Assembly: GCA_963734495.1 (NCBI GenBank)
Contig: CAVTHK010000007.1
Coordinates: forward strand, 64,001 to 128,000
Reading direction: 5' to 3'
DNA length: 64,000 nucleotides
Source of the DNA: an uncultured Spirochaetota bacterium
Lineage (GTDB): Bacteria; Spirochaetota; Spirochaetia; SZUA-6; CAVTHK01
The notes below the pieces were generated by a model, which did not search any database, was not told the DNA's origin, and saw nothing but the letters and a program-made list of their open reading frames with translations. Position 1 is the first letter of the stretch. Every line of letters starts with the position of its first letter. Of the stretch, positions 1-64,000 are shown piece by piece. Both the position numbers and the translations under genes were made by a program.

Positions 1-150
1 CGCGCGCACTTTCCGGGTGGACGCGCATCGCCGGCCGCTCTGGCCGGCGCATGATCTCATGCGCGCGACCATTTGGTCAACGTGTACGAAACGCGAGGAT
101 TGCATGCGATCTCGAGCCGCGGCGCAAGGCGGCCCGGGGACGGCGCGCGA

Positions 151-918
151 TCAGGGAGTCCCGCGTATTTCTTTCTCGATGCGAGACTTGTTGGCAATCG
201 CTTCGCTGCGCCTCGAGTCCACCTGCGTCGTCGCCGCGATCTGGCTGTAAACCGCGACGGCTTCGCGCAGCCGGCCGAGACGGTAAAGGATGTTGGCGAG
301 GAGAAACGACGCGTCGTCGTCGCGCGAGCGCAGCTGCAGCACGCGACGGACGAGCGGCTCGGCCTCGGCGACCTTGTCCAGCTCGAACGTGTCGAGCACC
401 GCGAGGCCGTACATCGCCTCGGCGTAGTCGGGGTCGATCTCGAGGGCACGGCGGAAGCTCGAGTCGGCGCGGTCGAGCCACAGGCCCCTCTCCGACTGCG
501 GCTGTGCGCGGCTCACCTGCGCGGCCGAGACTCCGGCATAGTAGAACAGCACCGAGTTGTTCGTGTGAAAGGTCATGGCCTCCTTGAGGCTCTCGTACGC
601 CTGCTGGTACATCTCCAGGCGCATGTAGGCCACGGCCAGCATCTTGTAGTAGATGCCGAGCTGCTGCGAGGCTTCCACCTTCTTGTCCACGATGCCGCGG
701 TAGCGCGCGATCTCCCGCCGCAGCTCCTCGATCCTCGCGTCGGACGGGCCCGGCTGGCCCTGCGCCGGCTTCTCCATCTGTACGAGGCCGTCCACGTAGA
801 AGTCGTCGCGCTTCTCGCACGACGCGAAGCCCGCGAGCACCAGGCACGCGGCGAGGAACCCGCGGATCGACCTGCCGGCGCGGCGGCCGAAGCGGGCGGA
901 CGGCTGCGAGGGAGCCAT
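151..918 (-). CDS. TPR-repeat putative lipoprotein, directly downstream of motB
   Basis: 255-aa ORF; hydrophobic leader ending FAS-C; TPR signatures (ALEIDPDYAEAMYGLA, ASFLLANILYRLGR). Confidence 0.8.
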   Translation of the reverse strand: MAPSQPSARFGRRAGRSIRGFLAACLVLAGFASCEKRDDFYVDGLVQMEKPAQGQPGPSDARIEELRREIARYRGIVDKKVEASQQLGIYYKMLAVAYMRLEMYQQAYESLKEAMTFHTNNSVLFYYAGVSAAQVSRAQPQSERGLWLDRADSSFRRALEIDPDYAEAMYGLAVLDTFELDKVAEAEPLVRRVLQLRSRDDDASFLLANILYRLGRLREAVAVYSQIAATTQVDSRRSEAIANKSRIEKEIRGTP

Positions 919-1650
919 CTACAGGTGACCTTCGTTGAGGAGAATCACGTCGACGCGCCGGTTGTAGGCCCGGCCCTCCGGGGTGTCGTTGGACGCCAGC
1001 GGGACGGTGTCCGCGAGGCCCATGACCTGGCACCGCGTGTCGTCGACGCCGTAGTCGGCGAGGTAGTGCAGGATGTTGATCGCGCGCAGGGCGGACAGCT
1101 CCCAGTTGGTCGGGAACGGCCCCCGCGGCTCGGTGGGCACGTTGTCCGTGTGACCCTCGAGCCTGAACTTCCTGCCGGCCATTTCCGGCGCGGACATGAG
1201 CGCGGCGAGCTTCTGGAGCGGCCCGCGCGCCTGGTCCAGGACCACCTCCGCGCTGGCCGGCCTGAAGAACGAATCCGCGGCGAGCGAGATCACCAGCCCG
1301 CGCTCGTCCTCGCGGATGCGCACGGCCTTGGTGCGGATCTCCGACTGGAAGACGGCCGCGGCCGTCTGCCTGGCGCGGCCGAGAAACTTGCCTTTCTCGA
1401 TGGAGGGCAGCGAGTTCACCGAGTTGCCGAGGTCGGCCAGCTTGCCCGCCTGCAGCGTGTTGCCGCCGGCCTGGCTTCCCACGCCCGTGAAGTTGGAGAG
1501 CACGAGCCTGATCTCGCTGACGTCGAGCTTGTCCGAGGAGACGGCGTACAGCATGACGAAGAAGACGAGGAGCTGCGTGACGAGGTCCGAGTAAGTGAGC
1601 AGCCACAGGGGCTGCCCCTCGTCGCGTTTCTTCCTGAACTTCTTGGCCAT
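919..1650 (-). CDS. motB: Flagellar stator protein MotB
   Basis: WLLTYSDLVT TM motif with conserved Asp; OmpA-like PG-binding domain (GHTDN, NWELSALRA, NRRVD). Confidence 0.92.
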   Translation of the reverse strand: MAKKFRKKRDEGQPLWLLTYSDLVTQLLVFFVMLYAVSSDKLDVSEIRLVLSNFTGVGSQAGGNTLQAGKLADLGNSVNSLPSIEKGKFLGRARQTAAAVFQSEIRTKAVRIREDERGLVISLAADSFFRPASAEVVLDQARGPLQKLAALMSAPEMAGRKFRLEGHTDNVPTEPRGPFPTNWELSALRAINILHYLADYGVDDTRCQVMGLADTVPLASNDTPEGRAYNRRVDVILLNEGHL

Positions 1651-1659
1651 GCCGAGCTC

Positions 1660-2442
1660 CTAGCGAGCGGCCTCCGCCTGCCGCACGGCCTCGCGCCGCG
1701 CCGGAGGCAGGAAGCAGAGGAGCTTTTCCTCGAGGATGCGAGGGTTGTCCCCGGACTGGATCGACAGCACGCCCTCGACCATGATCTCGCGCACCAGGGC
1801 CTCAGCCCCGTCCCGATCTTCGAGCTTCTTCCTGATCTGCCCGAAGATCAGGTACGAGAGGATGATGCCGTAGAACGTCGTGAGCAGCGCGACCGCCATG
1901 CCCTTGCCGATCGTGGTCCGGTCCTCGATCCGGCCGAGCAGGATGATGAGACCCAGGATCGTGCCGAACATGCCGAATGCCGGCGCCTGCGTGGACCAGT
2001 CGGTGATCAGCGAGATCGCGGTCGCGTGGCGCGCCTGGATCTGGTTGAGCTCGTTGTAGAGGATGTTCTTGATGATGTCGGGGTCCGTGCCGTCCACGAC
2101 GAGCTGGATGCCCTTGCGCAGAAAGCCGTCCTCGATCTCCTCGAGGTCGTCCTCGAGGGCGAGCAGCCCTTCGCGGCGCGCCTTTTCGGAGAAGGCCACG
2201 AGCTGCGTGATGAGCCGCTCCTCCTGGAAGTTCTGCGGGGTGAGGGCGTGGCGGACGAACGTGGCGATCTGAAGGACGCGGCTCACCGGGTGAGCGACGA
2301 AGAGCGAAAAGAACGAGGCGCCGACCGTGATCATCAGCGACGGCGGATCGAAAAAGGCGCGCGGATTGCCGCCGCCCCAGAGGATGCCGATCACCGTCAG
2401 CACGAGGCCGCCCGAGACCCCAAGAATTACGCCAATGTCCAT
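1660..2442 (-). CDS. motA: Flagellar stator protein MotA
   Basis: KARREGLLALE, APAFGMFGT, MAVALLTTFYG and IQSGDNP motifs; adjacent to motB. Confidence 0.92.
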   Translation of the reverse strand: MDIGVILGVSGGLVLTVIGILWGGGNPRAFFDPPSLMITVGASFFSLFVAHPVSRVLQIATFVRHALTPQNFQEERLITQLVAFSEKARREGLLALEDDLEEIEDGFLRKGIQLVVDGTDPDIIKNILYNELNQIQARHATAISLITDWSTQAPAFGMFGTILGLIILLGRIEDRTTIGKGMAVALLTTFYGIILSYLIFGQIRKKLEDRDGAEALVREIMVEGVLSIQSGDNPRILEEKLLCFLPPARREAVRQAEAAR

Positions 2443-2597
2443 ACGCCTATGCTCTCAGTTCGGAAGTCTTGCGCCCACACCGACGGAACGGCCTCGAAAC
2501 CGTTCTCGATTGTATCACGGCAACGGAAGCACGGCGAGAGGACCCGTCCGGGCAGGCCCCGCCCCCGGCAAAGCCCCGCATGAGCCCCACATTTATC

Positions 2598-2625
2598 TGA
2601 TCGGAATCCGGGACGTCCGCCGATA
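2598..2625 (-). promoter_or_regulatory. Candidate sigma28 (FliA)-type promoter upstream of motA
   Basis: Minus strand TATC-N16-TCCGATCA versus consensus TAAA-N15/16-GCCGATAA; a sigma70-like TGATACAAT also lies at 2509-2517. Confidence 0.3.
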
Positions 2626-2650
2626 GCCCGCGAGGCGCCGGGGCCGCGGC

Positions 2651-3040
2651 CTACTTCTTCTCCACGTCCTCTTCCACAAAGAAGCGCAGGATGGTCGAGC
2701 CGGCGACCAGCCGGTCGCCGTAGAGGATGCGGCTCCTCTTTTCCAGCTTCCGCGCGTTCAGCGTCGTGCCGTTGGTCGAGCCCAGGTCCTCCACGTAGAA
2801 CTCGCCGTTCTCGACGCTGACGCGGAAATGGCGCCGGCTCATCAGCGGGTCGGCGATCGCGAAATCGGCGTCGTCCTGCCGTCCCACGATCGTGGCGGGA
2901 CCGGCGATCACGTGGGACCTGCCGAAGAGATTGCGCGAGAGCACGACGAGAATGCCCTGGCTTCCGAGGATGCTTGCGGAACCCGGCTTGCGCGGGTCGG
3001 TCTGCATCGTGGTCCTGTCCTGCGGCCGCTCCATCGTCAT
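2651..3040 (-). CDS. FHA domain protein
   Basis: GR...SRRH...DLGSTNGT motifs; ATG at 3040 overlaps the guaA stop. Confidence 0.88.
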   Translation of the reverse strand: MTMERPQDRTTMQTDPRKPGSASILGSQGILVVLSRNLFGRSHVIAGPATIVGRQDDADFAIADPLMSRRHFRVSVENGEFYVEDLGSTNGTTLNARKLEKRSRILYGDRLVAGSTILRFFVEEDVEKK

Positions 3041-4878
3041 TCCCACTCCACCGTTGCCGGGGGCTTGCCCGTGACGTCGTAGAGGACCAGGTCGACCTGC
3101 GGGAGCTCGCGCCGCAGCCTGGCGGCGATGCGGTCGAGCGCCGCGGGCTCGAGGTCCCTGCCGACCCACGCGGGCCTGCCGGTCATGTAGTCCTGGGTGA
3201 TCACCGCCCGGATCGCGATCGAGAACCGGCGCTCGCGGCCGAACGGCAGCAGCACCGGGAACGTCTGGCTCACGGGCGGCCTGTCGAGCTCCGCCCGCAC
3301 GATCGCGTCCGCCTCCCGCAGCAGGTCGAGGGCCGGCTTCGAGAGCGTCGCCGGGAACACCTCGGCCCCCGCGAGATTGCCGTCGAGCACGTACGCCACG
3401 CGATTGACGAAGTCCAGCCGGTTGGGGATCTCCGCCCCGAGCGTCGCGAGCGTCTCCCAGGCCGGCTTCTGCGCATTCGCCATCACCGCGAGATAGCGGT
3501 AGCTGCGGTTGTCGCCCTGGACGCCGACCGTGCGCAGCGGCACGACCCGCCCGTCCAGGCCGCTTCCCGCGATCTGGCGCTCGAAGCGCGCCGTCTGCTC
3601 GGCCGTGACCGCCTCGCGCGCCTCCGTGCAGATCACGCGGATCCCGAGCCCGGGCCCGGGGAACGGCTGGCGGGCGGCGATGCGCTCGTCGATGCCGAGC
3701 CTGCGCGCCACGTCGCGCACTTCGTCCTTGTGCCAGTCCCAGTTGGTCTCGATCACCCGCCCCCGTGCGCGCGCCTCGCGGATCAGGTCCACGTCGTTGT
3801 GATGGGTCTTGATCCTGTGCGCGTAGCCGCTCACGTCGGGGTTCCCGCTCTCGATGAGGTCGGGCCTCAGCGTGCCCTGGGCCAGGAACGCCTTGTCGAG
3901 GTCGAGGCCCAGCTCCCGCGCGGCGCGGTCGACCACCTTGACGAAGAGCGTCCCGATGATCCGCCGCTTCTCCTCCGGGTCGGTCGTGCGGGCGAGCGGC
4001 CCGATCACGCGCCCGCCGTCCGGCACGGGTGTGTTGTAGAAGTCCTCCCACGCGTTCACCCGCAGCAGGCTCCTCAGGCCGAGCCGCGCGAGGTTCTCGC
4101 AGACCAGGTCGCTCTCGCCCTTGCGCATCAGGCCGTGGTCCACGTGGATCGCGTGCACCTGCTCCGCATCGAGCGCCCGCAGCAGCAGCGCCGCGCTCAC
4201 GGCCGAGTCCACGCCGCCGCTCACCAGCACCACCACGGGATCGCGCCCGACCCGGCTGCGGATCATCTCGATCGACGCCCGGATGCGGTCCTCCAGGACG
4301 TAGGAGCCGCGCAGCGAGCAGATGCGGTAGACGAAGCTGCTGAGCATGGCCCGCCCGTTCTCGGTCAGATCGACCTCGGGGTGGAACTGCACGCCGTAGA
4401 TCGGCCGCTCGCTGTGGCAGATCGCGGCCACGACGTCCTCCGACCGGCCGGCGACGCGAAAGGAGTCCGCCAGGCGCTCCACGGAGTCGCCGTGGCTCAT
4501 GAGCACCCGCTGCCTGCGCCCGAGCCCGGAAAAGAGCGGGCACCCCGGGTCCACCTCGATGACCGTCTCGCCGTACTCGCGGCCGCCGACGCTCCTGATC
4601 ACGCCGCCGAAATGCTGGTTGATGAGCTGCATCCCGTAGCAGATCCCGAGGAACGGCACGGGCAGGTCGAAGAGCGACCGGTCGTAGGGCGGGCTGTCGT
4701 CGGCGTAGACGCTCGCGGGGCCGCCCGAGAGGATGACCCCCTGGTAGTCGCGCAGGTCGGCGGCGCTGACGTCCAGCGGGAAGATGTCGCTGCGCACGGA
4801 GAGCTCCCGCACCCGGCGGTCGATCACCTTGGTGTACTGCCCGCCGCAGTCCAGCACGGCGACCTTCTCAGTCGTCAC
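3037..4878 (-). CDS. guaA: GMP synthase (glutamine-hydrolysing)
   Basis: GICYGMQ, QFHPEV, SGGVDS, IKTHHN, PFPGPGL, KPPATVEWE. Confidence 0.97.
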   Translation of the reverse strand: MTTEKVAVLDCGGQYTKVIDRRVRELSVRSDIFPLDVSAADLRDYQGVILSGGPASVYADDSPPYDRSLFDLPVPFLGICYGMQLINQHFGGVIRSVGGREYGETVIEVDPGCPLFSGLGRRQRVLMSHGDSVERLADSFRVAGRSEDVVAAICHSERPIYGVQFHPEVDLTENGRAMLSSFVYRICSLRGSYVLEDRIRASIEMIRSRVGRDPVVVLVSGGVDSAVSAALLLRALDAEQVHAIHVDHGLMRKGESDLVCENLARLGLRSLLRVNAWEDFYNTPVPDGGRVIGPLARTTDPEEKRRIIGTLFVKVVDRAARELGLDLDKAFLAQGTLRPDLIESGNPDVSGYAHRIKTHHNDVDLIREARARGRVIETNWDWHKDEVRDVARRLGIDERIAARQPFPGPGLGIRVICTEAREAVTAEQTARFERQIAGSGLDGRVVPLRTVGVQGDNRSYRYLAVMANAQKPAWETLATLGAEIPNRLDFVNRVAYVLDGNLAGAEVFPATLSKPALDLLREADAIVRAELDRPPVSQTFPVLLPFGRERRFSIAIRAVITQDYMTGRPAWVGRDLEPAALDRIAARLRRELPQVDLVLYDVTGKPPATVEWE

Positions 4879-6359
4879 GGGCCGCCTGCTCCCGCCTCGA
4901 CCGCCTCGACCGCGGCAGATTGCGCGAGCGCGGCCGCGACCCTGTCAAGACGCCGCTCCTCGCGCACGGCCGTGTCGAGCGCCACCTGGGCCGCGAGACC
5001 CGCGTAGGCCGCCGGCTCCTCGAAGAACCGCTGCGGCTCGACGGCGCCCCGCCGCGCCAGCGCCGCGCGCAGCCGCTCCCACACCGCCGGCTGGCCGCGC
5101 AGCACGTCGGCGAGCCTTCGGCCGGAGGAGGCGGCCTCCCGCGAGGCCCGCCGCAGCACCTCGTGCGCCTCTCCTTCGCCCGCCGCGGCGAGCAGGATGT
5201 ACGCCGCCTCGGCGAGCACGTTGTCGCCCGCTGCCTCGAGGTTCGATGCCATCCGGTCGCGGGCTACGTCCAGCGACTCGACCACCGAGAGGGCGCGGTT
5301 GGCGGCCGCCGCGAACCCGGCGAGGTATTCGGCGACAAAGCGGGACGAGGCGGAGTTGGTCAGGTCGCGCTGGTGCTCCGAGATCTGGTCCATGAAGAAG
5401 GTCATGACCCTCGGGGCGAAGGCCTTCCACAGGCTTTTCACGTGCTCGCTGTTCCAGGGGTTGCGCTTCTGCGGCATCGTCGAGGACCCGACCTGGGAAT
5501 CCGCGAAGCCCTCGCGCACCTCGTCGATCTCCGAGCGCTGGAGGTTCCGCAGGTCGTCGGCCAGGTTGGCGAGGACCCCGAAGGCCGTGTTCATCTCGAG
5601 CAGCACGAGGAGAAGGTACTCGGGCTCCACGATCTGCGTCGAGTGGTCCGAGGGCTTGAGGCCCAGCCTGGCCAGCACCTCGGTCTCGAAGGCGCGCGGG
5701 TCCCGGACCATGAGGGCGGTCGCGTTGTAGGCCCCGACCGCGCCCGCCAGTTTCCCGCGGAGGTCCGCGCTGCGGGCTTCGAGGCGCTCGATCGACTTGC
5801 CCAGCCGCGAGACGTACTCGGCCAGCGCGAAGCCGAAGGTGATCGGCACCGCGTGCTGCCCGTGCGTCCGCCCCACCTGGGGAGTCGCGGCCTCGCGGCG
5901 GGCGAGCTCGATCAGCGCCCGCTCGAGGCGGATCAGCACGGGAAGGATCGCGCCGCGCACGGCGTCCCGCACCTGAAGGGCCGCGGCCGTGTCCCTGATG
6001 TCGTAGGAGGTCGCCCCGAGGTGGACCAGGTGACGCACCGCGGGCGGGACCTTCCGCTTGAGCACGTTGACCAGGGCCCGCAGGTCGTGGTGCGTCTTTT
6101 CCTCTTCGGCGTTGACCTCTTCGGGGTCGATCCCCTCCCGCTCGAGGGCGGCGAGGGCCTTGCCCACCGCTTCGCGGTCCGGAATGTCCGGGTCGAGGCG
6201 GATGAGCGCGGCCAGGAGGGCAAGCTCGACGCGGACGCAGGTCCGCACGCGACCGTTCTCGCTGAGGTTCGCGGCGAGGCTCTCGAAGAGCTCGCGGTTC
6301 GCGAGCAGGTACCTGTGGTCGAGCGGCGAGATGTTGGCGAAAATGTCGCGCGCGGGCAT
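4875..6359 (-). CDS. purB: Adenylosuccinate lyase
   Basis: HLGATS, GRTHGQHA, GSSTMPQKRNP, QRDLTNS. Confidence 0.95.
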   Translation of the reverse strand: MPARDIFANISPLDHRYLLANRELFESLAANLSENGRVRTCVRVELALLAALIRLDPDIPDREAVGKALAALEREGIDPEEVNAEEEKTHHDLRALVNVLKRKVPPAVRHLVHLGATSYDIRDTAAALQVRDAVRGAILPVLIRLERALIELARREAATPQVGRTHGQHAVPITFGFALAEYVSRLGKSIERLEARSADLRGKLAGAVGAYNATALMVRDPRAFETEVLARLGLKPSDHSTQIVEPEYLLLVLLEMNTAFGVLANLADDLRNLQRSEIDEVREGFADSQVGSSTMPQKRNPWNSEHVKSLWKAFAPRVMTFFMDQISEHQRDLTNSASSRFVAEYLAGFAAAANRALSVVESLDVARDRMASNLEAAGDNVLAEAAYILLAAAGEGEAHEVLRRASREAASSGRRLADVLRGQPAVWERLRAALARRGAVEPQRFFEEPAAYAGLAAQVALDTAVREERRLDRVAAALAQSAAVEAVEAGAGGP

Positions 6360-6499
6360 GGCCGCACTAGTAGAGCATTGCAGCGAAAGTGTAAAGCGCT
6401 GAAGCGCAGGACAGCCTGGCGCGCTCGCCGGGCCGCCGCCGCGCCGCCCCCCCTGCCCCCCCGGTGCTTCGCGGGGTATACTCCTCGGGAGGAGCCGCC

Positions 6500-8428
6500 A
6501 TCACGGATTACGACAAGCTCTTCGCCAGGGCCCTCGAGGCGGGGCGCAACCGGGACTACCGGACCGCCGCGGACCTCCTCACCGAGGTCGCCGGGGGGAG
6601 CGACCGGCACCCCCAGGCGCTGCTCTACCTCGGGCGCGCCTGCCACGCCCTGGGCGACCTTCCCCGCGCGGTCTATGCCCTCGAGCTCTACCTCAAGACC
6701 GCGCCGGAGTCCGCCGCCGGGCGCTTCTTTCTCGGCAGGGCCTGCCTCGCGCTCGGGCTCGCGGGCCGCGCCGCGGCGCTCCTCGAGGCGGTGGTGCGCG
6801 CGCAGCCTCGCTTTGCCGCCGCCGAGAGCCTGCTCGGGCTGGCGCTCCTGCGGCTGCGCCGGGTCGACCGGGCGCTGGAGCACTTCGAGAGCGCCGTCCG
6901 CCTGGAGCCCGACAACGAGCGGATCGCCAACGGCTACCTCGGGGCCCTCGTGGTCAAGGGCATCCGGGCGGCGCGGCGCGGGCTCTCGGGCGAGGCGGAG
7001 CAGATCTTCCGATTCGTGCTCGAGAAGCGGCCGGACAACCTTCTGTCTCACGTGTACCTGGGAAGGATCTACCGGGAGGCCGGCCGCGCGGACCTGGCGC
7101 TCAGCCACTACGGCCGGGCGTGCGAGCTCGCCCCGGATGACCAGGTCCTGCTCGTGCTGTCCTCGATCTCGGCCATGCGGGCCGGGCGCGCCGACCTGGC
7201 GTCCGCCGCCCTGGAAAAGCTCTCGGCCGCCGTGGGCCGGGACGAGGCGTTCGCCCGCGCGCTTTCCGGGAACCCCGACCTGCTGCCCAGGCTCGCGGCG
7301 CTGAGCTTTTTCCAGGGCCGCCGCTTCCGCGAGGCGCTGCGCGCGGGAAAGGTCGCGCTGCGCGCGGACTACCACGACGCCGAGATGCACTCCCTCGTGG
7401 CGAGCGCCTACCTCACGTTAGGCGAAGCCGGCCGCGCCCGCAATCACTTCGAGCGCGCGCTGCAGTACGGCGCCTCGCGCCTGGAGGCCTCGTACGGCCT
7501 CGCCCTCGCGCTCTGGGAGCTGCGGGAGCACGAGGAGCTGCTGCGGGTCGCGAACCGCATCGAGCACCTGCGGCCGGGCGACCGGGCGGGCCGCTACTTC
7601 CGCGCGCTCGCGCGCTCGGCGACGGAGAAAGCCGGCGGCGAGCTGGTCGCGGGCCTGCAGGAGGCGATCCGCGAGAGCGGGCCGGACGAGTACCTGATGA
7701 CCGCCCTCGGCAGGGCCTACCTCGACACGGGCCTCGCCCGCCTCGCGGTCGGCTGGCTCGAGCGCGCGCTCAAGCTCGCACCCGGTCACGGCGAGGCCCT
7801 CGAGCTGCTGCTCGAGGCCCGCGAGGAGCTGGAGGAGGACGAGGAGCTGCCGGCGGCCTATCGCCGTTACCTCGAGCGTTTCCCGAGGCGCGACAAGGCG
7901 AGGCGGCGTTTCGTGGACTGCCTGACGGGCCGTGGCCTCTGGGAGGAGGCCTCGCGCGAGATCCTCGTTCTCCTGACCCGGCAACCGGCGAGCCGGGCCC
8001 TCAGGAAGATGCTCGCCAACTGCTACCTGATGACGCGCCACTATCGCGACGCGGCGGTGCTGTACCGCGGGCTGCTGCGCGACGAGCCGCGATCGCTCGC
8101 GCTGCTGCGCGCCCTCGTCCGCTGCCTGGACCGCATGCGCAGCCACCGCTCGGCCATCGTGCTTCTGGAGAAAGCCGACCCCTTCTTCAAGGGCCACGTC
8201 GAAGTCCTTCTGCCCCTCGGCGTCCTTTACATAAAGGTCAAGGACTTCGAGCGCGCGCAGGCCACGCTGCGGCGGGTCCTCGCGGCGGCGCCAAAGGACT
8301 GGCGGGCCCATCACAACCTCGGCCGCGCCTACGCGAAGGCGGGCCAGCAGGTCTTTGCCGAACGCTTCTTCGAATCCGCCCGCAGATACAGGGCCGCCGC
8401 CGAAAGCGAGGGCGATCGGCGGCGGTAG
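6500..8428 (+). CDS. Multi-TPR protein (start is GTG 6464 or ATC 6500)
   Basis: Long ORF with many TPR repeats; SD GGAGGAG at 6488-6494 precedes an in-frame ATC. Confidence 0.85.
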   Translation: MTDYDKLFARALEAGRNRDYRTAADLLTEVAGGSDRHPQALLYLGRACHALGDLPRAVYALELYLKTAPESAAGRFFLGRACLALGLAGRAAALLEAVVRAQPRFAAAESLLGLALLRLRRVDRALEHFESAVRLEPDNERIANGYLGALVVKGIRAARRGLSGEAEQIFRFVLEKRPDNLLSHVYLGRIYREAGRADLALSHYGRACELAPDDQVLLVLSSISAMRAGRADLASAALEKLSAAVGRDEAFARALSGNPDLLPRLAALSFFQGRRFREALRAGKVALRADYHDAEMHSLVASAYLTLGEAGRARNHFERALQYGASRLEASYGLALALWELREHEELLRVANRIEHLRPGDRAGRYFRALARSATEKAGGELVAGLQEAIRESGPDEYLMTALGRAYLDTGLARLAVGWLERALKLAPGHGEALELLLEAREELEEDEELPAAYRRYLERFPRRDKARRRFVDCLTGRGLWEEASREILVLLTRQPASRALRKMLANCYLMTRHYRDAAVLYRGLLRDEPRSLALLRALVRCLDRMRSHRSAIVLLEKADPFFKGHVEVLLPLGVLYIKVKDFERAQATLRRVLAAAPKDWRAHHNLGRAYAKAGQQVFAERFFESARRYRAAAESEGDRRR

Positions 8429-8435
8429 CCCGGGG

Positions 8436-11078
8436 TCAGCTCGCGTCCGCCTCGGCGATGTTGTGCTGGGCGATCACCAGGTTCGCGACCGGCACCGAGT
8501 ACACCGAGCAGGAGACGTAGTCGAGCCCCGCCTGCATGCAGAACTCGATGTTCTCCGGCACCGCGCCGTGCTCGCCGCAGAGCCCGGTCTCGAGGCCCGG
8601 CCGCGTCATCCCGCCGCGCTTGACCGCGATCGCCACCAGCTCCTTGACGTAGTCGTTGAGGATCTGGAAGGGGTTGGCGGCCAGCAGGTCGAACTGGGTG
8701 TAGTCCGGCATGAAGCTGTTGATGTCGTCGCGCGAAAGGCCCGTCGTCGTCTGGGTCAGGTCGTTGGTGCCAAAGGAGAAGAACTCGGCGTACTTGGCGA
8801 TCTCGCCGGCTCCGAGTGCGGCCACGGGAAGCTCGATCATCGTGCCGATCTTGAACGGGACGGCGCGCGCCCTGGCCCTGGTGCGGACCTCGCGCTCGAT
8901 CTCCGCCAGGCCGCGGATCTCCTTGCCCTCGATCTTCTTGCCGTAGACGATGAGCTTGAGCTCGTTGTCGTTCATCACGACCGGGATCATGACCTCCGGG
9001 TCGACCTTGACGCCTTCCTTCTGCAGCTCGTAGACCGCCTCGAAGATCGCCTGGACCTGCATCTCGTAGATCTCGGGGTAGGAGACCGCGATGCGGCAGC
9101 CGCGGTGGCCGAGCATCGGGTTCATCTCGTGGAGGGCGTCGATCCGCGCCTGCACGTCGGCCCTGGACATCAGCCCGCTCTTGCGTCCCTTGTTGAGGTA
9201 ATCCATGAAGGCGCCGAGCTCCGCCGCCGTATGCGGCATGAACTCGTGCAGGGGCGCGTCGAGGAGCCGGATCGTGACCGGCTTGCCGCGCATGATCTTG
9301 AACAGCTTGTAGAAGTCCTGCCTCTGCACGCCCTTGAGCTTCGCCAGCGTGGCGACGCGCTCCTCGCGCGTCTCGGCGAACACCATCTGGCGGAAGAGGT
9401 TGATCCTCTCCTCCTGGAAGAACATGTGCTCGGTGCGCACGAGGCCGATGCCCTCGGCGCCGAAGCTCCTGGCGAGCTCCGCGTCCCGCGGCTTGTCGGC
9501 GTTGACGCGGACGTGGAAGTGCTTGACGTACTTCTTGACGATGCCGACGAAATCCAGCAGCCCGGAGTCGCCGGGGTCGGGCTCGATCGTGGACGCCTTG
9601 CCCAGGTAGATGTGGCACTCACCGTGGTTCGGCACGTCGACGGTCACATAGTCGCCCTGGTTGATGGTCACCGGGCCGATGGTCGCCTTGTTGGAGTAGA
9701 TGCGCATTTCGGGCTTCACGAGCGAGACCTTGCCGTACTGGCGCGCCACGACCGACGCGTGCGCCGCGTACCCGCCTTCGCTCGAGAGCACTCCGGTGGC
9801 CACCTCGATCGCCTTGACGTCCTCGGCGTACGAGGCCGGCAGGCAGAGGATCAGCCGCGGGTCCTGGCCCGTCTGGGCCGCGACCTTGGCCTCGGCCAGC
9901 AGGCCCTCCGTCGAGAAGAAGATGCGGCCGATGGCGGCGCCGGGCGCGCCGGCGATGCCGCCGGGGATCGTCTTGAGGCCCTTGATCGAGGACCGGTCGA
10001 CGATCGGGTGCAGGATGTCGGCGAGCTGGTTGGGCTTGACGTTCTGCACCAGGTACTTGTCGTCGATCAGCTTGCGCGAGTGCAGGTCGAGCAGCGTCCT
10101 GATGTCGGCCTGGGCGCTCTTGGAGATCACCGGCCGCTGGTCGATCAGCCAGAGCTTCTTGTTCTCGATCGTGAACCGCAGCGAGCGGATCTCGCGGAAG
10201 TGGTCCTCCACGGTCCGCGCGATCTTCTGGAGCTTGGTCAGGTAGGCGGGCGCGATCCTGTTGATGTCCTTGCCCGCGCCGACGACCGAGTCGAATTTCT
10301 CCTGGAAGAACTCGCCCTGCAGCTCGTTGGCGCCGAGCTGGATGTCGCGCGTAAAGAACATGCCGCTCGCCGAATCGCGGCCGTAGTTGCCGTACACCAT
10401 CGGCTGGATCAGCAGGGCGGTGTCGGCGGCCTCGGGGTCCTCGAGGCGCAGCATGTGGGCGACGCGGCGGATGGCGATCTCGAGCTGGCCGTAAGCGTCG
10501 TCGAAAAAGCCCTTGGGCAGCAGCGGCAGGTACTTGTCGATGTACTTCTGCCACTCCTTCGCGGGCAGGTCGTTCTTCAGGACCCGGCCGATCTCCGCCT
10601 GAGCCTCCTTGATGCGGGCCTGGTCCTTCGGCCGGCCCTCGGCCTCCGCGATCGCGGCTTCCACCGTGAACTGGCCGTTGAAGAGGAACAGCACCTCGTG
10701 CCACGCGAAGTTCTGGCCGACGAACTTGGCGAACCCCTCGATCGTGCCCTTGGCGAGCCCGTAGTTGTGCAGCACGGGGTGCGTCGCGATCACGAGGCTC
10801 GGGCTGATGACGATCTTGACCAGCATCGGGTTGCCGGTGTCGCCGAACACCTTGCCGACCTTGGGCTCGATGCGCTTGAAGCTGGTCTTCAGGCTCGCGG
10901 TGAGCGGCTGGTCTTTCAGAGTCGCCGTGAGCTCCGAGTCGAGGATGAACCCGGGCAGGATCGGCAGGCCGAGCTCGGCCAGGTCCATGACGTCGCGCCC
11001 GCGCGTCCCGATCGTCTCGAGGACCGCGGCGTCCTTTGCGTGCTCCGTGGCACTGAAGAAATGTATGTTGTTCTTCAT
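8436..11078 (-). CDS. Pyruvate phosphate dikinase-like PEP-utilising protein with a divergent nucleotide-binding domain
   Basis: GIGLVRTEHMF, TIRLLD, EMNPMLGHRGCR, FSFGTNDLTQ, CGEHG; His domain GGYAAHASVVAR; N-terminal ATP motifs altered. Confidence 0.9.
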   Translation of the reverse strand: MKNNIHFFSATEHAKDAAVLETIGTRGRDVMDLAELGLPILPGFILDSELTATLKDQPLTASLKTSFKRIEPKVGKVFGDTGNPMLVKIVISPSLVIATHPVLHNYGLAKGTIEGFAKFVGQNFAWHEVLFLFNGQFTVEAAIAEAEGRPKDQARIKEAQAEIGRVLKNDLPAKEWQKYIDKYLPLLPKGFFDDAYGQLEIAIRRVAHMLRLEDPEAADTALLIQPMVYGNYGRDSASGMFFTRDIQLGANELQGEFFQEKFDSVVGAGKDINRIAPAYLTKLQKIARTVEDHFREIRSLRFTIENKKLWLIDQRPVISKSAQADIRTLLDLHSRKLIDDKYLVQNVKPNQLADILHPIVDRSSIKGLKTIPGGIAGAPGAAIGRIFFSTEGLLAEAKVAAQTGQDPRLILCLPASYAEDVKAIEVATGVLSSEGGYAAHASVVARQYGKVSLVKPEMRIYSNKATIGPVTINQGDYVTVDVPNHGECHIYLGKASTIEPDPGDSGLLDFVGIVKKYVKHFHVRVNADKPRDAELARSFGAEGIGLVRTEHMFFQEERINLFRQMVFAETREERVATLAKLKGVQRQDFYKLFKIMRGKPVTIRLLDAPLHEFMPHTAAELGAFMDYLNKGRKSGLMSRADVQARIDALHEMNPMLGHRGCRIAVSYPEIYEMQVQAIFEAVYELQKEGVKVDPEVMIPVVMNDNELKLIVYGKKIEGKEIRGLAEIEREVRTRARARAVPFKIGTMIELPVAALGAGEIAKYAEFFSFGTNDLTQTTTGLSRDDINSFMPDYTQFDLLAANPFQILNDYVKELVAIAVKRGGMTRPGLETGLCGEHGAVPENIEFCMQAGLDYVSCSVYSVPVANLVIAQHNIAEADAS

Positions 11079-11135
11079 CGTATGCGCCCCTAGCGCGGTC
11101 CCCCGCGCTGTCTTTCTGCGCGGTCCGCCGCGCCC

Positions 11136-12203
11136 CTAGAAGAGGTTCAGGATCTGGCCCGGGCTGCCCTTGAGGAAAGCCTCGAACAGGTGGCTCGCCC
11201 CCTGCTTGAGGTAGCGCTGGAGCTTCGCCACGTCGCCGATGTTCTCGCCCTGCACCGAGAACATGACCGGCGTCCCCCTCTTGACCTTGCCCCACTTGAA
11301 CAGGGTGTTGATGTCGTGGATCCTCTCGCCCTCGTAGTAGACGTTGACCCGCAGGCCCGCGTGCGAGTGCTCGTAGCTCTGGATGATCTTTTTCCAGGCC
11401 TCGACGTTTCCGTTGTGGAAGAGCTCGTTGGTGACGAGCACGCCGTACAGCGGCGTCATGCGAACCCGGCCCGCGGCCGGGAGGGGCGCGGCAGCCGGCG
11501 CCGCGGCGGGCGCCGCCGCGGGAGCAGCGGCGGCCGCGGGGAACGCCGCCGCGGGGGCTGCGGCCCGCGCAGCGGGCGCGCGGCCGGCGCGCCGCGGCCC
11601 TGCGCCCCGGGCCCTGCCCGCGGCGCGCGGCACCGGCGCCGCGGCGGCCCGTGCCGCCTTTTTTGCCGGCGGCTTGAACCGGCCGCCGGTAAATGCGGAC
11701 GGAGTCTTGACCTTGCGGCCCTCCAGCAGCGCGATCAGGGTGTCGACGGCCTGGCCAAAGGCCGGACGGTCGTCGGTCTGACCGAAGGCGCCGCAGTAAA
11801 CCGTGACGAGCTCCGTCTTCTTGAACGACTGGACCGCCTTGAGGTGGTCTTCGTTCTTCGGGTTGATCAGCGTCAGGCCCAGCTCGGGCGAGTAGTAGGC
11901 GATCACGACGTCCACCGCGGTCCAGCGGCTGCACTCTTCGCGGATCGCATCGAGGTCCTCGACGTTCTCGGTGAGGTTGTGGGAGCGCGAGCGGTAGTGG
12001 TAGCGGTCGACCAGAAGGGCGTTCGCGATGGGCTGGATCTGCGCGCCTTCGATCGCTTTGGATCCCAGAAGCTCGTTGACCTGGTCAGCGAGGTTGGTGT
12101 TGCCCTCGAGGTCGCCCACGATGGCCATGACCTGCTTGAAGTGACGCAGGGACAGGTTGAAGCCCTCGCGCGTCGCCAAGCCCTCGTACTGGGTGCTAAG
12201 CAT
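11136..12203 (-). CDS. Two-domain hypothetical protein between cfpA and the PPDK-like gene
   Basis: Good codon usage; SD AGGAAGG before ATG 12203; Ala/Pro/Arg-rich linker; C-terminal domain NELFHNGNVEAWK...LFKWGKVK. Confidence 0.85.
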   Translation of the reverse strand: MLSTQYEGLATREGFNLSLRHFKQVMAIVGDLEGNTNLADQVNELLGSKAIEGAQIQPIANALLVDRYHYRSRSHNLTENVEDLDAIREECSRWTAVDVVIAYYSPELGLTLINPKNEDHLKAVQSFKKTELVTVYCGAFGQTDDRPAFGQAVDTLIALLEGRKVKTPSAFTGGRFKPPAKKAARAAAAPVPRAAGRARGAGPRRAGRAPAARAAAPAAAFPAAAAAPAAAPAAAPAAAPLPAAGRVRMTPLYGVLVTNELFHNGNVEAWKKIIQSYEHSHAGLRVNVYYEGERIHDINTLFKWGKVKRGTPVMFSVQGENIGDVAKLQRYLKQGASHLFEAFLKGSPGQILNLF

Positions 12204-12273
12204 AATGCCTTCCTGTAAATTAAAATGGTGACCCCCCCGGAGAGAGGTCACCATTTCATCTCATGTCGAAAGT

Positions 12274-14328
12274 TCAGATCTCGGTGAGACCGCTGCGGTC
12301 CCCGCCGCGGCCGCGTCCGCCGCGCGCGCGCCCTCTGCCTCCGCGCCGCCCGGTGTCCACGACGCCGCGTCCGCGCCGTCCCGCCGGGGTCCTGCGCCTC
12401 GCCGCGGCGGGCGCCGGGGCCTGCGCTGCCGGCTCGTTGAGGGCCGCGAGATAGTCGGCGCCCGACGTGGCCGGCTGCCCGGCCGCTTCGGCCTCGGCCG
12501 TCCCGGCGAACGACTGGGCGATGTCCTCGCGGACGGTCGAGCGCCTGCGGGAGAACGAGGCGAAGGCGGCGTCCGCGAAGCCCTTGGACACGCCGTTCAG
12601 GAACTCGTTCAGCACGTTGGCCATGCCGTCGAGAGTGGCCTTCTTCTTCTTGATCGAGGTGATGTCGACGTCCAGCATGAGGCCGGGCTGCATGTGGTAG
12701 GGGTTGATCTTGTAGTCGTACTCGTTGAAGTTCTGCTCGAGCACCTGAAGCCGCTCTTCCATGACGCGGCGCTGGATCGGGTACCGGTAGCTGTACATCC
12801 TGGCGAGCTGCTCGCGCATGAGGATCAGCCGCTTCTTGATCTTGCCCTTCTCGAAGAGGTAGGTGCGGTTCATCCGCTCGACGTCGGTGTCGCCCGGGTT
12901 GATGAACGTGATCTCGTCCCAGGTCTTCTCGATGTCCTCGTACAGCGGGTCGCCGGTGCGAGCCTTGATCCGCTTGCGGATCTTGTTCCGCTGCCGCTTG
13001 GCGAGGTCGTTGAAGTCCACGATCCCTTTCATGAACTTGCTGTCGACATAGGTCATGTCGAGCACGTCCCAGAGGTGCTGCACCTCGATCTCGAAGCTCT
13101 GGATCTGGGCATCGTAGGCCTTGCGCTCCTCGATGAGCTGGGAGCTGTCGTAGTACTTCATCCGGATCTGGTAGCGCTCGTCCGGCAGCTGGCTGGCATC
13201 GGTCTCCTCGTACTCGCGCAGCATCATCTCGCGCGCGTTCTTGAGGTTCTCGATGTACTGGTAGCCCATCTTGGAGGTGTCGAGGATCGACGTGATCGAG
13301 TTGATCGCGGTGTTGAAGCCCCGGTTGCGGATGTTCTCGACGTCGATGATCTTCTTCAGGTTCTCGCGGATGTTCAGGGGGTCGTACTCGTTGGGGTCGA
13401 TCTCGGCGCGCAGGCCCTCGATGCGGTCCATGAGGTGCTTGCCGAAGAACTGGTAGCGCCGGCTCTTGGCGTTCTCCTTGTCGTCGGCCGCGTAGTTCTC
13501 GACCCGCCTCATCTTCTCGAAGATGATCTCGGAGTCGTTGAGCTCTTCCTTGCCTTCCTCGACGAGCTGCTCCTTGAGCTTCTCGATCTCGTGATCGATG
13601 TGGTCCATGATCATCTTGGAGATGAGGTCCTTGATGATGTACTCGACGGTGACCTGGTAGTGGAAGATCGGGCTGATGAGCTCGGAGTCCAGGATGTTCA
13701 CCGAGAGCTTGACGTCCGAGACCGTCTTGGGCCTGCGGAGGTTGTCCTTGAAGGAGCACTTGATGATCGAGTAGGCGTTCTCGCCGCGGATAAAGGCGCC
13801 GACGTCGGTCTTCTGCCGCAGGAGCGAGTTGGTCAGGTTCTCCAGGTCGTTGACGCCGCGCTGGATGTGGCCCTGGAGGTGGCCGTACATGTTGACGATC
13901 GACTTCTCGATCTCACCGGTGTTGAACTTGTCCGCGCCGCCGACCTCGTCGAGCAGGCTCGCGATCTCCTTGGGAGTGTAGCGGGCGAGGACCTTGGTCT
14001 CTTCCTTGTCGATGAAGTTGCGGACCTTCTTCACCATCTCGTCTTCCGACGTGACGATGTAGCGGTTGAACATGTTCTGGTAGTGCTGGTTGAAGTAGTT
14101 GTAGACTTTCTCCTTCAACCCGCCCATTATGTCAACTCTCTCCAAGACCTCCTTGGGGAGCTTGGAGGTCATGTGGTTCATGACCTTGTCGACTTCCTCG
14201 GTCAGGAGCAGGTCCACCTCGGCCTGCTGGTCACGGAACTCCTGGGCAAGAGAGTTCCTCGAACCGACGGCGCTGGGCTTTTCAGGGTGGAATATGTTCG
14301 GGCTCTTGGGAAGATCAATCGCTGCCAT
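12274..14328 (-). CDS. cfpA: Cytoplasmic filament protein CfpA
   Basis: N-terminus [25 protein letters not shown] recognised as treponemal CfpA; coiled-coil rich; SD TAAGGAG. Confidence 0.9.
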
Positions 14329-14466
14329 TCGACACACTCCTTACGGCGATTTCGCGACAAAGATTAGCTCTTCACAACCGAAATGTAAAGCTCGTTTTCT
14401 CGTTTTTTCCCTTCCATTATTCTGTTTTTTGCGGCAATGTTAGTGGAAATACGCCGGGGGTGCAGC

Positions 14467-15999
14467 ATGCCGCGAACTTTTGTCCGTCCCTTCCTGGCGG
14501 CGCTCCTGTCATGTGTCGCCCTCGTCTCGGCGGCGGCAGACGACAGGACTGAGCCGATCGACTTCATGATAGCACTTGACCGCTCGCTTTCCATGCGCCA
14601 GGAAATCGACGCGGTCAAGGAGTACGTGAAGACCCAAGTCGTCGACCAGATCCTCCAGCCCGGCGACACCTTCATCGTGGTCGCCTTCTACGGACAGAAC
14701 GAGTTGGCGGTCTTCGAGAACCTGACCGCCGCGACCGACAAGGCGGCGATCAAGCGGACCATCGACGGCCTCACGCCCAAGGAGGCCTTCACCGACATCG
14801 GCTTCGCTCTCGACCGTCTGCGGGACGAGGTGCGCACGCGGTGCAACCCGACGCACAAGAAGACCCTGATCCTGGTCACCGACGGCATCGACGAGCCGCC
14901 GCCCGGCAGCAAGTACTCCGATCCCGGCAGCTGGCGGGGCCACGAGTACATGCGCGTCACCAGCGAGACGCAGAAGGAAGGCTGGAAAGTCATCGTGCTC
15001 GGCGTCGGCGACCAGACTCTCGCCCCGTCGGGCGGGACCCCGGGCGCGCCGGGGACCTCGGTCACGCCGGGAACGACCGGCGCGGGCGCGGCCCCCGGAA
15101 CTACGGGGACGACGGGCAAGACAGGGGCCGCGGCCGAGCCGAGCTCCGTGCAGCAGCTCGCCAAGGACCTCGGGGGCCAGTACGTGCCGGCAGGCCAGCA
15201 GCCGAGCGCCGGACAGATCGCCCAGGTGATGCCCGACCTGACAGGCCGGATGACGGTCGAAGGGATCTCCGTCAGCCCGATGAACCGCTCCGGCGAGGCG
15301 CAGGCGGTGGTTCGCGTGAAGACCGAGTCGTACAGCTCGCGGCCTCAGATCTGGATCTCCGGGCTGTCCTTCAAAGGTGAAGGGCCATCCGGCCCCGTCA
15401 GCCTCGACGGCCTGATCAGCCAGCCCGTCATCGTGCCCCTGCCCCAGTCGGGGGTCACGGAGCTCCATCTCGACCTGCGCGCGGCGCAGCCCCCGTCGCC
15501 GGGATCGTACAAAGGGACCCTCGAGTTCGCGTTCGGCGACAAGGACCAGTTCCCCGCGAGCCAGCCCGTCGAGATGCGCGTGAACTCGCTGCTGCAGGAG
15601 TACCCGTGGATCGTGCCCGTGGCAGCCGTGGCTCTCGCCGCGGTCGTCGCGCTCCTGCTGCTCGGGATCGCCGCCTCGAACCGGATCAAGGTCCGGCTGC
15701 TGGTCGAGGAAAAGCCCATGCCGGCGGGCAGGGACGTCTTCAGCCTGCGCAAAGGCAGGGACTCGTACCTGCGGGAGGCCCGCGAGCGGTTCGACATCGC
15801 CGAGGTGAGGACCCCCAAGACGATCGCGCGCCTGGTGGCCAGCAGGGCCGGCGGCGCGAAAGAGGTGTCCCTGGCCAGGGTCAAGCCCGAGCGCTTCCCG
15901 GAGCTGGACGACGACGAGCAGAACGTGCTCGACGGCCGCTACGTCGTGCGCTCCGAGACCGGGGGAACCTTCCACCTGAGATTCGAGCGTGTCCCGTAG
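14467..15999 (+). CDS. Exported VWA-domain membrane protein
   Basis: Signal peptide; MIDAS DRSLS...T...TDG; Gly/Thr/Pro linker; TM helix near the C-terminus. Confidence 0.85.
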   Translation: MPRTFVRPFLAALLSCVALVSAAADDRTEPIDFMIALDRSLSMRQEIDAVKEYVKTQVVDQILQPGDTFIVVAFYGQNELAVFENLTAATDKAAIKRTIDGLTPKEAFTDIGFALDRLRDEVRTRCNPTHKKTLILVTDGIDEPPPGSKYSDPGSWRGHEYMRVTSETQKEGWKVIVLGVGDQTLAPSGGTPGAPGTSVTPGTTGAGAAPGTTGTTGKTGAAAEPSSVQQLAKDLGGQYVPAGQQPSAGQIAQVMPDLTGRMTVEGISVSPMNRSGEAQAVVRVKTESYSSRPQIWISGLSFKGEGPSGPVSLDGLISQPVIVPLPQSGVTELHLDLRAAQPPSPGSYKGTLEFAFGDKDQFPASQPVEMRVNSLLQEYPWIVPVAAVALAAVVALLLLGIAASNRIKVRLLVEEKPMPAGRDVFSLRKGRDSYLREARERFDIAEVRTPKTIARLVASRAGGAKEVSLARVKPERFPELDDDEQNVLDGRYVVRSETGGTFHLRFERVP

Positions 16000-17141
16000 T
16001 CCGGAGCGGCCCTGCCTCCTCGTCTTCGAGCGAGGTCTCTCGATACCGATTCCGGACCTGCGGAGGTTGCCGGGCCTCTTGTTCCCGGTGCTGGGGGACT
16101 ACTGCCTGCTCGACTTTCTCCTCGCGTCGCTTGCGACCCCTCGAGCCGCGCGTGATCATCGCGCTCGAGGAGCGCGCGCGCGACCTCCTCGCGCCCGCGA
16201 TGGAGCGCTGGGCGGGATTCGGCGTCGAAACGGTCGTGCTGGAGCCGGGCGCGGAAGCCGTGGCGGAGCTCCTGGGGTCGATCGACTCGGAGGAGCTGCT
16301 GATCTGCTCCACGACCTTCGCGGCGATGTTCGACCCGGCGCGCCTGGCGTCGGAGCTGCGCACCCCGCGCAGGGAGCGGCTCTCGAAGATCACTGTGGAC
16401 GGGACACCGCTGGACTTCTATGCGGCCCGCAAGAAGAGCCTGATCGCGGCCCTCCGCGAGCCGACGGCGCACGCGAACGCGGAGGAGCCCTTCATCGACG
16501 CGTTCTTCGAGCGCAGGCTGCACGCCGGCTTCAACCACGTGACGGAGCTCCCCGGGAGGGTCGTCCTGTGCCGCAACCTGACGCAGTTCTACCATCAGAA
16601 CCTCTACATGGCGCGCCGCCCCGTGGAGTGGGCCTCCTGGCGCGACCGGCTCGACCGCTTTCGCGGTGAGAGCCGGGCCGTCTACGTCGCCGCGAGCGGC
16701 TACGTCAAGAGCTCGCTCCTCTCCTCGGGCACCGACGTCGCGGGCGAGGTGGAGAACTCGGTCCTTTACCCGGGAGTCACCGTCGCCGCCGGTTCGCTGG
16801 TGCGCGACTCGGTGGTGATGAGCCATAATCATGTCGGCCGCGGGGCGGTGCTGCAGCGGACCCTGGTGCTGCCGGGACGCGACCGCATCCGCAGCCGCCC
16901 GACCGTGGAGGAAAAGGCAGTCGTGGGAGGGGAGACGGTCAACATCAGCAACAGCCGGTTCCCGGAGCAGATCCGCGACGGGATCACGGTGATCGGTCCG
17001 GGCGTCGAGGTGCCGCGGGGCATCGCCGTCGATCAGGGGTGCTACCTGAGCGCCTCCTACCCGCCGGCGGCCCTCAAACGCCTGCACAAGCTCGCGAGGG
17101 GGTCCAGTTACCTCATCGAGAAGGCCGCCGATGGGGTTTGA
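15989..17141 (+). CDS. GlgC/GlgD-like nucleotidyltransferase-family protein (one apparent frameshift near 16135)
   Basis: N-terminus LLFPVLGDYCLLDF in one frame; left-handed beta-helix GEVENSVLYPGVTVAAGSLVRDSVVM in another; no GGxGxRL motif. Confidence 0.65.
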
Positions 17142-18108
17142 GCATCTCGCCCGCTTCCTGCGGAGGCACGACCGGTTCATCATCACGGCGCACGAGACGC
17201 CCGACGGCGATGCGATCGGCAGCGAGGTCGCGGCGCTGCGCGCCCTGCGGCGCATGGGCAAGCGCGCCATCATCGTCAACGCAGACCCGTCCCCCTTCAA
17301 TTTCGCTTTCCTGGACCCCGGTTCCGAGACGGTGGTGCTCGCCCAGGCGGGCAGGCTTCCCGACGACCTGGCCGACAGCGCCCTGCTCGTGCTCGATGTC
17401 GCCGATCCCACCAACATCGGCGCGGTCTCGAGCCTGGTGCTGCCCAGGGTGCGCGACTTCTTCTACGTGGACCACCACGAAATCACCGGCCTCGACCCTC
17501 GGCACAACTACGTGGACCGGGACGCGTCGTCGACGTGCGAGATCCTCTATCGCCTCTTCGCGGAGCTCGGCCTCGCGATCGACTACGAGATCGCGCAGCC
17601 GCTCTTCGTGGGGATCGTCTACGACACGGGGAGCTTCGTCTATCCCAAGACGACGGCCTCGACCTTCGGCATCGCCCAGCGCCTCGTCGAGGCGGGCATC
17701 AGCCCGAACGACATCTACAGCCGGATCTACGAGTGCCGGACGATCTCGTTCCTCAAGCTCGAGGCGCGCGTGCTCGCCACCCTGGAGTTCCACTACGGCT
17801 ACGGCGTCGCCGTGCAGACCATGACGGCCGAAACGATCCGGGAGTCCGGGTCGGCGTACGAGGAGGCCCAGACGCTGATCAACACGCCGCTGAGCGCGGA
17901 AAAGGTCAAGGTGTCGATCTTCTTCAAGCAGAATCTCGAAGGGCTCGTGCGCTGCTCCCTGCGCTCCAAGGGCGACATCGACGTCGCATCCATCGCGAGC
18001 GACTACCGCGGCGGCGGCCACAGGACGGCGGCCGGCTTCAAGCTCGACCGCCCCCTTGAAGTCGTCAAGCCCGAAGTGCTACAAAAGCTCGCGGTCTACT
18101 TCCGGTAG
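17131..18108 (+). CDS. nrnA: DHH/DHHA1 phosphoesterase (oligoribonuclease/PAP phosphatase)
   Basis: HETPDGDAIGS, DHH, YDTGSF, SLRS, GGGH...AAG. Confidence 0.9.
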   Translation: MGFEHLARFLRRHDRFIITAHETPDGDAIGSEVAALRALRRMGKRAIIVNADPSPFNFAFLDPGSETVVLAQAGRLPDDLADSALLVLDVADPTNIGAVSSLVLPRVRDFFYVDHHEITGLDPRHNYVDRDASSTCEILYRLFAELGLAIDYEIAQPLFVGIVYDTGSFVYPKTTASTFGIAQRLVEAGISPNDIYSRIYECRTISFLKLEARVLATLEFHYGYGVAVQTMTAETIRESGSAYEEAQTLINTPLSAEKVKVSIFFKQNLEGLVRCSLRSKGDIDVASIASDYRGGGHRTAAGFKLDRPLEVVKPEVLQKLAVYFR

Positions 18109-18122
18109 CCGCCCGTCCCCCG

Positions 18123-19707
18123 ATGTCGAAGAGCCCCGCGATCGCCGCCGCATTTGCATGCTCGATCCTCCTGGCCGGATGCGGGGGCGCCAGGGGCCTC
18201 CCCGATCCGCCCGCCGGCCACGTGGTCGCGCCCCTCGCGCGCCCCGCGGGCCAGGCGGCGTCCGCCGGAGAGCGGCCTGCAGCCGGGCCGCAGGCGGCGG
18301 CGGCCCCGTCCCAGGCGCAGGCCGCCGCGAGCCAGGCGCCGACCCCGCGCCTCGCGCTTGCGCCGGGCGACCGGCTCCTCGACCTGATCGACACCAACCT
18401 CGACCTGGACCCGCCCGACGAGCAGATCCTCGTCGTGCAGTCCGGCGAGGGCCAGCCCATCCGCATCCTCGTGGCGGACTACGACGAGATCCGCCAGGGA
18501 TGGCGGCGGGCGGCGGATTACGCGACTCTCGCCACGAACGCCAGGGCCTTCCGCGTCGAGACCGAGGACATCGTCGGCGACTACACCCTCGAGATCGTCG
18601 CCCAGGGGGTGACCGCCGATTCCCGGACGACGCTCGACGTCCTGCGCCGGGTGCCGGCGCAGTCGGGCACCGGCATTTCGTTCACCCCGATCATCAGCGT
18701 GAGCGCCGACCGCTCCATCACGATCGACCGCCACCGCAGGCCGCAGTCGTACCAGTTCGGCCAGAGGTACGACGAGAGCTTCCCGATCTTTGTCGAGCGC
18801 AGTGACCCGCAGTCCGCCAACCAGCTCGACACCATTCGGGAGACCTGGCGCTGGCGCAACCAGGAGCGGCGGTACTCGAAGACCCTGGAGGAACGGATCC
18901 CCGGCGCGCATTTCGCGGTCGAAGCAGCTCGAGCAGCTCTTCTCGCCCGCGGCCACGGAGGCCGACTACCAGCAGTTCCTCGCCGGCCCGTGGTACCGCA
19001 AGAACGACGTCAAGAGCGTGCTCATGTTCGACGGGCGCACGATGAGCTTCTCCGACGGCGACGTTCAGGAGATCTACCAGATCGACTACTTCTCGCGGTC
19101 CGGCAACACGGTGCACCTCGACGCGCACAATTCCGCGCTGCAGCAGATCAAGAAGTGGATCACCCTGGTCATCGCGTCGCCCAACACGCTGCGGGTCGAC
19201 GTTCGCAACACCCCGTGGATCGCCGAAGAGGACCCGTGGCGGGGGAGTACGAGCGGCTGACCGCGGACCTCCAGCAGTCCGTGCTCGCGGCCCTGCGGAG
19301 GGCCCCGTCGGCCCCGCCCGCCCGCCTGGTCGGCATCTTCCGCGGCAGCGACGGCGTCGAGATCGCCTTCGATGCCCCTTCGTTCACGTGGATCGGCGCC
19401 GACGGCAGGAGCTCGGGCGGCGGGTTCGCGGTGATGGAGGGGCTGCCGCTCCTGAACGCGCACTACCTGGAGCGGGACGTTGCCGGCCCGGATCAACGTG
19501 ATCAACTTCAAGTTCCTCGAGGAGGCCGGGCTCAAGTCGACGGACAAGAGCTATCTCCTCGAGTACAAGGAGAAGGCCGACGCGAGCGCGGTCGTGCGCA
19601 CGATCGCGCTCACGCCGGTGAGCCTCACCGTGCGCGGTGCGGTGGCGACGAGCCATGACGCCGCCGTCTACGAGCAGATCGAAATGAAGGGTGACCCCCC
19701 GCGATGA
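18123..19707 (+). CDS. Lipoprotein, probable pallilysin-related adhesin (three apparent frameshifts near 18915, 19240 and 19485)
   Basis: Lipobox LAG-C; DTNLDLDPPDEQI; coding-like sequence continues across frames; lies near the VWA gene and cfpA, as I recall for tp0750/tp0751. Confidence 0.55.
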
Positions 19708-20186
19708 GCACTTTCATCACCGTGGCTTTCCTCTGCCTCCTTCCGATCTCGGAGCTCCGCGGCGGCCTTCCGTTCGCGCTGGCCAAAGGCTGGAACCCCG
19801 TCGTGGCGGTGACCGCGTGCGTCGCTCTCAACTGCCTCGCCGGTCCGATCACCTACGGCTTTGTCAACACCGTGCACCGTCTGCTCGTCCGGTGGAAGCC
19901 GTACGAGCGGGTCTTCGACAAGCTCATCAACCGCGCGCGGCGCAAGGTCGCGCCGCAGGTCGAGCGTTACGGCGCGTGGGGCCTCATCGTCTTTGTCGGG
20001 ATCCCCCTGCCCCTCACCGGGGCCTACACGGGCGCGATGGGCGCCTGGGTCCTCGGCATGTCCTTCCGCCGCGCCATCCTCCCCGTGTGCGCGGGCGTGG
20101 CGCTTGCGGGCGTGATCGTGACGGCGGTCTATTACCTGGTGACGGTCGCGGGCGTCGAGGCCCTCCGGATCTTCATCAAGGGATAA
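19704..20186 (+). CDS. Putative small multidrug-export family membrane protein (COG2426-like)
   Basis: LPISELRGGLP and FVGIPLPLTGAYTG motifs. Confidence 0.85.
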   Translation: MSTFITVAFLCLLPISELRGGLPFALAKGWNPVVAVTACVALNCLAGPITYGFVNTVHRLLVRWKPYERVFDKLINRARRKVAPQVERYGAWGLIVFVGIPLPLTGAYTGAMGAWVLGMSFRRAILPVCAGVALAGVIVTAVYYLVTVAGVEALRIFIKG

Positions 20187-20190
20187 CCGT

Positions 20191-22241
<2,051 letters not shown>

Positions 22242-22290
22242 GGGTTCCCCGGGGGCCACGACCCCGGTGAGACACTCGCGAGGTCCGGGC

Positions 22291-22318
22291 TAAGGCTCAT
22301 GGCCCCCGCCGCCGACGA
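22291..22318 (+). promoter_or_regulatory. Candidate sigma28-type promoter
   Basis: TAAG-N16-GCCGACGA, 34 nt upstream of ATG 22353. Confidence 0.3.
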
Positions 22319-22352
22319 TGGATAGTGGGGGCATCGGCCCCGGAGCCAACAG

Positions 22353-24824
22353 ATGAGCGCCCCGCAGCCTGTCATGGACAACGGACTTTCCCCGCAGAGC
22401 GCGCCGGCGGTTCCCGCGCGGCCGCAGCGCCGCCCGGGCGCGCCGCAGCGCGCGCGCAGGGCAGCGCCGCCGGCACCCGCGCCGCAGCAGCCCGGCAAAC
22501 CCGGCGAGGCGATCGCGTTCGACGACGCGGCCGGCATCTCGCCCGAGGACCAGAAAGAAATTCTCGGCGAGATCGAGAAGGTCGCCACCGAGAGCCGCAT
22601 CCAGGTCTCCGAGGAGATCTTCACGCTGCAGCCGCGGCGCCGCGGAGCGGTCTTCCCCTTCGTCATCAACCTGTTCTTCCTCTCCCTGCTGGTCGCCGGC
22701 ATCGCGGCGTTCGGCCGCATCTTCGGCGCGGAAGAGCGCTCTCTCACCCAGGAGGCGTCCGCGTTCGCCACCACCGAGGGACGCCTCATCGAAGAGCTGA
22801 AGAAGGAATCGCAGGAGAAGCTCCAGGAGAAGGACCAGCAGATCGACCAGATCCAGGGCCGCCTGTCCCGGCTCGACCAGGAGCGCCGGGACCTCGTGTC
22901 GTCGATGAACACCCGCATCCAGGACCGCGAGCGCGAGCTGCGCGCCGCGCTCCAGTCGGAGCTTGCGGCCGAGCGCGAGCGCCTCCGCGGCCAGGGCGTC
23001 TCCGAGGCGGTCATCGACGCGCGGCTTGCGACGCTGGAGACGCAGAAGGGCCAGGAATACAACAGCCGGCTCGCCGCGTTCCGGGCGCAGGCCGAGGACG
23101 AACGCAGGAGGGCCGAGGAGCAATTGCGCGTAGTGCAGGCCGAGTACAGCCGCAGCCTTCAGGGCCTCACCCAGGAGCGCGACCAGCTCACGGCGGACGC
23201 GAAAAAGAGGGAGGACGATCTCCGCAGCCAGCTCGAGGCCAGCTCGCGCTCGCTCGAGCGGGAAAAATCGGCCATCGAGCAGCGGCTCGCGCGCATCTCC
23301 GAAGAGAGGCAGAAGGAAGCGCTGGTCGCGAGCCAGCTCAACGGTTTCTACGGAAACGTGCGGGACCACCTGCGAAGCGCGCGCTACGATCAGGCCCTCC
23401 AGAGCCTCGCGAACATACGCTCCTACCTGAACGAAGACGGCATCGCGCAGCTTCCGGCGGTGGCGGCCCGCCGCGACGTCGAGCTCTTCGTCGTCGACTC
23501 GCTGACCCGCCTCGTCGAGACGCAGAGGTCCCAGGACGCCACGGACACGTCGTCCATCGTGGCGCAGGCCGCGCTGATCACCGAGATCCGGCAGGCGGTG
23601 GCGGCGGCCGACGCGGCCGCGGCCCGCCGCGACCTCCCGGAGGCCGAGCGGCTCTACCGCCGCGCGATCGCGCTCGTCCCGGACGTCGAGAAGAGCTACG
23701 CGTACCTCGCCTCTCTCGGCGACCGGAACGAAAGCGACCGGACCGCGCGCCTCGACGGGCTGCTGGCGCAGGCGGAGGCCGCTTTCACGCAGGGCCAGCA
23801 GGAGCGGGCGCTGGGGTTCTACCGGCAGGCGCTCGAGTTCCTGCCGGCCGATGCGGCGGCGAGGGACCGCCTCCTCGCGCGCGTGCAGGCCATCGGCGCG
23901 GGCAGGGAGCGCGTCGACGGCGCGGCCGCGGCCCCGCCCCTCGAGGAGGGCCGGGCGATGCTGGCCCAGGCGCGCTACCCGGAGGCGGTGGGCGCCTACG
24001 TCGAAGTGCTGATGCGCCGGCCCTCCCCTGCCCAGTCCCGGGAGGCTGTGGACGGGATCAACCGCGCCGTGGCGCAAGCGAAGCAGGCGTCCGCGGCGGG
24101 CGGCGGGGCGGTCGAGCAGCAGCTCGCGGCCCGGCTCGCGGAAATCGAGGAGCTCAAGCGCGAGGTCGCGGCCCGCGACGCGAGAATCCAGGCGTCGGAA
24201 AAAGAGGTGGCGGATCTCCAGGCCGCCCTCCAGGCCCTCAAGGCGAACGCGTCCCCGGACTCGGCCGCCCTCGCGGCGGAGCGGGACCAGGCGCGCGCGG
24301 ATCGGGAGCGGCTCCTCGCCGACATCGACGGCCTGAACAGGGAGCTCGCGACGCTCAAGGACGAGCTCGCGGTTCTGCGGCAGAAGGGGCCCGACGCCGC
24401 GACCGGTTCGAGCGGCGAGGCCGCGAGCCGCGATGAGATGCAGCGGCTGCTCCGCATCGAGAAATCGTTCCAGGACCTGCAGCAGAGCTACCGGCAGTAC
24501 GCCGCGTCCGAGGACCGGATCCTGAAGAGCCAGGGCGAGGCCGGCCGGCTGGAGAGCAAGCTCAAGCTCGACGCTTTTCTCACATCCGAGATGATGGAGA
24601 GCGCTTTCCCGGGGCTCTTCAACCGCATCAAGAAGTACGACCGCGCCTTCCAGGCCGTCGGACGCGACGTCGCGATCCAGGAGCTTTCGGATGTCGTCCA
24701 GAGCCTGACGAAGCTCGACTCCGCCAGCGCGCGTCTCGCCGAGCTCGACAAGCGCATCAAGACAAGCCCGGCGGACGCCCCGATGGTCGAGCTGCTGAGC
24801 GAGCTCAAGCGACTGGTCAGGTAG
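22353..24824 (+). CDS. Membrane-anchored long coiled-coil/TPR protein
   Basis: Single TM (FVINLFFLSLLVAGIAAF); long E/Q/R/L heptads; central TPR-like helices. Confidence 0.8.
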   Translation: MSAPQPVMDNGLSPQSAPAVPARPQRRPGAPQRARRAAPPAPAPQQPGKPGEAIAFDDAAGISPEDQKEILGEIEKVATESRIQVSEEIFTLQPRRRGAVFPFVINLFFLSLLVAGIAAFGRIFGAEERSLTQEASAFATTEGRLIEELKKESQEKLQEKDQQIDQIQGRLSRLDQERRDLVSSMNTRIQDRERELRAALQSELAAERERLRGQGVSEAVIDARLATLETQKGQEYNSRLAAFRAQAEDERRRAEEQLRVVQAEYSRSLQGLTQERDQLTADAKKREDDLRSQLEASSRSLEREKSAIEQRLARISEERQKEALVASQLNGFYGNVRDHLRSARYDQALQSLANIRSYLNEDGIAQLPAVAARRDVELFVVDSLTRLVETQRSQDATDTSSIVAQAALITEIRQAVAAADAAAARRDLPEAERLYRRAIALVPDVEKSYAYLASLGDRNESDRTARLDGLLAQAEAAFTQGQQERALGFYRQALEFLPADAAARDRLLARVQAIGAGRERVDGAAAAPPLEEGRAMLAQARYPEAVGAYVEVLMRRPSPAQSREAVDGINRAVAQAKQASAAGGGAVEQQLAARLAEIEELKREVAARDARIQASEKEVADLQAALQALKANASPDSAALAAERDQARADRERLLADIDGLNRELATLKDELAVLRQKGPDAATGSSGEAASRDEMQRLLRIEKSFQDLQQSYRQYAASEDRILKSQGEAGRLESKLKLDAFLTSEMMESAFPGLFNRIKKYDRAFQAVGRDVAIQELSDVVQSLTKLDSASARLAELDKRIKTSPADAPMVELLSELKRLVR

Positions 24825-24854
24825 CTCGCGGACCCGAGCCGCGCGCGCGGTCCG

Positions 24855-25955
24855 TCACTCCAGGCTCGTCACGTCCGCGGTGGGCCAGGAGTACACCTCG
24901 AAGCTGAGGCTGCGCTCGCCGCCGTCCTGCTCGCCGGTGATCAGCGGCAGCACGAACAGCATCCGCAGGCGGGCTTCGGCCGAATCCCAGTATTCGCCCG
25001 CATAGCGCAGGGCGCCCATCGGGAAGTGCGAGAGCCTCCTTCCGTCCGCGCCGTAGATGCGCGCCTCGTCGCCGTGGCGGGCGAACAGCCGCCCTGTGCT
25101 GAGCACCGCGTCGATCCGGAATCCGTCCAGGAGCAGGGACGCGGTCGCGGAGGTGTTGCTCCATCGATAGGTCGTGCAGGCGCCATAAACGCCGGGCACG
25201 GACAGGTAGCTGTAGCCGGTCGCGGGGCTGTAGTGGTAGAACGAGGTCGTATCGATCGCCGCCGGCAGGCCGGCGATCGGCGCCGATGCCAGGACCGGAC
25301 CGGTCAGCGAAGGCGGCGAGGACCCATCGAGAGTCACCTCCCCTTCCTGGTAGCCGGTGCCGGCAGTGACCGGCGCCACGAAGCGCAGCCGACGCTGCGT
25401 CGGGAGCGCGGGGTCCGGCGGGTACACGAAGACGCCGACCACGTTCGGGGCCATCGAGGCGAACGCGGCTTGCGATGCCACCCAGCCCTTGAAATCGTTG
25501 TTAGGCGGCGCCGGGTCCTCGAGAGCGAGCGTCGAGCCGAGCACGCCGATCCACGTCCACAGGAATGGAGTCGACAGCCGCATGAGGAGGAGCCGGCCGG
25601 CAGCCGCCGGCGCGCTCAGCAGCATCGGCACGCGCGCGTCCTGCCACAGGCCGCTGCTCCACTGCCCCGGCGCCACGATGCCCCCGCCGGGCGAATAGGC
25701 CGCGACTACGTACCCCGGGCCGGTGCCCAGAATCCACCCCTGGAGCATGCCTCCGTCGAGCGCGGCGCGCTCGGGCACGAACGCATAGTCGACCGTCGCG
25801 TCGATGCTGCCGACGAACGGCCCTGCGACGCCGACGAGGTCCAGCTTTGCCGTCGTGAGCCGCGCCAGCGACAGCTCGGGGTTGAACGGCGGGAAACGGC
25901 AGGCCGCGAGCGACGCGAGCAGCAGCGCGAGGAGGGCGCGCCTCACCTGTACCAT
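24855..25955 (-). CDS. Hypothetical lipoprotein
   Basis: MVQVRRALLALLLASLAA-C lipobox; start overlaps the upstream gene's end. Confidence 0.75.
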   Translation of the reverse strand: MVQVRRALLALLLASLAACRFPPFNPELSLARLTTAKLDLVGVAGPFVGSIDATVDYAFVPERAALDGGMLQGWILGTGPGYVVAAYSPGGGIVAPGQWSSGLWQDARVPMLLSAPAAAGRLLLMRLSTPFLWTWIGVLGSTLALEDPAPPNNDFKGWVASQAAFASMAPNVVGVFVYPPDPALPTQRRLRFVAPVTAGTGYQEGEVTLDGSSPPSLTGPVLASAPIAGLPAAIDTTSFYHYSPATGYSYLSVPGVYGACTTYRWSNTSATASLLLDGFRIDAVLSTGRLFARHGDEARIYGADGRRLSHFPMGALRYAGEYWDSAEARLRMLFVLPLITGEQDGGERSLSFEVYSWPTADVTSLE

Positions 25956-27178
25956 CGCAGCCCCACCCTGAACGCGACGAAGTCGATCAGCACTCCGCCG
26001 AGCGCCCCGCCCCACCACGGCTTGTAGAAGTAGCCGCCGCTCCGCTGGCCGTCGACGGTGATCGTGGCCTCGACTGTCGTAGAGTCCGCGCCGTGGACGT
26101 CGTAGACGACCGGGCCGTAGTCGGCGAACATCCGCGCACGCTTCGTCCCCTTGACCTCGACCCCGGCGGCCACGCGGTACGCGAATGCCGCGACGGGGTC
26201 CAGCGCTACGACGCGGTCCGTGTGCATGAGGCGTGCAGCGCCGGACGCGTCGACGTAGGGCCGCACGGCGGCGTCCGCGTCGAGAGGGGTGTAGCCGAAG
26301 CCGGCGACGAGCTCAGTGAGCGGAAGGTTCGCGGCGGTCTCGTCTTCGCCTTCGTTGCGGAGCCACGGGGCGAACACGTACGTGGTGAGCCCGAGGCGGA
26401 AATAGAACGGCCCGAGCAGCCTTCCCGCCGATGCACCCAGGTAGCTCAGGTTCAGGGTGTACCCTTCGAACAGCCAGCGAGGAGCCGGCGTCTGCGGGAC
26501 GCTGACCGTGCCGTCGGCGGCGGAGAGGTAGAGCTCCTCGCGCGCGGGCAGGTCTCCGTCCCGCAGCGCCTCGATCCGGTAGAACCCGGGCCTGACCACG
26601 GCCACGCGGCCCGTCCCGTCGGGACCGATCTGCACCGGCTTTTCCGCCAGGCCCTCCACGGCCGTTCCCGGCAGCGCCTCCACGGCGATCTCCGCGGCGC
26701 TGGCCACCGGCTCCCCCGCTTCTCCGCCCGCGAACTGCGCCGCCACCGCGGCCGCGAGACCGTCCCACGTCGCGACGTCGGCACCGGACAGGGCGGGCAC
26801 AGGGAAGGTCTTCGCGGCGACGAGCCTGCCGCTGCGGAGGTCCGCGCCGGTGACGGCGGCGCTCAGCCCCCCGCCGCCGCGCGAAACCGAAACGCGGACC
26901 CACGCATCCGCTCCCCGGCTCGACGCCTTGGCGCCGCGTTCCTCGTCGGACGCGGGCACCGCGAGCGTGTCGGATTCAACGACGGCGACGGACGCGCGCT
27001 GCAGCCGCGCGAGCAGCGTCTCGTAGAGGAAAACGAGGTCTTCCCGCGCCAGGGCCCCGGGCGGCGACGCCTCGAAGTACAGCATGACCCGCCGCCTGGC
27101 GTCCTGCTCCAGGGACCAGGCAAGAACGGCCGAGAGCGCGAGCAGGGCCCCGATCGCAACCCTTCTTCTCAATCTCAT
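25943..27178 (-). CDS. Exported protein, probable outer-membrane beta-barrel C-terminus
   Basis: Signal peptide; TGATG coupling with the upstream gene; alternating aromatic strands ending FRVGLRWYR. Confidence 0.7.
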   Translation of the reverse strand: MRLRRRVAIGALLALSAVLAWSLEQDARRRVMLYFEASPPGALAREDLVFLYETLLARLQRASVAVVESDTLAVPASDEERGAKASSRGADAWVRVSVSRGGGGLSAAVTGADLRSGRLVAAKTFPVPALSGADVATWDGLAAAVAAQFAGGEAGEPVASAAEIAVEALPGTAVEGLAEKPVQIGPDGTGRVAVVRPGFYRIEALRDGDLPAREELYLSAADGTVSVPQTPAPRWLFEGYTLNLSYLGASAGRLLGPFYFRLGLTTYVFAPWLRNEGEDETAANLPLTELVAGFGYTPLDADAAVRPYVDASGAARLMHTDRVVALDPVAAFAYRVAAGVEVKGTKRARMFADYGPVVYDVHGADSTTVEATITVDGQRSGGYFYKPWWGGALGGVLIDFVAFRVGLRWYR

Positions 27179-28389
27179 CAACGCCACTTGTACACCAGGC
27201 CGACGGACATGGGCGGTCCCATGTCCTGAATCTGGAGCCATCCCCGCGGGAGGAGGTCGGACGAGTCCTCGATGGCGTACTTGCCTTCGACGCGGAAGTA
27301 GACCGCCCATTTCCGCGTGTTCCACTCGAGCCACAAGTTCGCCGGGCTCACGTAGAGGTCGACTGCGTCGCCCGCGTCCCGCTCCGCGAAGATCGTGACG
27401 ATGCCGCCGAAGCCTGCCGCGAGGCCCACCCGGAAGGGCGAGTACGGGCCCAGGAAGAGGTAGCGGCCCACGAGGAAGCGGATGTCGTCGTGGAACACCG
27501 GCGAGGCCTCGGGCGCGAAGTTGCTCTGAAGGTAGAAGTAGCTGTCGCCGCTCACGAAGAGCCTGTCCGGCTCCAGATAGTAGCGCACGCCCAGGCCCAG
27601 GCCGACGATCTGTCCGGTCGTGTACACGGCCTCCGCGGCCCACCGGGTTTCGGGCCACATCGGGCCCAGCGCGGTTTCGCCGGCCCCGGGGGCCACGCGG
27701 ATCTTCTGGGAGCGGGGCTGGAACCCCGGCTTGCGGGTTTCCACCGTCAGCCGCAGACCGCCCGTGGCCGTCGGCAACACGGCCCGCCCCTGCGCGACGG
27801 TGGCGATCGGCCGGCCGCCGATGAGGACCTCGGCGCCTTCGTCCACGGACCGCAGCGTGAGGTCGTGCACCCTGGAGGCGAGCTCGGGCGGCACCGGCCC
27901 GGCTGCGGGCTCCACGAGCGAGAGCGCATCGACTACAGCGTCGTTGACGAGAATCGTGACGGCCAGGCCGGTGCGACCGCTGCGGACGGCCGAGGCGATC
28001 AGCCGGTCGTCCTTCGCGTCGTAGAGTCTGACCTCGAGGACGATGCGGTTGTCCTCTATGCGGTAGGAGCCGGTGATCGCCAGATCCGCGCCGAGGGCGC
28101 GCGCCACAGCGACCGCCTTCGGCCCGAACACGAGGTCCCCGGCCGGGATCCCGAGGCGCGCCCTGGCCTGCTCCCAGAGCGCGGGCTCCACGACGCGCAG
28201 CCCGGCGTTCGACGCCTCGACGTTCAGCGCCTCGGCGAGGATCCGCCCGTATTGCTCTTCGGCCCCACCCGGCGACAGGTTCGCTGCGGTCAACACCACC
28301 GCGGTGCGCCCGGCACCCGGCTGTTGCTGAGCGGCCGCGCATGCGGCGGCGGCAAGCAGCAGACAGAGACCAACCGGTAAGCGGATGAT
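27178..28389 (-). CDS. Exported protein with TolB-N/CsgG-like N-domain, PEGA-like domain and probable beta-barrel (likely ATC start)
   Basis: ALGADLAITGSY...LEVRLYD; GAEVLIGG; ends SVGLVYKWR; SD GGGAGG before ATC ATC. Confidence 0.7.
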   Translation of the reverse strand: MIRLPVGLCLLLAAAACAAAQQQPGAGRTAVVLTAANLSPGGAEEQYGRILAEALNVEASNAGLRVVEPALWEQARARLGIPAGDLVFGPKAVAVARALGADLAITGSYRIEDNRIVLEVRLYDAKDDRLIASAVRSGRTGLAVTILVNDAVVDALSLVEPAAGPVPPELASRVHDLTLRSVDEGAEVLIGGRPIATVAQGRAVLPTATGGLRLTVETRKPGFQPRSQKIRVAPGAGETALGPMWPETRWAAEAVYTTGQIVGLGLGVRYYLEPDRLFVSGDSYFYLQSNFAPEASPVFHDDIRFLVGRYLFLGPYSPFRVGLAAGFGGIVTIFAERDAGDAVDLYVSPANLWLEWNTRKWAVYFRVEGKYAIEDSSDLLPRGWLQIQDMGPPMSVGLVYKWR

Positions 28390-28425
28390 GCACCCTCCCT
28401 TGCGGTCCCCTGTCGCCGTCGGGCT

Positions 28426-28663
28426 GAGCCATCCGTGGCTCTTGCCCACGCGGTCGTACATCTCCGGCGAGTACGCACCCCCTCGCTGCGCTCGGGGCCT
28501 TCGGGGACCAGGGCGCATGTACTCGCGTGGGCAAGCCCATCCATGGCCGGCCTTGCCTGGCGCTATCGTACGTCCATGTACAGCGCCGGGCTGAGCCGTC
28601 CATGGCTCTTGGCCGGCGCTATTGTACATCCGTGTACGCGCCGGCCTGTGGCATCCCTGCCAC
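28426..28663 (-). repeat. Array of six ANGGA-loop hairpins (CsrA-site-like or REP-like)
   Basis: Minus-strand hairpins GTGGCAGGGATGCCAC, GTACACGGATGTAC, GAGCCATGGACGGCTC, GTACATGGACGTAC, CCATGGATGG, GAGCCACGGATGGCTC. Confidence 0.85.
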
Positions 28664-28692
28664 TTGCAAACCCTCGGAAGTGTATATATCAT
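28664..28692 (+). promoter_or_regulatory. Sigma70-type promoter for the TPR-greA-VWA operon
   Basis: TTGCAA-N17-TATCAT in an AT-rich patch. Confidence 0.55.
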
Positions 28693-28826
28693 CAACTTGG
28701 ACTAAATCAAGCTCGCAACAAGAGCTATGTGTACGGGAGAACAGCGGGCCAGCAGCTCTCGGCGATGGCGACCCTCCTGGCGCGGCGCCGGGGAGCGTTC
28801 GCCTGTCGACGCCAGTGTGTTCGGCG

Positions 28827-29777
28827 ATGGAAGAGAAGCAGCTGACCTTCAAGGAAGACGAGATCTCGCAGATGCTCAATCACGCCTTCGACCTGTTCCG
28901 GGAAGGGCGCTTCCCCGAAGCGGCCTCCCAGCTCGAGAAGGTGCTGCGCATCGACTTCGACTACCCTGACGTCACCGCCTCTCTCAAGTGCGCCAACTTC
29001 TGGCGCGAAAGGCAGGAGCAGCTCGCCACCATCGGAGAGCCCTACGAGCGGGGCGAGCTCCTGCTCGGAGAGTGGCGTCATTTCGTCGACTTCGTGCAGC
29101 GGATCGGCGGGGTCTCGGAAAAGGGCCTGTTCAGCGTGAGGCAGTACGTGTTCGGCACGGCGCTCGCGGCCTACCGCGGCCTCGCCGAGCAAGGCGGGTA
29201 CGACGCGGACCTGCTGCTGCGGATCGGGCGCTGCTACAAGGAGCTGGGGAGCTACGACCTCGCGATCGAGAGCCTGGAAAAGGCCAATCAGATGAAGAAT
29301 GGCGTCCCGTCGGTCCTCGCGGAGCTGGCGGACTGCTACGCCCTCGTGGGAGAGACGAGGTCCAGCAAGATCTTCTTCCGCGAGGCGTTCTTCCTGGGCG
29401 CCCGCGAGATCGATCTCTCGACGCTGGAGTCCGGCATGATCCAGAGGCTCGTGCAGCGGCTTCGGGGGATGGACCTGAGCGAGTCGGAAGTGCGCGAATG
29501 GGTCCCGGTCTACGGCACGGTGTACGGCGTGCTGAACGTCAAGCGGGAGCTGCGGCCGCTCGAATACGGCAAGCTCAAGCAGTCGATCTTCCGCATGGAG
29601 AACCAGCTCGAGACCGACAGGCAGGAGCGCGATCTGCTGGTGCCGCGCCTGCTGAACCATTACTTCTGGCTGATCGACCATTACGCGAGCACGGGTGAGG
29701 AGCGCGCACACGTCGAGGAGGTCCTCACCAGGGTAAAGCGCCTCGACCCAGCGATCTACAGGGAATACACGCGATAG
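28827..29777 (+). CDS. TPR protein upstream of greA
   Basis: ATG 28827; TPR motifs (LLRIGRCYKELGSYDLAIESLEKA). Confidence 0.85.
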   Translation: MEEKQLTFKEDEISQMLNHAFDLFREGRFPEAASQLEKVLRIDFDYPDVTASLKCANFWRERQEQLATIGEPYERGELLLGEWRHFVDFVQRIGGVSEKGLFSVRQYVFGTALAAYRGLAEQGGYDADLLLRIGRCYKELGSYDLAIESLEKANQMKNGVPSVLAELADCYALVGETRSSKIFFREAFFLGAREIDLSTLESGMIQRLVQRLRGMDLSESEVREWVPVYGTVYGVLNVKRELRPLEYGKLKQSIFRMENQLETDRQERDLLVPRLLNHYFWLIDHYASTGEERAHVEEVLTRVKRLDPAIYREYTR

Positions 29778-29795
29778 AAGCGTCAGAGGGAGAGT

Positions 29796-32495
29796 GTGAT
29801 GCCGGAGAACCTGGTAAAGAGCGTCAGCGACCTGTTGAACGAGGAAAAGTGGACCCGGGCGACGCTGAACAGTTACTCGATCAGCAACTTCAAGGAGCTC
29901 GACGAGACCATCGCGGAGGTGCGCAAGGCGGAGCTGGACTCGGAGATCAAGGATCTCGCCGAGGAGCACCTCAAGCACTCCAAGAACAGCATCATCGCGC
30001 TGTACCTCGCAGGGATCATCAGCCTCCGCAGGCAGCAGGTTGACGATTCGCACCTCGTCGGCCTCATCAACATCTTCACCGACAACCACAAGTGGTCGAT
30101 CGTGGAGTACCTCTGCCAGAGGATCCTCGAGTTCGGCGAGAACAAGTACGCGCTGCGCACGCTGGCCGACTGCTACGAGAACGAGAACGAGCAGCCCAAG
30201 AAGCTGGAGATCTGGGAGCGGCTCATCCGCGTCGACTACGAGGAAGCGGACATCGTGCGCCATCTGGCCGAGCGCAAGGAGGACGAAGGCGCCCTCGAGC
30301 AGGCCGTCGACTATTACAGGAAGGCCCTCCACCGCTACATCAACAAGAAGATGTTCTCCCAGGTCAGGGACGTCTGGGCGAAGCTTCTGGAGCTCAACCC
30401 GAACGACATCGACTTTTACCAGAGGGCGGAGAAGAAGGTCGCCTCCGTGCTGAGCGGCGAGCGCGCCGCCACGCTGCTCGCCACCCTGTACCCCATCTAC
30501 GTCGCCAAGGAGGAGTGGGACACCGCGATCGGCCTGCTCAAGCGGCTGCTGGGCTACGACCCGAGGAACACGGAGGCCAGGGCGCAGATCATCGAGTGCT
30601 ACCGGGCCAAGTACCGCAGCCACAGCCAGCTCGAGGACTACATACGCCTCTCCAACCTGACGCAGTCGTGGCGGAACGTGCACGACGCCATCGCGGACTT
30701 CGAGAAGCACATCTCGTTCGACAAGGGCAACTTCGTCTACCACCGCTCCTGGGGAATCGGCAGAATCCGCGATATAAAGGATGATGTGTTCGTCATCGAC
30801 TTCGCGGCCAAGCGCGACCACCGCATGTCGCTCAAGATGGCCGTCGGCGCCCTGAGCATCCTCCCGGCCGAGCACGTCTGGGTGCTCAAGGCCACCATGA
30901 AGAAGGACGAGCTCAAGGAGAAGATCAAGACCGATCCCGCCTGGGCACTGAAGACGCTGATCCGCAGCTTCGACAACGCGGCCGACATGAAGCGGATCAA
31001 GGCCGAGATCGTCCCCGACGTGCTCACCGCCTCGGAGTGGACCCGCTGGAACAACGACGCCCGGCAGGTGCTCAAGGCCGACCCCGCGTTCGGCAACCTG
31101 GCGGACCGCAAGGACCATTTCGTCGTGCGCGATTCGCCCATCACCTTCGAAGAAAAGACGTTCAACCGGTTCAAGGCGGAGAACAGCTTCTTCGACCGCG
31201 TGCAGGCCATCCGCGACTTCCTCGAGGAGGTCGAGCCCGACAGCGAGTACTTCGAGGAGATGTTCTCCTATTTCAACGGCTTCCTCAAATCGTTCACGAC
31301 CGTCAACGAGACAACCTTCTGCAGCTACCTGCTGGTCCAGCGCATCGTCGCCCGGTTCCCCTACCTCAACCAGAGCCTCGGGTTCGGCTTCGAGGAGCTC
31401 TACCGGCAGGTGGAGGACGTCCCCGCCCTGTTCGCGCGCATCGAGGACGTCGAGCTCCAGCGCGAGTTCCTCCGCAGCGTCGAGCGGATGACGGACGACT
31501 GGGCCGGGATCTTCGCGCGGCTGTTCCGGGGGGCGCCGACGCGCTACATCATCGACGAGCTGGTCGCCCACGACAAGGTCGACACGATCCGCGAGCTCTT
31601 CGCAGGCAGCCTCGAGCAGTACCGCGACCAGCGCGAAAGCTTCGTCTGGCTCGTCCGCAACGTGCTCAGTGAGAGCTGGTTCCAGACGTTCGGGGCGTCC
31701 ATGGAGAAGATCTACATCGCGTCCATCCACCTCCTGGACATCACCTTCCGCGAGATCGAGAACCGGCGCGAGGTCGCCGCCAACAGGAAGCTCAACAAGC
31801 AGATCCAGGACTTCCTCTTCAGGGAGGAGCGGCTTCTCGCGTTTCTCCTCGACGCGGACCAGGATTCCATCTCGCGGCTCTACACGCTCGTCGAGGACGT
31901 CAAGGATCTCGACCCGTCCATCAAGATCCGGCTCAAGCAGCGGATCAAGGAGAAGCACCCGGCCTTCAAGTTCTTCGGCGAGACGCCGGAGGCCCCGGAG
32001 TCGGTGGCAGGCCGCCTGCTCGTGACGCGCAGCGGCTACGAAGCCAAGCAGAGGGCGCTCAGGCACCTGCTCGAGGTCGAAGTGCCCCTCAACTCGCGGG
32101 AGATCGGCGCGGCCCTCGCCAAGGGCGACCTGCGTGAGAACGCCGAGTACAAGGCCGCCCTGGAAAAGCAGGACATGCTGAATGCGTCGGCGGCGAAGCT
32201 CCAGACCGAGCTGCAGAGCGCGCAGATGTTCGACCACGCCCAGGTGGACGTGACCTCCGTGTCCTTCGGCACCCGGGTCCTCCTGCACGACCTGAGCACA
32301 AACGCCGAGGAGGAATACACCATCCTCGGGCCCTGGGAGTCGGACCCCAACCGCAAGGTGATCTCGTACCTGTCGCCCCTGGGCAGCCGCCTCTACAGCC
32401 ACAAGCCGGGCGACCAGCTGAGCTTTACCATCAACGAGAAGGAGTACCAGTACAAGATCGACCGCATCGAACCTGTACCCGCGGAGATGTTATGA
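29796..32495 (+). CDS. greA: Large spirochete-type transcription elongation factor GreA with N-terminal TPR region
   Basis: C-terminal GDLRENAEYKAA, ILGPWE, ISYLSPLG; N-terminal EEKWTRATL. Confidence 0.93.
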   Translation: MMPENLVKSVSDLLNEEKWTRATLNSYSISNFKELDETIAEVRKAELDSEIKDLAEEHLKHSKNSIIALYLAGIISLRRQQVDDSHLVGLINIFTDNHKWSIVEYLCQRILEFGENKYALRTLADCYENENEQPKKLEIWERLIRVDYEEADIVRHLAERKEDEGALEQAVDYYRKALHRYINKKMFSQVRDVWAKLLELNPNDIDFYQRAEKKVASVLSGERAATLLATLYPIYVAKEEWDTAIGLLKRLLGYDPRNTEARAQIIECYRAKYRSHSQLEDYIRLSNLTQSWRNVHDAIADFEKHISFDKGNFVYHRSWGIGRIRDIKDDVFVIDFAAKRDHRMSLKMAVGALSILPAEHVWVLKATMKKDELKEKIKTDPAWALKTLIRSFDNAADMKRIKAEIVPDVLTASEWTRWNNDARQVLKADPAFGNLADRKDHFVVRDSPITFEEKTFNRFKAENSFFDRVQAIRDFLEEVEPDSEYFEEMFSYFNGFLKSFTTVNETTFCSYLLVQRIVARFPYLNQSLGFGFEELYRQVEDVPALFARIEDVELQREFLRSVERMTDDWAGIFARLFRGAPTRYIIDELVAHDKVDTIRELFAGSLEQYRDQRESFVWLVRNVLSESWFQTFGASMEKIYIASIHLLDITFREIENRREVAANRKLNKQIQDFLFREERLLAFLLDADQDSISRLYTLVEDVKDLDPSIKIRLKQRIKEKHPAFKFFGETPEAPESVAGRLLVTRSGYEAKQRALRHLLEVEVPLNSREIGAALAKGDLRENAEYKAALEKQDMLNASAAKLQTELQSAQMFDHAQVDVTSVSFGTRVLLHDLSTNAEEEYTILGPWESDPNRKVISYLSPLGSRLYSHKPGDQLSFTINEKEYQYKIDRIEPVPAEML

Positions 32496-34344
32496 GGTTT
32501 GCAGCGCTGGCCCTCGTCCTGGTGGCGGTCGCCGTTTCGCCGGTGCCCGCCGGCCCCGTCGAGCTCGTCGTCATGATCGACGTGTCAGCGAGCATGGAGC
32601 CGTATTTCAACGACGTCGTCGACTACTTCATCGGCGACCTGATGCGCAACATGCTCCAGACCGGCGACCGCTTCGACCTGATCAGCTTTGCGGGCCTGCC
32701 GGAAGTCGAGATGAGCGGCGTCCGGATCGACGACCGCCAGAGGGCCGCGCTCGTCAACAAGATCCGCCTCCTCCAGCCGATCGGGCTCTATACCGACCTG
32801 GTCCGCGCTGTGCTCTTTCTCCGCAGTTACGTCGACAAGCTCCCGCCGTCGGAGTCGCGCGAGCTTGTCATCATCACCGACGGGGTGCACGACCCGCCGC
32901 CGGACAGCCCGTACGCCGGCGACCAGAGCGCGGCTCTCTGCCAGGCTCCTCGAAGGGGCGCGTTCGATCCGCAAGGGCAACTGGTACGTCCACATCCTCG
33001 GCCTTCCGCCGGGGGCAGACCGCTCGGGAGGCAAGCAGCCGCCCTCTTTCATGGAGCCGCTGTCGCGGGAGCTCGGCGCGAACGTCATCCCCTACTCCGG
33101 ACCGGGGAAGGCGGGAATCCAGCCCGAGAAAGCGGGGCTGCTCGAAGTCCACTGGCCCGGCCCGCTCGGCCCGGTCGGCCGGTCGTTCGCGCTGCCCCTT
33201 TCCATCGAGAACAACACGCTCGCGCGATCTCAGGCTGACGCTCTCGGGCGTGACGCTCGCGGGGACGAACGTCCTCACGGCGCCGCAGGACGTCAGCGTC
33301 GCCGCGGGCCGGACCGTGAACGTGAAGCCGGTCCTCAGGGTTCCCGACGACCTCGCCCCCGGCGAGCACGTGCTCGCCCTGCGGCTCGAGACCAGCGGGG
33401 ACGCACGGCTGTACCCGCTTGAAGGAACGGTTTCGGTGAGCCTCGCCGCGGGCGCCGGCGGCGTGCCGGCTGTGCCCGCGGCGCCCGGCGTGGGGACGAC
33501 GCCCGGTGCGCCTGCGGCACCCGGAACGCCTGGCGCCCCTGCCGTGCCCGGCGCGCCTGGAGCGCCCGGTGCCCCTGGCGTGCCCGGCGCGCCTGGCGCG
33601 CCCGGTGCCCCTGGCGTGCCCGGCGCCCCTGGCGCTCCCGGCACGCCTGGCGCCCCTGGCGTGCCCGGCGCACCCGGCCAGGGACCGGGCGGGCCCGCGA
33701 CCGGCGGACACTGGCTCGCGACAGGGGCCCGCGGAGTCGCGGACGCGCTGCGCGGGGCGGCGGCCGCCATCGGCGGAGCGTTTGCGCGGATGGAGCTGAC
33801 GGTGCTGATCCCCGCGCTCCTCGTTCTTCTCGCCCTCCTGATCATCCTGCTGCTCGGGCTCCGCATGAATCGCCACGGCGCGACGCCGCCGAGCCGGCCC
33901 GTCGCCCGGCGCGCCGAGAAAGGCCCGCTGATCGAGATGCTCGTGAGCCTGCAGAGCTCCCGGGTCGGTTTCCGCAACATACGCGGGATCGAAACCGGTC
34001 GGCGCCGCAGCGTCGGAGGCGGCTGGTCCGCCTTCCTCATCTTCCTGGTCCCGCTCCCCCCTCGGATCGCGGAGATCCGCTATGACGGGCGGCACTACAC
34101 GTTCCGCGTCTTGAGGCGCACGTTCTTCCCGAGCGCGCCCGAAGAGATCGCGGACTGCCTCGACGTCGACATCCCGCTCGTGTCCGAGAAAGGATTCCCG
34201 GTCGCCATCCGTTTTGTCCGTTACGTCTCGCCCCTCGAGCGCATCCACCGCCTGCTGCACGCGGTCTACGAGGAGGGCGTGAGCGAAGTGCCGCACCAGC
34301 CGGCGCAGGCCCCCGTCGTCGACACGTCTGGGAGGTTCCTGTAG
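32492..34344 (+). CDS. VWA-domain membrane protein with a collagen-like segment (two apparent frameshifts near 32938 and 33228)
   Basis: Signal peptide, DVSAS MIDAS, TDGVHDPPP; continues WYVHILG in a second frame, then Ig-like, (G-X-P)n, TM and C-domain in a third. Confidence 0.75.
33550..33675 (+). repeat. 9-bp-period coding repeat: 14 consecutive Gly-X-Pro triplets
   Basis: GAP/GVP/GTP triplets read directly from the sequence. Confidence 0.95.
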
Positions 34345-34437
34345 GCCGGCGGCCTGATAGGTGCGCGTCGGACTTTCGACGCGCCGGCGTTCCCGGCGCT
34401 CCCGCCGGTTCAGGGCACACGGAGGACTGTGCCCTGG

Positions 34438-36021
34438 CTATAGCGACCGCTCCTCGAGGAGCTTCGCAAAGAGAGCCGCGACCAGCGCGAGAGCAAGGAC
34501 GGCGGGAAACCAGTCGCCGAAGCGGGCATAGACGGTCTCGCCGGCCCTTGCGTACAGTGGGACCTCGACGCGGAGAACCCCGGGCTCGAACAGCGGAAGA
34601 GACGCTGTGATCTCGCCTCCCGGCGCGATAAACGCCGTCACCCCGCCGTTGGTGGCGCGGATCAGCGCGCAGCCGTCCTCGACCGCGCGGAAGCGCGCGG
34701 CTACGATCATCTGCAGCATTGCGGATTCGCGCCGCGACCAGGACACGTTGGTCAAGTTCACGAGGATCCTGGCGCCTGCTCGCACGAGGTTCCGGCACAG
34801 CCCCGGGAACGCGTCCTCGAAGCAGATCGGCGCGGCCATCGGGATCTCTCCCGCCGATGTCGGCAGCCTCAGGACGACGGGGCCCGCACCCGGCGTCCAG
34901 CCTTCAGTGAGTCCCAGGGCATCCTCAAAGAAACGGCGCACCGGCTCGAGGCCCCAGAGAGGCACGCGCTCGGCGAACGGGACCAGCTGCTGCTTGCCGT
35001 ACGCGCCGGCCAGGCGGCCGCCGGGGGTCAGCAGAAGAGCGGCGTTCTCGTAGCTCGCTGATCCCGCCCGCTGGAAAGGCGCCCCGAGGAGGATCGGCAC
35101 CCGTATCTCGCGGAGAAAGGCGGCGAGGCTCGTCGGCCTGGGGAAACGCTCGAGGAAGCTCGCGAGCTGCTGCTCCCGCACCAGATAGGGGATGATGGTC
35201 TCGCCCCACACCACCAGGTCGGCCGGCCCGGCGGCCAAAGCCCGGCGCGTGAGCTCCTCCGCCTGGCCGACGGCGGCCTCGTCCTCACCGGGCTGCCAGG
35301 GATCGGCGTCGTGCTGGACCAGCACGACCGAAATGTGTCCGGTTTGGGCGCGGGGCCGCGCGAGCCTCCAGGCGCCGTAGCCCGCCGCGAGCACGACGAG
35401 GGCGAGCCCGAAGGAGGCGAGCCGCGTCACCTGCGGCCGTGGCAGCGCGAGACGGGTCGCATCGAGGATCTGCTCTGCCGCCACCGCGTTGACCGAAGCC
35501 GCGAGAAAAGTGACTCCCCAGACGCCGAACGTGTCTGACACCTGGATCAGGGGAAGGACCATGTTGAAGGGGTGCGCGATCAGTCCCCAGGGGAACCCCA
35601 GGAACCCGGAGGACTTGACGTACTCGTAGACAGTCCACGCCGCGGCGAGGGCGAGCGGCCTCAGCCTCGTAAGGCGCAGCGCCACTCCCCGCAGGATCGG
35701 GCCGAGCAGAGCGTGATAGAGCGCGTAGCCGATGACGACCCCTGACACGGTCCACACGGAGAACTCGTGGAAGAAGAGCAGCCAGTAGTGGGCGAGGAAT
35801 GTCGAGACGGCCCCGAAGAGCGCGCCGGTGACTGAAGCCGCCCGGAACGACGGCGCCAGCGCGAGCCCCGCGAGCAGGGGCGCCAGCGCCACCGTTCCCA
35901 GGAACGGATTGCCGTATCGATAGACATCGTTCGGCAGGGCGAGCGGCAGCAGCAGCGCCGAAATGAGCGCCAGCAGCAGGGACAGCGTCGTGCGGGTGGC
36001 GGGGACAGCGGGACGCACCAT
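34438..36021 (-). CDS. lnt: Apolipoprotein N-acyltransferase (copy 1)
   Basis: GFPWG, WGET, KQQLVPFAE, ICFED, RATNGGVT. Confidence 0.93.
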   Translation of the reverse strand: MVRPAVPATRTTLSLLLALISALLLPLALPNDVYRYGNPFLGTVALAPLLAGLALAPSFRAASVTGALFGAVSTFLAHYWLLFFHEFSVWTVSGVVIGYALYHALLGPILRGVALRLTRLRPLALAAAWTVYEYVKSSGFLGFPWGLIAHPFNMVLPLIQVSDTFGVWGVTFLAASVNAVAAEQILDATRLALPRPQVTRLASFGLALVVLAAGYGAWRLARPRAQTGHISVVLVQHDADPWQPGEDEAAVGQAEELTRRALAAGPADLVVWGETIIPYLVREQQLASFLERFPRPTSLAAFLREIRVPILLGAPFQRAGSASYENAALLLTPGGRLAGAYGKQQLVPFAERVPLWGLEPVRRFFEDALGLTEGWTPGAGPVVLRLPTSAGEIPMAAPICFEDAFPGLCRNLVRAGARILVNLTNVSWSRRESAMLQMIVAARFRAVEDGCALIRATNGGVTAFIAPGGEITASLPLFEPGVLRVEVPLYARAGETVYARFGDWFPAVLALALVAALFAKLLEERSL

Positions 36022-36062
36022 GCGCCCGAGTCTAACGGAGCGATGCCGTTTCGAGAAGCGCG

Positions 36063-36137
36063 AGGCCCTCGCCTGTTGTACTCAACAGGCCCTCGCCTGT
36101 TGTACTCAACAGGCCCTCGCCTGTTGTACTCAACAGG
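36063..36137. repeat. Three tandem 24-bp units, each holding a hairpin CCTGTTG-TACT-CAACAGG
   Basis: AGGCCCTCGCCTGTTGTACTCAAC x3, exact copies. Confidence 0.95.
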
Positions 36138-36167
36138 TTGCATTCCGGCGGGACTTTCGCCTATGAT
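36138..36167 (+). promoter_or_regulatory. Sigma70-type promoter
   Basis: TTGCAT-N18-TATGAT upstream of the TPR gene. Confidence 0.55.
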
Positions 36168-36211
36168 CGCACCCGAATGGCGAGCCTTCCCGCCGGAGTC
36201 TGGACGAACCG

Positions 36212-36889
36212 ATGACCGCCCTCGAGCGCGGGATCCGCTTCTACAACTCGAAACGTTACGAGCAGGCCCTCAGGGAGTTCCAGGAAATCGAGGGCGAGAT
36301 GCCCGAGGATGTCACGCTCGCCTACTACAGCGGGCTCACTCTGGCAAAGCTGGAGCGATTCGAGGAGGCGCTCATCCCCCTCGAGCAGGTCGTAACCGCC
36401 AGCACCAGCCTCCTGCACGTGTACCAGAGCCGCATGATTCTCGCCTTCATCTATGCGGTCACCGGGCGGGCCGAGCTGGCCGTGTACGAGCTGAACCAGC
36501 TGCTCAAGGCGGGCCTGGAGTCGGTCCAGCTCTACGGGTCCCTCGGGCACGTCCTGTACGCGCTCAACCGCGTCGACGAGGCGATCACCGCCCTCGAAAA
36601 GGCGCTCGAGATCAACCCGGAGTACGCCAACGCGCTGAACTCGCTCGGGTTCATCTACGCGGAACGCGGCACCCGCCTGGAGCGGGCCGTCGAGCTGTGC
36701 CGCCGGGCGGCCCGGCAGCAGCCCCGGAATCCCGCCTACCTCGACTCGCTCGGCTGGGCGCAGTACCGGAAAGGGAACCTGAAGGAGGCCCGGGAGACGC
36801 TCCGGAAGGCGCTGGACCTCGCGCCCCGCAACGCCGAGATCGCAGCCCACATGCGCGAGGTGCTCACCCGGTCGCCCGAAGGCTCCTAA
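36212..36889 (+). CDS. TPR protein
   Basis: ALEINPEYANALNSLG, PAYLDSLGWAQY. Confidence 0.9.
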   Translation: MTALERGIRFYNSKRYEQALREFQEIEGEMPEDVTLAYYSGLTLAKLERFEEALIPLEQVVTASTSLLHVYQSRMILAFIYAVTGRAELAVYELNQLLKAGLESVQLYGSLGHVLYALNRVDEAITALEKALEINPEYANALNSLGFIYAERGTRLERAVELCRRAARQQPRNPAYLDSLGWAQYRKGNLKEARETLRKALDLAPRNAEIAAHMREVLTRSPEGS

Positions 36890-36933
36890 TTCTCCAGCGC
36901 CGCCGTTCCGATCATGTAGACAGGAGCAAGGAG

Positions 36934-37113
36934 ATGACTGTCACGAGCGTTTCCACGCCGCTCGCACAGGTCGCGCCTCCCCGGCCTGACACCCCCAGCC
37001 CAGAGGTGGTGATCAGCGCCAGCGAGATCAGGAGGATCCTGTATCTCGCCATTCCGGGAGGAGTTGACAACCTGCGCGCGACGGAGGATCATGCCGTAGA
37101 CACCTATGCCTGA
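36934..37113 (+). CDS. 59-aa small protein ending VDTYA
   Basis: SD AAGGAG before ATG 36934; stop overlaps the start of the next gene. Confidence 0.6.
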   Translation: MTVTSVSTPLAQVAPPRPDTPSPEVVISASEIRRILYLAIPGGVDNLRATEDHAVDTYA

Positions 37114-39187
37114 GCATCGCGACCGGTCTGCGGGCAACCGCACCCCGGCCTGCCCTGGTACGGCGCGCGGCCGCGGCCAACCGATCCTCGCCTTTACCTG
37201 CCTGCTGCTGATCTCCTCCACAGCGGTATTCTCGCAACCCGACATCGCCACGTTGCGCTCGCGCGAAGAGATGCAGTGGGGAGTGCGGGCGTTTCACACG
37301 GGGGCATTCAACAACGCCATCCTCTCGCTGGAACGGGCCGTCGGTCTCGAGCCTGCCAACCTGCTCGCCAGGCAGTGGCTCGGAAGGGCGCTGTACCGCA
37401 GCGGACTCGATGAGGAGGCCCTCGCCGAGTGGCGGTTCGTGAGCGACAAGGGAGGAGGCGGCGCGCAGCTCGCGTCGATGATCGAGACCGTGGCCGCTCG
37501 CCGCTCCCTGCAGAGCGTCCTGCAGCCGGAGGACCGCTTCACCCTGGTGGCGTCCGTCGACGCCGTGGACAGGCGGTCGCCGCCGATCGGGAAACCGTCT
37601 TCCGTGCGGGCGAGGCCCGACGGCACGTTCTACGTCGTCCCCTACACCGGGACGCAGATCCTTCGCCTGGACTCCAACTTCCAGATCGTGCAGGTCGTCA
37701 GGGGCGGGCTCCAGGGATTCAACCGGCCCTTCGACATCGTCGAGAGCGACGAAGGTCAGCTCTTCGTCTCCGAGTACGGCTCGGACCAGATCGCCCGCTG
37801 CTCCGCCTCGGGCCAGAAGCTTGCCGCGATCGGGGGCTCGGGCACGGCTCCCGGGCGGCTCCTCGGGCCGCAGTACCTGGCGGACGACGGCAAAGGTTAC
37901 CTGTACGTGAGCGAATACGGCAACCGCCGCGTCAGCAAGTTCGACTACGAAGGCCGGTTCATCCTCACACTCGGCACGCGCGGGCCCGGCTTCGCGGGGC
38001 TCGAGGAGCCGGCCGGGATCGCCGTGCAGGACGACCGCCTCTACGTTGCCGACCACCGCGCTGGCGTGCTTCAGGTCTTCGATCTGAACGGCAACTACAT
38101 GGGCTCGATCGGGAGCTTCCGGGAGCCGGAGGGCGTCTACGCCGACGACGGCGGGAAGCTCCTCGTGGCCCAGAAGGGGTCGATCGTCGTCTTCGACGTG
38201 GCCAGGGAGACCGCGCAGCCGCTCGCGGACCCCTTCCCCAGAGTCAAACGGATTCTCGGCCTGTCGCGAGACGCCAACGGCGACGTGATGGCCGCCGACT
38301 TCGACGACTCCAAAGTCCTGCTGTTCTCGAAATCCGAGACCCTCTATTCAGGCTTCTTCGTCCAGGTCGAGCGGGTCACCGCAGACCGTTTCCCCGAGAT
38401 CGTGGTCGACGTATCGGTGACCGACCGGTCCGGCCGACCCGTCCTGGGCCTCAAGCGGGAAAACTTCACCGTGACCGAAGGCGTCCCGATCCCCGACGTC
38501 CAGCTGCCGCTCGCGGCCACCGCGGCGCGGCCGCTCTACGTCATGATGCTGACGGAGAAGTCCGATGCGATGCGCGTTCATGCCGCGGAGCTCGCAGACG
38601 CCGTCGCGGAACTCGACACCCGGCTCGAAGGTTCCGCGTCGCTCGGCCTGACCGCGGCATCCCGTGAGGCGGGAATCCTGGTGCCCGCCGACGGACGGCG
38701 CCTTGCGCTCAGGGAGGCCGCGGCGGCCGGCGATTACTCGGCGGATTGGCGATTCGACCAGGGGGTGCGCCTGGCGGCCTCTCAGCTCGCGAGCTCCCGC
38801 GCCCGCAGGACCCTCGTCTACCTGTCGACCGGCTCGCTCGGGCGCAACCCGTACGCCCAGTTCTCCCTCATGGAGCTCGCCCAGTACCTGCGGAACAACG
38901 GGGTCTCGTTCGACGTGCTCCATATCGGGTCCGATCCGATCGACCCCGACCTCGGCTACCTCGCACGGCGGACCGGAGGATCGATGGCCTCGTTCAACGG
39001 GCCGAGGCGCGCGGGTCCCCTCGCGGACGCGGTCAAGGCCTGGATCCCTCCCCTCTACACTCTCCGCTACCAGTCGAAAGCAAACGCCGACTTCGGGAGG
39101 GCCTACATCGAGCTCCACGTCGACGTCACGCAGCAGCGGCGCACGGGGCGCGACGAGTCGGGTTACTACGGCCCGCGCGAGTATTGA
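37106..39187 (+). CDS. TPR + NHL beta-propeller + VWA-like exported protein; probable BB0236/TP0421-like flagellar collar protein
   Basis: N-terminal TPR, NHL repeats (YVSEYGNRRVSKFD, EPAGIAV); near lnt; homology recalled, not searched. Confidence 0.7.
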   Translation: MPEHRDRSAGNRTPACPGTARGRGQPILAFTCLLLISSTAVFSQPDIATLRSREEMQWGVRAFHTGAFNNAILSLERAVGLEPANLLARQWLGRALYRSGLDEEALAEWRFVSDKGGGGAQLASMIETVAARRSLQSVLQPEDRFTLVASVDAVDRRSPPIGKPSSVRARPDGTFYVVPYTGTQILRLDSNFQIVQVVRGGLQGFNRPFDIVESDEGQLFVSEYGSDQIARCSASGQKLAAIGGSGTAPGRLLGPQYLADDGKGYLYVSEYGNRRVSKFDYEGRFILTLGTRGPGFAGLEEPAGIAVQDDRLYVADHRAGVLQVFDLNGNYMGSIGSFREPEGVYADDGGKLLVAQKGSIVVFDVARETAQPLADPFPRVKRILGLSRDANGDVMAADFDDSKVLLFSKSETLYSGFFVQVERVTADRFPEIVVDVSVTDRSGRPVLGLKRENFTVTEGVPIPDVQLPLAATAARPLYVMMLTEKSDAMRVHAAELADAVAELDTRLEGSASLGLTAASREAGILVPADGRRLALREAAAAGDYSADWRFDQGVRLAASQLASSRARRTLVYLSTGSLGRNPYAQFSLMELAQYLRNNGVSFDVLHIGSDPIDPDLGYLARRTGGSMASFNGPRRAGPLADAVKAWIPPLYTLRYQSKANADFGRAYIELHVDVTQQRRTGRDESGYYGPREY

Positions 39188-39193
39188 GGCGTC

Positions 39194-39514
39194 TCAGGCG
39201 CGGCCCACGTCGGACAGGGCCTTCTCTTTTTCCTCGATCCGCTGCTGCAGGTCCTTGAGCTCGCCCAGCAGCTCCTTGACCTCGGGCGTGCCCTGGGAGA
39301 TCGTGCTCTGCCCCTTCTCCGACAGGATCCGATAGACGCTGCCGCCCAGCAGCGCGAACTTGCGCTCGACCTCTTTCTCGAGCCGCGTGATCTCGTACTT
39401 GAAGACACCCTTCTCGCCGAGCTCCTTCGCCTTCGTCGCGGCCTGCTCCATGCCTTTTCGAGTCGTCTCGAAACCCTTGCTCATCGCCTGCTTCATGCGC
39501 TCGTAGAAGTCCAT
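39194..39514 (-). CDS. Small coiled-coil hypothetical protein
   Basis: SD AGGAGG; own promoter TTGAGT-N17-TATCCT (39559-39531). Confidence 0.8.
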   Translation of the reverse strand: MDFYERMKQAMSKGFETTRKGMEQAATKAKELGEKGVFKYEITRLEKEVERKFALLGGSVYRILSEKGQSTISQGTPEVKELLGELKDLQQRIEEKEKALSDVGRA

Positions 39515-39648
39515 GCAGCCTCCTGCTTTCAGGATACTGCCGCGGCCGGCAGTACTCAAGCGCGGGCCTTTCGAAGCGCCCGGCACGCGATCGCCTGCGC
39601 CTCAACATCCCGCGAGCACACGGGCCCTGGGGCGCGCTCCAACGGGAG

Positions 39649-39785
39649 CATCCTTGACACGGGAACATCCCTGTTCCAGCCCCGCACCAACGCCATCCAT
39701 GGCTGTGCGGGGCAAGAACATCCCTGTTCCAGCCCCGCACCAACGCCATCCATGGCTGTGCGGGGCAAGAACATCCCTGTTCTTG
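39649..39785 (-). repeat. 53-bp tandem repeat (about 2.3 copies) of ANGGA-loop hairpins
   Basis: GAACATCCCTGTTC at 39663, 39716 and 39769; GCCATCCATGGC nested in CCCCGCAC/GTGCGGGG stems twice. Confidence 0.92.
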
Positions 39786-39812
39786 ACACCAAAAAGAAGC
39801 GCATGGTACGTT
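39783..39812 (+). promoter_or_regulatory. Sigma70-type promoter for yebC-ruvCAB-queA
   Basis: TTGACA-N18-TACGTT with an extended TG. Confidence 0.55.
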
Positions 39813-39859
39813 TTTCGCCCTAAGCAGGCCGGTCGGATCGCCGGCCTCAAGGAGCCGAA

Positions 39860-40603
39860 ATGTCCGGCCATAGCAAGTGGGCCACAATCAAGCACAAGAA
39901 GGGCGCGCTCGACGCCAAGCGCGGTCAGGTCTTCACCAAGCTGATCAAGGAGATCAGCGTCGCCGCGAGGATAGGCGGCGGCGACGCGGACTCGAACCCG
40001 AGGCTGCGCAACGCACTGCTCAAGGCGCGCGCGGCCAACATGCCCAAGGACAACATCGACCGCGCCGTCAAGAAGGGCACCGGCGAGCTCGAGGGCGTCA
40101 CATACTCGGAGATCACCTACGAGGCCTACGGCCCCGGGGGCGTGGCCCTGCTGATCGAGGTCCTCACCGACAACAAGAACCGCACCGCCGCGGAGGTCCG
40201 CAACATGCTCTCCAAGGGGGGCGGCAACCTCGGCACGGCCGGGAGCGTCGCCCGCATGTTCAAGCGCAGAGGCATCATCGGCTTCGACTCCGGAAAGTAC
40301 AACGAAGATCAGGTGATGGCGGTCGTGCTCGACGCGGGCGCCGAGGACGTGACCACCGATGGCGAAACAATCGAAGTAACGACGGCCCCGGAGGCCTTCG
40401 AGTCCGTGCTCAAGGCGGTCGAAGCGGCCAAGCTCGAGCGCACCATGGCGGAAATCTCGATGCTGCCGGAAACCAGCCTCACCCTCACCCACGACGAGAC
40501 CCGCAAGGCCCTGCGCCTCATCGAGACCATCGAGGATCACGACGACGTGCAGGCCGTCGCTTCGAACCTCGACATCCCCAAGGGCTTTGCGCTGGATGAA
40601 TGA
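39860..40603 (+). CDS. yebC: YebC/PmpR family protein
   Basis: MSGHSKWATIKHKK, YEAYGPGG, TDNKNRT. Confidence 0.97.
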   Translation: MSGHSKWATIKHKKGALDAKRGQVFTKLIKEISVAARIGGGDADSNPRLRNALLKARAANMPKDNIDRAVKKGTGELEGVTYSEITYEAYGPGGVALLIEVLTDNKNRTAAEVRNMLSKGGGNLGTAGSVARMFKRRGIIGFDSGKYNEDQVMAVVLDAGAEDVTTDGETIEVTTAPEAFESVLKAVEAAKLERTMAEISMLPETSLTLTHDETRKALRLIETIEDHDDVQAVASNLDIPKGFALDE

Positions 40604-41133
40604 TTAGGATCCTGGGCATCGATCCGGGACTCGCGTCGACGGGCTACGGCATCATCGATGCCGACGGAAACCGATTCGCGCACGTGGCCGACGGGGTGAT
40701 CGAGACCGAGGCGGGCTCGCCCGTGGGCGAGAGGCTGCTGCGCCTCGAGAACGCCCTCGCAGCCGTCCTGACCGAGTTCCGGCCGCGCGAGGCCGGGATC
40801 GAGCGACTCTACTTCGGGCGCAACGCGACCACCGCCATGCCGGTGGCCCAGGCGCGGGGCGTCGTGCTCTGCGCCCTCGCCCGCGCGCGCATCCCGTGCC
40901 ACGAGTACCCGCCGGCGACCGTCAAACAGGCGGTGGTCGGGAGGGGCCGGGCCGAAAAGGGGCAGGTCCAGGAAATGATCCGCCTCATCTTCCGGCTGCG
41001 CGAAGCGCCGGCGAGCACCCACGCCGCGGACGCGCTTGCGGTGGCTTTCTGCCACAGCACGCATTCGCGCCTCGGACGGCTGGTCGCGAAAGAGGACGGG
41101 CGAGCGGAGCATGTTCAACAGCCTGCGCGGTGA
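40600..41133 (+). CDS. ruvC: Holliday junction resolvase
   Basis: ILGIDPG, QARGV, KQAVVGRGRAEK, ADALAVA. Confidence 0.96.
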   Translation: MIRILGIDPGLASTGYGIIDADGNRFAHVADGVIETEAGSPVGERLLRLENALAAVLTEFRPREAGIERLYFGRNATTAMPVAQARGVVLCALARARIPCHEYPPATVKQAVVGRGRAEKGQVQEMIRLIFRLREAPASTHAADALAVAFCHSTHSRLGRLVAKEDGRAEHVQQPAR

Positions 41134-41704
41134 GATCACGCAGAGGGACGGCGAGCGGGTGATGCTCGCTTCCGGCGACCTCGAGTGGGAGATCTGGACC
41201 ACGGCGCGCTCCCTCGCGGCGCTTCCGCCGCCCGGCAGCGAGGCCAGGCTCTACACCCATGTCTACCATCGCGAGGATGCGCTGCGCCTCTACGGCTTCG
41301 CGACTGCCGGTGAGCGGGACCTCTTTCTGGAGCTCATGCGCGTAGAAGGCGTCGGACCGCGGGTCGCGATCCGCATCCTCTCGGGCGTGGACGCGGCGCG
41401 CTTTGTCGAGGCGGTCGACCGGGGCGACCTGGCGACGCTGGTCGCGATCCCGGGCGTCGGCGAGAAGATGGCCCAGAAGATCCTCCTGCGGCTCAAGGGC
41501 AAGCTTGCCCCCCTGGATTCCGCGGGCCTGCACAACGACATCGTGGTAGCTCTCACCGGCATGGGCTTCGACCGCAGGGAAGCCCGCGAGGCCGTCGCCG
41601 AGGCGCTCCGCGAGTCGGGGGCCGCGGCCGGCGGAGGCGAAGACCTCGAGCGCAAGATCCTCACCCGCGCCATCAAGCTGCTCGGCAAGAAGAAGGAGCG
41701 ATGA
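41111..41704 (+). CDS. ruvA: Holliday junction branch migration protein RuvA
   Basis: [10 protein letters not shown]; HhH motifs VEGVGPR and IPGVGEK. Confidence 0.96.
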
Positions 41705-42723
41705 AGGACAAGCGGCTCTCCGCGGGACAGTACCTCGATGCCCAGGACCAGGACGAGCACGCTCTGCGGCCGAAGCGGCTGCAGGATTTCGTCGGGCAGC
41801 GGCAGCTCAAGGACAATCTCGGGGTGTTCATCGAGGCCGCGCGCAGGCGCCGCGAGAGCCTGGACCACGTGTTCCTGTCCGGGCCGCCCGGGCTGGGCAA
41901 GACCACGCTCGCCGGAATCATCGCCAACGAGCTGGGCGCGGCGTTCCGCTCCACTGCGGCGCCCGCCCTCGAAAAGCCCGGCGACCTGAACGCTCTGCTC
42001 ACGTCGCTCGAGGAGCACGACGTCTTCTTCATAGACGAGATCCACCGGCTCAGGCCCCCGGTCGAGGAGATCCTGTACTCGGCGATGGAGGACTTCGAGA
42101 TCGACGTGATCATCGGCCAGGGTCCGGGCGCGCGGTCCATCAAGATCCCGCTTCCGCCGTTCACCCTGGTCGGCGCCACCACCAAGACGGGGCTGGTTTC
42201 CGGCCCGCTGCACTCGCGTTTCGGCATCACGTGGCGGCTGGACTTCTACGAGCCCGAGGACCTCGCCACCATAGTCCGACGCTCCGCCGGGATCCTCAAG
42301 GTGACCCTCGAAGACGAGGCGATCGACCTGATCGCCCGCTGCTCCCGCGGGACGCCTCGGATCGCGAACCGGCTGCTGCGGCGCATGAGGGACTTTTCGG
42401 AGGTCTGGGGCAAGGGGACGATCACCGGGGAGATCGTCGCCAAAGGGCTCAAGTCGCTGGAGATCGACGACGCCGGGCTCGACAAGCTCGACCGCACGAT
42501 CCTGCAGACCATTATTGAGCGCTACAAAGGCGGGCCGGTCGGGTCCGAGACGCTCGCGATCTCGATCGGCGAGTCGGCGGACACCCTCGAGGACGTGTAC
42601 GAGCCCTATCTCATCCAGGCGGGATTCCTCAAGCGCACGACGCGCGGACGGATGGTCACCGAAGGCGCGTTCCGCCACCTCAACCTCGCGGTTCCCCATG
42701 AGGACCAGCGATTTCTCTTTTGA
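41701..42723 (+). CDS. ruvB: Holliday junction helicase RuvB
   Basis: [33 protein letters not shown]. Confidence 0.98.
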
Positions 42724-43720
42724 CGTCCCCGAGGAGCTGATCGCTCAGAGGCCCCCGGAACGCCGCGGAAGCTCGCGCCTCATGGTCGTCCGCCGCGCCT
42801 CGGGGGTTTTCGAGGACGCCTCCGTGGGCGATCTGCCCGCGCTGCTGCCTCCGCGCTCCGTGGTCGTGCTCAATGACACGCGCGTCATCAAGGCGAGGCT
42901 CCTCGCGCGCTCCGAGGCAGGCGGCGCGCGGGTCGAGGTCCTGCTCCTGCGCCCCGCCGGGGAGCCGCGGGCCTGGGAGGCGCTCGTGTCGAACGCGCGA
43001 CGCCGGCGCATCGGACAGCGGCTCATCTTTCCAGAGGACCGGGTGGGCACGATCGTCGCCACCGGCGCCGAGACCCGCACCATCGCGTTCGACGCTCCCG
43101 TCGACCCGGACTACCTCGAGCGGAACGGGCACGTGCCCCTGCCGCCCTACATCCGCAGGGCCGACGACGCCTCCGACGGCGAGCGCTACCAGACCGTGTT
43201 CGCGCGCGCGCCCGGCTCGGTCGCCGCGCCGACCGCGGGACTCCACCTGACGGAGGAGATGCTCGCCGCCCTGCGCGCCCGCGGCCTGCGGATCGTCCCG
43301 CTCACGCTGCACGTCGGCCTCGGCACGTTCGCGCCCATCCGCACGGACAGCATCGAGGAGCACCGCATGCACGAGGAGAGCTTCGGCGTCTCGGAGGAGA
43401 GCGCGCGGGCGGTGAACGCGGCGCTGGACAGCGGCCGCACGGTGCTCGCGGTGGGCACGACGGTGGTGCGCGCGCTCGAGAGCGCGGCTGCCGAGGGGCG
43501 CGCGCGCGGCGGATGGGGCAGCACGGGGCTCTTTATCACTCCGGGCTACCGTTTCCGCGCCGTCGGCGCCCTGCTCACAAATTTCCACACGCCGCGCTCC
43601 AGCCTGTTCGTGCTCGTGAGCGCGTTCGCCGGCCTCGATCTGATGCGCGCCGCGTACGAGCGCGCGGTCAAGGAGCGCTACCGGTTCTTCTCGTACGGGG
43701 ACGCGATGCTGATTCTGTAG
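42698..43720 (+). CDS. queA: S-adenosylmethionine:tRNA ribosyltransferase-isomerase
   Basis: [37 protein letters not shown]. Confidence 0.97.
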
Positions 43721-43741
43721 GGTCGGCGGCCGGGGAGCGAG

Positions 43742-44344
43742 TCAGTAAGTGCCGGGCCCCATCGCGCGGAACCCGGCCCGCACGCGGTCCACCCGCGCCA
43801 GCTGCTCCGCGATGATCCTCGTATAGTCGAGATCGCCCGTGCGGATGCGGGAAGCTTCATCTTCCCATTCCTGGATGTCTTCCAGGGCGATCCCGTAGGC
43901 CCGGACCTTGCGGGCCCACGACAGCGCCTCCTGCCAGTAGTAGAGCCCCTTGCGGTACAGCCCCTCGGCCGTGTCGAGGCTCGCGAGGTTCTGTTCCTTC
44001 CACGGGGCGTTGTAGAAGTAGGCTGCGCGCTTGTCGTAGAGGCTCGCGAGCTTCAAGTGCAGCTCGACGAGCTTGAGGTTGACGTGCATCTTGAACAGCG
44101 ACCGGTACTGCTCCCACTCGCGCTTGTTGTCGATGCGCGCGAGCGCGTACAGCGGGTTGGCGAAATCGGCGGCCAGCGCCTGCTCGAGCCACACGATGTT
44201 CTCCATGATGTCGTCGGTGCTCATCGTGAGCTGCTCGTGGAAGAGCTTGTAGAACTGCTCGGCGTACGTGATACGGTAGGCGTGCCCGGGCACCGCGAGC
44301 GCGACGGCTGAGAGCAGGGCGAGGAGGGCCCGCCGGGGCTTCAT
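43742..44344 (-). CDS. Exported hypothetical protein
   Basis: Signal peptide, then YAEQFYKLFH...FANPLYAL...YFYNAPWK; start overlaps the tmk stop. Confidence 0.8.
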   Translation of the reverse strand: MKPRRALLALLSAVALAVPGHAYRITYAEQFYKLFHEQLTMSTDDIMENIVWLEQALAADFANPLYALARIDNKREWEQYRSLFKMHVNLKLVELHLKLASLYDKRAAYFYNAPWKEQNLASLDTAEGLYRKGLYYWQEALSWARKVRAYGIALEDIQEWEDEASRIRTGDLDYTRIIAEQLARVDRVRAGFRAMGPGTY

Positions 44345-44973
44345 GCCTTGATTATCGGCAGGCGCACGATTACGTCCCACACGAGCTCGGCGATCCGTTC
44401 GGGGGCGAGCGTGCCGTCGACCCGGTGCACGCGGACCCCCGCAGGCGCGCAGGTCCGCAGCGCCCGCTCGTAGCCCTCGGCAACCCGGCGCTGCAGGGGG
44501 AGCGCGTCGAAGAGGTCGCGGCGGCCCCTCCCCGCGAGCCTCTGCTGGCTCACCTCCACGGGAGTGTCCACGTAAATCACGTCGGCGGGAAGCGGGAACC
44601 CCCGGTGCAGGTCGAGAACACCTTCGAAGCTCCACTCCACGCCCTGGTAGGCGAGCGACGAAAAAAGGTAGCGGTCGCTCACGACGATCTCGCCGCGCGA
44701 GACGCGTTCGCGGATCCCCGTCCCCGCAGCGCGCACGTGCTCCCACCGATCCGCCGCGAACAGGAGCGCGAGCGTGCGCGGCTCGAGCCGCAGATCACCT
44801 CGCAGCGCCGCGCGGATCACCGTCCCGACGGGGCCGTCGGTGGGCTCCCAGGTGCAGTGCGCGGCGACGCCCGCGGCCGCGAAACGCTGCCGCAGCAGGC
44901 CGAGCTGAGTCGTGGTGCCCGCCCCGTCGAGGCCCTCGAGCACGACGAACTTTTCGAGAATCTCGTCTCCCAT
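44341..44973 (-). CDS. tmk: Thymidylate kinase
   Basis: EGLDGAGTTTQ, EPT, LFAADR, DRYLFSSLAYQ. Confidence 0.93.
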   Translation of the reverse strand: MGDEILEKFVVLEGLDGAGTTTQLGLLRQRFAAAGVAAHCTWEPTDGPVGTVIRAALRGDLRLEPRTLALLFAADRWEHVRAAGTGIRERVSRGEIVVSDRYLFSSLAYQGVEWSFEGVLDLHRGFPLPADVIYVDTPVEVSQQRLAGRGRRDLFDALPLQRRVAEGYERALRTCAPAGVRVHRVDGTLAPERIAELVWDVIVRLPIIKA

Positions 44974-45095
44974 CGGCAGCTCCGGTATCCGCACGCGCGG
45001 TGGAGCGCTATCATACCAGAACGCCGCCATACGACAAGAGGCGGCGGCCTTTCGTGCGGCGGCCTGGCCTGGCAGCGACTGGCGGCGACGGATCG

Positions 45096-45124
45096 TTGAT
45101 AAAGGCGCGCGAAGCGGGTATACT
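45096..45124 (+). promoter_or_regulatory. Sigma70 promoter for tamB-bamA-skp-mutS
   Basis: TTGATA-N17-TATACT. Confidence 0.7.
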
Positions 45125-45159
45125 CACCTGTACGCGAACGTGATCCGCGGAGCCGCTTC

Positions 45160-48100
45160 TTGGAGGGATTTTTCAGCCTCTTGCGTAAACATCGCGTCGA
45201 GCTGATCGCGCTCGGCGCATTGATTTTGTTCGCGGCCGTCGCGACCCCTGTCCTCCAGACCGTCCTCGAATCGACGACATCCGGGCTCAAGGTGGAAGCC
45301 GTCGCCGCGGTCGAAAAGGCCCTCGACAGCGACATACAGTACCGGAGCATCTCGCCGTCGGTGTTCCTCTATCTGGAGATCCGCGACCTCCGCGTCACGC
45401 CTCACGCGGGCGCGGCGTTCCCGGCGGCGAGCGTGAGCCGCGTGCGGGTCTACTACAGCCTCCTCCGGCTCCTGGCGGGAAGCGGCCCCGCGGCCGCGGT
45501 CACCCGCATCGATATCCGGGACACGTCGTTCGACCTGGGCAGCCTCGACCTTTCCGAAACGCCGGGCGGCACCGCGAGCGCGGGCTTCCGGCTCGCGGCG
45601 CTGCCGGCGGCCCTCGAGGTCACGGGAACGAATCTCTCCGTCAGCTTCGTCGTGGACGAGGCGCGGGTCAGCGTTCAGCGGCTCTTCTTCAGGGCCCGCC
45701 GCAGCGCGGACCAGGTCGGGCTCCAGGTGACCCGAGCATCGGTCGCCGTCGAGCGCCCCGGTCTCGCCGTGCGCGCGCAGGTCCGCCTGACGGGAAGGAC
45801 ACGCACGGATCTCGAGGACGTCGACGCCGTGCTTCGCGTCGACGGTTTCCGCTCGCAGGTCCTGGCGCTGAGCCGCCAGTCCTTCCAGATTCAGCGCGAA
45901 GGGGGGACGCTGCTGGTGCGCCGAATGGGCGACAAGGCGCCGCTCGATCTGCAGCTCTCGTCCGACGGCGCGCGCGCGAGCCTGGCGGTGCGGACGGACC
46001 GCTACAACCCGCGAAGCTTCGTCACATTCCTGGGTCCGCTCGCCTTTCTCAACGAGTACTCGCGCGCCTCCGTGACGACGACCGCGCGCGTCGACTACCT
46101 GATCGACCAGGGCGCCGTTCGGTACTCGGCAGATTTCGAGGCCAAGGTGGGCGGCCGGCTGCTTCCGCCCGGAACGGTGGTCCAGGCGAAGCTCCAGGGC
46201 GATCAGCGGCTCATGCGGCTGGACCCGTTCGCAATCACCTCTCCGCAAGGCGACCTGCATTTCGAGGGCGACCTTCAGCTCGCGGACCTCCTGCCCGAAG
46301 GGCTGCTGCGGCTCAGCGGCCTCACCCCCTTCGCGGACAAGCGGGTCGACGCGGACGTCGATCTCACGCGCGGCGACCGCAGCGTGGTCCTGACGGGCAG
46401 ACGCTTCGAGGTCGATGGGACTCCGTTCAACGGCCTGCGGCTCGACCTGACGCCGCGCCCGGGCTCGCTGCGGTTCGAGCTGCAGACCGCCGCGGCGCGG
46501 GGCGACCGCGGCGCGCCGGCCCTGAGCGCGTCCGGGATCCTGCGCATGCGGCCGGCGCCGTCGCTCGAGGCTTCAGCCCAGGTGCGCGCCGTGCCGCTGT
46601 CGGTCATCGCCGGCATCGCCCCCCTGCCTGCGGGGCGGTTCTCGCGCATGTACCCCGCCCTGGCTGAGCTGCTCGTGGACGCCGGGGTCTCCGTTCGCAC
46701 AGACTTCCGCTCGGCGCGCGTGGAGGCTACGCGGATCGCGCTCTCCGACTCCGTGGACCCGAGAAACACGGCGTCCCTGTCGCTCGTATACGACGGCGAC
46801 CGATTGACCGTGAGCGACGCGCGCGTCGCGTGGGGCGGGCACACGGCCTCCGGCTCCCTCGCGATGAAGTACGGACCTGCCTCCACGGCGTTCGACAGCT
46901 CCCTGGTGATCGATGGCCTTCCCTACGGGGTCGAGGGCACGTGGGATCCCTCCCTCGGCCTGATCGCAACGGGCTCCTACGGGCTGCGGATCGGCGTGCA
47001 CCCGCTCGACGGCACGTACCTCGTCAGTGTCGCTGCCAAGGGACTGCCGCTGCCGATGGTCTCCGGACCCGCGGCCCGCCTCGACGTCGACATGGAAGGT
47101 TCGTGGCAGGCCCCCGGCCACTGGGAAGCGCGCGTGCCCCGGCTTGTTCTCGACGGGCTGCCGTACGGGGCCGGCGGGGCGAGCCGTTTCGAGGCCAGCT
47201 TCACGGCGGGCCCCCGCCTCGTCACGATCAACCGCGTTGCCTTCCGCGACCGCCTCGGCGAGGTCACCAATTCCCGCCCCGCCGCATTCGCTCTTCAGGA
47301 CTCGCTGAAGGGGTCGGTGGAGCTCGCCTCCGCGACCAGCAGTGAGCGGTACACCCTCACTCTCTCCCTGGGGCAGAAGTCCTTCGCTGCCGACCTCCGC
47401 ATGCAGGACTTCCCTCTCGCGCGCGTCGCTGCGGGGGCCCTCGAAGGCGGCGCCAACGGCCGGATCACGGCCTCCGGTCCCTACGCCAACCCCACGGTCA
47501 ACGCGTCCCTGCGGCTCGCGGACGGCCGCCTGGGGGGCCATCCGCTGACCCTCTCTCTGGAGGCCGGCTACAGCGAAGGCCGCGTCGTGGTGACCAGCCT
47601 GGAGGCCGCGATCCCCTCCTGCCGGATCGGCGCGACATCCGCGTCCTACGAGACCGCTACCGGCCGCATCGTTGTGGAGACGAGCCTGTCCATCCAGACC
47701 ACGGAGCCGGCCGCCGCGACCGCTCCCGTGGCATCGCGCATCCGGGTTTCGGGGCGCATCCACTCCGGGCCGGGCCTGTCGCTGTGGCGCTCGCTGTTCC
47801 GCGGCGAGCTCGAGGGGCAGGTAGCGGTCACCCAGCCGAAGGCCGACATCGACGCGCCGCTTTCGTGGACCATGGCGTTCTCCATGGCCGGCGGAGCCCT
47901 CCGCTTCGACGGCGGCCCCGCGGATTCGGTGCACGGCAGCGTCACGGAGAACGGCGAGTACGACGTGAGTCTCGCTCAGCCGCTGCCGATCCGCGGGCAC
48001 GTGGTCGGCGTCTTCATGACCGACGAACCCGAGACCCGGATCCAGGGCCTCGAGATCGACATGACGTGGCTCTCTTCCCTCCTCAAGGACTTCACCTTTG

Positions 48101-49449
48101 CGCGGGGAACGGCGCGCGGCGTCGGGGACGTGCTGCTCCTCGGACCGCTGTCGGACCCCCGCTGGCAGGGCCGTCTGGACGTGCAGGGCGTGCAGATGGG
48201 CTTCTACATGAGTCCAGCGCTCACCTCCCCGTTCGCGGCGACCATCACGCTTCGCGACCGCGATCTGGTCCTCGAGCCCACGCACGCGACCGTCGGCCCC
48301 GGCGAGGTCGCGGCCAGCGGCGTGATCGGGTTCTCGCGCTGGAACCCGACGAACTACGACCTGCAGTTCCAGGGCAGCGGAGGCGGCCTGCACACCGTTC
48401 ATGACTTCGGAACGGTGGCCGTCGACGGGTACGCCTCGGGCGTCATCCGGGTCCAGGGCAACGACCTCGCGATCAGGGTCACGGGCGACCTGAACGTCGA
48501 CTACTGCAAGCTCACCGTGGTCGCGACCCCGCCCCCCCAGAAGAACGACGGGGCGGACCGTACCTCGCTGTCCGTCGACATTCAGCTCACCGCCGGCCGC
48601 CGCGTCGAGTTCCTCTGGCCCTCGGTCAGCTTTCCGGTCCTCCGCGCCTCCGCGCGCTCGGGCTCCCGTCTGCGGATCCAGCACGCGGGCGACGCGCAGC
48701 AGACCCGCGTCACAGGGCGGGTCGCGCTGCGCGGGGGCGACGTCTTTTACATAAACCGCAGTTTCTACATCAAGGAGGGCGAGCTCGTCTTCAACGAGAC
48801 GGAGCAGCGATTCGACCCGCGCCTCACGCTGCGGGGCGAGATACGCGAGCAGGACCGGACCGGGCAGGACGTCCGCGTCTATCTCGTGGTGGACGACCGG
48901 CGGCTTTCGGAGTTCGCCCCGCGGTTCGAGAGCGATCCACCCAAGAGCGAAGTGGAGATCATCGCGCTCCTCGGCGGCCCGATCGAGGACCAGCTCGTGC
49001 AGAGCGGCCTCGCGGGCTCCGCCGTGCTGGTCTCCAGCGACATCATCAGCCACTTCGGGCTGCTGCGGCCGTTCGAGCAGGGGGTGCGCGACCTCCTGGG
49101 CCTGGACATGTTCTCGATCCGCACACAGATGGTCCAGAACGTGGTCGTCGACAGGGTGCTGGGCATCCAGCCGGCGGTCTCGGAACCGACGGTCGACCCC
49201 CTGGGCCGCTATCTGGACAACACGACCGTCACGTTCGGCAAATACATCGGAAAGGACCTCTTCCTCGAGATGGACCTCCGCGTGACGGAGAAGCAGACGG
49301 CGGGCGTAGACACTGAGGTCCTCTTCAGCCTAGACTGGCCGACGCCGCTCTTCGACCTGCAGTGGGAAATCAGCCCGGGAGGCGGCGACGTCGAGAGCTT
49401 CGTCCGGGACAAGACTCGACTCAGCATCACCTGGCGATACTCCTATTGA
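45160..49449 (+). CDS. tamB: TamB/AsmA-like (DUF490) protein
   Basis: 1429 aa, N-terminal TM, beta-rich; C-terminal GLDMFSIRT...YLDNTT..GKY; upstream of bamA. Confidence 0.8.
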   Translation: MEGFFSLLRKHRVELIALGALILFAAVATPVLQTVLESTTSGLKVEAVAAVEKALDSDIQYRSISPSVFLYLEIRDLRVTPHAGAAFPAASVSRVRVYYSLLRLLAGSGPAAAVTRIDIRDTSFDLGSLDLSETPGGTASAGFRLAALPAALEVTGTNLSVSFVVDEARVSVQRLFFRARRSADQVGLQVTRASVAVERPGLAVRAQVRLTGRTRTDLEDVDAVLRVDGFRSQVLALSRQSFQIQREGGTLLVRRMGDKAPLDLQLSSDGARASLAVRTDRYNPRSFVTFLGPLAFLNEYSRASVTTTARVDYLIDQGAVRYSADFEAKVGGRLLPPGTVVQAKLQGDQRLMRLDPFAITSPQGDLHFEGDLQLADLLPEGLLRLSGLTPFADKRVDADVDLTRGDRSVVLTGRRFEVDGTPFNGLRLDLTPRPGSLRFELQTAAARGDRGAPALSASGILRMRPAPSLEASAQVRAVPLSVIAGIAPLPAGRFSRMYPALAELLVDAGVSVRTDFRSARVEATRIALSDSVDPRNTASLSLVYDGDRLTVSDARVAWGGHTASGSLAMKYGPASTAFDSSLVIDGLPYGVEGTWDPSLGLIATGSYGLRIGVHPLDGTYLVSVAAKGLPLPMVSGPAARLDVDMEGSWQAPGHWEARVPRLVLDGLPYGAGGASRFEASFTAGPRLVTINRVAFRDRLGEVTNSRPAAFALQDSLKGSVELASATSSERYTLTLSLGQKSFAADLRMQDFPLARVAAGALEGGANGRITASGPYANPTVNASLRLADGRLGGHPLTLSLEAGYSEGRVVVTSLEAAIPSCRIGATSASYETATGRIVVETSLSIQTTEPAAATAPVASRIRVSGRIHSGPGLSLWRSLFRGELEGQVAVTQPKADIDAPLSWTMAFSMAGGALRFDGGPADSVHGSVTENGEYDVSLAQPLPIRGHVVGVFMTDEPETRIQGLEIDMTWLSSLLKDFTFARGTARGVGDVLLLGPLSDPRWQGRLDVQGVQMGFYMSPALTSPFAATITLRDRDLVLEPTHATVGPGEVAASGVIGFSRWNPTNYDLQFQGSGGGLHTVHDFGTVAVDGYASGVIRVQGNDLAIRVTGDLNVDYCKLTVVATPPPQKNDGADRTSLSVDIQLTAGRRVEFLWPSVSFPVLRASARSGSRLRIQHAGDAQQTRVTGRVALRGGDVFYINRSFYIKEGELVFNETEQRFDPRLTLRGEIREQDRTGQDVRVYLVVDDRRLSEFAPRFESDPPKSEVEIIALLGGPIEDQLVQSGLAGSAVLVSSDIISHFGLLRPFEQGVRDLLGLDMFSIRTQMVQNVVVDRVLGIQPAVSEPTVDPLGRYLDNTTVTFGKYIGKDLFLEMDLRVTEKQTAGVDTEVLFSLDWPTPLFDLQWEISPGGGDVESFVRDKTRLSITWRYSY

Positions 49450-49465
49450 ACAGCAAGGAGATCCT

Positions 49466-51957
49466 ATGAAAAGAGCCGCCGCTCTTGCGCTCGCCGCCCT
49501 CGCTGCGCTCGCTTTGTCGCGGCCCCTGGGGGCGCAGGCCCAGGAGCGCGACTGGTACATCGGCAAGGAGATCAAGGACTTCACATTCGCCGGGCTCGAA
49601 TCAGTGAGCGTCAACGAGCTGCGCCCGATCGTCCGCCCTTACATCGGCAAGCCCTTCACCATGGATCTCTTCTGGGAGATCCAGGGCAAGCTGTACGAGC
49701 TCGACTACTTCGACCAGGTCGACGCCGAGGCCAAGCCCGCCGACGACGCGCGGACCTCCGTCATCGTGGAGTTCCGCGTCAAGGAGCGGTCCACGTCTCG
49801 CAGATCAGGATCGAAGGGAACCGCAGGGTCTCCCGCACGGCGATCCTCGACAAGGTCCTCGTCAAGAAGGGCAAGTTCGCGTCGCAGGCCGACATCAACC
49901 TCGACATCGAAAACATCCGCGCGCTCTATTTCGAAAAGGGCTTCCCCGAAGTCAAGGTCACGGGCGAGACGACAAAGGAGCAGGGCAAGAACTCGGTCGT
50001 GGTCACGTTCCGCATCGACGAGGGCCAGGAGACGAGAATCCGGGAGATCCGCTTCTCCGGAAACGCCTCGATTCCGGCCAGCGCGCTCAAGGGCGAGATG
50101 AAGACCAGGGAACAGGGGCTCTTCTCCTCGGGCGCCTTCCGGGAGAGTCAGTTGCAGGAGGATATCAAGTCCATCGAGGCCTACTACCAGAATCGCGGCT
50201 ACGTGGACGCCAAGGTGGTCAAGGTCGACCGTCAGACCGAAACCGATGAGCAGAACCAGCGGGTCCAGCTCGTCCTCACCCTCTACGTCGAAGAAGGCAG
50301 CCAGTGGCTCTACGGCGGCATGACCTATGAGGGGAACAAAGTCTTCACCAACGCGCAGATCGACGCGCTGCTGCGGCTGAAGCCGGGGACTGTGTTCAAC
50401 AAGCAGCGGGTCGAGACCCAGTACCAGGCTATCGTCAGCCTCTACACGGACAGCGGCTACATCTTCAACGCCATCAACCGGGCGGAGACCCGCGACCCCG
50501 ACGCCAAGACGATATCCTACAAGCTCACCATCCACGAGTCTGACAAGGCCCACATCGAGAGCATCATCCTGCAGGGCAACAAGAAGACCAAGGACTTCGT
50601 GATTCGCCGCGAGCTGCCCTTCGAGGAAGGCGACATCTTCAGCGTCCAGAAGATCCGGCAGGGATACCTGAACCTGTACAACCTGCAGTACTTCTCGTCG
50701 ATCGACATCAACCCGGTCGAAGGAAGCCAGCCCGGCCTCATGGATCTCGTGGTCAGCGTCGAGGAGCAGAGCTGGGCCCAGTTCAAGTTCGCGCTGGCCT
50801 TTTCCGGCGGCGACTTCCCCATCTCGGGGCAGCTCGGCTGGTCGGACTCCAATTTCCTCGGCACCGGCAAGACGGTCGGCGTCGACCTCGAAGGCTCCAT
50901 CTATCGGCAGGGGATCGCCGCGAATTACAAGGACGACCACTTCTTCGGTCCGAACACGGGCGGCGGCGTGAACCTGTCGTTCTATCACAACGTCAACCGG
51001 AACATTCTCCAGGACATCCTGGCTCCGCAGTTCACCGACCAGGACATCCCGGATCCGTTTACGAGCCTGAAAGAGTACGAGGACGCGCTGAACTCCGGCA
51101 ACCTCAAGACCCCGTTCTATTCGACGATGACCTACGACTCCATCGACATCTCGCTCGGCTTCACAGCCAGCCACTACATACGGACCGTTCTCGGGCGGCT
51201 CGGAGTGAGCAGCGGCCTGTCGTCGACGATGACCTACGTCTGGTACGACCCCGAGGTCTACCGCCCGTACAGCTCGCTGGTCCGCAACAACCTGGACAGG
51301 TGGGACTTCGTCGACACGTGGGGAACGACCTTGTACTGGGACGACCGCGACATCTACTACAACCCTACCAAGGGCTTCTACCTGTCGCAGTACCTGGGGC
51401 TGACCGGCGGTTTCCTGCTCGGCAGCCGTCAGTACATCAAGCTCGCCACACGCACGGACGGATACCAGCAGCTCTTCAGCCTTCCGATCGGCGAGAAGTT
51501 CAAGCTCGAGATGGTGCTGGCGGCGCACAGCGAGCTTTCGTTCATCCTCCCTCAGCTCAACGGCGACCTCGAGCTGACACCCAAGGACACGCTGATCATC
51601 GACGGCATGACGATCGGCCGCGGCTGGGACTACATGTACGACTTCCGCTCCATGTGGTCGAACACCGTCGAGCTGCGGATGCCCATCGCCAAGCAGTTCC
51701 TGTGGTGGACATGGTTCTTCGACGCCGTCGGCGCGTGGGCCCTGCCCCAGGACATCGCGGGGATGACGATCGAGGATTTCTACTTCAGCTACGGGGGCGG
51801 CCTGCGGTTCACGATACCGGGGCTGCCGATCCGCCTCTACCTCGCCCAGGCGTTCAAGGTGACCAATGGCAAGGTCGAGAATCAGCCCGGCGACATCCCC
51901 CTGGGACCGCTGGAGCTCAAGTTCGTCATCTCGATCACGGTGCCGGGCGCGTTCTAG
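49466..51957 (+). CDS. bamA: Outer membrane protein assembly factor BamA (one apparent frameshift near 49795)
   Basis: POTRA repeats (GNKKTKDFVIRRE), NFLGTG, GGGLRF; adding one G restores KERSTVSQIRIEGN. Confidence 0.93.
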
Positions 51958-51980
51958 CCCGGGGTAAAGGAGAAAACGCC

Positions 51981-52526
51981 ATGAGACTGGCACCCGTTGC
52001 CGTCCTCCTGCTTCTTGGCGCCGCGGCGCTCCATGCCGAACAGGAGATCACCAAGATCGGCGTGGTCGACACGAGCCGGATCTACTCCGTCTATTTCCAG
52101 GATTCCAAGGCCGTCCGCGACCTCGCCGCGTTCAAGCAGTCCATCCTCGAAGAGTCCGGCCGGCTCAACGACGAGATCACCGGGCTGCAGGCCGCCAAGG
52201 TCAACGCGGAGCGCGACGGCCGCAAGGACGAATCGCTGCGCCTGGAGAGCCAGATCCTCGAGAAGGAGAACTTTCTCAGGGAGTATCAGCGGGTCAAGAA
52301 TCTGGAGTTCCGCTCGCGGCAGAGCAAGGTCGAGGTGGAGTCCTCGTTCCTGGGCGAGCTCGCGGACGCGATCGCCTACGTGGCGGTCAGCGAAGGCTTT
52401 TCCATGATCATGGAGAAGCAGAACCCCATCTTCCTGTACTTCACGCCCGAGAGCGACATCACCGAGAAAGTGCTCCAGCACCTGTTCGAAAAGGCGGGCA
52501 AGACCTACACGCCCGGCGGGAACTGA
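51981..52526 (+). CDS. skp: OmpH/Skp periplasmic chaperone
   Basis: SD AAAGGAG; signal peptide; KIGVVD...DITEKV. Confidence 0.88.
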   Translation: MRLAPVAVLLLLGAAALHAEQEITKIGVVDTSRIYSVYFQDSKAVRDLAAFKQSILEESGRLNDEITGLQAAKVNAERDGRKDESLRLESQILEKENFLREYQRVKNLEFRSRQSKVEVESSFLGELADAIAYVAVSEGFSMIMEKQNPIFLYFTPESDITEKVLQHLFEKAGKTYTPGGN

Positions 52527-52648
52527 GCACAGGGATGTGCTCGCCCGGCGCGACAGGCGCTCGTCCCGCGCGCTTTGGCCCAGCGTACTCGCTGGGTACT
52601 CGCGGGAGACGTCGAGAGCGCCGGGCTGAGCCCTCAAGCACTTGAGGG
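52525..52648 (+). repeat. Intergenic hairpin cluster (ANGGA hairpin, TACT hairpin, SD-overlapping hairpin)
   Basis: GAGCACAGGGATGTGCTC; CCCAGCG-TACT-CGCTGGG; CCCTCAAG-CA-CTTGAGGG; 16-mer identical to 28582-28597. Confidence 0.75.
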
Positions 52649-52654
52649 AGAGGC

Positions 52655-55312
52655 ATGGCGGCGGAGAGCGCGCGCGACAGAAGGGCAACCCCGGCTGGCA
52701 GGGAGGGCGCCGACGCGTTGCCGATGATCCGTCAGTACCGCCTGATCAAGGAGCAGCACCGCGATTCGGTGCTGTTCTTCCGCCTGGGAGACTTTTACGA
52801 GATGTTCGAGCAGGACGCCCGCGAGGTGTCCGCCCTGCTCGACCTCACCCTCACGCAGCGCAGCGGCGTCCCGATGTGCGGCATCCCCTATCACGCCGCG
52901 CAGAACTACATCGCCCGCCTGCTCAAGGCCGGGCGCAAGATCGCCGTCTGCGAGCAGACCGAGATGCCGCGCGGAGGGCGCGGGCTCGCGCGGCGGGAGG
53001 TCGTCGAGGTCATCACCCCCGGGACTCTGGTAGATGAAGGGTTCCTCGACCAGGCGAGCAACAACTACCTGATCGCGCTGGGCGCAGGCCGGGCGCCGGC
53101 TGCGTCGCCGGCCGTCGGGCTCGCCTACGTCGACCTTTCCACCGGCGAGTTCCGATGCACCTCGTTCGCCTGGGAGGAGCGCGGCGAGAGGCTGCGCAAG
53201 GAGCTGGAGCGCCTCGCTCCCCGCGAGGCGCTCGTGCAGGAGTCTCTGTTCGAGGAGGAGACGGTCGGCGGAACCCTTGCGGCCCGCGACGGCCTCCTCG
53301 TGAACCGTCTGCCCGACTGGAGCTTCGACGCGGCCGCCTCGTACCAGGAGCTGACGCGGCAGCTCGGGGTCGCCAACCTCAAGGGCTTCGGCCTCGACGA
53401 CGGCTCGCCCGAGGTCGCGGCCGCGGGCGCCATCCTCGGGTACGTGGCCTCCGCTTCCCGTTCGCTCCTGCCCCACATCCGCGCCATCGACGTCTACCGC
53501 GACTCGAGCGCCGTCATGCTCGACGAGACGACGCAGCGCAACCTCGAGCTCCTGCGCAACCTCTCCGACGGCAGCCGCAGGTACACGCTGCTCGAGGTCC
53601 TCGACCACACGCGCACCTCCATGGGAGCGCGCATGCTCAAGCGGTGGCTCCTCGCGCCCCTGATGGATCGCGATCGCATCGAGCGCCGCCTCGACTCGGT
53701 GGAGCTCTTCTACCGCGCGCAGGTCCTCCTGTCCCGGGTGCGGGAGACTCTTGGCCGCTTCCACGACGTGGAGCGTCTCTCCGCCCGCGTAGCCATGGAC
53801 CGCGCCCACGCGCGTGACCTGCTGGCGATCCGCGCGTCGCTCGAGGCGGTAGGCGCCCTCGCAGCGCTGCTGCGCGAGTCTCCGCAGGCGCACGCCTTCT
53901 CCGAGCGGCTCGCGACGCGCCTCGACGAGCTGCAGGCCCTCGAGCAGCTTCTGTCGAGGGGGATCGCCGAGAATCCGCCCATGCTCCTCAGCGAAGGCGA
54001 CCTGATCCGCGAGGGCTACGATGCCGAGCTCGACCGACTGCGGGCGGTCCGGCGCGACGCCCGACGGCGCCTGCACGCCCTGCTCAAGGAGGAGCAGGAG
54101 GCGACGCGCATCGCCTCGCTCAAGCTCCGGCACAACCGGGTGCTGGGCTGGTTCTTCGAGGTCACGAAACCCAACCTGGCGCTGGTGCCGCCCCACTTCA
54201 ACCGCAGGCAGTCGATGGCGAGCGCCGAGCGCTTCACGACCGAACGGCTCGCCGACCTCGAAAACGAGATCAACGGCGCGGCCGAGACCGCCAACGATCT
54301 CGAACGTCGTCTCTTTCTGGAGATCCGCGAGCGGGTCAAGTCGGGGGTTCCGACCCTCCTCGCCTACGGCGAGCTCATCGCGGAGATCGACGTCCTGCAG
54401 GGCTTCGCGATGGGCGCGACCGTGCACGGCTTCGCGAGGCCGGCCCTCGACGCCGAGGGCGACCTGTCGATCACCGAAGGCCGGCATCCCGTCGTCGAGG
54501 CGCACCTGCCGCCGGGGGCGTTCGTTCCCAACAGCCTGAAGCTGGGCCGCGGGTCCGGCAGATTCGTGCTGCTGACAGGCCCGAACATGGCCGGGAAGAG
54601 CACGTTCCTGAGGCAGGTGGCCCTCATCGCGCTCATGGCGCAGGCGGGCTCATTCGTGCCGGCGCGCGAAGCCTCGCTGCCTCTCGTGGACCGGATTTTC
54701 TGCCGCGTGGGCGCGATGGACAACCTGGCCAGGGGGGAATCGACGTTCCTCGTGGAGATGAACGAGACGGCGAACATCATCCGCTCCGCGACGCGGCGAA
54801 GCCTCGTCATCATGGACGAGGTGGGCCGCGGGACGGGAACCACCGACGGCCTTGCCATCGCGTGGAGCGTCTCCTCGTACCTCATGGAGAAGATCGGCGC
54901 CTACACCCTCTTCGCCACCCACTACCACGAGCTCGCCGGCCTCGAGCATCCCGACCTGGTGAGGCTCTGCATGGACGTGGAGGAGAGAGACGGCGAGATC
55001 CTGTTCCTCAAGCGCGTGCGGCCGGGCTCGTCGGACAACTCCTACGGGCTGCACGTGGCCCGCCTTGCGGGGCTTCCCGCGGAGGTCATAGAGCGCGCGC
55101 ACAGGGTCCTCGAGGGAATCGTCGAGCGGCCCGAACGGCTCGCCATCGCTCCGCAGCCTGCCGCCGCGCCGCCTCCCGTCCAGGCCGAGCTCTTCGGGCC
55201 CGCGGAGATCGTGGTCCAAGGGCTCCGGAGCGTAGATCTGGAGCGGATGACACCGCTCGAGGCGCTGAATCTGCTGGCCCGCTGGAAGCGCGAGATAGAC
55301 CGCGGCTCGTGA
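52655..55312 (+). CDS. mutS: DNA mismatch repair protein MutS
   Basis: GDFYEMF, TGPNMAGKST, STFLVEM, DEVGRGT, FATHYHEL. Confidence 0.98.
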   Translation: MAAESARDRRATPAGREGADALPMIRQYRLIKEQHRDSVLFFRLGDFYEMFEQDAREVSALLDLTLTQRSGVPMCGIPYHAAQNYIARLLKAGRKIAVCEQTEMPRGGRGLARREVVEVITPGTLVDEGFLDQASNNYLIALGAGRAPAASPAVGLAYVDLSTGEFRCTSFAWEERGERLRKELERLAPREALVQESLFEEETVGGTLAARDGLLVNRLPDWSFDAAASYQELTRQLGVANLKGFGLDDGSPEVAAAGAILGYVASASRSLLPHIRAIDVYRDSSAVMLDETTQRNLELLRNLSDGSRRYTLLEVLDHTRTSMGARMLKRWLLAPLMDRDRIERRLDSVELFYRAQVLLSRVRETLGRFHDVERLSARVAMDRAHARDLLAIRASLEAVGALAALLRESPQAHAFSERLATRLDELQALEQLLSRGIAENPPMLLSEGDLIREGYDAELDRLRAVRRDARRRLHALLKEEQEATRIASLKLRHNRVLGWFFEVTKPNLALVPPHFNRRQSMASAERFTTERLADLENEINGAAETANDLERRLFLEIRERVKSGVPTLLAYGELIAEIDVLQGFAMGATVHGFARPALDAEGDLSITEGRHPVVEAHLPPGAFVPNSLKLGRGSGRFVLLTGPNMAGKSTFLRQVALIALMAQAGSFVPAREASLPLVDRIFCRVGAMDNLARGESTFLVEMNETANIIRSATRRSLVIMDEVGRGTGTTDGLAIAWSVSSYLMEKIGAYTLFATHYHELAGLEHPDLVRLCMDVEERDGEILFLKRVRPGSSDNSYGLHVARLAGLPAEVIERAHRVLEGIVERPERLAIAPQPAAAPPPVQAELFGPAEIVVQGLRSVDLERMTPLEALNLLARWKREIDRGS

Positions 55313-55332
55313 GCCCCCCGAGTACGGGGGGC
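55313..55332. terminator. Hairpin between convergent mutS and rpmE (G-AGTA-C loop)
   Basis: GCCCCCCG-AGTA-CGGGGGGC; no clear U-tract. Confidence 0.4.
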
Positions 55333-55364
55333 AGGTGGCCCTCCCGGCGGCGGACTTCTCTTTC

Positions 55365-55613
55365 CTAGTCCTTGATGTTGTACTTCTTCTTGAACCGCTC
55401 GATGCGTCCGGCCGTGTCGACCAGCTGCTGCTTGCCCGTGAAGAATGGGTGGGACGCGCTGGAGATCTCGACGTCGAACACCGGGTACTCGTTGCCGTCG
55501 GTGTACTTGACTTTCTGCTTCGTCGCCACCGTGGAGCGGGTCAGGAACAGCGTGCCGGAAGCCGTGTCCCGGAACACGACCGGCCGGTAGTTGGGGTGGA
55601 TATCCTTTTTCAT
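55365..55613 (-). CDS. rpmE: 50S ribosomal protein L31, type B (no Zn-binding cysteines)
   Basis: MKKDIHPNY...[12 protein letters not shown]...GRIERF. Confidence 0.96.
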
Positions 55614-55661
55614 CGTCGCTTCAACTCCTCGCGGACCGCGCCGGGCCTTCGACCGAGGGCG

Positions 55662-57257
55662 TCACTCCGCCGCGGCGCCCGTGTTCATCGACTGCAGGAA
55701 GACCGCATTGTTCTTGGTCTTGTTCATTTTGTCAATCAGAAGCTCGATCACCTCGGAGTCGTCCATCGGGTTCATGACCTTGCGCAGGATCCAGACTTTC
55801 TGCAGCTCCTCGTCGCTGAGCAGGAGCTCCTCCTTGCGGGTGCTCGAGCGCTTGATGTTGATCGCGGGAAAGGTCCGCCGGTCAGCGATCTTGCGGTCGA
55901 GGAGCACTTCCATGTTGCCGGTGCCCTTGAACTCCTCGAAGATGACCTCGTCCATCCGGCTGCCCGTCTCGATGAGCGCGGTGGCCACGATCGTGAGGCT
56001 GCCGCCCTTCTCGATGTTCCGCGCGGCGCCGAAGAAACGCTTGGGCTTGTGCAGCGCGTTGGAGTCGACGCCGCCCGAGAGGATCTTCCCCGACGTGGGC
56101 ACGGTCTGGTTGTAGGCCCGCGCCAGGCGCGTGATCGAGTCGAGGAGAATCACGACGTCCCGGCCGTGCTCCACGAACCGCTTGGCCCGCTCGATGACCA
56201 TCTCGGCGACCTGGACGTGCCGCGTCGCCTGCTCGTCGAACGTCGAAGAGATCACCTCGCCCTTGACATTGCGCTGCATGTCGGTCACTTCCTCGGGCCG
56301 CTCGTCGATGAGCAGCACGAACAGCAGCACTTCGGGCTGGTTCTCCGTGATCGCGTTGGCGATCTTCTGCAGGAGGATCGTCTTTCCGGCCTTGGGAGGC
56401 GAAACGATCAGCCCCCGCTGCCCCCTGCCGATCGGGCAGAACAGGTTGATGAGGCGGGTCGAGATGTCGCCCGACCGGGTCTCGAGGTTCAGCCGCTGAT
56501 TCGGGTAGACCGGGAGCAGGTTGTCGAACGGGATGCGCGTCTGCGCGACCTGCGGCTCGTCCATGTTGACGCTCTCGACGCGCAACATCGCGAAGAAGCG
56601 CTCCCCCTCCTTGGGCGAGCGGATCTGGCCGGCGACCGTGTCGCCGGTCTTGAGGTTGAAGAGCCGGATCTGCGACGGCGATATGTAGATATCGTCCGGC
56701 CCGGGGAGGTAGCTGTAGTTCGGCGATCGGAGGAACCCGTACCCGTCGGGCAGGATCTCCAGCGCCCCGAACGCGTAGATGGTCCCGCCCCGCTCCGTGT
56801 GCGCCTTGAGGGCCGCGAAGATGAGCTCCTGCTTGCGCATGGCGACGACCCGGTCCTGCGGGATGTCCAGGGTGCGGGCCAGGTCGCGGAGCTCGGTCAT
56901 GCTCATGCTCGAGAGCTCGTTGATCTGCAGCCGCTGGTCTTTGCGGCTCGCGCCTTCGTGATCGGCGCGGGAGCGCTCCGCGGCGGCGACGTCGCCGCCC
57001 TCCGCCAGCGCCTCCTCACCCCCCTCGGCGACGGGCTCCTCGGGCTCGGCGGCGTCCTTGATGAGCTGGACGCGTATCCTCCGGCGTTTGCCCCGCCGGG
57101 GCCCGCCTTCCCGCAGGGGCTGCGGCATGACGTCCGGAGGCTCTTCCGGCCCGTGTCCCGCTTCCTGCTCGGCCGCACGGGCCTCCATAGGCTCCGACGA
57201 AAGGCCGAGGTCCTGAGTCTCACTGCCGCCGTTGCGCTGCTTTCGGATTAATGCCAT
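55662..57257 (-). CDS. rho: Transcription termination factor Rho
   Basis: [37 protein letters not shown]. Confidence 0.98.
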
Positions 57258-57343
57258 CAGGCCTGCTCCAAGTATGAAAAGGGTGACGGGGAAATCGGAC
57301 TGTCCTCGGAAATCGAGGGCGGTTGGGTAACTGCCTTGCTCAT

Positions 57344-57373
57344 AGTATATTGCTGACTCCTGTCTGGTGTCAA
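57344..57373 (-). promoter_or_regulatory. Sigma70 promoter of rho-rpmE
   Basis: TTGACA-N18-TATACT. Confidence 0.7.
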
Positions 57374-57452
57374 TACAGCCGCGGGGGAATTCGCGCCCAT
57401 CGGCCGGCCCTTGGCGGCTCTGCCCCCGGGAGCGCGCCGCTCTGTGCTGTGC

Positions 57453-58127
57453 CTACAAGCCGTCGGAGCTTCCGGCAATCGCGCGCACGCGCGCTTGCAG
57501 CATGAGCAGAACGTTCCAGGCCGCGAGGTCGCGGATGCGCTCCCGGTCGCCGGCGAAGAAGAAGTGCCGCGCCTCCACGTCTTCGCCAGCGTCGCGGACC
57601 GCCACCCATACGGTGCCGACCGGCTTTTCCGCCGTCCCTCCGTCGGGACCCGCGATGCCTGAAACCGCGGCCGAGAAGCCTGCGCCGAAGGCCCGCGCCG
57701 CCCCCCTGGCCATCGCTTCGACTACGGGGCGCGACACCGCCCCATGACGCGCGATCTCGTCCGCCGGCACGCCGAGCAGGCGAACTTTCGCGTCGTTCGC
57801 GTACGCGACGATTCCGCCGAGCAGGAATACCGAGCTCCCCGCGACGTCGGTCAGGAGCTTGGCGACCAGCCCGCCCGTGCAGGATTCCGCGAGCGCGAGC
57901 GTGGCCCCGGCGCTCTTGAGCGACGCCGCTACGCGCTGCGCCAGGGTGCGGTCGCCCGCGGCGACGCGGGCGTCGCCGAACGCCCCCCGAAGCCGCTCGG
58001 CCGCCGCTGAGGCCGCCCCGTCGGGCGGGGTGACGACGATCCGGTCGGCCTCCGTGCGCAGCGCGCAGGCGCCCAGTCCGGCCGCAGCCAACCCGGCCTG
58101 GACCTCGGCCGCGGTTGCGAGATACAC
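57453..58127 (-). CDS. CinA/PncC NMN deamidase domain protein (start uncertain)
   Basis: AESCTGG, GSS, YANDAK, HGAVS, SGIAGPDGG..EKPVGTV. Confidence 0.88.
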   Translation of the reverse strand: MYLATAAEVQAGLAAAGLGACALRTEADRIVVTPPDGAASAAAERLRGAFGDARVAAGDRTLAQRVAASLKSAGATLALAESCTGGLVAKLLTDVAGSSVFLLGGIVAYANDAKVRLLGVPADEIARHGAVSRPVVEAMARGAARAFGAGFSAAVSGIAGPDGGTAEKPVGTVWVAVRDAGEDVEARHFFFAGDRERIRDLAAWNVLLMLQARVRAIAGSSDGL

Positions 58128-58189
58128 CGAGAGCGTGCTTCCCGGTCGTGAGCCCGTTCCAGTCGCCTCCGCGCCGGCCCCGGCGGACT

Positions 58190-58591
58190 TCAGGCGCCTT
58201 TGAGGGATTCCTTGAGCTCGGAAGATCGCGCCGAGAAGATGTCGATCGGGGCACCGTCTCTGATCATTTCGCACTTGCCTTCGAACACCACTCCGTCGGC
58301 GATCTTGAGCTTCGCTGTCCTCACGTCCCCGTAGAGGCGGGCGGTGGCAAGGAGCTCCACCTTGTCGCGCGCCAGCACGTTGCCGCGAAGGGTCCCCGCG
58401 ATTACGACCGCGCCGACCTCGATGTCGGCGTCGACCTCGGCGCCCTGCTCGACGTAGAGGGAGCCCGACGACAGGATCCGGCCCTGAAAACGGCCTTCGA
58501 TCTTGAGCGACTTCTCGAACCGCATGGTCCCGCTGAAGCTCGTCTCCTTGCCGAGGCTCGTGCTGATCCGGTCGTCAGTGATCTTCGACAC
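58190..58591 (-). CDS. Bactofilin (polymer-forming cytoskeletal protein)
   Basis: LKIEGRFQG...GNV...LYGDV...IADGVVFEGKCEM. Confidence 0.9.
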   Translation of the reverse strand: MSKITDDRISTSLGKETSFSGTMRFEKSLKIEGRFQGRILSSGSLYVEQGAEVDADIEVGAVVIAGTLRGNVLARDKVELLATARLYGDVRTAKLKIADGVVFEGKCEMIRDGAPIDIFSARSSELKESLKGA

Positions 58592-58604
58592 GTTCCGTTT
58601 CCGC

Positions 58605-58826
58605 TTACTTGGTTGTCATTACGAACACGCCGTCCCAGTCCTCGGGGGGCGGATTCTCGATGTAGTGCTTGCACCGGGCATAGTAGACCTTGGCCGGCCC
58701 GTCGTCAGGGTCGGCCTGGAGCGCCCGGGCAAAGAAGGCCCGCGCATCCTCGAACCGCATGAGCTTGTACGCCTTTCGGCCTTCGGCGAAGAGGTCGAGG
58801 ACCTGCTTCTTCTGCTCGGAGATCAC
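58605..58826 (-). CDS. Small TPR-like protein
   Basis: DPDDGPAKVYYARC...PPEDWDGVF, resembling the C-terminal tail of adenylate cyclase-family proteins. Confidence 0.8.
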   Translation of the reverse strand: MISEQKKQVLDLFAEGRKAYKLMRFEDARAFFARALQADPDDGPAKVYYARCKHYIENPPPEDWDGVFVMTTK

Positions 58827-59572
58827 CGGGAGGCCCCCGCCCCGCTCTTCCCGCCGCGGCCCGCGCCCGCCAGAAGCGACTTGCGGTACTTCTCCTCGAG
58901 GTCCTTGAGCGCGAGGTCGCCTTCCCTCAGCTTGGTCTCCTGGCTCCTCAGCTCCTCGACCTCGCCCTCGAGCCCTCCGAGCGCCGCGAGGATTTCCTGC
59001 TGCTCCTTGCGCACGAATTCGAGCAGGGTCTTCATCTGCTTCTCGTTCGAGGGGTCGGCCGCCTTGATCTTTTCCAGGATCTCGGTGACGGGCTTGCGCA
59101 CGTGGCGGGTAAAGAAGAGCAGCGAATTGTTCAGCGACTCGATGACCGCGATGCGCTTTTCGCGGCGGCTCACCTGCTTGTGCAGCTCCCGGCCCCGCAG
59201 CACGGCCCTGATCCGGGCGAGTACTTCGGAAAAGTTGAAGGGCTTCGTGATGTAGTCGTCGACACCGAGCTCGAACCCCTCGATCTTGTCCTCCACGCTG
59301 TCCATCGCCGAGAACATGATCACGGGGATGTCCCTGCAGTCCGCGTACGCCGAGTCGTTCTTGAGCTTCTTCGTGACCTCCCAGCCCGTCAGGCCCGGCA
59401 TGATGTTGTCGAGGAGGATGAGGTCCGGCTGGAACGAGAGGGCCAGCTCGAGCGCTTCCTCGCCGTTTTCGGCCTTGGCCACCTCGAACCCGAGCTTGCT
59501 GAGCATCACGTCGAAGAACTCGAGGTTGATCGGCTCGTCGTCTACAATGAGCAGCTTGTCCCTGGGTTTCAT
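58823..59572 (-). CDS. Response regulator (REC plus coiled-coil/DHp-like output)
   Basis: LIVDDE, LLDNIMP, FSA, DYITKPF; promoter TTGACA-N17-GAGAAT at 59628-59600. Confidence 0.9.
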   Translation of the reverse strand: MKPRDKLLIVDDEPINLEFFDVMLSKLGFEVAKAENGEEALELALSFQPDLILLDNIMPGLTGWEVTKKLKNDSAYADCRDIPVIMFSAMDSVEDKIEGFELGVDDYITKPFNFSEVLARIRAVLRGRELHKQVSRREKRIAVIESLNNSLLFFTRHVRKPVTEILEKIKAADPSNEKQMKTLLEFVRKEQQEILAALGGLEGEVEELRSQETKLREGDLALKDLEEKYRKSLLAGAGRGGKSGAGASR

Positions 59573-59650
59573 GTCACGTCCCAACGGGCGGGATGGTTCA
59601 TTCTCCCAAACTGCACGGCCGTTGTCAACTGCCGGCGCCCGGGCCAGCCC

Positions 59651-59694
59651 GGGCCCAGACACGGATGTCGGGCCCCGCGGGCGACAGGGATGTC
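59651..59694 (+). repeat. Two ANGGA-loop hairpins
   Basis: GACACGGATGTC (59658-59669) and GACAGGGATGTC (59683-59694). Confidence 0.8.
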
Positions 59695-61329
59695 ATAGCC
59701 CACGGGACCCGCCGCGCCCGGCCAGCTTCCGGGCCCCCGACAGCGCGAGGCAGCCCAGGACGATCGCCACGATGGCTGCGAGCGATACCTGAGCGAGCCA
59801 GTCGCCGTAGCGGGTGTAGGGCGTGACGACCCCGCGGACGATCGGCACCTCGCCAATGAGGTACCCTTCGACGAAGGGGGAAAGCATGTTGAGGATGCGT
59901 CCGTTGGGGTCGACGATCACCGTCATGCCGCCGTTGGTGCTGCGCACCAGCGAGCGCCGGTTCTCCACCGTCGCGGAAGACTCCCATGGCCATGTGCTGC
60001 ATCTCGGCTGCGACCGACCCCGCCCACGAGTCGTTGGTCATGTTGACCAGCACGTCGGCGCCGCGGCTGACGAACAGCCGGCCCAGGTAGCCGAAGGTGT
60101 CCTCGAAGCAGATGGGCGTCGAGAAGCGGACGCCTTTGTCCTCGTACACGACCGGGACGGTTCCCTTGCTCATAGAAGTGGATGTCGAACTTCTGCAGCA
60201 GGTCGTACATCCACTGGAGGACGCCGTGGAACGGGAAATGCTCGCTGAAAGGCACGAGGCGCAGCTTCCGATAGGTGTCGACGATCTCGCGGTCGCGGTA
60301 GAGGAGCGTCGCGTTGTAGTCGACGCGCACCTCCTCGCCGGTGGGCAGCACGCGTCTTCTGCCCGTCGTTGTTCCCGATGACGTAGCCGACCTTCTGCCC
60401 GTCGAGGAACTCCCGAAGGCGCCGCACGAGCTTGTACAGATCCTCATCCGTCCGGTACCGGGTGTGCCAGTCGATGCTCGGCACGAACGAGGTCTCCGAC
60501 CAGATGATGATCTCGGGATCGTGCTGCATCGCGGCCTCGCTCTGTCGAACGAGCGCCTCGAGCGAGGCCCTGTACGCCACGTAGCCTCCGCGCCACGGGT
60601 CGACGTTCTGCTGGACGAGCGCGACCTTCCATTCGCGCAGCCCGGCGGTCTCGACGGGGCTGCGGAATCCGTAGACCAGCGCGGCGGCGAAGGCCGCGGC
60701 GTAGACCGCGATTGCGGGCAGCCGCGCCCGCAGGAACGGCGCCGCCCCCGAGAGTCCGTCGCGGACGGCGTTCCCGAGCAGCGCCGACGGGAAGACGACG
60801 AGCAGCGAGACGGCCCAGACCCCGGCCAGGCTCGCGACCTGGATCAACGGGATGAAGAGGTACTGGGAGTAGCCGAGGATGCCGTAGGGGTAGCCGAGGT
60901 ACCCGAGCGTCTTGACGTACTCGTAGCCGATCCAGGCGACGATCTGCAGAAGCCAGCCCCAACGGGGGAACCGGCTGTCGACCAGCTTGAGGACCGGGAA
61001 CAGCACGAAGAAATGCGCCGCGTAGATGAGGGGCACGACCACAAGGCCGAGCGGGTGCCACGTGGCCAGCCAGAAATCGAACAGGGCGTAGCTCACGAAG
61101 CCATAGAGCGGCCCGTAGGCGAACACCCTCGCCCACGAAGCGCGGTGAACCACGACGAAGACCGGCGCCACGCTCACGAACGCCAGCGGGAACCAGCCCC
61201 ATTTGGACAGGAAGCTCGGGAAGGACAGCGCGAACAGGAGCGCCGACAGACCGAGGAGGCCGATCTCCGCGAGGGTGCGGCGCGGCCGGCCGGTCTCGAC
61301 CGCCCCGGAGGCAGGGCGGCCCGACCCAC
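59693..61329 (-). CDS. lnt: Apolipoprotein N-acyltransferase (copy 2; three or more apparent frameshifts)
   Basis: GYPYG, WSET, YRKLRLVPFSE, ICFED and ENRRSLVRSTNGG spread over four frames; start uncertain. Confidence 0.85.
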
Positions 61330-61631
61330 TACGTCCTCATCGGCCAGGCGATCTGCTTGAGCTCCTGGCCGGGCCTGAAGACCGGCACTCCGTGGTTCTC
61401 CACCGGGAAGACCTCGCCGGTCTTGGGGTTGCGCGCGCGCTTGCGTCCCTTGCGGAGACGTACCTCGAAGGTCCCGAACCCGCGCAACTCGACGACCCGG
61501 TCGTCCTGCAGCCCCTTCTTGATCTCCTCGAAGACACGGTCGATCACGCGGTGAATGCCCTTACGGCTGAGGTCGGAGTTCGTGTAGATGCTCTCGATGA
61601 TATCGGCCTTGGTAAGCTTCTTCTTCGACAT
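61329..61631 (-). CDS. HU/IHF-family DNA-binding protein (Hbb-like)
   Basis: VELRGFGTFEV..R...ARNPKTGE...FRPG; follows rpsT. Confidence 0.93.
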   Translation of the reverse strand: MSKKKLTKADIIESIYTNSDLSRKGIHRVIDRVFEEIKKGLQDDRVVELRGFGTFEVRLRKGRKRARNPKTGEVFPVENHGVPVFRPGQELKQIAWPMRT

Positions 61632-61656
61632 ACCACGCCCCCGACCACACGGGCCG

Positions 61657-61917
61657 TCAGGCTCGGCCCAGGACTTTGCTCATCCGGGATTTCTTTCTGG
61701 CGGCGGTATTCTTGTGAAGGATCCCCTTGCCCACGGCCTTGTCGAGCAGTCCGACGAGCACGCGGTACTCCTCCGCGGCCGAAGTCTTGTTTCCGGACCC
61801 GGCGGTGTCAAGGAACTCCTTGGTCTTCGTCTTGAGCATGCTCTTGTACGACTTGTTCCGCACTCGGCTGTTCTCGCTCTGGGCGTGCCTCTTTTCGACG
61901 GACGATCTCGCTGGCAA
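61657..61917 (-). CDS. rpsT: 30S ribosomal protein S20
   Basis: KGILHKNTAARKKSR; TTG start after AAGGAG. Confidence 0.95.
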   Translation of the reverse strand: MPARSSVEKRHAQSENSRVRNKSYKSMLKTKTKEFLDTAGSGNKTSAAEEYRVLVGLLDKAVGKGILHKNTAARKKSRMSKVLGRA

Positions 61918-61954
61918 CTGGTATCTCCTTATCCGTACGGAAAAACTGGGGTCG

Positions 61955-61983
61955 AAGGTAACAAAACCCGTCCGGTCTGTCAA
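61955..61983 (-). promoter_or_regulatory. Sigma70 promoter of the rpsT operon
   Basis: TTGACA-N17-TACCTT with an extended TG. Confidence 0.65.
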
Positions 61984-62137
61984 GGCCGAATCGCGATAAC
62001 TGTCCGTTGCGCAGAGTGTTACGCCCTACGGGCCGGTCGGGCGTCCGCCCGGCCGCCATCCCCGCGCCTTAGCATCCCGCGGCACTCGCTTCACAGGGGA
62101 GCGCGCGGGGGCTAAACTCCGCGATCGGGACCCGCGC

Positions 62138-62872
62138 ATGAAGGCCTTCCTGTTCACCCTGGTGTTCTTCGCGTGCGTGATCCTCGGAGACCTGCAGGTG
62201 CGCTTCCTGCGGATCGCCCGAAGCGGCGCGGCGTTCCGGGCCGCCCTGCACCGCCACCACATCAGGCTCGCCAGGATCGCCTTGAAGCTGGCCAGGACCG
62301 TGGCAGGCCTCCGGATCGTCGTCGAATCCACGGTAGAAGGTCCCTTGCCGTGCCCAGTCCTCATCGTGAGCAATCACCAGAGCATGCTCGACATCGCGTT
62401 CCTCGTCTATGCCCTCCCCGGCCATGACGTCCGTTTTGTCGCCAAGGAGGAGCTCGGCCACGGCATCCCGCTGATCGCGCCGTCCCTGCGTTACGGGCGC
62501 CACGCGCTCATCAGCCGCCGGGGCCGCTTCGACCGGACTCGGCCGGCGCTGCTCCGGCTCGCCGGGATGCCCGGGATCAGCCCGGCCGTTTTTCCCGAAG
62601 GAACACGATCGCGGAACGGGACTCTGGGGCCCTTTCACTCCTCGGCCGTGCGGGTCCTCGTCGAGGCCAACCGCCTCCCCGTGCTGGGCGTCGCGGTGGA
62701 CGGCGGCCACCTCCTGCGCGGCGTCTTGCAGCTGCACCGGGTGAGCGAAGTGGTCTACCGGGTCTGCTTTCTCCGCGTGTACCCGCCCCCCGTGGGACGG
62801 CAGGAAACGGTGCGGCTCCTCGCGCGCATCCGCGCCGACATCGAAGCGCAGCACGCGCGCTGGCGCGCGTAG
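62138..62872 (+). CDS. plsC: Lysophospholipid acyltransferase (PlsC family)
   Basis: SNHQSMLD, FVAKEEL, FPEGTRS. Confidence 0.88.
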   Translation: MKAFLFTLVFFACVILGDLQVRFLRIARSGAAFRAALHRHHIRLARIALKLARTVAGLRIVVESTVEGPLPCPVLIVSNHQSMLDIAFLVYALPGHDVRFVAKEELGHGIPLIAPSLRYGRHALISRRGRFDRTRPALLRLAGMPGISPAVFPEGTRSRNGTLGPFHSSAVRVLVEANRLPVLGVAVDGGHLLRGVLQLHRVSEVVYRVCFLRVYPPPVGRQETVRLLARIRADIEAQHARWRA

Positions 62873-62884
62873 AAGGCGGCTGCG

Positions 62885-63577
62885 TTGTCGGCTTCAGGCG
62901 GGTTCCGCGGCTTTCTGATCGATGCGGACAACACGCTGTTCGACTTCGACGCCGCCGAGCGGGACGCTCTTCTGGCCACGGTGCGGGCGCCGGCGCCTGC
63001 GCTGCTGCGCGAGTACAAGCGCATCAACGCGGCTCTCTGGGCCGACGCCGACGCGGGACGCATCAGCGTGGAAGAGCTTGCCGTCGAGCGGTTCCGGCGG
63101 CTCGCGGCGTCGCTCCGCCTGGACGCGGACCCGGCCGAGCTCGCGAGGCGGTACCTGGAGGACCTGGGCGGCCGCGCCTACCTGATCCCGGGCGCGCCGT
63201 CCGTGCTCGATCGGCTGTCGCGCAGGGCCGTGCTCGGCCTGCTTACGAACGGCATCCCGTCCGTGCAGCGCGGCAGGCTCGCCCGCTCGGGCATCGAGAT
63301 CTTCTTCCATGGGGTCTTCATTTCCGGGGAGCTCGGCATCAGCAAACCCGACCCCGCGATCTTCCACCACGCCGCCCGCGAGCTGCACCTCGCGCCGCAC
63401 GAGCTTCTGTGCGTCGGCGACAACCCCGCCGCGGACATCAGGGGCGGTCACGCGGCGGGCATGGCGACCTGCTGGGTGAACCTGCAGGCGGCCCCGTACC
63501 CTCCCGAGGAGCCGCCTCCCGATTACGTGGTCACGAGCCTGGAAGAGCTGCTTGACCTCGCGCCTCAGCCCTCCTGA
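62885..63577 (+). CDS. HAD-family hydrolase (YjjG-like nucleotidase)
   Basis: DADNTLFDF, TNG, KPDPAIF, VGDN..ADI. Confidence 0.88.
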   Translation: MSASGGFRGFLIDADNTLFDFDAAERDALLATVRAPAPALLREYKRINAALWADADAGRISVEELAVERFRRLAASLRLDADPAELARRYLEDLGGRAYLIPGAPSVLDRLSRRAVLGLLTNGIPSVQRGRLARSGIEIFFHGVFISGELGISKPDPAIFHHAARELHLAPHELLCVGDNPAADIRGGHAAGMATCWVNLQAAPYPPEEPPPDYVVTSLEELLDLAPQPS

Positions 63578-64000
63578 GCGGCCGGGACCCAGCGCTTCTC
63601 GGACGCGATGTAGCGAAGGGCATCGAGCGCGAGCACCAGCACGCGGCCCGACTCGGCCGTGAGCCGCACCTTGCGCGAGAGGATGTTCACCTCGGAAACC
63701 CTGCAGGGCTCTCCCTCCCATGTGATCCGCGCGCCTACCGACGGCGCGCGGTTCCTCTCGTCGCTGTAGTACGGGTACTCGTAGGACAGGCAGCAGAGCA
63801 GCCGGCCGCACGGGCCGGAAATCTTGGTCGAGTTCAGCGAGAGGTCCTGCTTCTTGGCCATCTTGATCGAGACCGGGTTCATCCGATCGGTGAGCTTGTG
63901 GCAGCAGAACGCCCGACCGCAGACACCGAGCCCCCCGAGCAGGCGCGACTCGTCGCGCACGCCGATCTGCCGGAGCTCGACGCGCAAGCGGAACACCTGC
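63565..64000 (-). CDS. PSP1/RicT family protein (5' end outside the window)
   Basis: ELRQIGVRDE, GVCGRAFCC, KISGPCGRLLCCL. Confidence 0.92.
   Translation of the reverse strand, partial: QVFRLRVELRQIGVRDESRLLGGLGVCGRAFCCHKLTDRMNPVSIKMAKKQDLSLNSTKISGPCGRLLCCLSYEYPYYSDERNRAPSVGARITWEGEPCRVSEVNILSRKVRLTAESGRVLVLALDALRYIASEKRWVPAAQEG

Follow-up and report, generated by a model that had tools for sequence, protein, structure and literature searches.

The segment at 28426-28663 is one array of a dispersed, insertion-polymorphic family of structured repeats, an assignment we hold with high confidence. The part of the array that is conserved is the loop of its hairpins, which is identical in sequence to a high-affinity CsrA site. 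The fuller statement, which combines the repeat family with loading of CsrA onto the leader RNA that the array would form, we regard as evenly balanced. An initial annotation of this DNA had described six minus-strand hairpins that differ in their stems but share loops reading CA-NGGA-YG, and all six were recovered in 28426-28663 (Table 1), within a window of 64 kb that comprises the whole stretch of DNA analyzed. About 0.05 occurrences of CA-NGGA-YG would be expected by chance on one strand of 238 nt, based on 2057 occurrences on both strands of the 5.38-Mb genome.

Table 1. Coordinates of the array, its flanking elements, and two further arrays in the window
Feature	Position (nt)	Strand	Description
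Hairpin 1	28648..28663	-	6-bp stem GTGGCA/TGCCAC, loop GGGA
Hairpin 2	28624-28637	-	Stem GTACA/TGTAC, loop CGGA
Outer stem around hairpin 2	28611..28646	-	28611-28619 with 28638-28646, 9 bp, 100% complementary
Hairpin 3	28593..28608	-	Stem GAGCC/GGCTC, loop ATGGAC
Hairpin 4	28567-28582	-	Stem GTAC, loop ATGGAC
Outer stem around hairpin 4	28555..28591	-	Predicted fold and ensemble
Hairpin 5	Core ~28535-28550, whole 28530..28557	-	Imperfect; stem GCC/GGC, loop ATGGAT
Expanded-loop module	28441..28535	-	12-bp stem, 28441-28452 with 28524-28535, 100% complementary
Hairpin 6	28426..28441	-	6-bp stem GAGCCA/TGGCTC, loop CGGA
Shine-Dalgarno sequence	28393..28401	-	AAGGGAGGG; strong, contains GGA
Downstream gene	27178..28389	-	FlgO-domain lipoprotein, lipobox signal peptide
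Promoter-like site TTGCAA-17-TATCAT	28664..28692	+	Promoter scan; serves the TPR and GreA-like genes
Candidate array-strand promoter TTGATT-16-TATATA	28683..28710	-	By eye, not by scan
Second array	39658..39787	-	6 motif hairpins; abuts the -35 box of yebC
Mini-array	59652..59700	+	Two hairpins; ~25 nt from a TTGACA -35 box

Architecture of the array and its repeat family

The unit of the array is two small hairpins, and every second hairpin is carried on a longer outer stem. Three such longer stems had been proposed for this segment; two are fully complementary, and the third (approximately 28555-28591) is present in the predicted fold. Hairpin 1 follows directly after a GCAAG junction, and its GGA is unpaired with a probability of 1.00 in the ensemble of the leader. 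When the whole 302-nt leader is folded, GGA is unpaired with a probability close to 1 in four of the six hairpins (at 28656, 28631, 28575, and 28434). For the two hairpins that contain CCAUGG (28601 and 28542), the same ensemble predicts mutual pairing; the CCATGG palindrome of hairpin 3 is able to pair with hairpin 5 instead, and its GG is paired in the ensemble. The outer arms of hairpin 5 are GGCAAG and CTTGCC, and its positions 28530-28553 make up one row of the hairpin alignment. Compared with shuffled sequences, the leader folds with z = -5.65 on the GGA strand and z = -5.87 on the opposite strand; because both strands fold equally well, the fold energy confirms the palindromes and cannot choose the strand.

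A smaller repeat lies inside the expanded-loop module, at approximately 28464-28516 on the minus strand, and consists of a hairpin CCCC…GGGG with the core GAGCGCAGCGA. A search of its own genome with blastn-short places matches to this mini-repeat on other contigs (C16:86540, C10:6445, and C8:13184). Some copies of the module elsewhere are without it, so that the mini-repeat resembles an insertion within an insertion.

Across the genome, hairpins with this loop are ordinary in number but exceptional in their clustering, and only the clustering sets them apart. Stem-flanked CA-NGGA-YG hairpins total 201, which ranks eighth of 64 loop triplets, with seven others as numerous or more so. Same-strand clusters, on the other hand, number 15 for GGA, of which 8 have three or more members, and only 0 to 2 for the other loop triplets, with the exception of CCC. 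We rejected the CCC clusters as a separate family, as they correspond to CAGGGATG of the same GGA arrays read on the complementary strand. Chains of the motif with a spacing of 18 to 40 nt are found 38 times (7 with three or more members), compared with 11 times for the reversed motif, none of which reaches three members. These counts were made genome-wide; gene calls from a GC3-based caller cover 64% of the genome, which is too sparse for an estimate of intergenic enrichment. Against its own genome, the array has only 8 short matches elsewhere by blastn-short. As only short modules are common to the arrays, the family is old and diverse and this array is no recent copy; membership in the family rests on architecture.

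The proposal that the stems covary while the loop is kept is supported over 101 hairpins, which were drawn from this genome and from those of five relatives by the motif and the presence of a neighbor, irrespective of the stem. Flank cells are paired in 77.9% of cases compared with 57.9% after shuffling, a level that 0 of 500 shuffles reach, and 118 cells are changed on both sides compared with 53 in the shuffles. The covariation score is 0.42 compared with 0.05 to 0.08 for slid partners, although related copies inflate such figures. Nevertheless, both inner stem positions show four frequent pair types each. We found no strand asymmetry between G-U and A-C at the three inner flank pairs (17 G-U versus 25 A-C); flank pair 4, with 25 G-U versus 12 A-C, reflects a recurring junction sequence. 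Selection at the level of RNA or single-stranded DNA, as originally suggested, is thus borne out only in part: the loop is indeed kept on covarying stems, but the inner pairs lack the G-U/A-C asymmetry, so that the case for selection on RNA is carried by the loop.

Placement of the arrays and turnover between congeners

The 16 arrays that we inspected in this genome begin at two types of anchor. In five, the array starts precisely with the upstream gene's stop codon, and that codon doubles as the 5' arm of the array's first hairpin (TGA-GCAC… in four cases and TAG-GGCC… in one). The other eleven, the array at 28426-28663 among them, open with GTCAAG or GCAAG, after which a hairpin follows. Read on the complementary strand, GTCAAG becomes CTTGAC, a -35 box, and in at least 8 of these 11 inspection reveals, beyond this box, a suitably spaced -10-like hexamer and the beginning of a gene on the opposite strand, with most promoter hexamers at the arrays read by eye. 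Some of the arrays that start at stop codons precede the promoter of the next gene (for example, C3:235700). By inspection, the arrays in tandem spacers are sense to the flanking genes in five cases and antisense in four, and the neighbors are functionally mixed, including mgtA, an SDR gene, ligA, and genes for an ABC ATPase and a cNMP-binding protein. The sister species (G001) and an array-bearing relative (G028) show both types of anchor as well. In the latter, the 3' end of a tRNA gene is immediately followed by one array, and another fills the spacer between tRNA genes on opposite strands. At C13:226271-226304 and upstream of it, a symmetric promoter surrounds ATTATAAT with good -35 boxes on both sides; in the direction of the array (C13:226304) it reads TTGTGA-17-TATAAT and in the other direction TTGAAC-17-TATAAT, which fits a bidirectional promoter.

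Two further arrays in the window illustrate the anchoring at -35 boxes. The array in the yebC spacer faces a small coiled-coil gene equipped with a separate promoter-like site, proximal to it and downstream of the array; lying upstream of that promoter, the array may perhaps be untranscribed. The -35 box next to the mini-array belongs to an opposite-strand response-regulator gene.

Comparison with the sister species, a congener, demonstrates that individual arrays come and go. Three sites (the yebC spacer, the end of a DUF503 gene, and that of a transglutaminase-like gene) hold an array in the genome under study and none in the sister species; the converse is seen at the end of an aminoacyl-tRNA-synthetase-like gene, where only the sister species has one. 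The empty yebC spacer of the sister species keeps its -35 box, and at the two sites anchored to a stop codon, that codon is native to both species. Since the empty sites already hold the -35 box or the Tyr-TGA gene end, arrays attach to preexisting sequence, and the attachment sequence resembles the junctions between units (CAAG, CTGAG, and TAG). The Tyr-TGA ends had also been considered as products of array insertion into TAA or TAG; this was rejected, as the empty sites in the sister species already end in Tyr-TGA. For TruA, the match in the sister species is too divergent to be informative, being only 39% identical and having another C-terminus.

The locus at 28426-28663 is itself part of this turnover. 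The sister species has kept its promoter block almost unchanged and has a lipoprotein that is 58% identical, but the leader there is approximately 120 nt shorter and is without clean motif hairpins. Upstream of orthologues and paralogues of the FlgO-domain lipoprotein in other genera and another family, an array was found at none of five loci.

The predicted leader of the FlgO-domain gene and a candidate role for CsrA

The array lies in a divergent intergenic region. A minus-strand open reading frame of 1225 amino acids upstream of it (28725-32402) was rejected as a gene, being antisense to real plus-strand genes: one for a TPR protein starting near 28827 and one for an 899-amino-acid protein with GreA/GreB domains. 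The latter (29796-32495, plus strand) consists of TPR-like repeats followed by complete N- and C-terminal GreA/GreB domains, an unusually long architecture for a Gre factor. The promoter-like site that serves these genes is the sole match of the promoter scan in 28000-29200, with 0.0 expected, and the array's outer edge is formed by its -35 box. In the other direction, the TATATA -10 box of the candidate array-strand promoter overlaps the plus-strand -10 box, and both its TTGATT and its TATATA are identical in the sister species. No terminator-like site was found in 28000-29200, including the stretch between the array and the Shine-Dalgarno sequence. Placed between this conserved bidirectional promoter block and the Shine-Dalgarno sequence, the array would be transcribed and would probably form most of a leader of about 290 nt.

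The downstream gene encodes a lipoprotein with a FlgO domain (Pfam PF17680, 31.3 bits compared with a cut-off of 22.6). It is without an ATG, GTG, or TTG at the proper position after its strong Shine-Dalgarno sequence. The start codon is probably ATC (28387-28389, minus strand), with ATT in the sister species, such that AUY is kept in two species; in both, the ATC or ATT is placed 4 to 7 nt past the Shine-Dalgarno sequence and is followed by the lipoprotein signal peptide. The GGA noted earlier within the Shine-Dalgarno sequence is confirmed and is a possible second CsrA site, with a probability of about 0.7 of being unpaired in the leader ensemble. The GGA of hairpin 6 (28434) lies 36 nt upstream of it (28398). 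This spacing is within bridging distance, and the pair of sites resembles the CsrA-repressed leaders of glgC in Escherichia coli, hag in Bacillus subtilis, and flaA/flaB in Campylobacter and spirochetes, in which a hairpin GGA is combined with a GGA in the Shine-Dalgarno sequence. The leader differs from that design in having six sites rather than one upstream site and in not being conserved among orthologues.

The likeness of the loops to a CsrA site had been claimed from the outset and is upheld by their match to the SELEX consensus RUACARGGAUGU, in which ACA and GGA are invariant, as given in passages of a published account (PMC7652899). The same passages describe the site as a hexaloop closed by AC/GU on stems of mostly four pairs or fewer (PMC7652899). 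Among 178 hairpins, A occupies position -1 in 43%, and U is found at position +1 in 43%. Both csrA and fliW, whose presence had been posed as a check, are found in the genome, adjacent and on the same contig, and the CsrA protein aligns over its full length, including the C-terminal extension, with the FliW-bound CsrA of Geobacillus (5dmb_D). In each of four flagellin leaders inspected (C4:6518, C15:6045, C7:319853, and C7:320942, two of which are near-identical copies), a GGA-loop hairpin lies 11 to 15 nt upstream of a Shine-Dalgarno sequence that carries GGA, a layout that matches the classic two-site design of CsrA targets. Of 41 relatives, 33 carry csrA, as do 387 of the 401 genomes examined across the phylum; it is so nearly universal that its co-occurrence with the arrays carries no weight; in one family (f7), neither csrA nor arrays are found in any of six genomes.

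Taken together with the array, these features suggest a mechanism in which the leader RNA would load several CsrA dimers, and the last hairpin, with the GGA-bearing Shine-Dalgarno sequence, would repress translation of the FlgO-like gene in the manner of hag and glgC. Arrays that are transcribed in the sense direction could together buffer free CsrA alongside FliW. Any such regulatory role would be a by-product of where the repeat has landed and not a conserved design of the operon.

Alternative readings and known systems

Two distinct pictures of CsrA control exist, with dedicated sRNA sponges as antagonists in the Gammaproteobacteria and the protein FliW in Bacillus, Campylobacter, and spirochetes. 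The array resembles CsrB, CsrC, and RsmX-Y-Z in presenting multiple GGA hairpin loops on one strand, here six, with four unpaired in the ensemble. The repeat of CsrB is close to CA(N)GGAUG. The six consensus sites on one strand, the candidate upstream promoter conserved in the sister species, the GGA in the Shine-Dalgarno sequence, and a downstream FlgO domain whose association with the flagellum fits the CsrA-FliW theme could each be expected of a dedicated CsrB/RsmZ-type sponge gene or of a conserved CsrA leader of the flgO-like operon, the two forms that the initial annotation had favored. We now consider this highly improbable, and the comparative data largely refute it. The array has no terminator of its own and runs into the Shine-Dalgarno sequence, no Rfam family reaches its gathering score anywhere in the 64-kb window, and the sister species keeps the promoter but not the hairpin content, all of which speak against a sponge gene. 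A conserved multisite leader is contradicted by the five array-free loci in other genera, and the existence of at least 15 other arrays with unrelated neighbors speaks against both forms. In contrast to a CsrB-type gene, which is conserved and single copy, the arrays are dispersed in many contexts, and their lineage carries fliW. Passages of PMC7652899 report that fliW is anticorrelated with BarA-UvrY, which drives sRNAs of the CsrB type.

The fallback offered at the time, a REP/MITE-like DNA repeat, came closer, given the dispersed copies and the filled and empty sites. In its strict form, the arrays would be selfish or neutral DNA whose loop is the recognition site of the copying process, with the likeness to a CsrA site a coincidence, and this we judge possible but somewhat unlikely. 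It is consistent with the mixed gene contexts of the dispersed copies, with orthologous sites filled and empty in both directions, with the absence of G-U/A-C asymmetry at the inner pairs, with the nearly even split of arrays in tandem spacers between sense and antisense, and with arrays flush with tRNA genes in the array-bearing relative. REP and BIME elements are likewise short, clustered extragenic palindromes that often lie right after stop codons and vary between relatives. However, REPs conserve the stem and vary the loop, whereas the arrays do the reverse and are arranged head to tail, not as inverted pairs. No match to the Y1/RAYT transposase (PF01797) was found in the genome under study (83% complete), in the sister species (99%), or in the array-bearing relative (97%), all rich in arrays. 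Conversely, all five genomes of family f3 have a Y1 transposase without clean arrays, the pattern matches in two of the five being other sequence; an association of the arrays with RAYT was rejected, as the transposase does not track them. Neither terminal inverted repeats nor target duplications, by which a MITE would be recognized, were found at the three filled/empty junction pairs inspected. Purely selfish spread is also difficult to reconcile with an 8-nt loop that is kept across families despite widely differing stems and GC content and that matches a known RNA-protein consensus at every base, as given in passages of PMC7652899.

The arrays might instead act as RNA punctuation independent of CsrA, stabilizing 3' ends, stopping read-through, or insulating genes, as described for REP/BIME. 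The very stable stems would suit such a function, as would the five arrays that start at an upstream stop codon, some of them followed by the promoter of the next gene, and the recurrence of stop-codon anchoring in both G001 and G028. We nevertheless consider it improbable. Punctuation leaves the invariant GGA and the closing C-G pair on changing stems unexplained, arrays also occupy 5' positions such as 28426-28663, and no T-tract terminators were found in 28000-29200.

Returning to a repeat family that loads leaders with CsrA, its broadest version holds that the repeat is a mobile cassette of high-affinity CsrA sites in spirochetes, in which FliW is regarded as the sole controller of CsrA. 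By landing at stop codons and promoter edges, the cassette would continually alter the set of mRNAs coupled to the CsrA-FliW flagellar checkpoint, and its many arrays would jointly act as a distributed RNA sponge for CsrA. We offer this version as a speculation that is more likely wrong than right by a wide measure. If true, it would add a layer of RNA antagonists to a FliW lineage, evolving by the spread of a repeat instead of by sRNA genes. If the arrays are transcribed and bound, then RNA titration could operate in FliW spirochetes, and the insertion of a repeat could be enough to alter membership in the regulon. Should CsrA not bind them, the family is still a trap for the prediction of sRNAs and regulons by counting GGA hairpins, as well as a clean case of a repeat in which the loop and not the stem is conserved. 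How such repeats spread can be approached through their precise attachment to stop codons and -35 boxes, together with the filled and empty sites in two congeners.

The closest described relative is the TwoAYGGAY RNA (Rfam RF01731, CsrB/Rsm clan CL00106), which is covered in two sources (PMC2864571; 10.64898/2026.09.22.753630). Its model scores 21.5 bits on the array at 28584-28638 compared with a gathering score of 43. Across the genome it gives five matches of 19.9 to 22.5 bits, all below threshold and all on arrays, and these are the only Rfam matches to arrays. The two systems share loops of the AYGGAY type, multiple copies, copy numbers that vary among close relatives, and an association with repeats, as far as the passages of these sources describe them. 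In Pseudomonas, according to passages of the more recent source, TwoAYGGAY is multicopy and repeat associated, with "proposed" Csr/Rsm loops and a spread resembling that of mobile elements, and the link between mobility and regulation is described there as unresolved (10.64898/2026.09.22.753630). TwoAYGGAY as described in these passages sets two hairpins on one basal stem, whereas the arrays run head to tail and alternate single hairpins with stem-enclosed ones; each outer stem of the array encloses one hairpin, with loops that fit AYGGAY. The hosts named in the passages are Pseudomonadota, Bacillota, and the human gut, compared with a spirochete with a FliW-type CsrA here. Anchoring at stop codons and -35 boxes is a feature of the arrays that is absent from the TwoAYGGAY passages of the two sources. 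In the main text of the more recent source, Spirochaetota are mentioned only for another system (10.64898/2026.09.22.753630). We found no published description of the spirochete family of GGA-loop arrays in a search that lay outside the preprint's supplementary TwoAYGGAY taxon tables.

The family extends well beyond this genus. A pattern of three motifs matches 18 of 41 relatives and 59 of 401 genomes of the phylum, with 14 matches in the genome under study compared with 0 for the backwards control and 12 in the array-bearing relative. Arrays with the loop on other stems are present in the sister species, and clean arrays of the same architecture occur in many spirochete families, on quite different stems that are either GC rich or AT rich. 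A scan of one genome per species yielded at least 120 loci, and 16 among the matches listed have three or more stem-flanked motif hairpins; these 16, among the matches listed, come from several phyla. Two genomes of another family (G012 and G018) carry unstructured tandem runs of ACGGATG-like words at a spacing of 8 to 10 nt and without hairpins, which are a different GGA-rich repeat.
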